Notes under the pieces: model-generated
What the model saw: the letters and a program-made list of their open reading frames with translations, nothing else
What the model was told of the DNA's origin: nothing
Databases searched by the model: none
In this document: positions 1 through 63,619 of the stretch, piece by piece
How positions within the stretch are numbered: position 1 is the stretch's first letter
Layout: every line of letters begins with the position of its first letter
Source: Rozella allomycis CSF55
Lineage: Eukaryota
Direction of reading: 5' to 3'
DNA length: 63,619 bases
NCBI GenBank assembly: GCA_000442015.1
Contig: KE561209.1
Coordinates: 655,503-719,121 of the forward strand
Position numbers and translations under genes: made by a program

Positions 1-1362
1 AACCAAAAACTTTGCAAATATAGTTTCAATACTTTCCTGAAACCAACCAAGATAAAAAGACCTGTTTCTCTTTACCAGAAAATCATCAATTTCATAAATG
101 CTCAATGAATGTTTCAAAAGACTAATAAAATTGCCCTTCATTTCGTTTATTTCAGCTTCAGTATTTAAAATTATTGGAATTATCACTCTTATTCTCTCCT
201 CTTTTAAACTATTGGCAATCACATATACTTCAGAATTTAGTTCATACGATACATGGGATTTCAAAATAGGTTTTGCAAAAGATCCTAGTCCACTCTCCGA
301 TGCAAACTGTGTGGTTATTGATGGCAATATTTCCGTGTAAAAGCGGTTCATGAATTTGGAATGCTTCATTATCTGATCCTCCAATTCTTTGAAACTAATC
401 ATTTCACCGATATTCAATCGAAACCCATGCTCATTTATTTCCGTTATTGCTCTATTCAATGCAGTCACTGCTTTTAAACACACGTGTTTTCCTTTGATGA
501 GCTTTGATGCTTCTTGCACTTTGCCTTTAACACACAAAATCGGTTCAATTATTTTCAGAGGTTGTGGTTCTATTATACTACCAACTATCATAGCTTTATG
601 ATAGTAATATTTCAGATCCTTGTCTTTGAAGTTTTTAGGGTTTGCTTTAAATCCTTTGGCAAGTTTGGGTAGTTCATCCAAAAATCTGCTTCTAATATAT
701 CTTCGTCTTTCATCTTTTGCTTCCTTCAAGGCTTTAAAATATTCACTTTCCTTGAAGAACGGAAACATGATTTTAGTGCATTTCACATTCAAGCATTCTC
801 CATTCAAACATATGACATCAAAAGATTTCGTTTCTGGGTGATACCTCTCAATCAAAACATCCGTACATTCAAACTTTGAATCATGTTGCCTATAAATCCT
901 AGAATGCTTCAGCCTATCACCTTTCTTCATAGAAAGCTCGTATTCAACATTCATAAAATACTCTAACCCCAAAATCTCCTCCAATGCACTCTGGTATTCT
1001 AAATACACCCTTATCAACGCACAATCCGATCGCATATCATCAAGATCAATCAAACTGTACCGGTTCTTCCTGCACGATTCATAAAACCCCTCCAGATTCA
1101 CACTCGAATGCTGCTTCATCTTTGATCTCGGCGGGAAACAGTCTGCGGGATTCATCGACAGTTTAAATGCTATTTCTTCAAGCTCTTTGAAATTGGCGAG
1201 ATTAGACTTTTCGAGAAATGATAGTTCGGCAGTTGGCGGGCGCTTCAGTTTGGAAACTAATTTTAGGGCGCTTTTGGAGGGTTTGTAACTTGCTTCGGTG
1301 AGATATTCGTCAAGGATGGATGGTGATGTGAATTGGTCTAGGGTGGGTAAAATTGGATCCAT
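1..1362 (-). CDS. 5' part of a large protein running off the window edge; possibly an axonemal dynein heavy chain N-terminal region
   Basis: ATG at 1362 (MDPILPTLDQF...), long open minus frame from about 950 to the edge; segment VLIERYHPETKSFDV...IMF...KEAKDERRR loosely resembles inner-arm dynein N-termini. Coding is well supported, identity is weak. Confidence 0.4.
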   Translation of the reverse strand, partial: MDPILPTLDQFTSPSILDEYLTEASYKPSKSALKLVSKLKRPPTAELSFLEKSNLANFKELEEIAFKLSMNPADCFPPRSKMKQHSSVNLEGFYESCRKNRYSLIDLDDMRSDCALIRVYLEYQSALEEILGLEYFMNVEYELSMKKGDRLKHSRIYRQHDSKFECTDVLIERYHPETKSFDVICLNGECLNVKCTKIMFPFFKESEYFKALKEAKDERRRYIRSRFLDELPKLAKGFKANPKNFKDKDLKYYYHKAMIVGSIIEPQPLKIIEPILCVKGKVQEASKLIKGKHVCLKAVTALNRAITEINEHGFRLNIGEMISFKELEDQIMKHSKFMNRFYTEILPSITTQFASESGLGSFAKPILKSHVSYELNSEVYVIANSLKEERIRVIIPIILNTEAEINEMKGNFISLLKHSLSIYEIDDFLVKRNRSFYLGWFQESIETIFAKFLV

Positions 1363-1521
1363 TTTGGCGTTGCCAGGTTGAAAAATTGTGTTCAAGTGCG
1401 AAAAATAGGAATTGTTTTGAAAAAAAGCAAATGTCATAAAATATAGTTAAATGAAAGTAAGTACAACGGACAGTACAGCCAGAATTGACCTAAACATTCT
1501 TGGGTGGCTAAGCTCCTAACT

Positions 1522-2304
1522 ATGCAGCAAAGTATTTTCACATATGATATCTTGAATAGATCAGATATACGCCCCTCTACCATTAAAAGTTAAAGCAGAG
1601 CTTTGTCTCCAAGTAATAATTAACAGTTATTAATACCAGAACGCTCCCGAGAATGTTTCGGATCTTTTCCCCACTGTAACAGATTCCTCAATCCAAGAAA
1701 AACTCAAATCTAAACAGATAATACTTGAAAATGCAAAAATTTCAAAAAAGAAGGTGAAGAAACCGAAAAGGATGGGACTGACTGCTGTTGAAAAAAGAAA
1801 GCTGAAAGCTTTTGAAATACCCAAGAATTATCAAAAGTATTATATTTTCCTGTTCTTCAATATAGGTATGAATGTTTTACAAAGTTGAATGAACTTTGGA
1901 ACGGTTATATTACTGAAGTTTTGCAGGATGAAAGGTAATGTTCGAGAATTCTTTAAGAGTAGTGGGGATTCGATGCTTGTCGCTTTAATCAAATCTGATT
2001 TGCATGGCGCGAAAATAAAGGTTCAGAGATCAAAGAATAAATCTGTCATAAACAAATCAGGAATTATTGTGAAAGAAACCGCAAACACATTCCAGATAAT
2101 AACAGAAGATGATAAACTGCAAAGTAAAACAAATTGATTCGGGGAATATAAGGTATCCCGAAAATGAATAGCGTGTTTTTATTAACCACGCCAATTGGCA
2201 AAAATTTTCTGTTATTTGGAAATAGCTTTTGCATTAAATCAGCCGAGAGAATAACCAAAAAGTTTAAACAAAAACCAATGATTGACTTTTTTGACTCGAA
2301 ATAA
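1522..2304 (+). CDS. POP4: RNase P/MRP subunit Pop4/Rpp29 (multi-exon)
   Basis: LNELWNGYI, KSDLHGAKIKVQRSKNKSVINKSGIIVKETANTFQII, IPKMNSVF, SAERITKKFK motifs joined across short GT-AG introns. Confidence 0.9.
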
Positions 2305-2396
2305 AAAGAAATAATAGAAAGCAATAAACTATTCTGATTTAAGTACTTATCAAAAAATAAATATTGGATACACATTTGGATTGATCGTTGCCATAA

Positions 2397-2627
2397 TGAC
2401 ACTGAGTCAAGGGACTAATTGGGATCGTAATATGAGAGAAAAATTTCAGGAGCCCAATGTAAATTTCAACACGACACTCGACTCGGCTGAAAGTCAACGA
2501 GGTCAAGCCCGAGCCCTGGTGCTGAGCCAGAGACCGGGACTCTCTGCCAGCCTTGGGTGATTTAATTTCGGCGTCAGTGTTCATCTCAAAAGGATGTTAG
2601 TCATTGTCACCAAATCACATGGTGGCA
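2397..2627. ncRNA. candidate structured non-coding RNA (unassigned)
   Basis: GC-enriched intergenic island closed by TGACACTGA (2397-2405)/TCAGTGTTCA (2574-2583), with three internal hairpins; no credible ORF. Confidence 0.35.
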
Positions 2628-2777
2628 TTTTCTTCCTATCAATGATTTTTTCTAACTCTACCTGAATCCCTTTTTCTTTAGTAAAATAGTAATTAACCAG
2701 ATTGACGATAGGGGATTAAGCAGGAAATACATATTGGATAATTTGAAGCCTCAATTTCAATTCTAAAATATTTTGAT

Positions 2778-3368
2778 TTATTTTGGAGTGATAGATGATG
2801 CGACCATAGCACTTGGAGTTGGGGCTGAATAAGATGATGCTTGGGGAGATGTGCTAGAGTCTAAAACAGGACTGCTATTGTATGAGGATGATGAATAAGG
2901 ATTATAGTTTGTGTCTGTGGTACCTAAAGTGGATGATCCCAAAGGAGGCGACATCGTTTGTTCGTTCTTATTGCTCTGTGCTAAACCTACTCCCAGAAGT
3001 AACGCCCCTCCAACCATGACCGAGGTTCCATGCTTCATATATTTTCTTTGCCAGCCGCCTATGTTTTTGTCTGTGTTTAGATAAAGTTGTCCGTTTGCAT
3101 CTGTATCTATTCGTGAGTACTTCGATTCCCCATTAGGTTTTACATATACTTTCTCGCCGTATTTTATTGTTTTTCCGTAAAATGTGTTACCCTGTTCATC
3201 TGCTACGGCCACGTTACCCTTTCGATACTTTGAAAAACCAAAATTATATCGTTTGCTTGTCAAGGAAGACTTGGGCATTGATGATACCGAGCTAAGAATT
3301 CTAGGAGGTAACGCCAACGAGGTAGAAAACATCAAGAAAGCGGTTAAAGTTTCAAGTGAAAGTTTCAT
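2778..3368 (-). CDS. secreted orphan protein, paralog of 3884-4762 (signal peptide, basic Ser-rich leader, beta-rich domain, Gly-rich hydrophobic helix, Ser/Pro tail)
   Basis: Intronless 196-aa ORF; signal peptide MKLSLETLTAFLMFSTSLA; aligns by eye to the 3884-4762 product. Confidence 0.8.
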   Translation of the reverse strand: MKLSLETLTAFLMFSTSLALPPRILSSVSSMPKSSLTSKRYNFGFSKYRKGNVAVADEQGNTFYGKTIKYGEKVYVKPNGESKYSRIDTDANGQLYLNTDKNIGGWQRKYMKHGTSVMVGGALLLGVGLAQSNKNEQTMSPPLGSSTLGTTDTNYNPYSSSSYNSSPVLDSSTSPQASSYSAPTPSAMVASSITPK

Positions 3369-3472
3369 ATGGCACTTTAGGGGTTGCTGTTAGAAATTTT
3401 ACATGGGAGTACATATATTTATCAATTCGTTACTAATTTTAAATTAATGATATTTTAAGCATTATTTTAGAT

Positions 3473-3790
3473 TTATTTCAATAATTCATCAAGTTGTACC
3501 TTTTCATTCATTAATTTTTGCCATTCTTGATCTAAATTCTCGCGTTTCTTTTCCCATTCGTTAGATTCTTGTTGCAAAACGGCCGTTTCTTTGTTTATTT
3601 TGTCTTTTTTCTTTTCTAATTCTTGGACTTCACGTTTTGCTTCCTCAATTTGGACTTGAAATTTGTCGGCGACTTCGAATAAGGTCTTCAGTTCATCTTT
3701 TGCCGCATTGATTCTATCGCGCACTGATTGAATTTTGAAATTAATTTCTGTGCTTCCCGTTTCTTCTGATTGATAATTCACGGTTTGCAT
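3473..3790 (-). CDS. small coiled-coil protein, unknown function
   Basis: 105-aa ORF, E/K/Q/L heptad-rich. Confidence 0.65.
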   Translation of the reverse strand: MQTVNYQSEETGSTEINFKIQSVRDRINAAKDELKTLFEVADKFQVQIEEAKREVQELEKKKDKINKETAVLQQESNEWEKKRENLDQEWQKLMNEKVQLDELLK

Positions 3791-3883
3791 TTTGTTTATA
3801 ACTATGGATGGTAAACAATTCAGAAATCAGACATCAAATTTAAATAGAGAAGCCATTATATTAAAAATGTGTGAATTGTTTAT

Positions 3884-4762
3884 TTAAATGCTACTTGGTA
3901 TTCCAGGAGCACCTGAATTCAATGGCGCCAAATTTGGCATGGAACTTTGTGAACCAATATGAGATCCCATTCCGGAACTTTGGGATCCAACATTTGGCCC
4001 CATCCCCATCGGAGTGATCGCAAAATTTCCGGAAACATCTGCGATATTATTAGTTGCCATGCCTGAAGTAGTATGCGTGGATGATGGGGTATGATTTAAG
4101 TCGGTCAAGCTTTCAATATCCATATCAAGATCTAAATTAGGAAGATGCAATGCGTTGTTGTCTACTTCAGCATTTCCACCAGGATTTGTCTTCGTATTGA
4201 TTGATTTATCTGTTGGGTCGGCGGCAAATTTTTCCACTTCCGCTCCGCTTATTTGCGCCATTTGAAGTTGATATTTTTTGTAATCTTCCATTTCTTGTTT
4301 AAATTTTTCTTCGTCTGCGTCTCTGGAACTTCCTCCGATCGCAGCGACAGCACCGAACATGGCAAGTCCGGCCCCTGTGGCAGCGAGTTTCGTACTGTGT
4401 TTCATCAGAGCTCTTCTCCTGGCACTTATAGTTTTGCTGGTATCAAATTCAATTTTCCCATCCTTTCCTTCAGCCAACCTGGTATAAACGTTTTTCCCTT
4501 TGCCATTGTCAACTTTGGCGAAATAGTCATCTTTGATCTTTAAGAGCTTCGCGTTATGAACTATCCCATTTGCGTCAGTAAATTCGAGGCTTCCTTTTTG
4601 ATATCTATTGCGAAGTCCATATAGTCGTCTGCCTGCTAGATTAGAGTTTTTGATTGCGTTGAAGTTATGTGATGCGAGAGCAGATCTCGGAACGACTGGA
4701 CTAGCACCTAACGCCATCTGTAGCATGATGGATAAAGATAATGCTTCAGTAATAAATTTCAT
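3884..4762 (-). CDS. secreted orphan protein, paralog of 2778-3368
   Basis: Intronless 292-aa ORF; signal peptide MKFITEALSLSIMLQMALG; shared motifs YxKG, DxxG, YxR, TxKxI, MKHxT plus Gly-rich hydrophobic segment. Confidence 0.8.
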   Translation of the reverse strand: MKFITEALSLSIMLQMALGASPVVPRSALASHNFNAIKNSNLAGRRLYGLRNRYQKGSLEFTDANGIVHNAKLLKIKDDYFAKVDNGKGKNVYTRLAEGKDGKIEFDTSKTISARRRALMKHSTKLAATGAGLAMFGAVAAIGGSSRDADEEKFKQEMEDYKKYQLQMAQISGAEVEKFAADPTDKSINTKTNPGGNAEVDNNALHLPNLDLDMDIESLTDLNHTPSSTHTTSGMATNNIADVSGNFAITPMGMGPNVGSQSSGMGSHIGSQSSMPNLAPLNSGAPGIPSSI

Positions 4763-4943
4763 GTTACAAAGGGGTATGTTTCAACCCCTTTTATATATAT
4801 CAAAAATTAATATGATTGGTTCACTAATTGCGTGGGATGTTTAGCACCAATAAAATGAGCCGCTAAAAATAATCAAAAATTACAATTGTTTTGAAGTAAA
4901 CTGTGACAATATTTTGATTACATTTCCTACCCTTGCATTGCCA

Positions 4944-5976
4944 ATGCTCACTTTCAAGCCACCTGAGGATTTACCTAAGCGGCGATCGGCAAAATCAGCT
5001 GGTAAATTATACTTAAAACTAAAAATAGATTCGACTAATTTTTTGAATGAACAAGTAGCGATCACAAATAAAGAAGAGACGAATAAGAAAGAAAGTTCAA
5101 GGAGGAAAAAGCCAACAAAAGCAAAAGAATCACCTAAAAATAATAATAAAGAGAATACAAACCAGAAAAAGTTGAAAAAAGAACCAAAGAGTGACACCAA
5201 GAATAAAATTTTGACAGAGACTTCAAACAATGGAGAAAAAGATATATCGAACGAAAATGTTAAAGTTGTTAATGATATAAGTACTATCAAGGAAGAAGTA
5301 ATGGAGACAAAAAATAATGAGCCTGAAAAATCAGAAGAGTGGCCCGAATTAGAATCAGTAGAGTCAAATATAGTAAGGAGAATTTTTCTAGATGAAAGGA
5401 TTGGAAAAAGAAATACGAGGATCTATTGTATAAACGAACAACGAAGTTGGAAAAGGCGTTACAAGATCAGATGAAGGCTTTTCAAGAAAGGGATAGGCGT
5501 AAATCATGATTAAAATATTAAAAAAGACCTAAAAAGGTTAGTAGAAGCGCTACAACTTGAGATGAAAAACATGGAAACTACATATACACAGGAAATAGAA
5601 ATCTGGAAAGAAAAGTTTAAATCGGCGTCGAAAATGAATAATGAAATTAATAAATCTATAAGCGTTATGCAACAGAAAATAACAGGCTTAAATGTTTTAA
5701 ATACGAAAGAAGAGCAAGATGAAGAATTCGGAACTGTTTTCCTGTACAAGTGTGTTTTTAATTGCCCACAAGGAAGTAACAGAAGATTTTAGGATAAAAA
5801 TAGAATTAGAGTTTTCTTTGAAGCAATTTCCGTCAGAGAGGTGGATTGATTACATTCCTGAAACAATTGCGCTAGTTGGAGATGCAGGGGTTTTTAAGAA
5901 TTCGATTGGATTTGAAGAATCCGAACTTTTTGCCTTTTTTGCTAGATTGGTACTTTTATCACACCAGCTTGAATAA
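4944..5976 (+). CDS. monopolin Csm1/Pcs1-like kinetochore protein (multi-exon)
   Basis: Low-complexity N-terminus and coiled coil, then KITGLNV...YKC...LEFSL...IDYIP...FKNSIGFEESELFAFFARL matching the Csm1 C-terminal RWD-like pattern. Confidence 0.65.
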
Positions 5977-6001
5977 AAAATAAAATTCAATGCTTTAAAA
6001 T

Positions 6002-7162
6002 TTATTTATTTTCAATTAAAGTTAAAATTTCTCTTTTCCATACACTTTCAGGACAATTTTCAATTATTTGTATTCCATCAAGAGCGATTAATGTTTCTTT
6101 AAGATCCTGAAATTCTTTTTCATCAATTATTGCTTTTTTAATACATTCTTTCAATATTTCTAACCATCTTTCTTTCTTTAAATTGCTATCTAAAGAAATT
6201 TGATGTAAAATTAAGACAGAAACTTCTGTGATCAATTCAAATGGTATTTTCCCAGATAAAATATTATAAAATGTATCAAAGAATGAATTACAAAGCTCAA
6301 AGCTCTCATGTAACCAAAGTCTGGCGAATTCAATCAATGAAGAAATGAAACAGACATTTACGTCATTTTTGAATGTAAAGTTGCAAAGTAAGTGAAAAAA
6401 TGAATTTAATATATCTTTTTCTTTTACTTGATCAAAGAAAATTAAAAAATCTTTCTCCGAAATAGAAATTTGGTCTCTTAAAATTAACAATCCAACTCCA
6501 TCAATTACATATGGTAGAGAAATTTCATTGGTGCGTGATTTTAGCCAATTGAGATCAAAGTCTATTTTTACATCTGATTCTTTTAGCGCCTTTTTTATCA
6601 ACAAATATCCGCATTCATCTAATTTCTCGACAAGTGCTTCTTCTTCATAGTCCACAAACTTTCTTTTATTAGTGGCTATATTATTTTCTAATAATGGTGT
6701 AGTATCATTTATTTGTGATGGTCCAAACATCTGTTCAATAAATGGTCGGATTAACTGCCCCAATGGAGTTTTCATTACATTTTCCGGTAACTCAACAATG
6801 TGACTCGGAATTCTTTTACCAGTTAAAAAGAAAGAAACATCATCGCTAAAGTGATTGCAATTCTGATCCAATAAATGATAACTATCCATCCTATATTTGC
6901 TTTGCGAAAGCTCACTCAAATATTCTTTAAATGTTGCCTCATCAATACAAGTTTCACCAATCTTAATTCTCTCAATGGTTGCTCCATAAATAGTTTCTCC
7001 TGGTCGACTATTAACATGAATTCCTTGGCCATAATAATATTCTTTCCTAAATACCACCACACTAGTATGATATATCGCGTCAATGTTCACTTGGAACATG
7101 GGGCCCAACTGCTTTGCCATACCTCTCGACAAATCATACACATAAAGGTAAACGTCTGACAT
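6002..7162 (-). CDS. DESI1: PPPDE/DeSI-family deSUMOylating/deubiquitinating peptidase
   Basis: VYLYVYDLSRGMA, IYHTSVVVF (catalytic His), YHLLDQNCNHFS (catalytic Cys). Confidence 0.9.
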   Translation of the reverse strand: MSDVYLYVYDLSRGMAKQLGPMFQVNIDAIYHTSVVVFRKEYYYGQGIHVNSRPGETIYGATIERIKIGETCIDEATFKEYLSELSQSKYRMDSYHLLDQNCNHFSDDVSFFLTGKRIPSHIVELPENVMKTPLGQLIRPFIEQMFGPSQINDTTPLLENNIATNKRKFVDYEEEALVEKLDECGYLLIKKALKESDVKIDFDLNWLKSRTNEISLPYVIDGVGLLILRDQISISEKDFLIFFDQVKEKDILNSFFHLLCNFTFKNDVNVCFISSLIEFARLWLHESFELCNSFFDTFYNILSGKIPFELITEVSVLILHQISLDSNLKKERWLEILKECIKKAIIDEKEFQDLKETLIALDGIQIIENCPESVWKREILTLIENK

Positions 7163-7177
7163 TTAGAAATTTCATAA

Positions 7178-9596
7178 ATGCGGATCATCCCGAAACACCG
7201 ATTTTTATCGGGGTTTCTAAAATTCAACAGCACAAATGAAATCATAGAAATGGATTCAATTGCCACTGAATTCTTTGAACTAAATATGGAGCGACGTTTG
7301 CTAGACTGTGCATTTGAATTGTTTCAAACAGAAATGGATTATTATAACGATCTTGTCGTTTTTGATACTGTAAAAAGAACCTATTCAGTTGATTAGATTT
7401 TTAGATCAGCACTAAAAGGAACGATCATAGCGAACATCTTTGATAAGATTCTGCCGATTATTAAATTGCATAAAAAGATACAAGAAGATTTAAATAGGAT
7501 TACAAATGCTAGGGATCTATTTGTAATGTTGCCTTTGATTCTAAATACCTACGCCTCAGAATTCGCATGCTACGAACCATATACCACAAACCAAGTTTAT
7601 GTTAGCAGCGAATTAGAAAAGGCGCGTAAAAATGATCCCTCGCTTGATAAATTGTTGTTGGTACTAATATTTATGAGTAGAAATAGCATTGTGAAGACGA
7701 TCCACGTTGCCGGCGTCTTGCATTGCAAAGTTTTCTAACAAGGCCAGCGACTAGATTAGCAAGATACCCTTTACTGATAGAAGCTATATTAAAACGAATG
7801 CCAGATTATACTGAAAGTGCTATATACCATGCGTATCTTGAATTTGAAAACTCTATTGCTGAAGTGTTGAGAAATATTGACAAGGAAACAGGCTTTCACC
7901 ACAACAAGGCAAGAATAGCGGCTTTAAAAGCGAATATGGAAATAAGAGATCCGAATATTAAAGATGTTGTAAAAATGAATTTATGAAACAAAAGGAAATA
8001 AATCTGGATGATCCCAATCGACGACTTGTCAGAGATGGTCTATTGAAACGAAGGCTAGGAATTGAAATTGTTGAAACTATCGTTGTTTTGCTGGACAATG
8101 TAATATTGTTTGGTAAAAAGTATGAATCTTTAAACGAAACGAAAATGGCGCTTCAAAAGATTGTAATATTTTTGCTTTATGAAGAGGAAGATGGATTTAA
8201 GATTTGTGATTGTTTCTTTAGAAGAGATAAATGAATCATCAAACGGCGCGGTTGTTAAATCATCAAGTGTGAAAAAGAATAGCTTCCATACTTCAATAAA
8301 ATCTGAATTACTGATTCGTCCGGGTAAATTTTTAATCTTATCATATAAAGTGACTAAGTTTCCAATCTTTCTTTATGAAGCAACAAGAAACAAAAAGGAT
8401 ATTCAACTTTTTGCATCAAACATGGCTGAACAAAGACAATGGATCAATGCCATTAAAAAACAAATTGAAGAAAACCAGAAAATTTCTTCAATTTATTCAT
8501 TTCAATTCGCTCAACAGTTAATGGGATTGAAGAACGAAACAATAAATTGTAGTCTTCAGATAACTAACCAGGGTAGAAAATACTTTTTATATGCAACAAA
8601 CTTGAATTTGTATTTCTTTGATTCTAAATTACATCAATTATTCGTACTTTTGCCATTTGAGGTAAAGAAAATGGACTATTATGAAGCCAAAAGTTGGTTG
8701 GCGGTTCTAAATTCTGAAAACAATCTTTTTATTTACCTATTTGATTTATTTTTTGAAGATAAAAATGCATTCTTGGAAAGATCGTCGTTGGTTAGTAAGA
8801 GGGTTAGTTTATTCGGGTTTGGGTGTTGCAACTCCAAATGGATTTTGGTTTGTATTAAAAATAGAAAATTAATGTCGCATATTAAAGTATAAGTTGTTTA
8901 ATTTATTTTACAGGTGTTTGAGCCTGTGTTAAACAATAGCGGTTTCTCTGTAGCTAGAATGTTCAAAAAGGGCAAAGAGAACTTAAAGCTTTACAGAGTA
9001 ATTGATTGTCAAATATACCAAAGAAATTGTATATTGCGTCCGAATCCTTGTCATTATTCTTTTTTAAAACAAAATTGTGCATTGGATGCAAGAAGGGTTT
9101 TGAGGTTGTTGACATTGAGACTATAACAACTCAAGGTAAATTGTATTTATACTACATAGCAGAACTTTTAGATCCAAGAGACCCAAATCTTGTGTTTGCA
9201 TTTCATGAAAATAGAATATTCAAACCATTGGCAATCTTTCGCCTCAATGAAACAGAATTCTTGCCTTGCTTCGACGGTTAACAATATTTTACTTCTAAAC
9301 TTAAGATTATGGATTCTTCGTGAATAAAACTGGAAAAAGAACTCGTGAAACTACAATTATGAAATGGAATGGTATTCCGCATTCGTTTAGTAAATACTAT
9401 AATCTTTTTTGTAACAGAAATGCATCAAAATCATCTATTCTGCTTTTGCGACGGAATAATTGAAATCTACGATATATCAACATGCCAGCTAGTTCAAGTT
9501 ATTCATTCAAATGGCGTGAAATTAGTTGATCGTTGTGATGAGCACCTAATCGTTACAGGCGACGATGGTGAATACTATCTATCAGATCTATACTAA
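7178..9596 (+). CDS. Rho GEF with DH-PH-CNH domains (Rom2/Rgf-like), multi-exon
   Basis: FELFQTEMDYYNDL, LQSFLTRPATRLARYPLLIEAILK (DH); RRLVRDGLLK...EQRQWINAI (PH); KLCIGCKKGFEVVD, PLAIFRLNETEFLPCFD (CNH). Start may be the ATG at 7250. Confidence 0.85.
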
Positions 9597-9628
9597 TTAA
9601 ACTTCTTCATAAATAAACCTATACGTAT

Positions 9629-9875
9629 CTATAATATGATAATATCTTGACGGACTTCGTTCGATTTATTAGTATATTTGTCTGTCAATCACAAACATTC
9701 CATTGCGTCGTCCGCGACTGCATGGTTATGCTCTTTTTCATCAGGTAATGTTGCCTGTTGGGGGGGGCTTGTGTTATTGCATTAAAGTGACTTGAGAATT
9801 TTTTAGGTTTCTAAAGTCAGAAATTGAACATACACGGTTACATACCTCAAGTTGTGTCACTTTGTTTTTGTCCAT
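9629..9875 (-). CDS. putative small spliced protein (~50-55 aa), unknown
   Basis: ATG at 9875 MDKNKVTQLE, GTATGT..TTTAG intron, then open frame KPKKFSSHFNAITQAPPQQATLPDEKEHNHAVADDAME. Confidence 0.35.
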
Positions 9876-10041
9876 TAAAAATTTAAAACACTGGCGGGTG
9901 TATCTCGCCATGATATTTTTATAATTTATTTTGCATAAATGTGTAAATGTAGTGCGCTTTTTTCATTTTGATTAATTATTTACTAGTGAATACTAGATGA
10001 CAATAGTTATATCTGCATTCAAAATTGCTGAATTTTCGGAA

Positions 10042-13000
10042 ATGAATGATTCCAGTGTTTCACAATTTTTCAATCAGAACCAGTCCTCGCAAACAATTCC
10101 CAGTAATGCCTTAATTTAAAAGTTAAAGGCGACCTAGCAATCCAATTCTGGATCTCCTTTCAAATCCCGCCGGTGATAGCGACTCACACCAGGTAAAAGT
10201 ATGGTAAACCAATGGCAGAACATTATGCTGTTCAGGTGTTCGAATGAACTACAATGAGTTTATAATTGGCTGTCGAATATGCCAATTCTGGTTAAACACT
10301 CGGCAGCCATTACCGAAATATTTGACAGACGATATGAAGGCTAGTTTATTGGGCAAGGTGGATTGGAGAATAAGGGATGGGGACAGGAAAAGGTATGTGG
10401 AGATGTTCCAATCGCTTGGTATTGATACAGATGGATACTTGTCAGGTAAATGGATGCTGGTGGATGGAGAGGTGAAAATGCGCGTGTGTATTTTATGCAG
10501 AGCAAGTTGCCTAATAATAAATTGCATCAGATATGGTAAAAGAGATTGGTTGAGGTTTTGAAGGAATTTGGTTGATAAGGGGAAGAGGGGGAAACTGAAT
10601 TGTAATGAGTTTTGTGTTGCGATGGAGTTGATTACACGGGCGATTGGTGGGGTACCTGTGCCTGGTGTGCTCCCTGGAGAGTTGGTGGTTGAATTGGAGA
10701 GACCTTGTTATTTGAAGACGCAGAATGAGAAGATTAAAGAGATTGAGAATTTAATTAAATCGATGCCTGTGACTAATAAAAATTTTGCAAGTGAAAAGGG
10801 AGTGTTTGAAAATAATTTGCGGCAGACTGGTAGAAATTCTATTCAGCAAAACATGAATGTTGAAATAGTTGACAAGATTGGAGGTTCAATGAATAGGTCT
10901 ATTTCAAATGTAAAGAGAGATACTGTTAAATCAAATGTATTTGCAAACAAGAATGAAGATTTGAAAATAATGATTCCACTGGACTTGAATTCATCTGCTG
11001 TGAAAACACCGACGATACAAGTTTCATTTTTAAAGTCGCCAGAGAAGAGGCTATCGAGTGCTAAAACAAATTCTAGCATGACTCGATCTATTTCACATTT
11101 GGAGTTCTCCAAAGACGAGATATTTGAGGATCCATTTGTTGAAGATCCATTTCAAGATGAGAGTGAGAGATTTGAGGAATTTTCTATAATAAAATCATTT
11201 GAGAGTGAAGAAATTAGTTTGAAAGTTGGGGATGTGATTAATGCGGATATGAAGCATCCGGAAGTGAGTTTGCTTTGGTGGTTTGGCTATAAAAAGAATT
11301 CAGAGCAAGTTGGATGGTTTCCATCTATTTGTGTTCAAAGTAAATTTGGTGTTTAATTAGTAAAGGAATGTTTAAAGCTAAAGCGAATTTTAGTAAAAAG
11401 AATGATGATGAATTGGATTTGAAAATTGGCGATATTTTGGTTCTATTGAGGGAGGAAGATGATGGATGGGTTTGTGTTGAAAATGAGAGATTGGAAAGTG
11501 GCTACGTGCCATTAAACTTTTTGAGTGAAATAAAAAATGTTGAAAGTAATTTTAATTTATGAAGATTTAAAGGAATGAATTTTAATTCTAGACCACGATC
11601 GTTGAGTTTTAATCAGATTTATTCTTATAATATTGAACCTGAAAAAGTTTCTGGATGGAGTGATTTTGTTGGAAGTGAAATTTCTGAATCTGTTTCTAAA
11701 GAAGAAAGAAAAAGACAAGAAGCAATTTTTGAATTAATTGCAACTGAAAGAAAATATGTCGCTGATTTACAATTAATAATTCAAGTTAAAATTAATTTCT
11801 TTTATTTAAAAGGTTTTTTATTCTCCTTTATTGAAAATATTAAATGTCACAACAGTTGAAATGTTGTTTTCTAATATTGAAGACATTTTACTTGTTAATT
11901 GTCAATTGTTGAGTGATCTTGATGATTTACAAAAGAATGAATTTCCAATTGTTAATAATTTAGGCAAAATTATGCTGAGACATGTAATGATTGACCCTGG
12001 TTATTGTAGATTCCAGAATGTCACGTTTATTTAACTTATTGTGGGAATCAATTATCAGCATCAAAATTATTAAACAATTTAACAAAGAATGATGAAAATT
12101 TTAATTTGTTTTTAAAGAAATGTTTAACTGACCCTAGATGTAGAAATTTACAATTATCAAGTTTCTTATTACAACCAATGCAAAGAGTTACAAGATATCC
12201 ACTTTTATTAAAACAAGTATTTGATAAATTAAGTTTAAATAAAGATTATTCATTATACTCAAAAAGATTGTTTAGATCATAAAGAATTACTTGAAGCTTT
12301 ATTCAAGAGTGAAGAATTGTTAAAAAGAGTTAATGAAGCAGCAAGAGAGAAAGAGAATTTAGAGAAAATTAAAGAACTTTCATTAAAATTAGAAACAAAT
12401 GATTTACAAGAAGTAAAATTATATAATTTATAAATAAAGCCATTAGATTTACTTTCAATGACAAAATACGTTGGGAAAAGAAGAATCATTAAAGAAGGTT
12501 ACATTTTTAAAGCGAAAAGCAACAGAAAACTATACGCAATTCTATTTAATGATTTATTAATTTTTACTGAGCAAATTTCAGTAAATTTAAATAATTCAAA
12601 ATCAAATAAATTATCTATTTATAGAAATGTAAAAAATAGATTAGATCTTTGTTTAAGCCACTTCCACTAGATGAAATTGTTGTTAGAGAAGTTCAAGATC
12701 CAAAAATGTTTTCTTCTTACAATCCTTGTTGGTTTCAAATTGTTCACATTAAAGACATTCTAACAATTAAATCTCCAGATCTTCAAGAAAAGAGAATGTG
12801 GTTCAACGAGTAATCTATTTTCATTCAATATAAAGAATTGAAGAAGCAATAAAACAAATCAGATTAGCCGAAAAACATTCAATGTCAAAAAGCAGTTTAA
12901 ATTTCAAATGCATTGGTACAGTTCAAGTTTGCATTAGAGAAGCAAAAGATTTACTCTTCACTGCCAGTAAAACATTTCATTTTGCTATTTTGATAAATGT

Positions 13001-13327
13001 CATCCATTTTGTCTCGTCCAACTTGGAAACCAACAATTAAAGTCTAAAGTTGTTCAAAATTCAAATTATCCAAAATGGAACCAGAGTTTAATGTTTTCTG
13101 TGGAAACTTTGGATTCAAACATCCGTTTCATTGTTTATCATTATGATCGTTATGGTCAGAACAGTATGATTAAATGTTACATTTTGTTAGCGTATCTCGG
13201 TCAATGCGAAATACAATTAGATTTCTTGGAATACTATGGCGAAAAGGAAACTGAAATCATCGAGTTGTCATTAAAAGATGTGCCGAAAGGATCTCTACTG
13301 ATTCAACTGCAGTATCACTCTACATGA
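10042..13327 (+). CDS. intersectin-like protein: EH-EH-SH3-SH3-DH-PH-C2
   Basis: EH (MNYNEFIIGC; LVDKGKRGKLNCNEFCVAMELI), two SH3 (WWFG..GWFPS; DDELDLKIGD..DDGW..GYVP), DH (ERKRQEAIFELIATE; LLQPMQRVTRYPLLL), PH, C2 (VQVCIREAKDL...PKWNQSLMF). Confidence 0.85.
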
Positions 13328-13384
13328 ATAATAAATTAATTTTGTATTTTAATTTTATCCATTTGAAACTTTTAAACTTTGAAA

Positions 13385-13795
13385 ATTTATTCGCCTGCGA
13401 ATCCCCCATCTCACCAATTACTATTTCTGAGTCATCCGATATCTTTTTCCTAAACATTCATTTCTTACTGTGCTATTCTATAAAGCTGAGTTGCACCCGT
13501 CAACCCAACAAACAAATTCACCAACAACAATGAATAATTCACCGGTATAATCTGCGTCGAATACCTCGACCATATCAATCCAGTAGCCAGCAGCGCTAAA
13601 TTGCATCCACCCCAATCATACCTGTATTCTGCGACACGGACAATTTCTCAGCCGGCCTGCTGAGATCTCCCAGTCCAGCAACCACCAGTGCCTATCACAT
13701 CTACCACATCCATGTACCCATTTCATCGCCGGCGCCCAGAAATGTATCGTCTTGGGGCCAGCCGGATGGTTCCACAGCTTCTGGAACGATGCCAT
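13385..13795 (-). CDS. MPC2: mitochondrial pyruvate carrier 2 (not in ORF track; 3' end approximate)
   Basis: Manual splicing gives MASFQKLWNHPAGPKTIHFWAPAMKW-ALVVAGLGDLSRPAEKLSVSQN..ATGLIWSRYSTQIIPVNYSLLLVNLFVGLTGATQLYRI. Confidence 0.92.
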
Positions 13796-13828
13796 TTGTT
13801 TTGTTATTTTTCTTAAATATCAGGATTC

Positions 13829-16303
13829 ATGGCGCAAGTCAGCAGAGCGAAAAATATTCTCGCGAAATACTACAGTGTTAATGATGGTGAGAAGGGTAAG
13901 AGCGGATTTATTGTGGGATAGTTGAGTCGCCGAAACGCGCAGAGGTTGAAATCGAGGATCCGAATCAGCCGCTCGGTATGGTGTGCTTTGGAGAGTTAAT
14001 TAGGTATGATTATATGTTGGGGTGTACAGATCATGCAGAGTTTAATGCTGATACGTATATTTCGTCAATGCTGGCGAATAAGGGGTTTGAAGAATTGACT
14101 ATTGAATTGGACGATCTGGACCAGCAGATCAAGCGATTCGAAGTTGATACAAAGACTCTTGTTTATGATAATTATACAAGATTCATTAAGGCTACTGATA
14201 CCATCAGTGACATGAAAAACGATGTTGAGCAAATGGAAAAATCAATGACTAGTTTGCTCACCCAAATGAATGAAATGTCACAGGATTCTAGTGCCATTCA
14301 CGAGAGATTTTCTGAAAGGCGTGTGAGAATAAATCAGTTATGTGAGGCCCAGAATATGGTGAAAAAGGTAATTCACTGGAGTAGAGGTTACAGATTCAAT
14401 ATATTTTGGAATTGCCGACATACTTGCAGAGAAATATATCGAAAAAGTCTAGCTGGAAAGCCCTAGTGCATAATTATTCGTGGATGATGGATAGTCTGCA
14501 AAATAAGGATCATATTGACAGTTTTGCAAAGATTAAACGGGAAGCAACTGAAATTATTGCGCCGATAAAGGATGAGGCGTATAAAAAGGTTACCCTGAAG
14601 AGTGCGGGAAAAGTAATAAATGTTAAATGGGTTTTTAGATCAAAATGGAAGATTTAATTGAAAGTTGCTCGATTCTGGTAGGAATTAAAGAGAACCCGCT
14701 GGACATCTCCCAATCTTTGATTAGCAGGTATGCATATCTTTATTGCAATTTTTAGCGCGGATACAATCTTAAAGAAGATTTCTTCATCGCTGCCTTTAAA
14801 GGGAACTTACAATGAGCAACTAGAGAATGTGAATTCTCAATATATTAAACCAATGACTCCTTTTTTGATTCATTTCCATTTCATTTTCATGTCAGAATTT
14901 GAAGTAAAAAGAAACAAAAAGAAGAATCCCAACACTGAAATTCAAGATTTACTACCCGGTCTACATAAAGTTCTATTATCCACGCAAGTAAATAACATAA
15001 ATTCGTATGATAGGAATATGATACTTTAAAGGCTAATCTTCTAGCTCAGGCAAATGAATGGCTAAACAATTTCTGCGAGTTGTTGAAAAATATTTTAAAA
15101 GAGGAAGTAATTTCTCTTTAAATTAATGTTTAAGAAAGATTGGCCTGTTTTGATTTCGTTTTTTCATGATGTGAATGAAATCGCAATGGTTTCTGACCAA
15201 AATCACTGTGTCGACATATTTTCTACAACAAAATCATTCATCCTATCATTCTTTATTAATAACATCCAAAAGAAATTCGTAAATCTCTCGTCGAGTTTAA
15301 TGGAATCCTTTGATAAAAATGACGAAATTGCTCCGTTAACAGATAACATTATGAATAGTTACACAATGATTATTAATGACATACAGCCAGTTTTAAGATC
15401 AGAATTCAGTTACATGAAATCATACTCTCATGATATTTTACTCACGTGTCAGACTCTCTTAAAACAATCTTTAACGGATTTCGTTAACTATCTAGGGAAT
15501 TTGAGTGTTTTGGATACAAAGCTTTTATTGAAACAAGTGTCGGTTCTATTTGAGCTTAATATTTCTATCCTTGATAAAATATTTGTTCATTTCTCTGAAA
15601 GTTTGTTCATTGGAAAAGGTGGTTTACGAAATTGGATGTCCCAAGTCGCCCCCATAAAATTAGAGGCAATACAATTAGCTCAAGTAAAATATTCGCATAT
15701 TTATGACAGAAATGTTTGGAACTCAGTGTTCGTCTCACAGAGACTTCCACTTTGGATATTCTGGAAACCTTTTTGGATAATCAACCCTGGCTTCAATATG
15801 AAATCCCGACTGGACACTCATCCGATATAGTGCGCTGTATTAATATTGTTCAAAACTTTAATTCCTTTTGTAACACATATTTGCCCAAGGCTCCGTCTAA
15901 AAAGAACTCTTCGTCTCAAAAAAGCGGATCAGATTCACGCAAAAGCAAGAATAACAGAAAGTCAACATTTGATGATCAACTATCAGCAAATATAGATAAG
16001 ATATTTTCTGAAAGAATAGTCATATTTGCACCAATTACAATAGACAACACATGTCCTGTCATGCAAGTGTGTAGGTCATTCCTGAAGGCATGGACTGAGT
16101 ATGTACGAATGAAAACACTTAATGCAAATGGATTTAATCAAATTCAAATTGATGCAGAGCAGTTTAGAATCGCTCTGTGGAAGATGGATAACGAAAATGA
16201 GACTTTAATGACTTTATTAGATGATGTCATTTCCAATGCATACAAAAGATCGATAAATCCAAGACCACTTTCACCAAATAGTCTCTCTAATTTTTCTAAA
16301 TAA
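13829..16303 (+). CDS. VPS51: GARP/EARP complex subunit Vps51/Ang2
   Basis: KNILAKYY N-terminus, FNADTYI, KTLVYDNYTRFIKATDTI, C-terminal IDKIFSERI and LKAWTEYVRMKTLNANGFNQIQID. Confidence 0.88.
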
Positions 16304-16365
16304 AGGTGTTATAGATTTCAATATTTTTTTGGGGTATTGATTTTGTAATTTTCAGAGTCTGTGTT

Positions 16366-16642
16366 ATGAATTCACTTGCTCGTCAATCAATTCGTCCATT
16401 GGCGAGAAATTCGCTAACACGCTACCAACTTCACTTTGACATTAAGGGTTCATGCGATGTATGTTAATCATTGCTCGTAAATATAGTGGCAAGGATTTGA
16501 GGTCCGCAAAAGCTGGCTTGGATACAACAAAGCCTACATTTATGCCATATTAGGATTTGGGGCACCAATTTTTCATTGGCTTTATAACGGGTAATGTGTA
16601 GAGAATTGATGGAACGATAGATTTAAGAAAGTTGAAACATGA
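16366..16642 (+). CDS. cytochrome c oxidase subunit VIIc (yeast Cox8-like), 3 exons, not in ORF track
   Basis: Presequence MNSLARQSIRPLARNSLTRYQLHF, then a TM segment AYIYAILGFGAPIFHWLY and KK tail. Confidence 0.6.
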
Positions 16643-16702
16643 GATCCATGATGAATAAACTTCAATTTGATGCAATGTAAATTATAAGGCATTTATAGAG
16701 AT

Positions 16703-18769
16703 TTATTCTACTTTTTTCAATTCTTTTAATTGGCCAATGAACTTCTTTGGGGTGAGGACGTCTGTTGTGACGATATATATTTCTCTTTTCAATGAAGATG
16801 CACATTCATAAATAGTTCTTAATTCTGCGTATGTAGCGCCTCCTGCTATGAATAAAATGATCCGACCAGTCGATGATGTTTTATCCTTGTTATTTGCAAT
16901 TAAATGGACTTACCTTTGAATCTTTATTCTTAGTCTGCCATGTAGGTTTTGCGTTTCTTAGTGAAGTAATCTTTTTGGATCCCGAATTGTCGGGGTTATC
17001 TTCCGCGGCATCGCTCTCACGCATATAGGGATAATCCGAAGGCGTTAGCTGGTTTGCTATATAATCCTAGGTTATTAAAAATATTTTGTTACCTCAATGA
17101 GATATTTTATATTGGGGATGTATCTTGACAGTTCATATGGAACGTCATCGTCCCTCTTCTTTCTTTTCTTTTCCTTCTTTGAAACCTTCTTTTTCCCACT
17201 AGACTTTGAAAGTTTTATTCCCAATAAAGCTAAATTGGTAATGGCATTTGCATCATCGAATGGAATCTTGGCAATGTCTAACAATTTCTTCCTATCATTG
17301 TCATTGACCCCTTCTCTTGAGATTATGAACAGAATTAACAAGCGTATTTTATCAACAATTCTATAAATGAAAATTAATCGCCTTACGAAACATCTCTATC
17401 TGCTAACAATGGCGCCAAGTCAGCCACTGGGTTTTTCACTTCTGAGCCATCTGCGGTAAGTCCTGTAGCCATATCCTACATAAAAATAATAAACTCGTTT
17501 ATACTTGTTCAATGGAGGCAATTTTGTTCAGCTTTTTTCTTTCAAACTCTGCCATGCATTCTTGTGCCATTGTCATGTGTAAAGAAAACTTTCCTTTCAA
17601 CTCTTGAAACTGTGGAAGAGCATTTATCGTGTCTCTCATTTCTTTCAAAGTATTGGCACCCGTAGCAGCTGATCTTTGAGATGTTGAAATGGCTGCCTTA
17701 TTTTCAGACACGAATTTGTTAAAGTTATTCAAAAGATTGTTAATTGTTTCAGCGATATGGGTGTGCCTCAAACCTTCCCAAATATTATCAGTATCATCCA
17801 GTATAGTCTCTTTTTCATCAGCGCCTTGAGAGGAACTATAACGGTATCTCTTAAAAATATCAAGGAATCTTACGAATATTTTCTTCCATCAACTAACTCC
17901 AAAAGATCATTGGCCATTGCTTGATAGGTAAATTCATGAAGTATTGGACTAAACACATCAAACGAACGATCTATAACAAACATGACTGCCCGTGGTCGAT
18001 CAAGAGGTTCCATATTAGCCATTCTTGAATATCTATCTAATTTATCTTGGATAGTAAGAGCAAGTCGCTGGGTTAATTTATCAGGTGCTGTGGAATTCGC
18101 AGCATATCGAATGATTGGAATTTCACCCATTGTCGCGCAAACAGACANTTCAGAATTAATATTACTTTTTCCGCGATGAAATTTATTTCTTCTTGAAATT
18201 CATGGGAATCCGGAGAATAAAAGTGATAAAATGATTCTGGCCGTTCAAAGGTAATTACTTTTGATTCAAAAGCTATGATTATGAAATTGCATTGCTACCT
18301 ATAAAATCAACAAAAAGCTCTGTAATATTTTTGATATATCCTTTGTATGGACTAGTTGCAATTTTCTTGAACAACCCGTCACTTAACGCTACCTTGTGAT
18401 ATTAATACACGGTTACCAGCAGTAAAAAAGATATGTCCTCCAGCATATATTTTCGCTTTCATATCATTCAACAATGCATCAACAGATTTGGCCATTGGAG
18501 TAAGGAAATATATAGCTTGATAAGCCGGATAAGGTTGTCTTCCTTTTGTTATATCTTCCACAACTTTTTATGTAAATACATGCCTCAGTACCCATGATAT
18601 TTTCATCCGTTATATCATACATTTTAACTGCTGCTGAAATGACCTTTACTGAAATTGGATCTGTGATCAATATTTTCCATCCATTCGAAACAGATCGTAG
18701 CATATCCACCAAAATTCCTTTAAAATTGATAGCAAAATCTTTACTTTTCCTTACTAAATCTGTCGCCAT
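16703..18769 (-). CDS. SEC1: Sec1/Munc18 SM protein
   Basis: WKILITD, EDITKGRQPYP..AIYFLTP, DRSFDVFSPILHEFTYQAMANDLL, YELSRYIP, IILFIAGGATYAELR. Confidence 0.92.
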
Positions 18770-18797
18770 TTCAATCCAAAATATCGTAAACAAGGAT

Positions 18798-19928
18798 ATG
18801 TATTTTCTAACTATTTTTCAGCTAATTTCACAAATAGCAGTGGCTCAAAATTTGCAAGAATTTAAATTTGTCCAAGAATATAAAGTGCATGATAATGGTA
18901 TAAAAGCTAGGGATGTTGTGCATGATGATACCTTTTCGATTAGGACAAAACTTAATGTCGCTGAGGATTATTTAGATCCAGATCCTGAATCGAAAGAGAC
19001 AATTGAAACATTTGCACGAATGGCCGCGATTGGATACTTTAAACCTGGTAAAGTTGATAAAGCACCTTGGGAACCTGTCCCGGGTTATAATAGAGTAAAA
19101 CACAATATTTATTGCAACTTGAATAGTAGTTTTGGCTGGGGTAATAAAGGATTAAGAGGTCATGTTTTTATAAGTACTGATGAATCATTCATCGTTGTTT
19201 CCTTTAAGGGGACTACTTTAGGACTGTCAAAGAAATGGGATTCGGACAAGTATCAAGTAGATCCATTTCATTGACGTTAAAGGATAATCTAATGTTTTCA
19301 TGCTGTTGTTCCAAAGTAGATATTACATGGAAGCCAATGTGCCCTTGTGTTAAAGGAGAAAAAGTATGCTCCTTGAATTGCCTTAAATGGTGGGCCCACA
19401 GCGATGAAACGTACTATCATGCAGCGATAGTAAGAAATCTAATCCTTTTAAAACAAGAAAATAGTAGAAAACGTTAGAATAAATTACCCATCGTCTAAAA
19501 TTTGGTTCACAGGGCATTCCATGGGTGGTTCAATCGCAAGTCTTTTAGCAGCAACCTATGAAAAATCAGCGGCGATTACATTTAATGCTCCTGGAGAGAA
19601 AAAGTTCGCAGAAATTCTGAATCTGAATCCAAATCCGAATGTGTTCCATTTTGGAGTTTCCACAGATCCCATTTTCAATGGAGCTTGCCAAGGTATTTTT
19701 TGTAAGTAAGTAATTAAAGGTAAGTTGTCTCCATGCTATGCCGCCGGTTATGCAATGGAAACTAAATGTCATTTGGGTAAAGTCTGCGTATATGCGAAGA
19801 GCGGGAAATTTGATATTTTGCATCACCAGATTAAATATTTTTATGACCATTTCATCTCAAAAAACATCGTCCCAAAATGTTACATTGAAAGCGATTGCAA
19901 GGATTGTAGTGGATGGGCATTTGAATAA
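18798..19928 (+). CDS. ATG15: Atg15-like vacuolar lipase
   Basis: N-terminal hydrophobic anchor, FGWGNKGLRGHVF, VVSFKGT, DNLMFSCCC, WFTGHSMGG, CYAAGYAMETKCHLG. Confidence 0.9.
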
Positions 19929-20234
19929 AAAATGATTTAGATTTTATGTTCAATTGCAGGCGGGATCTAAGCCAAATATTTAATAAGCACAAATCAAGCA
20001 AAATTTAAAAATATTTATATGGTCTCAGTTCCACATAATTACATAAATACCTTTACGCCAGTAACCAACCATTAGTACCCCCAGAAGTTACACGTACAAC
20101 GTATCTGGATGTATTGGCTCTTGAATAACGTTTTATACATTCTTAGCTAATAGCTTACGGGTAAACCAATGGTATAAGTTCATGTATTTAGTCGTTAAAT
20201 TTTGGGCGGGAATATTTTTGAAATTTTGGAGTTT

Positions 20235-21419
20235 ATGCTTGGCACTTCAATGATCACAGATACCAATGAAACAGACCAGTTTGAATCCTTCAAAGCAATG
20301 TTACTAAAAAAATATACATTTCCTGTATTATTTGAAGATTTTGCTCGTGATTTAGTTAGCTACTTAAAGCTTCCCGAACACGAACATTTGCATACAGATA
20401 CAACCATAAATACTATAGAGCAAAGTTACTCCAAATTATTTGGAACTCCTTTGGCGTGGGATGATTGCATCAATTTTTTAAATGTCATATTGGCCATGAC
20501 ACGAGAAGAAAAACAGTCAAAGGTTATTGTTAGTCCAACCAAAAAGACATCATTATCGCCTAAAAAGCAAAAAGAATTTTATGAAGAAGCATTAAAGCAC
20601 CACGAAAGCATTTTAGAAAACCAGCAACAAGAAATTTCACGACTAACAGAAGAAATTGTTAAACAAAAGAAAGAAATTAGCACTCAGAAACAACAAATAG
20701 AATTACTTGAGGATATAAATTCAACAGTAATTGATTATCTAAACTAAAACCAAAGATTGAAGCGCAATTAGATTTGGCTCAAAAAGATGTTGAATTGTGG
20801 AAGTCTAGATCTAGAATAAGAGAAGAAAAAGTTGTAAATCGTGTCAATGTCGCTTGTCAAGCTCTAGTACGTCAATCAGAAGATATTAGCATTCAAACTG
20901 ATCTCGAGCCACCAAAAGAAAATGAAAATTTTGATTTTGACAATTATTTTGAAAAAAGTGAAACTCCAAAGAAAGAAGTAGAGCTTCCTGCAGAAACAGA
21001 GAAAAATTCTATCACACAAGAAATAGTTATTTCTGAAAGTGTTCGTGAGCAACTTGAAATTCGAGATCGATGTAATTTTTATTCCTATTTATGTAATAGA
21101 TATCGCATTGCTGAAATCAATGTTAGAAATGAAAACAAAGATTAATCCCCCGGAAATTCAGGAAAATAAAGTCAACAAACACTCTCGCCAAAGCAATCCT
21201 TTTCAACAATCGATTCGAAATGACGACTCTACTAATTCATTAATGAAAAATAACTTAGATCATAAATTTTCTCTACTTCAAGCGAAATTTTTAGTGCCAT
21301 TTAACAAATGGCATATCGCTGTTTACACTTTTGCCATGTGGTTAGTAGGAATCTTTATTTCATTTTTTGTACTATTATTCCATAGTGAAACGTATCCTGA
21401 TCTTATTCTGGTAGCATAA
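20235..21419 (+). CDS. coiled-coil protein with a single C-terminal transmembrane helix (tail-anchored), unknown
   Basis: Helical N-terminus, coiled coil, TM WHIAVYTFAMWLVGIFISFFVLLF followed by a 12-aa tail. Confidence 0.65.
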
Positions 21420-21465
21420 ATTCATTAATAAATTGAAAATTAAAGTTTCTCATTTTTTCTTGCAT

Positions 21466-22142
21466 ATGGGAAAGCCTCAATCCATCACCCTTTCATGGAT
21501 TTTAAGACATGCAGCTAAATCTGAAGGCATTTATATGGATTCTAAAGGGTATTGTAAAGTATCAGATATTGTAAAACAAAAAATATATCTCTACTAGCTT
21601 TCTCATGAGAAATTCAAAGAAGCAACAGAAAAAACTATACTCAATATTGTCGCGAACGATCAGAAGAACAGATATAGTACTGAAAATCGAGATGGCGAGT
21701 TGTGGATAAAAGCAAATCAAGGTCACTCCTTGGAAGTAAAGGACATTGAGCTTGAAAAAGTCACAGCTGAAGATGTCCCTGTTGCACTACATGGTACATA
21801 CGAAAAGAATTGGGAATCACTAAAACAAAATGGCCTTTCGAGAATGAAAAGACAATACATTCATCTAGCGACAGGAAGGTTTGGAGAAGCGATCAGTGGT
21901 ACAATTTTAATTTAATATAAATCAGGCGTGCGAAAAAGTTGCGATTTATTCATCTATATTGATATATCAAGAGCCTCTGAAGGTAATTTATGCAAACTCA
22001 TGACAAAGATGGCATCGAGTTTTTCAGATCACCCAATGGAGTTATTTTGACACAAGGAAAGGAAGGAATTTTATCATCAAAATATTTCTTAAAGGTGGAG
22101 AAAGGCAACGGGGATATAATAAATTTATCTTCGGCGAATTAA
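21466..22142 (+). CDS. TPT1: tRNA 2'-phosphotransferase (Tpt1/KptA)
   Basis: LSWILRH, NDQKNRY, IKANQGHS, HGT, GLSRMKRQYIHL, FFRSPNGVILT. Confidence 0.93.
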
Positions 22143-22170
22143 TTAAAAGATTTCATACATCTCATTGTTA

Positions 22171-23183
22171 ATGGAAGAATGTACTTCAAATGACATTTTC
22201 TTACATTTTATGTCTGTACAGAATTTTTTATTTTTCTTTTACAAGACGCTTTTGAATGAATGCTTTACAGAAACCAATGGTCTCGTAGGGACTCTATTTG
22301 GTATTACTAATAATTGAATTTAAAAGGGTACATTTCAATTATGTTTTGGTTTATTGCTCAATTTCCGTAAGTTTTATAATCAATTTCGAAAGTCAAATCA
22401 TCCAAAACTATCGAAATCAAAGTGTACAATCACTAAGTCCACTATTCCTGTTAAATTGGATTCTTGGAGATAGTGCTAATCTTATTGGCAGCATCTTGAC
22501 AAAACAATTACCAACTCAGGTATTGATGATATTATCTTAATCCAAACAAAAGATATATTTGGCGACTTACTTTGTTATCATCGATATTGCACTATCAGTC
22601 CAATACATTTACTATAAAAGAAAAGCAATTCATTCACGCATAACTGTAAGCGAAAATGCTTCTTTGCTTCGCTATAACTCTTCTTCAAATTCTATCAAAA
22701 GTTCAGAATCTGTTTCTAAGATCCTAGCCGTTATACCTTTTTTAACTAAAGCGAGCGCAATGCCATTAAATTCCCAAGAACCTGATTCTTTAGTTCAGCT
22801 CGGTGTAGCAATCTCCTGGATTTGTTCTGTTCTTTATTTGTCTTCAAGAATACCTCAAATTTACCGAAACGTATCTTTCTTAAGCTCCAATAATTTAGTG
22901 GAAGCGTCAATCCGTCCAAGGATTATCCATATCAATGTTCATTTTCGCTGCTTTGGGAAACTTGACTTATACCATATCAATTCTACTGAAAACAAAGTCT
23001 ACTGAAGCTTTTTATAATTCATTGCCCTTTCTTATAGGGAGGTACATAAATTTAATTTTTATGATTAGTGGAGGGACTCTGTTGTTTGATTTTAGTATTT
23101 TCATGCAATCCACTTTCTACAAGAATGCGGAAAATGAAGGAATAATTACAGACAGTAACTCGATGAGTTATCATACGTTCTAA
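22171..23183 (+). CDS. PQ-loop vacuolar/lysosomal cationic amino acid transporter (Ypq/PQLC2-like)
   Basis: AQFPQIIQNY, LFLLNWILGDSANLIG, QLPTQ, SRIPQIYRN, FAALGNLTY. Confidence 0.85.
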
Positions 23184-23249
23184 TAAATATTTTTAAAAGA
23201 AATGATTACCTTGAAACTTAATTGAAAAAGGAAATCTCAAATATCACAA

Positions 23250-24018
23250 ATGAACTTTCCCTACTCATTTCGTTTGTACTCTACTACAAGCATGTCTAAC
23301 ATATTAAGAAAAGACATTCAACCAAATTTGAACACTTCCAATTTGAAATTAAGCCAATTCGGTCCAAGAAAGACAACTGAAGCATATGAAGTAAGAGAAA
23401 GGATTGAGTATGCTGTTATTTTAAGCAAAATAATTAAAAGAAGAAGTAAAACGAGCAAAAAGGGCTTCTTTTGGACATTCTCTGCTGCTGGGAACGGAAA
23501 AGGAGCGGTTGGAGTTGGAATTGGAAGGGATGAGGCTCCATCAGAGGCGATTCGCAAATCGTTTGAAAATGCAAGAAAGAACATGGAGTTATTCGATCTT
23601 TATGAAGATAGATCAATATTCCATGACGTATTTGTAAAATTCAAAGCCAGCAAATTGTACAAATATTTACACAATCTTATTTAGGTTGGTTTGGGCAGCG
23701 CCTCCAAAGCATGGAGTTCGTGCTCATCACGCTATACAGAATATATGCAAGGTAGCAGGAATCCGAGACCTTGGTGTTAGGACATATGGATCCAAACATC
23801 CCATGAATGTTGCCTATGGCTTCATGGAGGCATTGAGGAAACAAAAGACGCCTGAGCAGATGGCTTTGGATTCCGGATTGAAAGTCATTGAGCTTAATAA
23901 AGCATTTTATTTGGAAAAATCAGTATGCGAAACATTAAGGAATTCACGAACGGTGCACGCGGCGATGCCACGAAGAGATAATGGAATGGCAAATCAAATA
24001 CAACAGCAAACAAACTAA
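23250..24018 (+). CDS. MRPS5: mitochondrial ribosomal protein uS5m
   Basis: Presequence (FRLYST), AGNGKGAVGVGIG, AIRKSFENARKNM, AAPPKHGVRAHHAIQNICKVAGIRDL, GSKHPMNV. Confidence 0.85.
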
Positions 24019-24032
24019 AATAAATTTTATAA

Positions 24033-25241
24033 TCAATGCCATTCTTCATCGGATGAAGACGATTCCTCTCCTCTTTTTCGTTTCACATTTCCCCTTGAAA
24101 TGTCAAACAATCTTAGACCATCCATTACAGCAGACTTCAAATCCCAAAATTCAATTTTTGGAGGCTCTAATGTCCATTTATCTTTCAGAGGAATTTCAAC
24201 TGCAATATCTTCCTTGAATCCTTTGGCATGTGGATTGTAACTCTTTTTTAATGAATTCACTGCCTGATTTTGATAATGGGTAACACCAACGAATTCAAGT
24301 TCTTGAAATGTAAATGTAGTTGTCAACAGGTTATCATGAAATAATAAATCCTTAGTATCGTGTTCAACTATATGTATTCTTGGAACGTAACGATAAAAGG
24401 ACTGAACTATTAAGTGATTGGATTGATCCTCACTGATTACTTGAGTAATTAATTCTTTTGAGAAATCGATATCAGTTATTTTCCCCTGGTCATTTGATAA
24501 CTTAGCTTTTGCAAATGAAAAGCCATTCTTCATTAAGTTTTCACCATATGTTGCCTGCTCTTCACTTTTATACATTTTGTAAAGTCCTATAGGTGAAAGC
24601 TCTTCTGATTTTTGTGAATAGTTCCAAGATCCGTTTCTAAATCTTAAGCGCCGTTTGGAAACAGGGACGACATCCATCATGATCGTATAATGTTTGATAG
24701 GATCTAAGTTTGAAATGTCTCCTTTAATTAAAGGGAAAAAACATCTTCCGTTCCTAGTCAGTATCATTTCATTACCCAAGTAATGAAACTTAGCCCAGAG
24801 ATCTTCCTGATCCAATCGTAACTGATACTTGTTTTCGTGGCGTATAAAGTCTTGATTTATTTGACTCAAAGCGTAAGCATCCTGTACAAAATGAGAAAAG
24901 GCTTTTGCTGCCTCTATTGTATCATGAGAAATCACATTTCCTTCGCTCACTGAGTCCTCTGTATGAATTGCTGGACAGAGCCAGTTATGCGGGTATGACT
25001 GCAATGTAGAAGGCGAGCCTTTTGAAGCATTGTATCTTTCAGAATGGGAATGTTGGAAAACATGCTGTCCCAGAGATTTAGGGCTCGAGAGAATGTAATC
25101 GCGATAAATATTACTTAAAGAGTGAGCCGCTTTGAATGTAGAGTACGCTTCATCTTCTATTCCCTTGCTAATGAGATCATCTGTGTCCGATGAAGATTCT
25201 TGAGATTTCGGTGATTTCTTTGGAGTGTTATTGTTACTCAT
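24033..25241 (-). CDS. T-box transcription factor
   Basis: LWAKFHYLGNEMILTRNGRCFFP, LDPIKHYTIMMD, FSFAKAKLSN, SFYRYVPRIHIV, FVGVTHYQN, NPHAKGFKE; intronless. Confidence 0.93.
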   Translation of the reverse strand: MSNNNTPKKSPKSQESSSDTDDLISKGIEDEAYSTFKAAHSLSNIYRDYILSSPKSLGQHVFQHSHSERYNASKGSPSTLQSYPHNWLCPAIHTEDSVSEGNVISHDTIEAAKAFSHFVQDAYALSQINQDFIRHENKYQLRLDQEDLWAKFHYLGNEMILTRNGRCFFPLIKGDISNLDPIKHYTIMMDVVPVSKRRLRFRNGSWNYSQKSEELSPIGLYKMYKSEEQATYGENLMKNGFSFAKAKLSNDQGKITDIDFSKELITQVISEDQSNHLIVQSFYRYVPRIHIVEHDTKDLLFHDNLLTTTFTFQELEFVGVTHYQNQAVNSLKKSYNPHAKGFKEDIAVEIPLKDKWTLEPPKIEFWDLKSAVMDGLRLFDISRGNVKRKRGEESSSSDEEWH

Positions 25242-25324
25242 AGCGCTAGTACACTTGCCGGTCAACGAAAATAAGCTTTCATGAATTTAGAAAATAATAA
25301 AGTTAATCGAATGTATGAAATTTA

Positions 25325-25935
25325 TTAAAGTATCATACATTTCTTCTTTTTCTTGTCTGCTTTTTCAGGTAATGATTGATTGATTTGCCTTACAAGATCA
25401 TGAAAAACATCATCGACACATATTTTCTTTCTGGCAGATGTTTCAAAGAAGGCCACATTGCCCCACGAGGAGGCCAAATTCCTGCCCTCCTCTGACGGGA
25501 CAGCCCGATCATCTTCTAAGTCGCACTTGTTTCCTGCAAGTACCATCGGAACCTATTTAATATTATGTATAAGAATTACTTTATCTGTATCCTTCACACG
25601 TAATATTTGTTCGCGCAACTCTGCCAAATCTTTAAAAGTAGACATGGAAGTTATTGAATAAACCAATACAAATCCCTGGCCGTTTTTCATATATAAATCT
25701 CTCATTGCTGTGAATTGCTCCGTCCCAGCAGTGTCTAGAATTTCTAACATGCATTGTTGACCGTCTACTTCCACTTGTTTACGATAGGAGTCTTCAATCG
25801 TAGGGTCATATTTTTCAACAAATATACTTTGAACGAATTGTACAGTCTAAAAGTTATTATGTATGAAATTGAATGTACTAGAGCCGATTTACCGACACCA
25901 CCCGAACCCAAAACAACAAGTTTATATTCTCTCAT
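25325..25935 (-). CDS. RAP1: Rap1/Rsr1 Ras-family GTPase
   Basis: [59 protein letters not shown]. Confidence 0.95.
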
Positions 25936-26058
25936 CTATTATTAGTACTGCGCTATAATGGTATAAATTAAAATAAATAATTAAATGTAATAGAAATAGG
26001 AGCCAATGTATACCTCCGATAAACGTGTGGCGTTACTTGGTAGCCAGGGTGTTTATTT

Positions 26059-27821
26059 TTATGTAGATTTTTGCTTCTTGGCCTTCTTTTTGGCCTTACT
26101 GCGTTGTTTTAAGTATTCCTCACGACTCGAGCCACCTAATAAATCAGCAAATACTCGTTTCTTCAATTGTTGTTGTTCCTGTCTTTTTAGCCAATCCTCT
26201 TCCCCAAACGATCTAAGGTTTAAATTGTTCACAACCTTCTTTCCGTAAAAATTGCCTTCTAATTTTCCGAGATTTTTGACCAGTGATTCTGCAAGGGTTT
26301 TCTTATATTAATTTCCAAATCGGTATTTACCTTTACGTTGACTTCAGCTGCAGACCAAACTGATTCTAATATATAACTGCCATACTGATCCAGAGCAAGC
26401 TCTAGAGCCTTGCCTATAAGTGTGTGGGACAATTTCTTTTTCATTTTATTAGGTGCTGTTCCTTTCAAGAATGATTCTATCACGTGGCATGCAACTTTAT
26501 CGGTGGACCATTGAAATATATTATTTTCATCCATGTCTAGAATGCTATCTAATGACAATGAATATTATTTACCTGTTAGAGAGCATTGATACATGTTCAA
26601 ATGGAAACATGAATAATTTATCGAGCAAAACAGCACCCTGTGGTTTGAATGATTGCTACATCAGATTTATTGATGAAAATTACGGAAGATAAGAACAAAA
26701 GAGATTTTAAGAGTAAGGAGTCTTCTACATTGACTGATTTCTTTAAAACTTCCATGAACTTTTTGTAAAGAGCTTCGATTCTGATGCACGCATCTGCGCA
26801 TTTAATTAGCACGCCAATGTTTGTGGCTTCTTAATTGAGAATGTCGCAAAAAATTACTTGTGACATCACTGATGACATTCTCCGTTTTTAAAAATATTTC
26901 TAATTGCTCCTTGTTACAACGATCTAAAAACTGCTGGACTACAAAATTCGCACAATCATGAGAGACATATTTAGCCAATTTCTTTTGAAGAAGGTTCTCA
27001 AATAGAAACACGAAGTCTTCGTCGCTAATAGTTTCCAAAATGACCTGCATAAAATGACTGCCATTTTTATTTGTTATCAAAATATCAGCGTTGACAAGAG
27101 ACTGCTTATCTGATAATAAATTAATTGGAGCGTTACTTTCCAAATCCAAAACATTTTTAAATATTTTGTTGAAGAGTTCAATGTGATTATTTTTATGCAA
27201 ACAATTCATTAATTTCTGTAATGAGCAGCTACTATGCACAGATAAGCCCAACTGCCAGATATTTTTGATTTGTGATATTCTGTTAATAACACTTTCTAAC
27301 GACTGTTTCAGTTCCTCATTGGCGCATAAATTATCAATAATAATTCTGAAAATGTGTGATCCATATTGGTCACCCAAGAGCTGCTGAACGTCCAATTCTT
27401 CTAAAGAATCTTGCAGAAGTTTCTGAATGTTTCTTAAATCCTTGTTTTCATCGTTATCTTGTTCATTTCCCTGCATTAAAATTGTTTGTACGTATTACTG
27501 CACCCTCATCTAACATTCTTTTAAATGTCTTTTCCAAAACATGTGAACCACTTCGATGAAAGGCCAATCTATCGACCCTATAACAAATATTTGAATGAGA
27601 TACTGTCCAGAAATTCTATCCACAAATACTCGTATATGAAATATGCTACATTTTTCAATAATTTTTTCCAAAACCGTGGATGTTACCTTGTGTAACGACA
27701 ACTGTACTTCATGTCCATCTATTTCTCTAAAAACATTTTCTAAAAATTCTGATAAATCTTCTTGCGAATTTAAGATTGCTTCAAGAGATTTGAAATAAGC
27801 TATTTTTTCAGCTGTTAACAT
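26059..27821 (-). CDS. NOP9: Nop9 pumilio-repeat 18S rRNA processing factor
   Basis: FLENVFREIDG, STVLEKII, DQYGSHIFR, GSHFMQVIL, ANFVVQ, ACHVIESFL, DQYGSYILESVW. Confidence 0.85.
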
Positions 27822-27848
27822 TTTGATTTTTGTGTGGCTTGGGGACAA

Positions 27849-28609
27849 ATGGAAAACTGGTTGAAACTGAAGAATAAATTCAAAGAAAAAGAAGGCAAAG
27901 AAAAGATTGGGAGAAAAAATAATAAAATTCAATCCGTGAAGAACAAAGAAAAAGATTCAAAGGCAACGGAGAAGAAGAATGCAGCAACAACATGCATCAT
28001 TGGAAAATATATCGCCATAGATTGTACTAATTTAAAGTTTAATTTATAGGTGAATTCGTTGGAGTTGGTGTAGAAGGCAAAGAACATGCTCTCGCGCGCG
28101 TTTCGATAGTAAATTACGAAGGTGATGTAGTTTTCGACGAATATGTGAAACCGGCTGAAAAAGTTGTAGATTACAGAACATGGGTTAGTGGAATTTTACC
28201 TGATCATTTAATTAATGGTATGAGAATAATTCATCTATTTAATTAGCCCCATCTTGGATAGAAGTTCAAAAGAGAGTCGGCGAACTAATTAAAGATCGAA
28301 TTTTAATAGGTCACGGTCTTGAAAACGATTTCAAAGTAAAAATGATAATAGTCCTTATTGTAGACTTTAATGATAAATCATCCCAGAAAACTAATACGCG
28401 ATACCTCAACATTTTCAAAGTTTAGAGCATTGAAGAATGGACGGACACCAAGTTTGAAGCTATTAGCTGAAAAGGTTCTATGCATTAATATTCAAGGAGG
28501 CTCCCACTCTTCAGTAGAAGACGCCAGAGCCGCAATGCTACTTTACAGAAAGGTAAAAAAAGAATGGGAGCAAGAATTAACATCAAAAAATAAAAAGCGA
28601 TACATATAA
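27849..28609 (+). CDS. REX4: RNA exonuclease 4 (DEDDh)
   Basis: [48 protein letters not shown]. Confidence 0.92.
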
Positions 28610-28664
28610 TATATTCTTTTGGTATTTAGATTTTCACCTCTTTTGCTTAGTTACACATTTCCAT

Positions 28665-30346
28665 ATGTCAACGGATCAAATTCAAGTTATCACTCGCGAT
28701 AATATACGAACCTTACACCCTAAAAATAATTCAATTAAACAACGTTTGCATTTACCCAAATCTCCGCGGGCCGCTGTATTGAAAAGCAGTGATTTTGCGA
28801 GAATTAAAGTAAATTGAAAATAAATGCAAAAGTAGAATTTAGCAATGGATCTCTCCAAAGAGGAAGAATTGAAGAGGGCACTTGATGGAAATAAAGAGAA
28901 AATTCAAGCAATGGAAGCAGCGAGACTACGAAAGGTTATTTACAGATCCCAAATTTAAATCTAGTTGAAAATGGAGGAGTTTGAAAGAATTAGAAATGAA
29001 AAAGCAAAATTGTCGGATATTGAGATGGCCAATTTGCAACAAGATGAACAGTTGAGAGCGCGGGCTAAACAACAGATGGAAGATGAAGAAGATGAGATAA
29101 AGAAAATGAAAGAGTATATATTGTACGCCAAATGTGTAGCTATACGAGACGCCCAAATAGATGAAAAGAAGCTAATAAAAACTCAAATGAAAGAGGAAGA
29201 GCAAAGGCTTGATGAAATGATGGAAAATATAAGGATTGAAGAATTGAAGAAGATGGAAGAATTGGCTAGAAAAAGACATGAAGGTAAAAATATAGAACAA
29301 TTCAAGACAAAGAAATGAAGCAAGGGGCCGCCATTATCAGAAAACAGATCCAGGAGAGACAAGAATACCATCTTCTTGAACAAGAGAAAAAGGATCAAGA
29401 AACTAAAATAATATTACAGAGCATCAAAGATCAGGCAGAAAAAGAGAAACAAGAAAAGGTTAAAAGGCTTGAAGAACAGCGCCAGCTCATGAATAAGGTA
29501 TGGTGTTTTCTTATGAATAACAAGATAGCTGCAGCTAATCAAGAATTTATCGAACAGAAGAAAAGGAATAAATTAAATGACTTAGAGGAAGACAAGAAAA
29601 TTTTGCAATATTTGCTTGAAAAAGAACAGAAAGATGTAGAACATGATAAACAACAAGCCTTAAAGAAAGCTGAGAGAGAAAAAGAACTGTCAAGATTGCG
29701 CGCCATGCAAGAAAAAGTAAGAACTTGGATGACCTCTAGATAGTCTTTTGATAAACAAGCCCAGCAAGATGCATTGAGAGCAAAGAGGGCATTAGAAGCT
29801 TACGAGAGAGAATGGAGAAGAAAAGAGAAAGAGTCGGTGGAGAAAGCTCTAATCCAAGAAGAAGCTCTAAAGAATGAGAGGTATAAGCAACAGAAGGCCC
29901 GCGAGCAAGCAATAGCTATTGAAGTAACTTTTCGTTATCATTATTATAGGCACAAAAAATGAGACAGGAATTTTATGAAGCTCTCAAAAGACAAAAGGAA
30001 GTGGAAGAAAGGCTTAAACAAGAGGAACTTGAAAAAGCCAAGAATAATAGACAATATGCCGTACAAGTTAAAGTAATTACTCTATAATGCGTTTATAGAA
30101 ACAAATTTCTGAAAAAGAATCTTTAAAGATTAAGGAACGCGAAGATTTCTTTTATGAAGGAATCAGGAGAATGAAAGAAATGCAAGAAAGGGAGAAAAAG
30201 ATAGAATCGATCAAAGAAAGAAAATTGAAGGTAAATATGATTGAAGTTATGGATCAAAGGAATTGGAAATGAATGGTGTTCCTGTCAAGTATGTCAATGA
30301 GGTTAGGCGAAAAATGAAAAATGAAAGCAAGTCTTTTACTAAATAA
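28665..30346 (+). CDS. CFAP45: cilia- and flagella-associated protein 45 (CCDC19)
   Basis: EDEIKKMKEYILYAKCVAIRDAQIDEKK, QDALRAKRALEAYEREWRRKE, C-terminal GVPVKYV; long trichoplein-type coiled coil. Confidence 0.88.
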
Positions 30347-30365
30347 AATGATTGTTAATAATCCA

Positions 30366-30785
30366 TTATGCATTGGTCTTGCTGTAAACACATATGCTGG
30401 ATCCGAATGTTATTAACGTGGCTCCAACTAGACCTTTCCTCGAAAAACATCATCTTATGTACTCTTTATGCTTATAGGCTCTTTTAGAAATACGGACCCC
30501 AAAATTGTCCAAACAAACGCCATTGAATTAATTATGGGAACTGTTATGGACAGCTCTTATCATGATCTTTATACAATGTTACCATTTTTGCCAATCAAAT
30601 AATAGTACCAGATTGATCCACTCAAATTAAGACCCAATGCAATGTAATACAATTACGAAAACTCGTTTAACATTTACCTTCAAGTGACTCAGTTTGTCCT
30701 TTTTGTCAGAAAATTCCTTCATGAAAGGAGTAGTGAAACCCCAGAAAAATGAAACCGTGATATATGAAAAGATATCCCAAATCAT
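30366..30785 (-). CDS. TMEM234: TMEM234-family small membrane protein (not in ORF track)
   Basis: Manual splicing: VSFFWGFTTPFMK, LNLSGSIWYYYLIG, LSITVPIINSMAFVWT, GLVGATLITFG. Confidence 0.82.
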
Positions 30786-30840
30786 GAGAATATGAGCGAA
30801 GGCCAAGCCCCATCAATACATTAATTCATAAACATTTATT

Positions 30841-32002
30841 TTAAAGCAATGATTCCAATGTTTTTTCTAGCGTGACAGAGTCCTCTGCAAATTTTCTAAT
30901 TCCTTCAGATAACTTCTCAGTGGCCATGGCGTCTTGGTTTAACTCCCAGCGAAATGCTTTCTCATCAAAGGTGACTTTTGGGATATCTGATGATTTTGCT
31001 ATTATTAGAAGAAAATAATACTTTACCACTTTCAACGGAAAGCTTTCTACTAATAGATTGTGTTGATAGACTCAGTTCTTCCAATAACGATGGACTTGCT
31101 TAGCACTTTAAATATTGTTTACCTAATTGTTAAGAAATCAATTCCAGCTAATTCAATTATTTCCCCAGAATTTCTAAACGAAGCACCCATGACAATTGTT
31201 GAATAACCGTGCTTTTTGTAATATTGATAAATAGACTTGACAGAAACGACACCTTGAATGTCCAAAAAGGGATTTAAATACCAGGATCTTCTTCAGCGGT
31301 GTAATTCTTTCCTGTAGACTTTTTGTACCAATCAAGAATTCTGCCAACAAAGGGAGAAATCAAAGTCACTCCAGCTTCAGCACATGCCACAGCCTGTAAA
31401 AGGAAAAGAGTTCAGAGTACTTGTGGGAAACTAAACAGCAATGTCAAATTGCAGTGAATTTTGTGCTTTTGTTCCAACTCCCTGGCCGCTTGGATTCCCT
31501 CCCACGTAGATGCTATCTTAATTAATACTCTTCCTTTGTTAATCCCAATTTCTTCGTAAAGGTTTATAATTCTCAATGCTTTTTTAATAGTAGCCTCTTT
31601 ATCAAATGACAATCTGCCAATTAATTCTAGTGTCAGCAAAGTACCTTGCATCGACTTCGGTCGATACTCTTCCGGGAATTAGTTTCAATATTTCGGCGCC
31701 AAATATAACGAGCTTGATTAACGTTTTATATTTATGTTACTAATTTATCCGATGCCAGGTTAATTATTTCATTTTTCTCGCTGGCTTTGGTTTTGGCATA
31801 TTTTATAGCATCTTGAAGCAAGTTTGAATAGTGTGGCTGCTTTATTGCGTTTAGTATTAAAGAAGGATTGGTAGTGGCATCAGTTGGTTTGTATTTTGCA
31901 ATAACTAGGTATTTCACCGTTAAAAATATTACGTTTAAATTCACCTGTATCAGCGACTACAGTGGTCATTTTCTTTAGTTGCTCCAATGCTGTTTCTCCC
32001 AT
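30841..32002 (-). CDS. TAL1: transaldolase
   Basis: [81 protein letters not shown]. Confidence 0.97.
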
Positions 32003-32037
32003 TCCAAATTGAACTTTGAGGTGGCGTAGCCAGGTTT

Positions 32038-33147
32038 ATGAAGAAGAGCTTGTTCATTTACGATCCTCCTTCATTGATATACGAAATTAAAGAACACCAG
32101 ATGATTTCTATTCTAAAATTCTTGAGTGTGAAACCTCAGAGGGCAACTGGATTAGCAAATTCAATACTTTCGGCAACCCAAGTCTTAAAAATCAATAATC
32201 ACAAGTTTCCATGTCAAGAAAAGATTCTCCACAAAAATGATTTGATAAATGTTATTACTAACCTAACAAGCTTTAAAGTTAAGGAAATAGAGCTTAGTCT
32301 GTCAGTATTGAGACATTCCAGAAGCTTCTGTATAATTATTGGGGGAACAAGCGGTACTGGAAAATCTACAATAAGTTCTCTACTTGCAAGCAGAATGAAT
32401 ATATCGACAGTATTAAGTACAGATCACATTAGAAACATTCAGAAATCATGCATATCAAAAGCTGATGATCCAATTTTGCACAAGTCTTCGTATGAGGCAT
32501 ATTCCACGATATACAAAGATGCAATCCCTAAAAAAGATCTTATAATTGAAGGATTTGAAATGCAAAGCGGAAAGGTTGTTCATGACCTTCCAAACCTTAT
32601 CAAAACCTTTATTAACAGAGGTGAAAGCGTCATAGTTGAAGGAGTAAACTTTTCCATACAAAACATTCTTCAATTCTTTAGATCAGAACCTAAATGCATA
32701 CCATTTTTAGTTTATATCAGTAATCCCGTGAAGCATTTAGAGAGGTTTGCAGTCAGAGCTAAATATATGACATTAGAACCTAGAAGAAACAGATACGTTG
32801 AAAACTTTGAAAATATTAGAGTTATTCATGATTATCTTTGTAGTGACGCAGCTGAAAATGGGATTCCGGCAGTAGACAACACCAATATTGATCGGTCTTT
32901 AGCAATAATCCATGAAACAGTCCTTAAATACCTTTTGGATTTTCAAATTGACTTTAAAATGTTTGAAGAAAGACTCAAGCATTTGAATGATAGTTTAAGA
33001 AAGGTTTATGAACGACATTGGAGTTCAAAGCCAATGTTGCAACTAATAAAAGTAAGTTTTCTACATATTTTTACAATAGAATAAAAGAAACGGTGATAAC
33101 AAAAATGAATCTCCCTTTGAAGGTTTTGATGATTGCTTCGGCTCATA
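32038..33147 (+). CDS. P-loop kinase, 2-phosphoglycerate-kinase-like (LPA1-type)
   Basis: GGTSGTGKSTISSLLASR, LSTDHIR, ESVIVEGV, KHLERFAVRAKYMTLEP, DNTNIDRS. Confidence 0.85.
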
Positions 33148-33266
33148 ACTCATAAGGGTAAAGGGAAATCATAATGGAGTAAATAAATTTTGTAGAAATA
33201 GTTTATACGTAATTTAAAACTCGTAATACATTATTTAATGCGATTTATTATGTCGCCATGAAATCA

Positions 33267-34229
33267 TCAGTGATCTCTTCCATGTTCTTTACCGTGATCT
33301 CTTCCATGATGATCTTGTCCATGGTCTCTTCCATGATGGTCTTTTCCATGGTCTTTTCCATGATCTCCTCCATGATGGTCTTTTCCGTGGTCTCTTCCAT
33401 GATGGTCTTTTCCATGATCTCTTCCATGATGGTCTTTTCCATGGTCTCTTCCATGATGGTCTTTTCCATGATCTCTTCCATGATGGTCTTTTCCATGGTC
33501 TCTTCCATGATGGTCTTTTCCATGGTCTTTTCCATGATCTCTTCCATGATGGTCTTTTCCATGGTCTCTTCCATGATGGTCTTTTCCATGGTCTTTTCCA
33601 TGATCTCTTCCATGATGGTCTTTTCCATGGTCTCTTCCATGATGGTCTTTTCCATGGTCTTTTCCATGATCTCTTCCATGATGGTCTTTTCCATGGTCTC
33701 TTCCATGATGGTCTTTTCCATGGTCTTTTCCATGATCTCTTCCATGATGGTCTTTTCCATGGTCTCTTCCATGATGGTCTTTTCCATGGTCTTTTCCATG
33801 ATCTCTTCCATGATGGTCTTTTCCATGGTCTCTTCCATGATGGTCTTTTCCATGGTCTTTTCCATGATCTCTTCCATGATGGTCTTTTCCATGGTCTCTT
33901 CCATGATGGCCTTTTCCATGGTCTTTTCCATGATCTCTTCCATGATGGTCTTTTCCATGGTCTCTTCCATGATGGCCTTTTCCGTGGTCTTTTCCATGAT
34001 CTCTTCCATGATGGTCTTTTCCATGGTCTCTTCCATGATGGCCTTTTCCGTGGTCTTTTCCATGATCTCTTCCATGATGGTCTTTTCCGTGGTCTTTTCC
34101 ATGGTCTTTTATTTCCATTTTCGTTTCGGTAACTATTTCAGTTGCTTTCTTCTTTCCTTCGGCCTCCAAAGTCAAGGGTGCAGCAAAGATTAGATGGATT
34201 GCAAGTGATAGGAAGAAGAATGACTTCAT
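33267..34229 (-). CDS. secreted histidine-rich tandem-repeat protein
   Basis: Signal peptide MKSFFFLSLAIHLIFA followed by about 280 aa of GKDH/GKDHH/GRDH units; only this frame has a unique, signal-peptide-like N-terminus. Confidence 0.8.
   Translation of the reverse strand: MKSFFFLSLAIHLIFAAPLTLEAEGKKKATEIVTETKMEIKDHGKDHGKDHHGRDHGKDHGKGHHGRDHGKDHHGRDHGKDHGKGHHGRDHGKDHHGRDHGKDHGKGHHGRDHGKDHHGRDHGKDHGKDHHGRDHGKDHHGRDHGKDHGKDHHGRDHGKDHHGRDHGKDHGKDHHGRDHGKDHHGRDHGKDHGKDHHGRDHGKDHHGRDHGKDHGKDHHGRDHGKDHHGRDHGKDHGKDHHGRDHGKDHHGRDHGKDHHGRDHGKDHHGRDHGKDHHGRDHGKDHHGGDHGKDHGKDHHGRDHGQDHHGRDHGKEHGRDH
33275..34108. repeat. coding minisatellite of 12/15-nt units forming a 66-nt higher-order repeat
   Basis: Repeated (ga)tggtcttttcca / tgatctcttcca / tggtctcttcca units. 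Confidence 0.95.
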
Positions 34230-34382
34230 ATTGGTATTGGCAAATGCAAAATATCGATTATTATTGTAGTTGTTTGACAGGATTTTAGTTAACTCTTAGA
34301 CTCTACAATGACATAGGTTCTGGAAACATGATTATTTAATGCAGAGCTTGAGGAAAAGGTGACATTTGCGAAATTTACGAAA

Positions 34383-35002
34383 ATGTACTCAACGACACAG
34401 CAAAGATTGTCGCAGGCATTTTCATTTGCGTCAACTGTTCTATTCTTTCTCCTGCCTTTTATAGCTATAACTGGGCTTATTTTACCTAGGGAAGCCCATG
34501 TTGATATGAATTTGAAAGATATATATTTGTAATTTTTAACAAATAACCAAGATAGCAATCGAACAATTAACAGAGTCACTGGAAACAAAAAAGGCGTCAT
34601 ATCACTTGATTTAAATGCTGGTACCTCTGCACCAATCTCTATTATAGATTTTAGCAAAGTTTTTCATTGGAACACCAAAATGATTTATGCCTACTTGGTA
34701 CTAGAATATAAAGATAAAAATTACGTAATGATTATTATTTATTCTGTTACCAGGAACGGAATGAAATTATTTTCTGGGACAAAATAATTTGGAGGACTGA
34801 CGAAAAGGTTATCGATCAAAAAGTGAAAAATGTTTTTGACATTTCTTCATACAAAAATTCTAAATTATTGTAAATTCACTTCTAAATTAAAATAAGCGGT
34901 GTTAACGCTACTGTATCATTTAGGTACAATACGATCCCATGGGTAGGTCTTTTATTTGATGAAGAAATACAAAGAATACCAGTCACTTTTCCGAATAAAT
35001 AA
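34383..35002 (+). CDS. SPC3: signal peptidase complex subunit Spc3/SPCS3
   Basis: MYSTTQQRLSQAFSF, LDLNADFSKVFHWNTKMIYAYLVLEY, NEIIFWDKII, YNTIPWVG. Confidence 0.88.
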
Positions 35003-35073
35003 TTTTTATGTGTCAATTAACGGATTCCAAATGTCAATGGCGTTAATCTAATCTTTCTTAAATTTCCATTCAG

Positions 35074-35431
35074 ATGCCTTTAACACTAAACATTGATGAC
35101 CTGCAAAAATTGACTAGAAAATATATCCTTTTTGTATGATTTATAAGCACTGTGTTTCGACTGTAACTTTTTACATTGGTTAGCAGGGTTTGCATTTCTC
35201 CCATTTCTTTGGGTACTGAACTGTTTGGTTTATTTTCACACTGGGATGAAAAAAGAAATTTATCCACGTAATTGCATTCATATTTAAGTCTTAGACTTCA
35301 TACGTTCCTTAATTGGATCGATCTTTTGGGCGGCAACAATCATAACTTGGTTTATAGTGTACTATATATTTAGGAATAAATGGGACAATTGGGGAGACCG
35401 GATAAGTTTAAATATACCGAAAGGATATTGA
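35074..35431 (+). CDS. PSENEN: gamma-secretase subunit PEN-2 (exons 35074-35122, 35175-35267, 35295-35431; not in ORF track)
   Basis: Spliced product MPLTLNIDDLQKLTRKYWLAGFAFLPFLWVLNCLVYFHTGMKKEIYPHFIRSLIGSIFWAATIITWFIVYYIFRNKWDNWGDRISLNIPKGY matches PEN-2 hallmarks RKYxLxGFAFLPFLW, RSxxG, W..GDxxS..IPxG. A short upstream exon at 35031 is possible. Confidence 0.92.
35123..35174 (+). other. AT-AC (U12/minor-type) intron in PEN-2
   Basis: 5' ATATCCTTT, branch-like ACTGTAAC, 3' AC; removal gives RKYWLAGFAFL, and no nearby GT-AG pair restores the frame. Confidence 0.75.
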
Positions 35432-35678
35432 AAATAAATTATATTGATGCAAGATCACTCGCTGCGTAATTTGGCGTTGGTAAATTTCTTTCATTACAAA
35501 AGAATTATTCACCAATTTCTGTTTTTTGACTTTTTAAACGCAACCAGTGCATTTATTTAACCTAGCTTCAACCTGATGCCATTTTTATGATTCATTTCTC
35601 CGCGTTCACCTATTTACTTTTTAATATTAGTGAAAAACAGCTGTCCTCACAAACTGACCAGGGTTGTTTCGAAAAGCG

Positions 35679-36740
35679 ATGGATGCCATTTATCTTACCT
35701 ACACTGCCTTAATTATACTGGCTGTTATACCGATTTACGTTGGCTCACATTATGCAGCAGATTCATCATCTAAACCTGAGGTAGCAAATATATGTCCTTA
35801 TTTATCTAGTCTGAAACTGTTTCTGCTAACGACGCTTACCTTTTTCCTGTGTATGGTTCAGGAGTTCTTTTTGGTCTCTATTTGCTGGTTAACTATCTCT
35901 CCAAAGAATATTTGAATTACTTGCTTGCAGCCTACTTTGGAATCTTTGGGGCAATGGGAATGGCGAAAATTGTCGATGTCATTTTACGTGCGTTTATACC
36001 TCCCGCAATGTTAAATGAACCATATGTGGCAAAGATCAGTCACAAAGAGAAAAGTAAATTTTACCCTATCATAATAACGAATAGCATTATTTCATCTTGA
36101 AGTGGATTGGTTAAATGCATTTTCATTTGTATTAGCTGTATCTTTTACTGGAGTATATCTTTGGTGCAAAAATTGGATTATGAGCAATGTCTTTGGTGAA
36201 GCATTTTCCATTCAGGCAATTTCATTGTTAGAACTTGATTCTTTTGGAACTGGTATGATTCTTTTATCAGGTCTATTCCTGTACGATATTTTTTGGGTAT
36301 TCGGGACTGACGTTATGGTATTGAATCTTGTTGTTGTCAAATAGGTCACCGTTGCAAAGTCTTTTGATATTCCAATCAAGCTCTTGTTTCCTCGAGATGT
36401 TTTTGCTCCCTCTTACAAGTTTGCTTTGCTCGGTCTTGGAGATATTGTCATTCCTGGAATATACGTCGCGATGTGCTTGAAATTTGATCGTCATTTGACC
36501 AAAACCAACGAGAATCACGGAAAGCCATACTTTAAGGCATGCTTATTGGCTTACATTTTAGGATTGTCCACCACAATGGCTGTCATGCATATTTTCAACG
36601 CCGCCCAACCTGCACTGTTGTATCTCAGTCCAGCTTGTATCCTCTCTTCGGTTCTCATGGCTTTGTATCGTGGCGAATTTTCTGAACTTCTTGCTTTTAC
36701 AACTATCGAAGACGTTAAAGACAAGAAGAAAAGTGAATAA
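35679..36740 (+). CDS. SPP: signal peptide peptidase (GxGD intramembrane aspartyl protease, HM13/SPP)
   Basis: GLFLYDIFWVFGTDVM, LGLGDIVIPG, QPALLYL, C-terminal KKSE ER-retrieval motif. Confidence 0.95.
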
Positions 36741-36758
36741 ATCGCATAGATTCTAAAT

Positions 36759-38156
36759 TTATTTCCATGGATTTCCACTTATTAAATTAGCAAATGGATC
36801 TGCTTGTTGAGTTGTCTTTGCTGAATTATTCTGACTTGGAAGATTTGGACTTTGATTTACCTGGATGGTCGCAAAATCACCGAAATCATTCTGACCTTGT
36901 TGCTTCGTCGGACTGAATACTGAGTAGTTGTTGATATTTGCTTGATTTATACCTGTCATGAATTGATTATTTGCTGTTGTATTAACATTGTTCATCGGCT
37001 GGTTATTAATGTTGGTGAAACCGCTCATTGAGTTTTGACCAAACTGTGAAGGCGTAGAATTCAAGTTATTCATACCATTGGGCTGTGTGGTTGTTGATTG
37101 CATAAAGCTGTTCCCGTTCATGAATGATTGAACATTTCCAAAGCCATTTGATTGATTTCCCTGCATTCCATTCCCGTTAAAACTACTTCGTTGATTAGGT
37201 TNCCGTTCCCGTTAAAACTACTACGTTGATTAGTTTGCCCTTGATTCTGAAAAGAGGCGGCTTGTTGAAAGTTTGAAAATTGGGGACTTGAAAATACTTG
37301 TTGATTCTGTGTATTGAACGCATTCATAACATTCTGTTGAACAGAACTATTTGTATGAAACTGGGTGCTATTTCGTTGCCCAAAGTTATTCTGCGGAGGA
37401 AATGAAGGGTTGAAACTTTGTTGAGAAGAACTAAAGAATTGGTTCTGAGTAGACATTGTAGGATTTGAATTGGTGAATGTCTGGGAAGGTACAGGCGCTT
37501 GAGTTGGCATGACTTGGTTTACGAATGAATTTTGTTGCACTTGTTGCTGACTTGCTCTGAATGAGTTGTTTTGTTGCATTCCAANATGAGTTGTTTTGCT
37601 GCATTCCAAAGCCTTGCTGTTGACTTTGATTTTGAATCGGTTGAGGTTGCGTCAAGTCGATTGTGTTTGGGTCTGGCACGACTGGGCTTCGAACGTATTG
37701 TTTTCGTTCATATTTGGATCTGATAAATTGTTCTAATGTTCTTTTTAAATATAAAAAACTTATGTTACGATTCGTTTGGTTCATGGCCAGCAGGAAGAGA
37801 AGCTTCCCAATAGTAGTTTGCCTTGGCGTTTCCCCATTTGGAGACTTCCTAAATCAAGAATGATTGTACGATATTACCTGTATTTGCTCTGGTGTGAATG
37901 TGTCCAAATCAATTGATCTGATTTTGGTAATGTGAACACCGATTGATCTGTGTATTCCGGAACAACGAATGCACACAAAAACGCCGAGATTTATTGAAAC
38001 CCATCTAGAGTCTTTTAACTTCCGTGATTATAAATTACCTTTCTTTTTACAATCGGCGCACTTTTTATTTTCTGGTCTAGAAACCAATTCCTTTAGTATC
38101 TGTAAATGCATATCATTTTGAGTCTTGTTTGATTGCCTTTCTTGCCTCGTAGACAT
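36759..38156 (-). CDS. ArfGAP (SMAP/Age2-like) with Q/N-rich tail and DFGDF/DPF motifs
   Basis: [54 protein letters not shown]; two N-junction duplications in the tail. Confidence 0.9.
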
Positions 38157-38241
38157 TTGATGATAAGCAAGGAACTAACGAGGGTGAAGAGCCAATTATA
38201 ATTTAATTAAAAATTACTAAAAATAGTTTATTATCGCGTGT

Positions 38242-40481
38242 TCATTTTTCAAGTAGAATTTCTAGTTCATTTATTCTTTCCAAAGCTTTATTGTGCTTTT
38301 CTAAGAGTTTATGATATTCTAATTTCCAATCCATTTCTTTTTCTAATTCTTTCTTGTCATTTTCTTTCTTGAGTTTTGCTTCTCTTAATTGCAGAAACTT
38401 TTTGGCTTCTTGAGCAAAGTCTGATGGGGCCATCTTGACAGTGACATTGTCGTTTTGACAATCAGGGTAAACTTTAGTTTTTGAATCTTTTTGACTGTTC
38501 GACTCTATCAAATTGTTTTGATTTCTTCCAGAGGAGAGGACAATATTCTGAAGTCTTAGGAGAGCGTCTTCAGCGTTTCTCCTGATTCTGCTTGCTTCTT
38601 TAAGTATTCTTTTCTTTAATGAAGTTTTATCAAACGAAAATATTTCATGGCGCAATTCCTTTCTAATTGAAGGCATAATGCTATTCCCATCTTATATTGA
38701 GATTTTTAAAGATTATTACTTTTAGAGATTAAACTTTGTAATTTTGATAACCAACCTGTTGTATCTGATTCCATTTCACAGCTAAAAGTGTAAGAAGATG
38801 TTTTTGAACCATTGTGGTGACCAACGCATGAGAGTTGCCAAAGATGAAAATATTCTATTCAAATGAAACATTTTTTTTACTTTTGGAATCTGGCACTCTA
38901 ACAGCTACGAGATTTTTTCTTGAAATTGGAACTGCAAAATGTAATTTGTAAGTTTGATTTTTTGTTATATTTCCTTTTAGACAAACAAATAGTTTCTCTA
39001 AAAGTAAAATGTAGCAATTGATAGGTTTATTTTCACTAATTTCTAAAGCGTATCCCTCCATTATTAAATCCCCATAGTATTGAATTGATACCCCTGTCCA
39101 ATCTTCTATTCTTTTATCAAAATCATCTAAAAGCCACTGATTTTCTTTTTTTCTAACAATTTCACGAAGATTATCAACCTCTTTCTGTAAACTAACTTTG
39201 CATTCGTGTAAACTTTCTTTTTCTTTCACTGCTGATTTTTCTGCATCAGATAAATAATCCAAATAATATCGAAGTCTTTCCATTGGACCCAAAAAGTATG
39301 AAGAAAGATGCATGATTGGTGGATTTGTTTCAAACCCTGCCTTGCTAAGAAATTTATTCATCTTTTCATCCTTTTTATACTTGTCCAGTATTTTGCTTCT
39401 ATTATACGATGATTCACAATATTCTTTATAAACTCCACTTAATTCATTTGTCTATTTCTGGCAATCATTTTCATTACCATTTTCTTAAATATTTGAGAAA
39501 CTAGCAATTCTTTCGTTCGAATGTTCTTCAAGTTTTGCAAGTCTCTGAAAAAATCATCGTGAAAGCTAATTATTTTTCCAATTTGATCTACAATCAGTTT
39601 TTTATCATTCGAAGAAAACCAAGATTGATAAATTAATGGAAGTATCCTCTTCTGCATTGAATCCAAATTTCCTATAAATTGATATTCTGTTTCCAATAGT
39701 AAATTCAAATGCAAGTCAAAATCTTCAGAAACAATTGTTTTTTCCTTTCATTTTATTTAAATATTTCCTACCAATTCTTCAACATAATTCGCTGGAAACC
39801 ATCCTATAGAACCTGAACACTCTCCAATCCACCAACCCTATAAATTTAACAATCAATTATTACATCATCAGATTTCTTTCTTGCGATAATCGTATCACCT
39901 TCTTTGAACGACAACTCGTCCGATTTCGTAGCATCAAAATTGAATTTGGCAATGTACACATTCGACTTGCAAACTATTTATTATAACAATCATTAATTAC
40001 GCTCCTGGAATAGCTTTTCATCTGTATTTATAGAAACAGACCTCATCGTAGGCAGTAATCCAAAATCTTCGGCATATTCGGCCAATTTCAGTAACAGCGC
40101 AAGTAACTCTCAAAAATGCAAAAATTAATTTACTTTTTCACCTTCAGACTTTTTGGTAAAAAGCAATGTAGTATCAAACAACAATTCACTCGGCAACTTT
40201 AGCTCATACTTGCACACCACCAAAAACTTGTTCAAATTGTCCATTGCCGCAAACGGCCTCGTCGCCGCTTCAAGGTGGTAATTAGCGATACTCTGCGGAA
40301 TCAGACAGTTCATTAGCCGACACAGCGACACGCCGTCTTTCAGCAAGCTCACCAGCAGATCAATGGACATGAGTGCGGAATACCTCTTGGGCCAGTTGTC
40401 CTTGACAAACGGCGAAAAAACTCCCATAGCGTCCAACCACAGAATAACCTGATTAACTTTTTTGTGCGAATCAATGGGCAT
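38242..40481 (-). CDS. Rho GEF CH-SH3-DH-PH with WH2-like motif and C-terminal coiled coil (PIX/ARHGEF6-like architecture)
   Basis: CH (LKDGVSLCRLMN, DNLNKFL), SH3 (AKFNFDATKSDELSFKEGD, WWIG..GWFPANYV), DH (LLETEYQFI, LSSYFLGPMERLRYY), PH (YGDLIMEG), EIFSFDKTSLKK. Confidence 0.8.
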
Positions 40482-40510
40482 TTCTGCGCCACAATTTTAT
40501 TTCCTTTTTT

Positions 40511-41156
40511 CTAGATGACTTGAAGTTTGAAGAGCCTTTTGATGAGATGCATGTGTTTAGTACCCTGTAAAGTCGGGAGAGCGTGAAAGAATTTGTTCGA
40601 ATTCGACAGGCGAAATTTTTTCGTCGCCGTCAATGTCCACCTCTTCGAATATCTTGTTGATTACTAGCTCGATTTCGCCTTCGACTAGCTCGTTGGAGAC
40701 TGTGGAGCGCAAAACTTGGCGGATATCGTCGCGCCCTATGTAGCCGTCGTCGTCGTAGTCTATTTTGGTGGATGTGTGAGGGTACCGAATATTTTAAAAG
40801 CTGTGAATGCTTTGACATCTTTTGAAGCCTATTTTATATGTGGGTTTGTGTTACTTCGGGTGAAAATGAGGAGAGGAAATCCAGGAAATCGTCAAAATTG
40901 ATGGTTTGGTTTTGCTCGTCTGTACAAAAGATGTTGTGAATTCGTTCTTTAAATGGATTATGGATAAGCATTGGGAGATGAACGAATTCTAGTTTGGACA
41001 GAGCCTTGTTTCCGCCTGTTAGATCTACAAACAGTCGATGTAATCTTTGGCTGAATAGATTGTAAAATACTTTATGATTTCTTTGCGAGTAAAAAATGTG
41101 CATTCTTCGTATTCATCCAACTGCTCTCTTGTGAATGCAGAATATGCGTTTCCCAT
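40511..41156 (-). CDS. CIB: calcium- and integrin-binding (CIB) family EF-hand protein
   Basis: MGNAYSAFTREQLDEYEECTFFTRKEI, NPFKERI, FDDFLDFLSSFS, AFKIFDYDDDGYI, EVDIDGDEKISPVEFEQILSRSPDF. Confidence 0.88.
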
Positions 41157-41313
41157 GTCAAATCAGTAACCAAAATAGAGATCCTTCAGCTCCAACTTTC
41201 TCAAATAAAATTACAAAATACTAAACTCTTTCAAAAACAGCTAGCCAATTTATCAAACTATTTAAACTTTCCATTTTAATTTCTAACATTTCGAAATTTC
41301 GTAAACTCAAAAA

Positions 41314-44300
41314 ATGGAAAATGACGATGACCAAGTAATATCGCAGTTGTATTCCGCTGCGAGTGTGCTGTCTAGTGACAATAAATTTGAGTTTGATTTT
41401 GCAGTGAATAGTAATTTTGTGCGGGATGTGACGACTGAAGAGGAAGAGTTTACGGTGGAAGTGTTTTCGCATCCGATTGAAGAGGAGTTGGAAGGGAATG
41501 TTGGGGATGGGAAACATGTTGGAGATGGTTTTGATAGAGATAATGGAGTGGGTCGTGATGTTGAAGGTGCTGAAGAGGTTGTGAGAGTTGATGATAATGA
41601 AGAAGGTAATAATGAGGGAGATAATGAAATCGATATGACAAAAGAAGATGGAAATGGAGAAGAGAATGCAGAAAATATTGCCACAGAAATTGATAATGTT
41701 GCGACCGTCGATGAAACCACTGCTGATAAAGAAGATGAAAAGATTAATGAAAACAACGAAAGTGAAGAAGAAGATTTTGGATTCAAGTATTTTGAAATGA
41801 ATGAGATTGAAGCAACGCATGAAAATTTGATGCACGATCAATTTGAGGAATACAATAAATTTTTGATTGACAGTGAAATTGGCCTTGTTGAAAATGTGGA
41901 ACCAAAAGATGAAAGTGAATCTAAGGATGTGGAGGATGAGGATGAGTTTCTTGCAGCTACACAGTTGCCTGATGATTTTGAGACTGCGAATGTTGAGATT
42001 CCGGTTGTTGAGAGTTTTGAAGTTGAGGGGACTGAGAGGGAACAGTTGACTGAGGGGGTGGATGAAGTTACTGAAGAAGATGATAAAAGAGAAGAAGGGA
42101 ATGAGCAAGCAGAAATTGAGCCGATAGAAAGTAATGAAGTAGTTGAATTTGAAGATGCAAAAGATAATGCAGTTATGGAAGATTTTGAGATATTGGGTGA
42201 GTTTGAAGGCGAGAAACAAGTTGAAACAATTGAAGAAAGTGTAGACAGAGACTCTAGTGAAGTAGAATATGTTGAATCAGAACATAATAAAGTGGAACAC
42301 AATGTAGAACATGAAGAAGTTGAACATGGCAGGATTGAACATGATGTAGTAGAAAATGATGAAGTGTGTGGAGAAAGAGTTGATGAAAATGAAGAGAACA
42401 ACAACTTGAATGAAAATGAAATGGTTGCTGATCAAGTGGATGTTTCAATGGAAAAGAGAGAAGAAACAAATTATGAGACTAGAACAGAAGATGGCATGGA
42501 TGGAATGGATATTGTTGAAGATTTTGAAAGGGATGTGATGTTTGCTGAATCACAGATCATTGGAAGATCAGAAGAAGTAATGGTAGAAGAAGATGAAGAA
42601 TCAAAGGAAGAAAATGAGAGTATTGAAGAGAATAATCAGCAAATTGAAAGCTTAAACATGGAATCTGAAGTCAATAAGAAAATTGATACTATTGAAGAAA
42701 GTCATCACCATGATAACACGGAAACATTTACTGGTGGAATTCTTAACGTTGATAATAAAATGGAAGCAGTTACTGGTGAACACCCCATTGACAAAGTTGA
42801 AGTGACTCACAAAGTTGACACTGAAATGCATCATAATGTTGATGTGGAAGCAGTAGTACTTCACAGCTCTGAGAATGTTGAAATGAGTGAAACACATCAA
42901 TTTGAGACTGAATTGGACTCTTTGGATGAATCTTTAGATTTGAGGGGGGTTGAAAAGGAAAAGGAAATAGAAAAGTTAAAGTTTCATTTTAAGAGTTTGA
43001 TTGAAACATTTAAAGTGAATTTTGAAGCGTCGAATCAAGCGAAAAAGTATTTTGAAAAAGAGAATGAAACGATTGAGAATAATTTTAATTTGATTAAAGA
43101 AAGAAAGATGGAGATTAGTAATTTTACGAATGAAAATATTCAAATAATGAATTGTATTTCATTTGAAGGTATTTTAGAAAATTTAAGAAATATGAATGAA
43201 AAGAATTTAATTCAAGAAAAAGAAAAAAAGAAGATTTTAGATTTGTTTGAATTTTCATTTAATAATTTTGTGAATTTAAAACAGAATTATCATTTGTTGT
43301 ATGAAATGTTGTTCAAGTGGGATAATTCAATTAAAGAAACAATTGATTTTATTTATTCAGATTTTTTAGATAAATTAGAAAAAGTATTTTTAAAATTGAG
43401 AAGAGAAAATAAAATATTTTTAGAATTGTTTAAAAGATTAGAAAATAAAATTTTTGAATTGGAAAAATTTTCAAGTAAAAAAAGATCAATCTAATCTAAT
43501 CTAGGTTCAAGGGTTGAGAAAAAAGAGAAAAATTTTATCAATGAAATTATTAAAGAAATTAAAGATAAAGAAATTGAAATGGAGAAAATATCAAATCAAT
43601 CAAAAGATTTTAAAGTTCAAGTTTTAAATAAATTTGATTTGTTTAAAAATGATTTGATTATAATGAAGAAGCAAGTTGGAATGTTTAGAGAGATTTGGAT
43701 TGAATCTTTAAGAGAAGTTTTAGAAAATTACAAGAATGATTCAAAAGAAAATAAAATTAATAAAGAAAAAATTATTGAATTGGAATCTATTTTAAAATGT
43801 TTAACAAATCATTCAAATCATTTAGAATTAGAATTAAACAAAGAAAAATCAGAAAGAAATGAAATTGAAAATAATCTCAAAACTAAATATGAATCTGAAA
43901 TTGAAAATTATAAAAAGAGATTTGAATCTGAAATGCAAAATGAAATTCAATCTTTACAAAATGAAATTCAATCTTTGCAAAATGAAAATGAATCTTTAAA
44001 GGAGAAAATTCAATCTGAAAATTTAAATGAAATTCAAAATGAAATTGACTCTTTAAAGAATAACATTGAATTGTTAGCAAATGAAAAAGAAACTTTAATC
44101 AATCAAAATATGGAACTAAAAGAGACTGTTCAAGTAACAAAGTTAGAATTGAAGAATAATAATGAATCACTAAACAATGAAAACACCTTGTTAAAGGAAA
44201 CAATTGAAGCATTAAAGAGTGAAAACGAAATGCTAAAAAAGGAAAATATAACATTGAATGAAAATGTTGAAGCTTTAAAGAATGAGAATATTGGATTGAA

Positions 44301-45630
44301 TAATTCTGTTGAAGAATTAAAGAATGAAACAAATAAATCAAATGAAACAGTTGAATATTTAAAGAGTGAAAAATCTAAATTGAATGAAACAGTTGAATCA
44401 CTTCAAAGCAACATTGAATTATTAAATAATGAAAATGAATCTTTAAATGAAAAATATCAAAATATTTTAACAGAAAATAATTCAACAAAAGAGAATGTTA
44501 ACAATCTATTAATAGAAATTGAATCTTTAAAAGAAAATTCTCAATCTAATGATAAAATCATTCAATTAGAAAATGATCTAAAAAGATCTATTGATGAAAA
44601 AAATAATCTTGAAAATATTTTAAATAATTTAAAATCTGAAAATTCAAACAAATTAAATGAATTAGAATTATCTCATTCCACTAAAATTTCTTCTTTAAAT
44701 CAAGAATTAATTTCTAAAATTTCAGAAATAGATTCATTAAAATCTGAAATTGAAAAATTAAAAAACTTAAATTCATCTCTTGAAAAAGATTTGAAATCTG
44801 CAAAAGATTCTTTAAAAGATTTTGAAATTGAAAATATTAAAAATGATGACTTTGATTTTGATACTTCAATCTCTGTCTTAACCCCTTCAATCCAACACAA
44901 GAGAAAATTAGTAAATGATTCTGGAATCTTAAAACCAATCGAAAATTCTTCAATGTCGGCCAAGAAAATTAGAAAAGGTTTTTATTCCATTCTTTATTTA
45001 CTTAGACGCTTCAAGAGTTGCTCATCCTGTCATCATGCTCAGTGGGTTCCAAGAAAAACATCCAATCTACAATCTAGAACTAAGAGAACGTTTAATTGAA
45101 ATCTTAAAGTAATTTCTTTTATTCCCTCTCAACAGTCGCTTAAATATTGAATTCTTGCTAACCTCCAATTTTGAAGACAAGATCACTCATCTAGTAGCTT
45201 GGTCTGACAACAAAACCTTGAAATACTACGCTTCATGCATAACCTTCAAGTACATCTACACTCCATTTAATATTTTAGATGGGTCATGCACCACGAATGG
45301 CTTCTAGAATCTGGTCGACGAGGCTACCTCATAGATGAAGAATCATTCGGTAAACAATTATCAACAAACCCCGTCCTGAAAAAGAAAATTTACAGAACTT
45401 CTAAATATTTAAAAGAAATGGAAAGAAAAACTGTTAGAAAAGATTATGGTGATATTCTCTTGATTCAGGTATTTATTTGTTGTTTTTGGTAATAGTTGGG
45501 AAATGGCGTTTATACGGATGACAGGCAAGAAGCTGATATTGTTTTGAAGGCTGACAAGGAAGCATTCACTTCGTCTATTCCGTCGTTCACTTGGAGTCAA
45601 TTGCTGAATCTCATTGAAAGGGGTCAATAA
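41314..45630 (+). CDS. large acidic/coiled-coil protein with C-terminal BRCT-like domain
   Basis: About 500 aa D/E-rich, about 650 aa coiled coil, then VIMLSGF...ITHLVA...KTLKYY...WVMHHEWLLES. Confidence 0.7.
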
Positions 45631-45705
45631 ATTTTAAACTGAAATTAAACGTTATTTAACCATTTTTGTTTAAATTTTTAGTCTTTATTATTCCATGCCC
45701 ACTTT

Positions 45706-46638
45706 ATGTCTATGGAACTTGGTGGAAGTGGCTCAGTCAAAATGGAGAAACTTTTAAAATGGGGAATCGAAAACAGCAGCGGTCCCATCCCATCAACCCT
45801 CCCATCCCACATAGTAATATTAATCATTTCAAAATATAGGATCCCAGCATGGTTGACGAAATACTCGGTCCATCCGATTCCGACAAAATGATCCGTAAGT
45901 CAACTTACAAAACTATATAGAATGCATGACAGTTATAACCGACAAGAGTATTTCCCTGGAAAACAGGATCACGGCGTTTGACAATTTCGAAATGCTTATA
46001 GAGAACCTAGACAATGCTAATCGTAACAAATACGTGAATTATATATAGTGATGCAAAAGATGGCGCTGTGGGCGCCAGTCATATCGATGCTGGACGATGA
46101 GGCGAATGAGATGAGGATGTACGCGGCATGGGTGATAGGTACCAGTGTGCAGAATAACAGCACCGCACAAAGTGATTTCATCCAGAACGGGGGGCTGGTA
46201 AAAATCGTGCAGATGGTCAAGTGCGAAAAGGATGTTGGCGTGTTGAAAAAGATTGTGTATGCTTTGAGCTCGCTGCTCAAGAACAATGCCGCCGGTGTTA
46301 AGCAGTTTGTGGCGATGGACGGCATCGAGACAACGCTGGAGGCTATGGACGTTGATGAGAGTGTGGCGATGCGCGTGGTTTTCATGCTGCATGGGATGCT
46401 TGTCGGCGATAGGGAGATGGCTGCCGTGATGAGGGAGAAGATGGTGCCGTGTAGAGTTGCACAGGTGCTCGCGTGCGAGAATTGCGATGCAAAGGAAAAG
46501 GCGGCAGAGTTTTTGGTGGCGTTTAATTCAAAAGTTACGATGAACAGGGATGAGAGGTTGACTGTGCAAAAAGTTTTGGGAATGGCAAGGTTGGATGGGT
46601 TGGAAAAGAGTTTGGTGAAGAAACTTGAAAAGATTTGA
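45706..46638 (+). CDS. FES1: Hsp70 nucleotide exchange factor Fes1/HspBP1
   Basis: MEKLLKWGIENS, AFDNFEMLIENLDNAN, AAWVIGTSVQNN, KIVYALSSLLKNN. Confidence 0.9.
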
Positions 46639-46786
46639 GGTTTTTTGGTTTGGGAATAAATTGTGTTGTGCATATTTCTTTGAATTTTATTGTGAGGGAA
46701 TCAATTGAGGGTGCAAAATCGAATATGCGGTTTTTGGCTGTTGAACGTTTAAGAGATATACTAGTATTTAGGGAAACTCCAATCAT

Positions 46787-46860
46787 GTTTTCATGGTGTA
46801 GTTGGTTATCACATCTGCTTAACACGCAGAAGGCCTCCAGTTCAAGTCTGGATGAAAACA
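46787..46860 (+). tRNA. tRNA-Val (AAC)
   Basis: Acceptor GTTTTCA/TGAAAAC, D-arm GTGTAGTTGGTTATCAC, anticodon stem TCTGC-TTAACAC-GCAGA, T-arm CCAGTTCAAGTCTGG, T-run terminator. Confidence 0.95.
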
Positions 46861-47700
46861 TTTTCAACCTTTTTCTGCTATTACCCTAACATTGAAATAG
46901 GAAATAGAAAGCTGTTCAAAACGCCTAGCAACATAAAAATGTGAGCAATAACGTAGACTTCCAGAATTGAGTTTCCTATGAAAGATGATTGTGCAATATA
47001 TTGAGTTCTTTTTCAACGTGCTGCACAAAATTTCCCTTTTTCACTTGTTAAGCAAATTATACAATTCCGTTGGTCTTCACAGATTGATTCGATTCGCTTA
47101 TACCTTAGGTAGCCATAATGGATTGGTGTATCTGTAAATGATAAAATGAATTTAAATGGAAAAGGCCCATTATTGTTCAAAACACCTGCCAATGTGGAAG
47201 TCCGAGATCGATTTTAATTCATTTCATGTGCAATTACGTAATCTTCTAGTTTTTCAGCCTTTTCGGATGTCGACTTCCAGAATACTTTAATAACTTTCCT
47301 TGTGCCTTGTGATATTGTTTCAGTAGTTTTAATTTTAGAATTCTCTTTTCCTCTTTGGTCATTGATTTTTTTAATTTCTTTTTAATTTTAACAAGTTTAT
47401 TTAGTCAAATTTACGTGCACACCCTAATTGACTTTTTTTTTGACAAAATAAATGTATTTTCTCACTTTTCCGATTTTCTCACATTTTAATTTAGAATCTG
47501 ATTTGATGAGAACATGATTGACGATTGTATTGTGCTTTTTTTAATTGACAATGATAAAAAACTCGGAAAGGTCGGTCAATTCTTAAATTTTCAAATGTAT
47601 TTTTTTCGTATGCGCATAAAATAATTGAGTTAATGTTTGATATACATTAGTGAATAGTTACATTGTATTCGAAAATTGTCGAAATTTACGTTTGACATGC

Positions 47701-48426
47701 ATGGCGAAGTTTAAGTTTCCTGTTCTGACTATAAAACAGAAGATCGGTGAACATAGTACCTCATAATTGGAAATTCAATTTAGCCATATCTTTTTTCAAG
47801 CATGAACTTCCTAGCAAAGCGTACGACTTTTCATTGCAAGCCTATTTACTAGAAAGAGGTTCTGTTGGAGATTTCTCTAAAAGCTACTTGGATTTCAACA
47901 GCGCAGATTACGATTCAAGGATGGTAATTATCTGACATGTAAATTACAGGACTGGGAGAATAAGGGAAACTTATTGAGGAAAGAGTATAATAAAAGGCGT
48001 CGTTTGTGCCAAATGAATATGAAACAATTTCCAATTGTTTACTCCTTTATGCAAAATGTAATTATCTTGCATAATCAAAGGCATTTACAAATCGACAGGC
48101 TTGTGAAAATCAAAAGTATCTTTCTCGATCTTCTTATGAATTTGCCTAACATTCCTGTGTCTAAAAAATGCTTCTATTTTGATAAGGCTAAACAAATTAT
48201 TCAAGAAGAATCTAAAAATCAAGTTCAAAATAATTCTGCTTCTGTTTTGTGCCTTCTTTCAAATGCTATAAAACGAAGAGGAAAGGAATTTTCAATAAAA
48301 TACCAAGAAGAAATATTGGAGGATTATAACACTGAATTGAAAAAATGGCTCCAGTCAGCAAAAGAAAAGGAATCATGTAGTGATTCTCTCGAAGCGCATT
48401 TCAGAAATCAATCTACAGTCAAATAA
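47701..48426 (+). CDS. hypothetical multi-exon protein
   Basis: ATG at 47701; short GT-AG introns join ORFs 47747 and 47974. Confidence 0.5.
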
Positions 48427-48452
48427 AGTTACAGACCTATATTTATTTTTTG

Positions 48453-49022
48453 CTAATTTCGACTTCTAAATATCCTCCTTACAATCATGGATACGATCAA
48501 GGCAAATACAGTCCCAAAAATTGCCCCAACAAACACTTGTCCAAATGTGTGATATCCGATGTAAGTTCTAAAAAAATATAATCAAATACACAAACCTTGA
48601 CCATCCCACTAAGGATACCACTGTCAAATTCAAAAAGATCCAGAGAATTCGATTAAATCCAAACATTTTTCTATTGAAATTACGTGATATACGTACAAAT
48701 TAAGAAACATGAACATTAGAAATGCTGTTGTTTGTGCATGATTTGAAGGCATTCCTGACGAATGAGAACGCACTTGCTCATTTGGTCTTTCATGGTTTAA
48801 AAGACGCTTGGCAACATCGTTAATAATCTCATTCACAATTATTCCGATACCCCAGTATATGCACCGTATAAACTTCTTTAGATTTCCATACTCCAAGTGT
48901 GTAAAGGAGTAAAATACAAAACCAGTCGGAGCGAGAATGGGAAAATATGATACAAATGCTGCTATTAATGATAGGAAATCAGTAGGATCGTATTCTGTAT
49001 AGAACAGCCCAACCGGCTTCAT
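48453..49022 (-). CDS. DOLPP1: dolichyl pyrophosphate phosphatase (PAP2 family, CAX4/DOLPP1)
   Basis: NEIINDVAKRLLNHERP, GMPSNHAQ, SRTYIGYHTFGQVFVG. Confidence 0.85.
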
Positions 49023-49083
49023 TATGAAAATTCTTAATTTGCTTAACTATCATATAAATTTTTATTCTCAATTTTAGTAGGAG

Positions 49084-50450
49084 TTACATTGTAAAAAGCA
49101 TCCCCATGTCCATTGGATGGCCTGAAGTTAGTTGAGGTACTTGCCTGTATCTTTGCGAAAGAATGGAACGTGTGCTAGCGAGCAATTGGCTATATGTTTG
49201 TCTAGGATTATTGTTCAAGCTCTGAAGAAATGCCGATGACATTGCACCGACCGCTATGTNGAAGAAATGCTGACGACATTGCACCGACCGCTATTTTAGA
49301 ATAGTCATAAACATCAGCGGAAGTTTGATTATCGGCGCAACCGCTAAACATTATTACATCTGACCACGTTTGACGCTGGTTATTTATTTGGCTGTACGAA
49401 GATGAAGAACCAGTGAGTTTATCTAATTTTTTCTTTATCTTTTTCATTTTTTTGACTTTAAAATCGCTAAAATATTAATTACTTGCTTTCTTTGGTTTTC
49501 CAACAAGCAACGAGAGACCAACTCCCAATGCATTAGCGGCTATACCCACAGCGCCTGTTGCCGAATAGAAATCATAAGACATTACAAGATTTCCATAATT
49601 ATCGTAAACATATGGAAGATCCAGAGCTGTCCCTGAATGGCACGAATCAAAAATTGCTGTTAATCGCACACCAACAGGTAGGTTTTTGACCATAATTGAA
49701 TGCATTTCCTTTTTACTAAGAATATTAATATTACATCATCAATAATTTCTCCAGCAATGGAATAATCAACGGGCAAAATGGTTTCGTCATACCCGTCGAC
49801 CTCATCTCCGTCATAATCCTTTCTTTGAGATCCATGTCCTGAAAAATGAAAAAAACATGAGTCTCCAGGCCTTAAACCTGCAACTAACCAAGACATAGCA
49901 TAAATGATATTGGCTTTTGTGGGCCAGTATCTCGTATCCGTGATTCTAGGGTCATCCATCAGAATTACCATGCTTGAAGGATCGTCTCTATATCCGAATC
50001 TATTCATTATAAATTGTTTCATGTTAAGAACATCGTTGTGGCATCCTTTTGTGCATTTGATAATAATATAATACCCCTTAATGGTGATTTTGAATTGGCG
50101 TAGTTAATTCCAATTAAAAGAGCTTTTTTATAACCTGTACATGTAGACAAGGGGTAATTTGCAGTTTGTTGGGTGCCATTAGCATTATATATCACTGTCT
50201 GCATTGTAACACTGCCTGGCGGGAAATGATCTAATCGATAGCCATTCATCGTAGATTGATTAAACGAGTTATTCTGATATGTATTTTGGTATTGAGGACT
50301 GGAAAAATGAGTTTGCGATTGTTTGTAATCAGGTGGTATCCCTTCTTGGTAAGAGGAAACTTGGGGGTAGAAAGTATGTTCCATTTGTGGAGCGTTAGGA
50401 TTAAAATTATTTGAATGATTTTGATTATTCATTGAATTCCCGGGAAACAT
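49084..50450 (-). CDS. MCA1: type I metacaspase
   Basis: N/Q/P prodomain, [68 protein letters not shown]. Confidence 0.95.
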
Positions 50451-50505
50451 TTCCTACAGCTGTGGTATACTATTAATTATTTGGAAATTCGAATTTCCAA
50501 TTACA

Positions 50506-50856
50506 ATGTTGGAGGAGCTGTTAACACGTTCAGGCTTATTCCGTCAAAATACCCAAATATCAAGGAAAATGCTTGAATCTTTAGCCCATGGGGCAAAGGT
50601 GATGAGTGGATTTGAGCGTGGAAAATACGGGGCAAAAATTAGACGAAAATGGTTTCCAAATATCAGAATTGTACCTTTGTATAGCAAGGCACTTGATAAA
50701 ATGATACCTGTCAGTGTTTGGTCAAAAAAATTACGATCCATTGAATTGTATTATGGGGGCCTTGATAATTACCTGATCAAGACTGAAGACCCATTGCCAG
50801 CAAAGTATGAAGCATTAAAACAAGAAATATTGGAAGCTCTTAGAAAAAAGAAATAA
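50506..50856 (+). CDS. mitochondrial ribosomal protein bL28m
   Basis: LAHGAKVMSG, KIRRKWFPNI..LYSKALD, LRSIE..GGLDNYL. Confidence 0.82.
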   Translation: MLEELLTRSGLFRQNTQISRKMLESLAHGAKVMSGFERGKYGAKIRRKWFPNIRIVPLYSKALDKMIPVSVWSKKLRSIELYYGGLDNYLIKTEDPLPAKYEALKQEILEALRKKK

Positions 50857-50892
50857 GCTAATCCAATCTTAAAGAATAAAGGACAAAATTTT

Positions 50893-52178
50893 TTATGAGA
50901 ATGAATAATATGAAGGAGATATTGATAATCGTTCATTATCTCCAGGAATAGCGTGTAGATTTAAAGGAATAAGGCACTCGTCAAAAGTTGAAAGTGAGCT
51001 GTTATCAAATTGTTCCACTGAATACGAACCATTATTTTGACTGTGACTTGTCCAATCCTGTGAGCCATAATATAGTACAACCTTCAAATACCATGACAAA
51101 TTCACTTTTTTATATTAAGTATGTCATTTACAATCTATGATTTTCATGGATGGAATACAAGTTGAGGGAATACAAAGTTCTGTTGTGCACTTTTTGATAA
51201 ACCAACAATTTCTCTCCATAGATGAAATGGTTCGTAGCTGTTCGTGATTGGTTTCTTCTTTCAGAGTTTCTAATGTTTCATGAACCATTAGCGAGATCGT
51301 AATCTACAACAAGCACCATGATAAGTTACCTTCTTCACGATGTAAATTTGAATAAATGTAAAAGATAATATCAATGACTCTCCAATCACACATGCTTTTG
51401 GATTAAAAGTTATACGAGCAATACATTCGTCATTTATATTTTTCAATTCATAATTTCCTGTCATTTAAAAACTCTTATATTACTTTCTGTGTTCAGCGAC
51501 ATAAACTCGAGGTCGAAATCAGAATCTAAGGTTTGAGTGTAATATTTCATTCGACATATATCTATTTCTTTGTCGAAGTTTTGGATTTTCCTTAACGTTA
51601 CATTTCCGTTTACTTTTCCTAACCTCTCATGTAAATGCAACAAGTCAAAGTTTTGGTCTTCTGAAGATAGAGATTTTTTATTGTTACCGGAATTATTTAT
51701 CAATCGAAAAGGAACGGTAAATTTTCTTCTAGTCATATGCCCAGTAAGAATAATGATTTGAAGGTAGTAATCAATTCTGAAAAACTTTCCCACAAAAGAT
51801 GACGGAAGAAATTCTGGTAAAGGAAATTTCAACACGACTATTTTATTAAACGTAATGAAAGGTACCTGATATTGAAGATGTATCATCCCATTCCACAGAA
51901 GTAAAAAGTAGTGTCGATGTAGTTAACAGCAATGGAATTGCTTCTGGATATTTTAATACTGTAAAATTACCTTTAGAGGACAAGTATGGGCTAAATGGAT
52001 ATGAAAATTCATTTCGAACAGTATTCAATGCATTTAATTCCCCTATGAGCAATGCTTCCCCGGAAATCAAATTCATGCGTCCATTAGAATTTATAAATAT
52101 CGTGCATTCGTAATTATCGCCACAAAAATATACTGAATTTTTGGCGACAAGGCATGAAACTGAAAATGTCATATAAGC
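50893..52178 (-). CDS. RGP1: Rgp1-like protein (Ric1-Rgp1 Rab6/Ypt6 GEF subunit)
   Basis: VYFCGDNYECTI, FPLPEFLPSSFVGKFFRIDYYL, IPSTCIPSM, LSWYLK, FDECLIPL. Confidence 0.65.
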
Positions 52179-52316
52179 CACATGAAAGTTTAAAATACAG
52201 TTTGTTCCCAGTCATTGAAACTCATTATAAATTTTAAAATGCTCATATCGTTGATATCAATGTGAGCGTAATTTCATTCAAAGCCCTACCATCTAAGCCA
52301 CTTCCTATTTGTTCTA

Positions 52317-52806
52317 ATGTCTTCTGACTGGGATTCTGTCACAATTATTCGCAAGAAACTACCAAACTCTAAAGTTAACTCTTCAGATTCTGCTTTAAAT
52401 GCGGCAAGACGTGCTGGACAAGGTATTTCAGTTGAAAAGAAATGTAACTAAATAGTTTTCTTGTAATAAAGTCAACGCTGGTTCTAACAAAAACGCTAAA
52501 GTCGACACTAACGCTGCAAAACTAGATCAAGCTGATGATGTCGTTGAAGGTATGGTATAATGTACATGTTAAAAAGTGAAAAACGTTGGTCTAGCCGTTT
52601 CAAAAGCTATACAACAAGCAAGAATGGAAAAAAAGTGGACTCAAAAAGATTTGGCAGTCAAAGTTAATGAGAAACAAAATGTTATCAATGAATACGAGAG
52701 TGGAAAAGCTATACCAAACCAACAAGTTTTAAGCAAATTAGAACGTGTTTTGGGAGTCAAACTTCGTGGCTCTAATATTGGAGACAAATTGGGTCCAAAG
52801 AAATAA
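52317..52806 (+). CDS. MBF1: multiprotein bridging factor 1
   Basis: [58 protein letters not shown]. Confidence 0.95.
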
Positions 52807-52931
52807 ACCTTTTTTCATTCTGTAAATAATGTAATATGTATGTTAAACTCTCTGATAATTGTTATAATACGCATTACGAGATTTAATCTTAAAAAATATG
52901 CAATATGTCTAGAAACTTTTCCGGATGAGTC

Positions 52932-53964
52932 ATGGAAAAATACGAAAAGATTTGCAAGATTGGTGAGGGTACATATGCAGTAGTATACAAAGGCAGGATC
53001 AAAAAAACTAACGAAACTATTGCTATAAAGAAGATTAAGGTTTCTAATTTCACAATAGGAATAGATCACTCGGCACTTCGAGAAATTAAATTTTTACAAG
53101 AGCTGAAGCATCCAAACATCATAAAGTTATTTGATGTGTTTTCACATAAAAAGAACTTAAATATGGTGCTAGAATTTTTAGACGCGGATTTGGAACACCT
53201 CATAAAGGATACAAATGTGGTCTTTATGCCTGCTGACATCAAAAGCTGGATGTGGATGTTATTTAATGGTCTTTCCTATTGCCATATGCATTTTGTTGTA
53301 CATAGAGATTTGAAACCCAATAACTTGCTTCTCTCTCAGAACGGCGTTTTGAAAATAGCGGATTTTGGTTTGGCTCGTGAATATGGGTCTCCTAATGATA
53401 GAATGACCCATGTAGCTGTAACAAGGTACATTATAATATCTTTTAATATCTTAGATGGTATCGGCCGCCAGAATTACTTTTTGGAGCTCGATTATATTCA
53501 TCTGCTGTAGATTTATGGTCTTGTGGATGTATTTTTGCAGAGCTTATGCTAAGAACCCCTTTTATTGCTGGTGAAAACGATATAGATCAAATTAAAAAAA
53601 TATTTATGGCGCTCGGAACACCTACTGAACAAGATTGGCCAGGTATGAAGTCGCTGCCCAATTTCATGATGTTTGATGAAACCTTTTTGCGAAGGCCTCT
53701 TTCAAATCTTTTTAGTGCAGCTGGGAAGGATTCTATTGATTTACTGGAGCAAATGATGCGGTATGATCCAGCAAAGCGTATTAGTTCAGTGCAGGTGATG
53801 AATTTCAGTTTTCTATATTAAAGGCTTTGAAACATCCTTATTTTGAAAATGAGCCTCTTCCAACACATCCAGAACTCCTGCCAAAATTAGTGAGGAAAAA
53901 TCAGTTGGAAAACACTGCAATGGATGTAGACGAAGTTGGAATGAAACCAATAAAACTATTTTAA
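52932..53964 (+). CDS. CDK7: CDK7/Kin28 (TFIIH/CAK kinase)
   Basis: GEGTYAVVY, SALREIKFLQEL, FMPADIKSW, HRDLKPNNLL, DFGLAR, VTRWYRPPELLFGAR. Confidence 0.93.
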
Positions 53965-53972
53965 CTTTTTTA

Positions 53973-55595
53973 TTAAACATAATTGAATGTTAATGCTTCT
54001 ATTTTTTGAGCAAACTGAATGGCTGACAAGCTAATGTTGTCGCAATACTTGGCCTCTAGAATTTTAAAGGTATCAAAATTAACTTGCTTTAAAAATTTAA
54101 CAAGGCCTATGCCCCGTAAAGTCTTATTCCGGTTTATTTTCAGACACCTTAATCTAGGTAATTTAGCGAGAAGTTCCAACAATGAATCTGTAAGCCATTC
54201 GCATTCAGAAAACTCAAGAGTTTCTAATGATTGCTGCTTCTCAAGAATAAAATTAGAAAATTCTTCTATTGAAACTTTTAAATCTGTGCAGAAGATTAAA
54301 GAAAGATTTTTTAGTGGAAGCAATGAAAGAGTTGAAAATGCATCATTAAACGAAATGCTCAAAGATTCAAGAAACAAAGAGTGTATATTTAGTGTAGAAA
54401 TGTGCAATAAATCGTTCATTTGAAGATTTGAGATAGAATTGCTTGAATCTACATGTAGTTCAACTAAACTCGGGCAGCACAAAGGCAAACTAGACAAGCA
54501 ATCAGAATTGTTTGAAAGCTCTAACATTGTTAAATGTGAAAATATATTGACTCTAAAAATTTCGACATTAATGCCTTTGATACAAAGCTTCTCCAAGTTA
54601 CAATTTTTGATAAGGTTCAATACAATTGAGGGGCTGATGCGCATATTGGAAATATCAAAATCTTTTAAAGACTTGAATGAAAAATTGATGTCAGATTTAG
54701 AATTGGCAAAACTCCCATTTCGACATGAGAATTTCTCAAGGTGTTCAAGTTTGCACAGATTCCTTAGAGCCGGTGCATTAATCTGACCTTTTGGCAACGA
54801 AAGTTTTTTGAGCTTCCTTAAATAAATACAAAGAATATTTGAATTTTCGAAATCAAGGTTGGCATCTAGCAATTCCAATGATGTTAGATTCTTTAGTGGG
54901 CCAACGTTTAAACATTTTTGCAATTCTCTAGATGAAAGATGAACGTTGATTTTTAATTCCGAGATAAAATGTCTAGCCTTCTCCATCACCTTAGGCCAAT
55001 CATGCTTCTTTGACTTAACGATAACCTGCTGGTAAATGAAACCCTCGCGACTGCAAAAGTCATTCCAAGACTTATTCATCATCGCTAACCACTGAAAGCT
55101 ATGTTGAGGTAAATATTTTAATATTTCATCAATGACTTCTTTAGGAAAATACTGTAATATATCATAGGTATTTTTCTTGATTTGGTTAGTCACTAATTTC
55201 TCATTGAGTACATCTAAAAGTTTTAACAAATGATATTTATCATTTTCATTTAAAAGTTCGGCTTTTAGGCCTAATGTAGCATATTTAACCGCCTCATTAT
55301 ATTTCTTGGATTTAATATTCAATCTAGTCAGTCTTATGTATCCCTACTAGTAAAATACATTTATCCTAGTTACTCTAGCTATACTTGAATTATACTTTAT
55401 TGTGTTCAAAGCATCTGCTTTCGCTGCCTCGTAATCCTTTAAACGCTCGAAAACCTCGGCTCTACAATCATACAAAATATGATTCTTTTTCAGCTGAATA
55501 GCTTTTGTAAATTCTTGTAACGCATTTTCGTAATCTTGAAGCTGGAAAAATTTCTTGCCTGACTCGTAATACTCCTTCCAATGTTCTCCATTCAT
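53973..55595 (-). CDS. TPR + F-box + LRR protein (Dia2/Pof3-like)
   Basis: TPR (YENALQEFTKAI, LYDCRAEVFERL), F-box (DILQYFPKEVIDEILKYL..NKSW), LRRs. Confidence 0.8.
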
Positions 55596-55627
55596 CGTGG
55601 CTTTGCTCCTTACTTTTTGCACCAAAN

Positions 55628-58600
55628 TTCATTCAAGTATTATATCAATAATTTTATTATTTATTTATTTAAACTAAATTTTATTTAGTAGATGAATTTT
55701 ATTTAAATATATCTAGATTCTTCGAAACTTCATTTAGTTGTTTCTCGNCGAATTCAATTGTTGTTCTGCTTCCTCAAGTTTGGCGTGTGCTTCTGGGAAG
55801 GCTTCCGGAGGGCATGCTAAGGCTTGCTTGGCGAAGAGGGACACAGCAAGTCGTAATTCATCTGCTNACTTCGTTTAATTGTTTCTCGAGAAAATCAAAT
55901 TGGCGAACTTCTTCTTTTAGATTCTTTAATTTTTCATCGAACAATCTTGCGGCTTTTAAAGTCTCCTCCTGCGTTTGGAATTTCGGAATGTCAAATGATG
56001 AAGGAGCACATTCTTGAATTTGGCCTATCTTTTCAATTAAATCGGTAGAATTTTTTCCATTATAATTCTCTTCGCGCATTCTTTCATAAGCTTCAATCTC
56101 ACGATTTTGATCATCGTATCCTTTTTTCGCCTTCATCATTTCCGCAGTACTGAAGGTTTTTCCATTGTTAGCTTCACATAATTTNGCCATTTTCAATAAA
56201 CATACAAGCCCTTTTAAGGCTTGAAATTTTGCTTCAATCTTTATATGGAGATATGTATCCCGTATTCTTCTTCATACGAACAAATGTCGNTTTCTAAACC
56301 CAAACGGTGCACCTTTAAAGATATACCGTTTGCCATGCCACGTGAATGTTGTCTTCATGTGATCTTCTTTTTTAAGCCTGAATTGATGAAATCCAGACTT
56401 CTAATCAATTTTATTGAACACCAATGGACGTTTTAAAGACTCGAGTATTTCCTTTATTAATGGGAGAGGATACGTTATTATCTTTGTGATAAAGTTGATG
56501 TGACGTGGGTCCAAGCAAACTCGCCAATCTTTACGTTTTCAACCAATGTCCTTTTTGGCTTCTACTAGTAATGAGCTGTTCCACTCTGAGTGACCNTTTT
56601 ACGTTTTCCACCAATGTCCTTTTTGGCTTCTACTAGTAATGAGCTGTTCCATTCTGAGTGACCTTGTATTTCCTCAATGAGTCCGTTCGCTTTTCATTTT
56701 TGAACTTGTTGGATTACTGTAGGTCTCAAAGAATGTGCGATTCTGTTTTGCGCCTTAAACGCGAGTGGATTAGTTCCCGTAGGGATTTGAATTTCGGCAT
56801 CTGGTAAGGTGCAAAATCCTTTTATGGTCTTATTTGCTCGAAGTAATGGTTGGAGATGGTCAATTAAATAACTCGAATATTGCGTAGTAAGAAACATGAA
56901 GTATTTTGAATCAAGTTTATTGTTGTCTAAGGTTTGGATAGTTTGTTCAAACGATGGAGCAGGACCAATTAAGTCCGTGGATTGTACTTCTTTGGAACTT
57001 GACGGATTATTTGCCGCTGCGTCTGTATGGGTCGGAAACTTAATCTCCAAACCGGATACTTCAAGCGTAACTTTGGCATCAGGTCAAGTCCGAAAACAAC
57101 ATTTATCCCTTGATTACGATCATAAACCATGTCTAAGATTTCAAACCGATGTACAACTTCTTGTTGACCATGTCTCACTTTTAGCGGTTCTGTCTTGCCT
57201 ATTCTTGGAACAGTAGTGGAACCTTCGGCAAGGCTAAGTGTACCGGCCACGGGTGTTACTTTTGCTCGCAATTAAGTTACAAACGTCGGAGAGACAAAGG
57301 AATGGGTAGACATTGAGTCAACCCCTGCTCTTACCTTCACATCATTTATATGAGCGCACGTAAAAAGAAATTTTGTGCCATTTTTCCCATTTATCATTTT
57401 GAAGTTTGGGGCTTCCTCCACTGAAACTATTTCTTCCTCTTCTTGAAGGATTTCATCTAACTTAGTCAGCTCAATACGCCTCATTTGAGGATTTTCCTTT
57501 TTTGTTCTTTTGGGACAAACTTGATTATGTCCATTCACGTACTCTTGGCCACNGACATTGAGTCAACCACTACTCTAACCTTCACATCATTTATATGAGC
57601 GCACGTATAAACACATGTGGTGCCATTTTTCCCATTAATCATTTTGAAGTTTGGGGCTTCCTCCTCTGAAACTATTTCTTCGTCGTCTTGAAGGATTTCA
57701 TCTATCTTCGTCAGCTCAATACGCCTCATTTGAAAATTTTCATTTCGTTTTCTTTTGGGACAAACTTGAGTATGTCCATTCACATATTCTTGACCAAAGT
57801 TGCGACTGCACATCTTCTTGGGGAATACTCTCCGCGCCTCCAACCTCTCCCCGTCTTCCTTATTTTTATCTCTATTTTGTCTCTTTAGCATTTTGCATTC
57901 TGATGTATTGTGCTTAACATTTCTATTTTTATGAAACTCGCAAAAGAATGTTTCCTGAGTCTTCTTNTTCTTGAAGGATTTCATCTAACTTAGTCAGCTT
58001 AATACGCCTCATTTGAGGATTTTGCTTTTGTGTTCTTTTGGGACAAACTTGATTATGTCCATTCACGTACTCTTGGCCACNTCCGATTTGACGTCTGTAG
58101 GCATGCCTGGAAAATCACGGAACGCTTGAACAAGAAAAAAGATAGAGTCAAACTCGGAAAGAGGCCTATTGTTCAGAACCCGCTTGNAGAAAATCACGGA
58201 AAGCTTGAACAAGAGAAACGATAGAGTCGAACTCGGAAGAGGGCATATTGTTCAGAACCCGCTTGACTGAATCCGGAAGTTTGCTAAAACGCAATTCCTT
58301 TAAGTAGTCATATCGTGGGTCAGGAATGGTATAGGGTATTCCGTTTTCCTTTAACAAATCTTGAAAGTGGCACGGTTTCCTCTGGTAAATATTGGATTTG
58401 GAATATTTGAGTCATCTGCGTAGTTTTCCAATCAAAGCTTATAAACTCTTTAAGCAGCGCATTCGTTAGCTCAGTGAGGGATGACTCTGGATGTAAGTCA
58501 TTAAAGCGAGCCACCCATTGCGCAATGCGGTCGACGTCATGAGACAAGAGCGTGAGACGTTTCTTGGCGTGGTTTATACGCAAAGAGTGAGCATCGACAA

Positions 58601-59400
58601 TACGTTCAAATTTGCGTACGTACTCTTCCATAGAGTTCAAAGACTTTTCCGTCACTTTCATTTTAGGGTAGAGCTTAAACACTTGAGACACGATATGAGC
58701 GTCTGTTTCATCATTATTTGGCTTCGTAACGACCTCTGTTGTCATAGCATCGGTTGTTGTTGGAGCAGCGTCTTGGGTTGGCTCAGTCAGGATAGTGATA
58801 GTTGAAAGAACCGAATTCAANCGTTTCTTGGCGTGGTTTATACGCAAAGAGTGAGCATCGACAATACGTTCAAATTTGCGTACGTACTCTTCCATAGAGT
58901 TCAAAGACTTTTCCGTCACTTTCATTTTAGGGTAGAGNGGAACAGAATTCAATTGTTGTTTGGCTTCCTCAAGTTTGGCTTGTGCTTCTGGGAAGGCATC
59001 CGGAGGGCATTCTAAGGCTTGCTTAGCGACGAGGGACACATCAAGTCGTAATTCATCAGCTCGGTCTTTAAGATCTTTGAGGATTTGCATTGGGTCCAGA
59101 GTGGACAGGTTACTAGCGACTTTGTCAAACTCAGATGTTGGTTCCCGTTGTTTACGGATGATACCCTGGCCCAATTAAGCCCTTAATATAATAAGAGATC
59201 TGGAATTTCGTAATTCAAACATTTTCAATAAACATACAAGCGCTTTTAAGGCTTGAAGTTTTGCTTCAATCGTTTATATGGAGATATGCATCCCGTATTC
59301 TTCTTCATACGAAAAAAATGTCGTAATGAGGCTCACCATTACGGCTTTATAAATTTAAATGAATGAAATAGACAGAAACTTAGTTAAGAATAAACGTAAG
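55628..59400 (-). mobile_element. Ty3/Gypsy LTR retrotransposon, fragmented/collapsed copies
   Basis: Order gag (58320-59174), Zn knuckles (CEFH..HNTSEC; CxxxGQEYVNGHxxxC), protease (VDSMSTHSFV..FGLDLM), RT start (SEWNSSLL..KDWRVCLDPRHIN..YPLPLIKEIL); many N joins and near-identical duplicated segments (e.g. 56188-56289 vs 59220-59322). Confidence 0.85.
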
Positions 59401-59645
59401 TCGTATGAGAACGGATTATTTATTTAATATCTCCGAGCCTTTTAACTCGGTTTGTTCTATTAATAGTATTTTACAGTTTTTAAGAGATCCATCAATTGTT
59501 AACATTAACGACTATTCAACTCATGTTATTTATCATTAGTTGAACATTATTAGGCTGGTTTGGATTATGATCTCCAAAAAGACTTCCAGGACCCCCTAGG
59601 GTGACTTTCAACATAGTTCGAGAATTTCAAGAATGAACGTCAGAT

Positions 59646-60086
59646 TTATGTTAAGGACTTCGANATTCGTGCATCAGGGGTTCGTCCAATGGGCGAAAGA
59701 AAAAGGAACGCATCGATTCCATCATGTAAGAGATTTGGTACTTTGCTAACGATTTCAGATCTTATAGCCTCATTTGATTCGCTTGTTGCTTCAAATCCTG
59801 GTGTGTCCACAACATTTAACTTTCGTCCTTCATACGAACAAGGGTAGATTTTGCACTCTTTGGTAACGGCCTGGAAAGAGCAACCAGTTTTCGCTACTTC
59901 TCTTTGGTCGTTTAGTTTTAAATCACATAGTCCATGAAGAATGTTTACGATCGTAGACTTTCCTGAACCGTAGTACCCGAGCATAAGAACATTCAAAGGA
60001 CGATTGCAAGCTTCATTGTTAACAGGTGCTGCACGAATACACGCAAGTAGGCTACAACAGATTCCAACTGCTAGAAAAAAATTCAT
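59646..60086 (-). CDS. AIG1/GIMAP-like GTPase with N-terminal signal peptide (3' part lost at N junction)
   Basis: MNFFLAVGICCSLLACIRA, G1 GYYGSGKS, G2 TKEC, G3 VVDTPGF, GIDAFLFL. Confidence 0.75.
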   Translation of the reverse strand: MNFFLAVGICCSLLACIRAAPVNNEACNRPLNVLMLGYYGSGKSTIVNILHGLCDLKLNDQREVAKTGCSFQAVTKECKIYPCSYEGRKLNVVDTPGFEATSESNEAIRSEIVSKVPNLLHDGIDAFLFLSPIGRTPDARXSKSLT

Positions 60087-60810
60087 CTTACTGCCAGGGT
60101 AACACAAATCAAGAAAATCTTAAGATCTTACCTGATTTCCGAAATTAAACTGAAAAATAACTATTTCTATTTTTAATGATAAATCGGGGGTCGTGGAGCT
60201 TATTAAAAATTAACAACTATTTTCTAACCATTATCAGTTATTTGTGATTAATTTGAGTTGCNCTTATACGTTGTCGTCTGAGCTTTAAGCGATTCGGATG
60301 TAGATAAAATAGTTAATTCAATGGGTAAAGTATCAAACCTTCGCTTTGTTAGTTGTTAATCTCGCCTTATCATCAGGAAAATAGTCTATAAAAAACACTT
60401 TTTCAATGTGAAACAGTGAAAGCGAGTGAAGCGCAAACCCTCGACTGGCGTGCGAACCCGGAGCTATTGAAACATATGGGGACAACCCTAGAAACAAACT
60501 TTTTTAGTTTAGCGCAAGTATGGGGTATCGGTTTTATCTATAACGAACACAATCCATTTTTAATGCGAGAGAAGCGAGTACAATAAACTTGAACCTTCAT
60601 GATGCCAAATATTATTGAGCGGCATATTTTTTGTGAATGCTTGCTTAGTCCAAACCTACTCTCTTCGGATATGGGTATAATGGAATGCGTAAATAGAAAA
60701 AATTAATAACGAGCACTGCGAGACTTGTATAGGTGCATATGGTCATATAATCTTACAACTGGTCAGAGATCTATGTACTTGAAAGGAAAGCCACAAAAAA
60801 TTTTAAGACG

Positions 60811-63399
60811 GATGTTACTAGGGTCCTTTTTAGTTTTTTGTGTAAACTGTGCCTTATTTGGTCTTGCATTTGAGATATCCTCTATTTACGAGCTTAGAAA
60901 AAGTAATATCAATCTGATTTCTTCAAAGTTATTGACGATGAAATATCCTTAAAGTTGAACACTATTATCAAGCACCCTTCGGTATCGGACAATCAAAAAG
61001 ACATCAAAATGACCAAAAGCGCCAAGTTTTTGAGAAAGCTTTATTTAGATGAGGTTGAAATAGCAATAGTCCCGGCCGTTGTTTTAGGGGATGATGTTGT
61101 CTTCGAAGAGATTTTAAAAACGAATCGCTATTTAATATCAAAAAAGTATTACAGGAGCATGACACTTCTTTCAATTTCATGTCTATTTGGGCAACATGAG
61201 ATATCAAAGAAAATAGTCAAAAAAACAGACGTGAATTATCTTTTTGAAAAAGATGAAAGTGGAAATTCATCTTTTCATTATTGTAAAGACCAGATGACTT
61301 TTGAATTTCTTGAAGAAAAGGCGGATTTAGCATTACGTAAATTGAAATTAGCGAGGAGTTCATTAGTCAGAACAAAGCGTAATGATAGTATGTATTACAC
61401 AACTAGTGCAAGATCATACAGTTATTTCTAGTTGGACATGTTTAGATAATGGGATGATGAAACTGAAGAACATTGTTTCTAAACAAGAGGTAGAAGCGCC
61501 ATGTTTTGAGCGTTATAAGCATAAGCCTGTGGAATATATTAAATCTTTTTGGCCTGGCAGGGATAATGAAAAAGAATGCCCATTTGAAATTTTGAACAAC
61601 TCAGTTCACCGTGAAAGAATATTTCGGCTTGATAGCTCTGGGGTAGTAAAGTATTTGTCTCGAGTATACAAAATATGTCGCGAAGATAACTTCAAAAGAA
61701 ATTCAGTAGACGATACTTTTGATATATATGGTGATATGCAAGACGATGAAATAAAGTATGACGTTTTGTACGATAAATATGATGGAGACGAAGGAACCAT
61801 TCAAAAAATTCAAACATTATGGAGTAAAAGGGGATGTGTTTCACGAATTGAAACAATTTTTAAAAATGACACAAGACTTGCCAAAAGGTTTACAGAGACT
61901 GTGCAGCGCCTTAACAGTGTGGACTTGCAGATTTTCTTTTCAACAATTATTCCAGTTAATGAACTTGAGATGAAAATAAATATTTATGAAGGGCACAATA
62001 TACTAAAAAGTGACTATGGATATCTTTGCGGCGATGTTTATTTGTCACACCGGGATTNAATTCCAGTTGATGAACTTGAGATGAAAATAAATGTTTATGA
62101 AGGGCATAATATACTAAGAAGTGACTATGGATATCTTTGCGGCGATGTTTATTTGTCACACCGGGATTGTAGTGTTTCAGAATGGACTTTTGATAGATCA
62201 AAATGCTTGATAAATGGGAAAGTGGATATGTATAGAAAAATAATTGTTGTTCCCCTTAATGGAGGAAAGGCCTGTCCTGAATTATACGATTGAAGGGATT
62301 GTTTTGAGGTAACTGAAAATGATTTGAAAGATAATCAATCTGAAAATTTCAAAATGTTGGATGAAATTTGGAAATCAAATAAATGTAATATGTCTTTTGC
62401 TTTCATCACGTCAAAAATATATTTCAGTGTTAAAGAAGAAGAACAGGTGAGAAGTAAAGAATTTTGGATTGGGCCTTCATCTAAAATTGCGTCTAGAATT
62501 CATTTCCTTAGGATAAATTTAAGTCCTGCTTGCAGTTCAGTAGGTAATCATCAAGTTCGCTTTAATAGTTAAGCTTATCAGGCCAGCAAGACTGAGAAAA
62601 TTTCAACATTCCAAGACGATTGTTGTAAAACAGGAAATGAAGTTGTTACAACTAAACTTTTTATTCCTTTTGAAGATACACCAATAGTTACAACCTTTGA
62701 AAGGGCATGTGATCAAAGTTATTACACGTTGATGTCTTCAGAAAATCAAGACTCTTGCTCATCTCAGTTGTGGATTGCTACTGGATGCACAAAACCATTT
62801 CCTGGTAAAGAAGTTATTTTCAAAGCAGCCTATTATACCAAAGACACTTTGGATTTTTTTAAAACTGAATTTGTTAGGCTAGAATACTCAGAAAAATTCT
62901 TTCAACAATCCTCTATTTGTTTGGAGGCTACAGGTATCTATTATTTGTGACTTGAAAATAAGAGTCTGACCATGAATTTCGTGACTCATTAGACGTTTCC
63001 GATTTTTTCAATATCCCTTTCTCGTCACCAACATTGGTTAACACAATGTTTGGTGAATGGATTGAGACGTTTCCTAATGTGAATCTTAACATCAAACCAC
63101 TGGACTTTTCTTTTTCTTCAAAAGTGAATAGCATATCTAATCGTGCAAACGTACTTCCCCATAACGGTGTACCAAATCATGAAAACTTAATTCGTGATAA
63201 CGAAGGTACAGAATTTATTACAGGGAATGACGATTTTGTATTGAGTAACAATGGGTTCGATTATATCTACGAGGCTGATGACGAGTTGTTATATGATGAA
63301 GAAGAAGATAATTTTGCTATGGAAAAGAATACTGAAATCCTATTTATGCCAAACAATCATGTTGCTAACGAATTCGATGTTCCAGAAGGGTTTGGGTAG
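60811..63399 (+). pseudogene. disrupted gene: hydrophobic N-terminus, ankyrin repeats, TSP1-like module(s), acidic tail
   Basis: Ankyrin-like SMTLLSISCLFGQHEI..DESGNSSFHYC; TSP1-like DCSVSEW..C..YRKIIVVPLNGGKACPEL; frameshift near 61380, in-frame TGA at 62291, further stops. Confidence 0.55.
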
Positions 63400-63619
63400 A
63401 AACTCAAGAGTCCCAAATTTAGAATGTCGATGTTCAATTAGTTCAAAAATAGAAAACAGACTATTTTAATTTTTTCCTGTAAATGCACGAAATCTCTCTT
63501 CTCGTACAGGGATTCTCATCCTAATTCGTATATAAATAATCGAACGAGGAGTTTACGACCCGGACTTCAGAGACGATTTTTGGCATGTTGAGTTAACACC
63601 ATTTTCACCTCGAATACAC

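Follow-up and report, generated by a model that had tools for sequence, protein, structure and literature searches.

A probable U12-type AT-AC intron in a three-exon PEN-2 gene of Rozella allomycis

We analyzed a stretch of 63,619 nucleotides of Rozella allomycis CSF55 (contig KE561209.1), called here the window. At positions 35074-35431 of the plus strand, we show that it holds an intact three-exon gene predicted to encode PEN-2, the small subunit of gamma-secretase. The gene and the elements of its first intron are arranged as follows.

35074..35122, plus strand: exon 1, an ATG and 15 codons followed by T, the first base of a split Tyr codon; translation MPLTLNIDDLQKLTRK
35123..35174, plus strand: intron 1, AT-AC, phase 1, with a length of 52 nt in the window and one T more (53 nt) in the contigs of three DNA runs
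35123..35131, plus strand: donor of intron 1, ATATCCTTT, matching the U12 consensus /RTATCCTTT at 9 of 9 positions
35140..35142, plus strand: T-run inside intron 1, with four T's in the contigs of the three DNA runs X1, X2 and X5
35160..35168, plus strand: branch-like motif ACTGTAACT, matching UCCUUAACU at 6 of 9 positions, with two A's 8-9 nt before the last base of the intron
35175..35267, plus strand: exon 2, AT followed by WLAGFAFLPFLWVLNCLVYFHTGMKKEIYP and C; matches Pfam PF10251 and human PEN-2
35268..35294, plus strand: intron 2, ordinary, 27 nt, GTAATT...TTAG, phase 1; read unspliced, it leads into a stop codon
35295..35431, plus strand: exon 3, translation FIRSLIGSIFWAATIITWFIVYYIFRNKWDNWGDRISLNIPKGY followed by a TGA stop; matches Pfam PF10251

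Exon 2 (E 2.2e-6, 28.4 bits, profile positions 13-41) and exon 3 (E 2.9e-10, 40.9 bits, profile positions 52-93 of 93) both exceed the 25-bit cut-off of the PEN-2 family PF10251. After the AT of the split codon, exon 2 begins with WLAGFAFLPFLW..., and it aligns to residues 18-42 of human PEN-2 from the gamma-secretase structures of the PDB (5a63_D, E 9.5e-4). Exon 1 with its read-through (25 aa) hit no Pfam family, and the 30-aa exon 2, taken as query of an exhaustive HMMER search, returned no match at E up to 0.001. Compared with seven other PEN-2 sequences, the loop between the two helices lacks about 8 residues. For intron 2, the use of an alternative acceptor, the AG at 35287-88, would yield a 21-nt intron and would also keep the frame.

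The reading frame of exon 1 ends at a TGA (35137-39), and the frame of exon 2 offers no Met ahead of the first transmembrane segment; an intron is therefore required between the two exons. The junction was searched without the use of any splice motif. The last base of exon 1 was varied from 35095 to 35140 and the first base of exon 2 from 35141 to 35199, giving 2,714 junctions, and the products were scored with a profile built from seven uninterrupted full-length PEN-2 ORFs of metagenomes (101-104 aa). In frame and free of stops were 788 of these junctions, which gave 474 distinct products with a minimum of 47.0 bits. The eight best products (70.3-73.2 bits, arising from 15 junctions) all result from the excision of exactly 52 nt, with starts between 35121 and 35135, while all the following products remained at or below 68.1 bits. 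Among the 15 top-scoring junctions, 35123-35174 is the sole one with known splice ends (AT-AC); the excised sequence is ATATCCTTTTTGTATGATTTATAAGCACTGTGTTTCGACTGTAACTTTTTAC, and its product scored 72.9 bits, 0.3 under the best. The cut of intron 1 can slide by +1 or +2 with the mRNA unchanged, the ends being then read as AT-AC, TA-CA or AT-AT. None of the 2,714 junctions tried was a GT-AG or a GC-AG junction in frame. GTATGA at 35134 is the sole GT in the reading of exon 1, and none of the AGs that follow it gave a product that was in frame and free of stops, in agreement with the initial annotation, which had considered this adjacent donor unworkable. That annotation had also predicted that splicing at T|AT yields RKYWLAGFAFL, and the same product was obtained from the translations of exons 1 and 2. 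Aligned with the seven metagenome homologues, the spliced protein is free of gaps at the junction (D-D-x-x-K-L-T-R-K-Y versus [DE]-[DE]-K-L-x-L-C-R-K-Y). These data show that a 52-nt excision is needed between the predicted exons 1 and 2, and we infer from them that splicing takes place at the 35122/35175 junction.

Contigs of three DNA runs cover the site (X1, 34105-35458; X2, 34105-35460; X5, 34576-36599). For X1 and X2, where the list of differences is complete, the single gap relative to the window is one T inside the intron; exon 1, the donor, the branch region and the 3′ end are all free of differences, and no substitution is found within the intron. This additional T, located after 35139, is present at full depth in all three runs and brings the intron to 53 nt. 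The length of 52 nt given in the initial annotation holds for the sequence of the window and is one nucleotide short for the contigs. Because the extra T lies within every candidate intron, the frame is unchanged and a GT-AG intron is not rescued. The differences listed for X5 comprise two changes in the middle of the intron (35149 A>G and 35151 T>A) and two upstream, with none in the exons. A possible assembly error of 1-2 nt in the T-run at 35129-35133 had been singled out for checking, and the contigs of X1, X2 and X5 carry no indel there. No joint at either of the two PEN-2 introns was found in the three DNA runs. The contigs show that the DNA at the locus is correct.

It is unlikely that the junction is unused, as would be the case if the locus were a decaying or silent copy of PEN-2 or if exon 2 were joined to another upstream exon. 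Such a reading would fit the protein collection, which held no protein of at least 78 residues containing exon 3 (two candidates, none of which scored) and no protein of at least 82 residues containing exon 2 (query, the 46-aa ORF around exon 2; no candidate). However, all three exons are open and reach 72.9 bits as one product against the seven-sequence PEN-2 profile, and the changes listed for X5 spare the exons while four of them fall in the intron or upstream. Furthermore, if the AG at 35146-47 served as acceptor for the donor at 35123, the product would score only 61.3 bits, which is 11.6 lower.

The AT-AC termini are present at the junction required by the protein, and the donor ATATCCTTT agrees at every position with the U12 donor consensus as it is given in the Background of PMC2846911; this part of the initial annotation, a U12 5′ consensus at the start of the intron, is fully supported. 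The shorter motif RTATCCTT was seen 10 times in the window versus 5.63 times expected, and 7 of 100 shuffles reached 10, so that the count by itself is not significant. The placement of the donor at a start allowed by homology would be improbable by chance: about 4.4e-5 per position and strand, multiplied by 15 starts, gives less than 1e-3, a value computed before also demanding an AC end. The branch region is less telling. When 17,878 segments of 52 nt were drawn at random from the window, 34% of them contained a match of 6/9 or better, and the motif near the terminal AC, to which the initial annotation had pointed, is thus at the level of chance. Consequently, the assignment to a class rests on the donor and the termini. 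We conclude from these elements that intron 1 very probably belongs to a known kind, the U12-type AT-AC introns.

The window has nine further RTATCCTT sites, and none resembles the start of an intron. Intron 1 is therefore a single case, which counts against the explanation that we prefer below. The site at 18336 on the plus strand (ATATCCTTTGTATGG...CACTTAACGCTAC) was considered as a second AT-AC intron and rejected, as it is antisense to a Sec1-family gene of the minus strand. The site at 35421 on the minus strand is antisense to exon 3 of PEN-2, and that at 48611 on the minus strand is exonic in a PAP2 gene, the real intron of which is a 28-nt GTTTGT...TTTAG. Each of the further sites falls within an ORF of 69 to 241 aa, either on its own strand or on the other one. 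A relaxed scan of the window for more U12-like introns gave nothing usable.

The ordinary introns of the window are much shorter than intron 1. Candidate GT...AG introns bridging two ORFs numbered 18, 22, 7 and 18 at lengths of 26, 27, 28 and 29 nt, respectively, versus 2-9 for each length from 16 to 25 and from 30 to 38 nt. This filter is noisy, since control dinucleotide pairs yielded similar totals, and the length peak alone was used as evidence. Within the 59 GTA...AG candidates of 24-31 nt, 51 fall at 26-29 nt; their consensus is GTAA at the 5′ end and [A/T]AG at the 3′ end, where AAG accounts for 42%, TAG for 42% and CAG for 7%. With its 52-53 nt, the AT-AC intron is about twice as long as this local peak, as had been noted for its neighbours in the initial annotation. 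With a G+C content of about 0.28-0.40 (around 35%) and ordinary introns of about 27 nt, the window is compatible with the values published for Rozella allomycis, namely 34% G+C (the low end of a range citing the genome paper), a genome of 11.8 Mb and introns of about 30 nt, as they appear in the parts of PMC5701793 and PMC6349667 consulted. The top named relatives of a PPPDE peptidase ORF of the window are early-diverging fungi (Dimargaris, Dispira, chytrids and Syncephalis), with 41-52% identity.

Minor introns are known from several such lineages. The portions of a 2023 survey at our disposal (PMC10639083) list them in the early-diverging fungi Rhizophagus (205), Basidiobolus (249), Spizellomyces and Neocallimastigomycetes, and report no convincing minor introns in Ascomycota or Basidiomycota. 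The statement of the initial annotation that the minor machinery was lost in most fungi is too strong, as several early-diverging lineages are reported to keep minor introns. Because the top protein relatives of the host are early-diverging fungi, a group with several lineages having minor introns, this distribution supports the U12-type reading. According to the same portions of the survey, from which introns under 30 bp were excluded, minor introns are biased away from phase 0, and intron 1, with its phase 1, agrees with this bias. The U12-type AT-AC introns described for Rhizopus oryzae, Rhizophagus irregularis, Basidiobolus meristosporus, Spizellomyces and Neocallimastigomycetes in the parts of PMC2846911 and PMC10639083 used here have the same /ATATCCTTT donor, an AC end and a non-zero phase. 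Intron 1 differs from them by its undistinguished branch site and by its host, in which normal introns have about 27 nt. In the same parts of PMC10639083, the minor introns of Blastocystis have a mean length just under 42 bp and a median of 39 bp, and 77% of them are AT-AC. They resemble intron 1 as very short AT-AC minor introns of a compact genome; however, they number hundreds, half of them in phase 0, whereas the window holds one in 64 kb, in phase 1 and longer (52-53 nt). Given the Blastocystis median, the view that intron 1 is unusually short for the minor class does not hold.

The explanation that we prefer, and that we regard as likely, is a U12-type phase-1 AT-AC intron in an intact PEN-2 gene, excised by a retained minor spliceosome. 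The sequence of the donor points to a dependence on U11, U12, U4atac and U6atac. According to this model, the donor ATATCCTTT would be recognised by U11 and then by U6atac, a branch adenosine near 35165-35166 would be used, and the minor spliceosome, kept beside the major one, would remove intron 1, while the major spliceosome would remove the ordinary 26-29-nt GTAA...[A/T]AG introns. Searches of the window with Rfam revealed no U11, U12, U4atac or U6atac, either at the gathering score or with the E-value limit relaxed to 10, a result that says little as it covers 64 kb. At the gathering score, Rfam detected one tRNA only in the window, which ARAGORN gives as tRNA-Val. A U6-like match at 16115-16218 on the plus strand (21.8 bits versus a gathering score of 44) lies inside a 198-aa ORF, and its core GATGCAGAGCAG departs from the consensus; it was considered spurious.

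We think it quite improbable that intron 1 is a relic of the minor class, left after the loss of U11, U12, U4atac and U6atac and excised by the major spliceosome or an altered form of it. The failure to find a minor snRNA in the window would be consistent with such a relic, as would the branch motif at the level of chance and the presence of GTATGA 11 nt inside the intron. However, the donor is a perfect U12 consensus, and it has only positions 2-3 in common with the local GTAA donor, so that its pairing with U1 is expected to be poor. Moreover, a 9/9 donor would not be expected to persist in the absence of U11 and U6atac, and GTATGA yields no in-frame product. U2-dependent AT-AC introns carry ATAAGT-like donors, with a sequence of the major type after the AT; they share the AT-AC termini with intron 1, which differs from them by its full U12 donor. 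To our knowledge, a takeover by the major spliceosome was never documented for a ATATCCTTT-type donor. We consider it very unlikely that the minor spliceosome was lost and that the major spliceosome, in an organism where normal introns measure about 27 nt, nevertheless removes a ATATCCTTT...AC intron accurately.

An assembly error concealing an ordinary GT-AG intron (GTATGA...AG) can practically be dismissed: the window is indeed one T short after 35139 as compared to all three read sets, but this T lies inside every candidate intron and leaves the exon frames untouched, the contigs are free of indels over the T-run at 35129-33 with all differences of X1 and X2 accounted for, and with the AG at 35185-86 as acceptor of GTATGA the combined exon length would be 278 nt, a number not divisible by 3.

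We compared the PEN-2 genes of metagenomes at this position. A degenerate GFAFLPFLW pattern retrieved 45 metagenome loci, of which 33 were PEN-2-like and 12 were not PEN-2; the seven full-length ORFs of the profile used above came from among these 45. A phase-1 AG acceptor is found in the codon immediately before GFAFL in 22 of the 33 PEN-2-like loci; seven are uninterrupted through R-x-Y, and four are arranged otherwise. The 22 loci with the acceptor (L002, L007, L009 and 19 more) include many near-identical contigs, apparently mostly of animals, and in two of them the donor was directly seen to be GTAAGT. At the position of intron 1, an intron was found in none of the 33 PEN-2-like loci, which include no close relative of the host; hence they bring no evidence of conservation, and this was counted against the preferred explanation, although they speak neither for nor against an intron of ancient origin. 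The GT-AG intron of the metagenome genes is like intron 1 in its phase 1 and in its location in the same N-terminal segment before GFAFLPFLW, but it lies three codons (9 nt) further downstream. As the two introns are not at the same position, their homology is not established. The part of PMC2846911 that we used describes one conversion from U12 to U2 through a short shift of the splice position; whether a similar shift might connect intron 1 with the one located 9 nt from it is no more than a speculation.

Even one well-formed U12-type intron would indicate that a second spliceosome is still at work in the lineage, and would do so in a very compact genome. Rozella allomycis is a relative of the microsporidia, a group said to lack the minor spliceosome. 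If the preferred reading is true, the minor spliceosome would have outlasted strong genome reduction in a relative of that group. Only two outcomes would make the case more interesting: the absence of the minor snRNAs from the genome, or confirmation that the lineage, in which their retention is not yet known, is closely related to microsporidia. If GT-AG ends are imposed, annotation would overlook the PEN-2 gene or cut it short, and consequently surveys that discard very short introns or are based on GT-AG annotation could undercount minor introns here. The main text of PMC10639083 contains no occurrence of Rozella, Cryptomycota or microsporidia. Full-text literature searches in which U12 or minor-spliceosome terms were paired with Rozella, Cryptomycota or Rozellomycota gave nothing relevant among the matches listed, and a full-text search for PSENEN with 'minor intron' found nothing.

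Several other features of the window were observed. Directly downstream of PEN-2 lies a gene for a signal peptide peptidase (35684-36740, plus strand; Peptidase_A22B, E 3.6e-40 on the ORF 36345-36740), so that two proteins linked to presenilin-type intramembrane proteolysis are encoded by adjoining genes. In the intergenic region between PEN-2 and this peptidase gene (35464-35640), the DNA runs differ by small insertions (2-8 nt) and by substitutions, which suggests divergent alleles or strains. On the other side of PEN-2, positions 33271-34103 are occupied by a tandem array with a unit of 66 nt (12.6 copies, 91% matches), for which a period of 27 nt was scored as well; all six frames of the array are open, no Pfam match was obtained, and the DNA runs cover it several-fold more deeply. 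At 41305-45099 on the plus strand, a candidate intron of 30 nt, GTAAAA...CTAG (43475-43504), can connect two long ORFs of 729 and 534 aa; this region is rich in A+G, has repeats of 21 and 42 nt, and gave weak coiled-coil Pfam matches alone. The window also encodes an F-box/LRR gene, as identified by Pfam. Finally, a full T-box domain (E 1e-47) is encoded by an uninterrupted ORF of 417 aa on the minus strand (24033-25286), the top protein relatives of this genome being early-diverging fungi.
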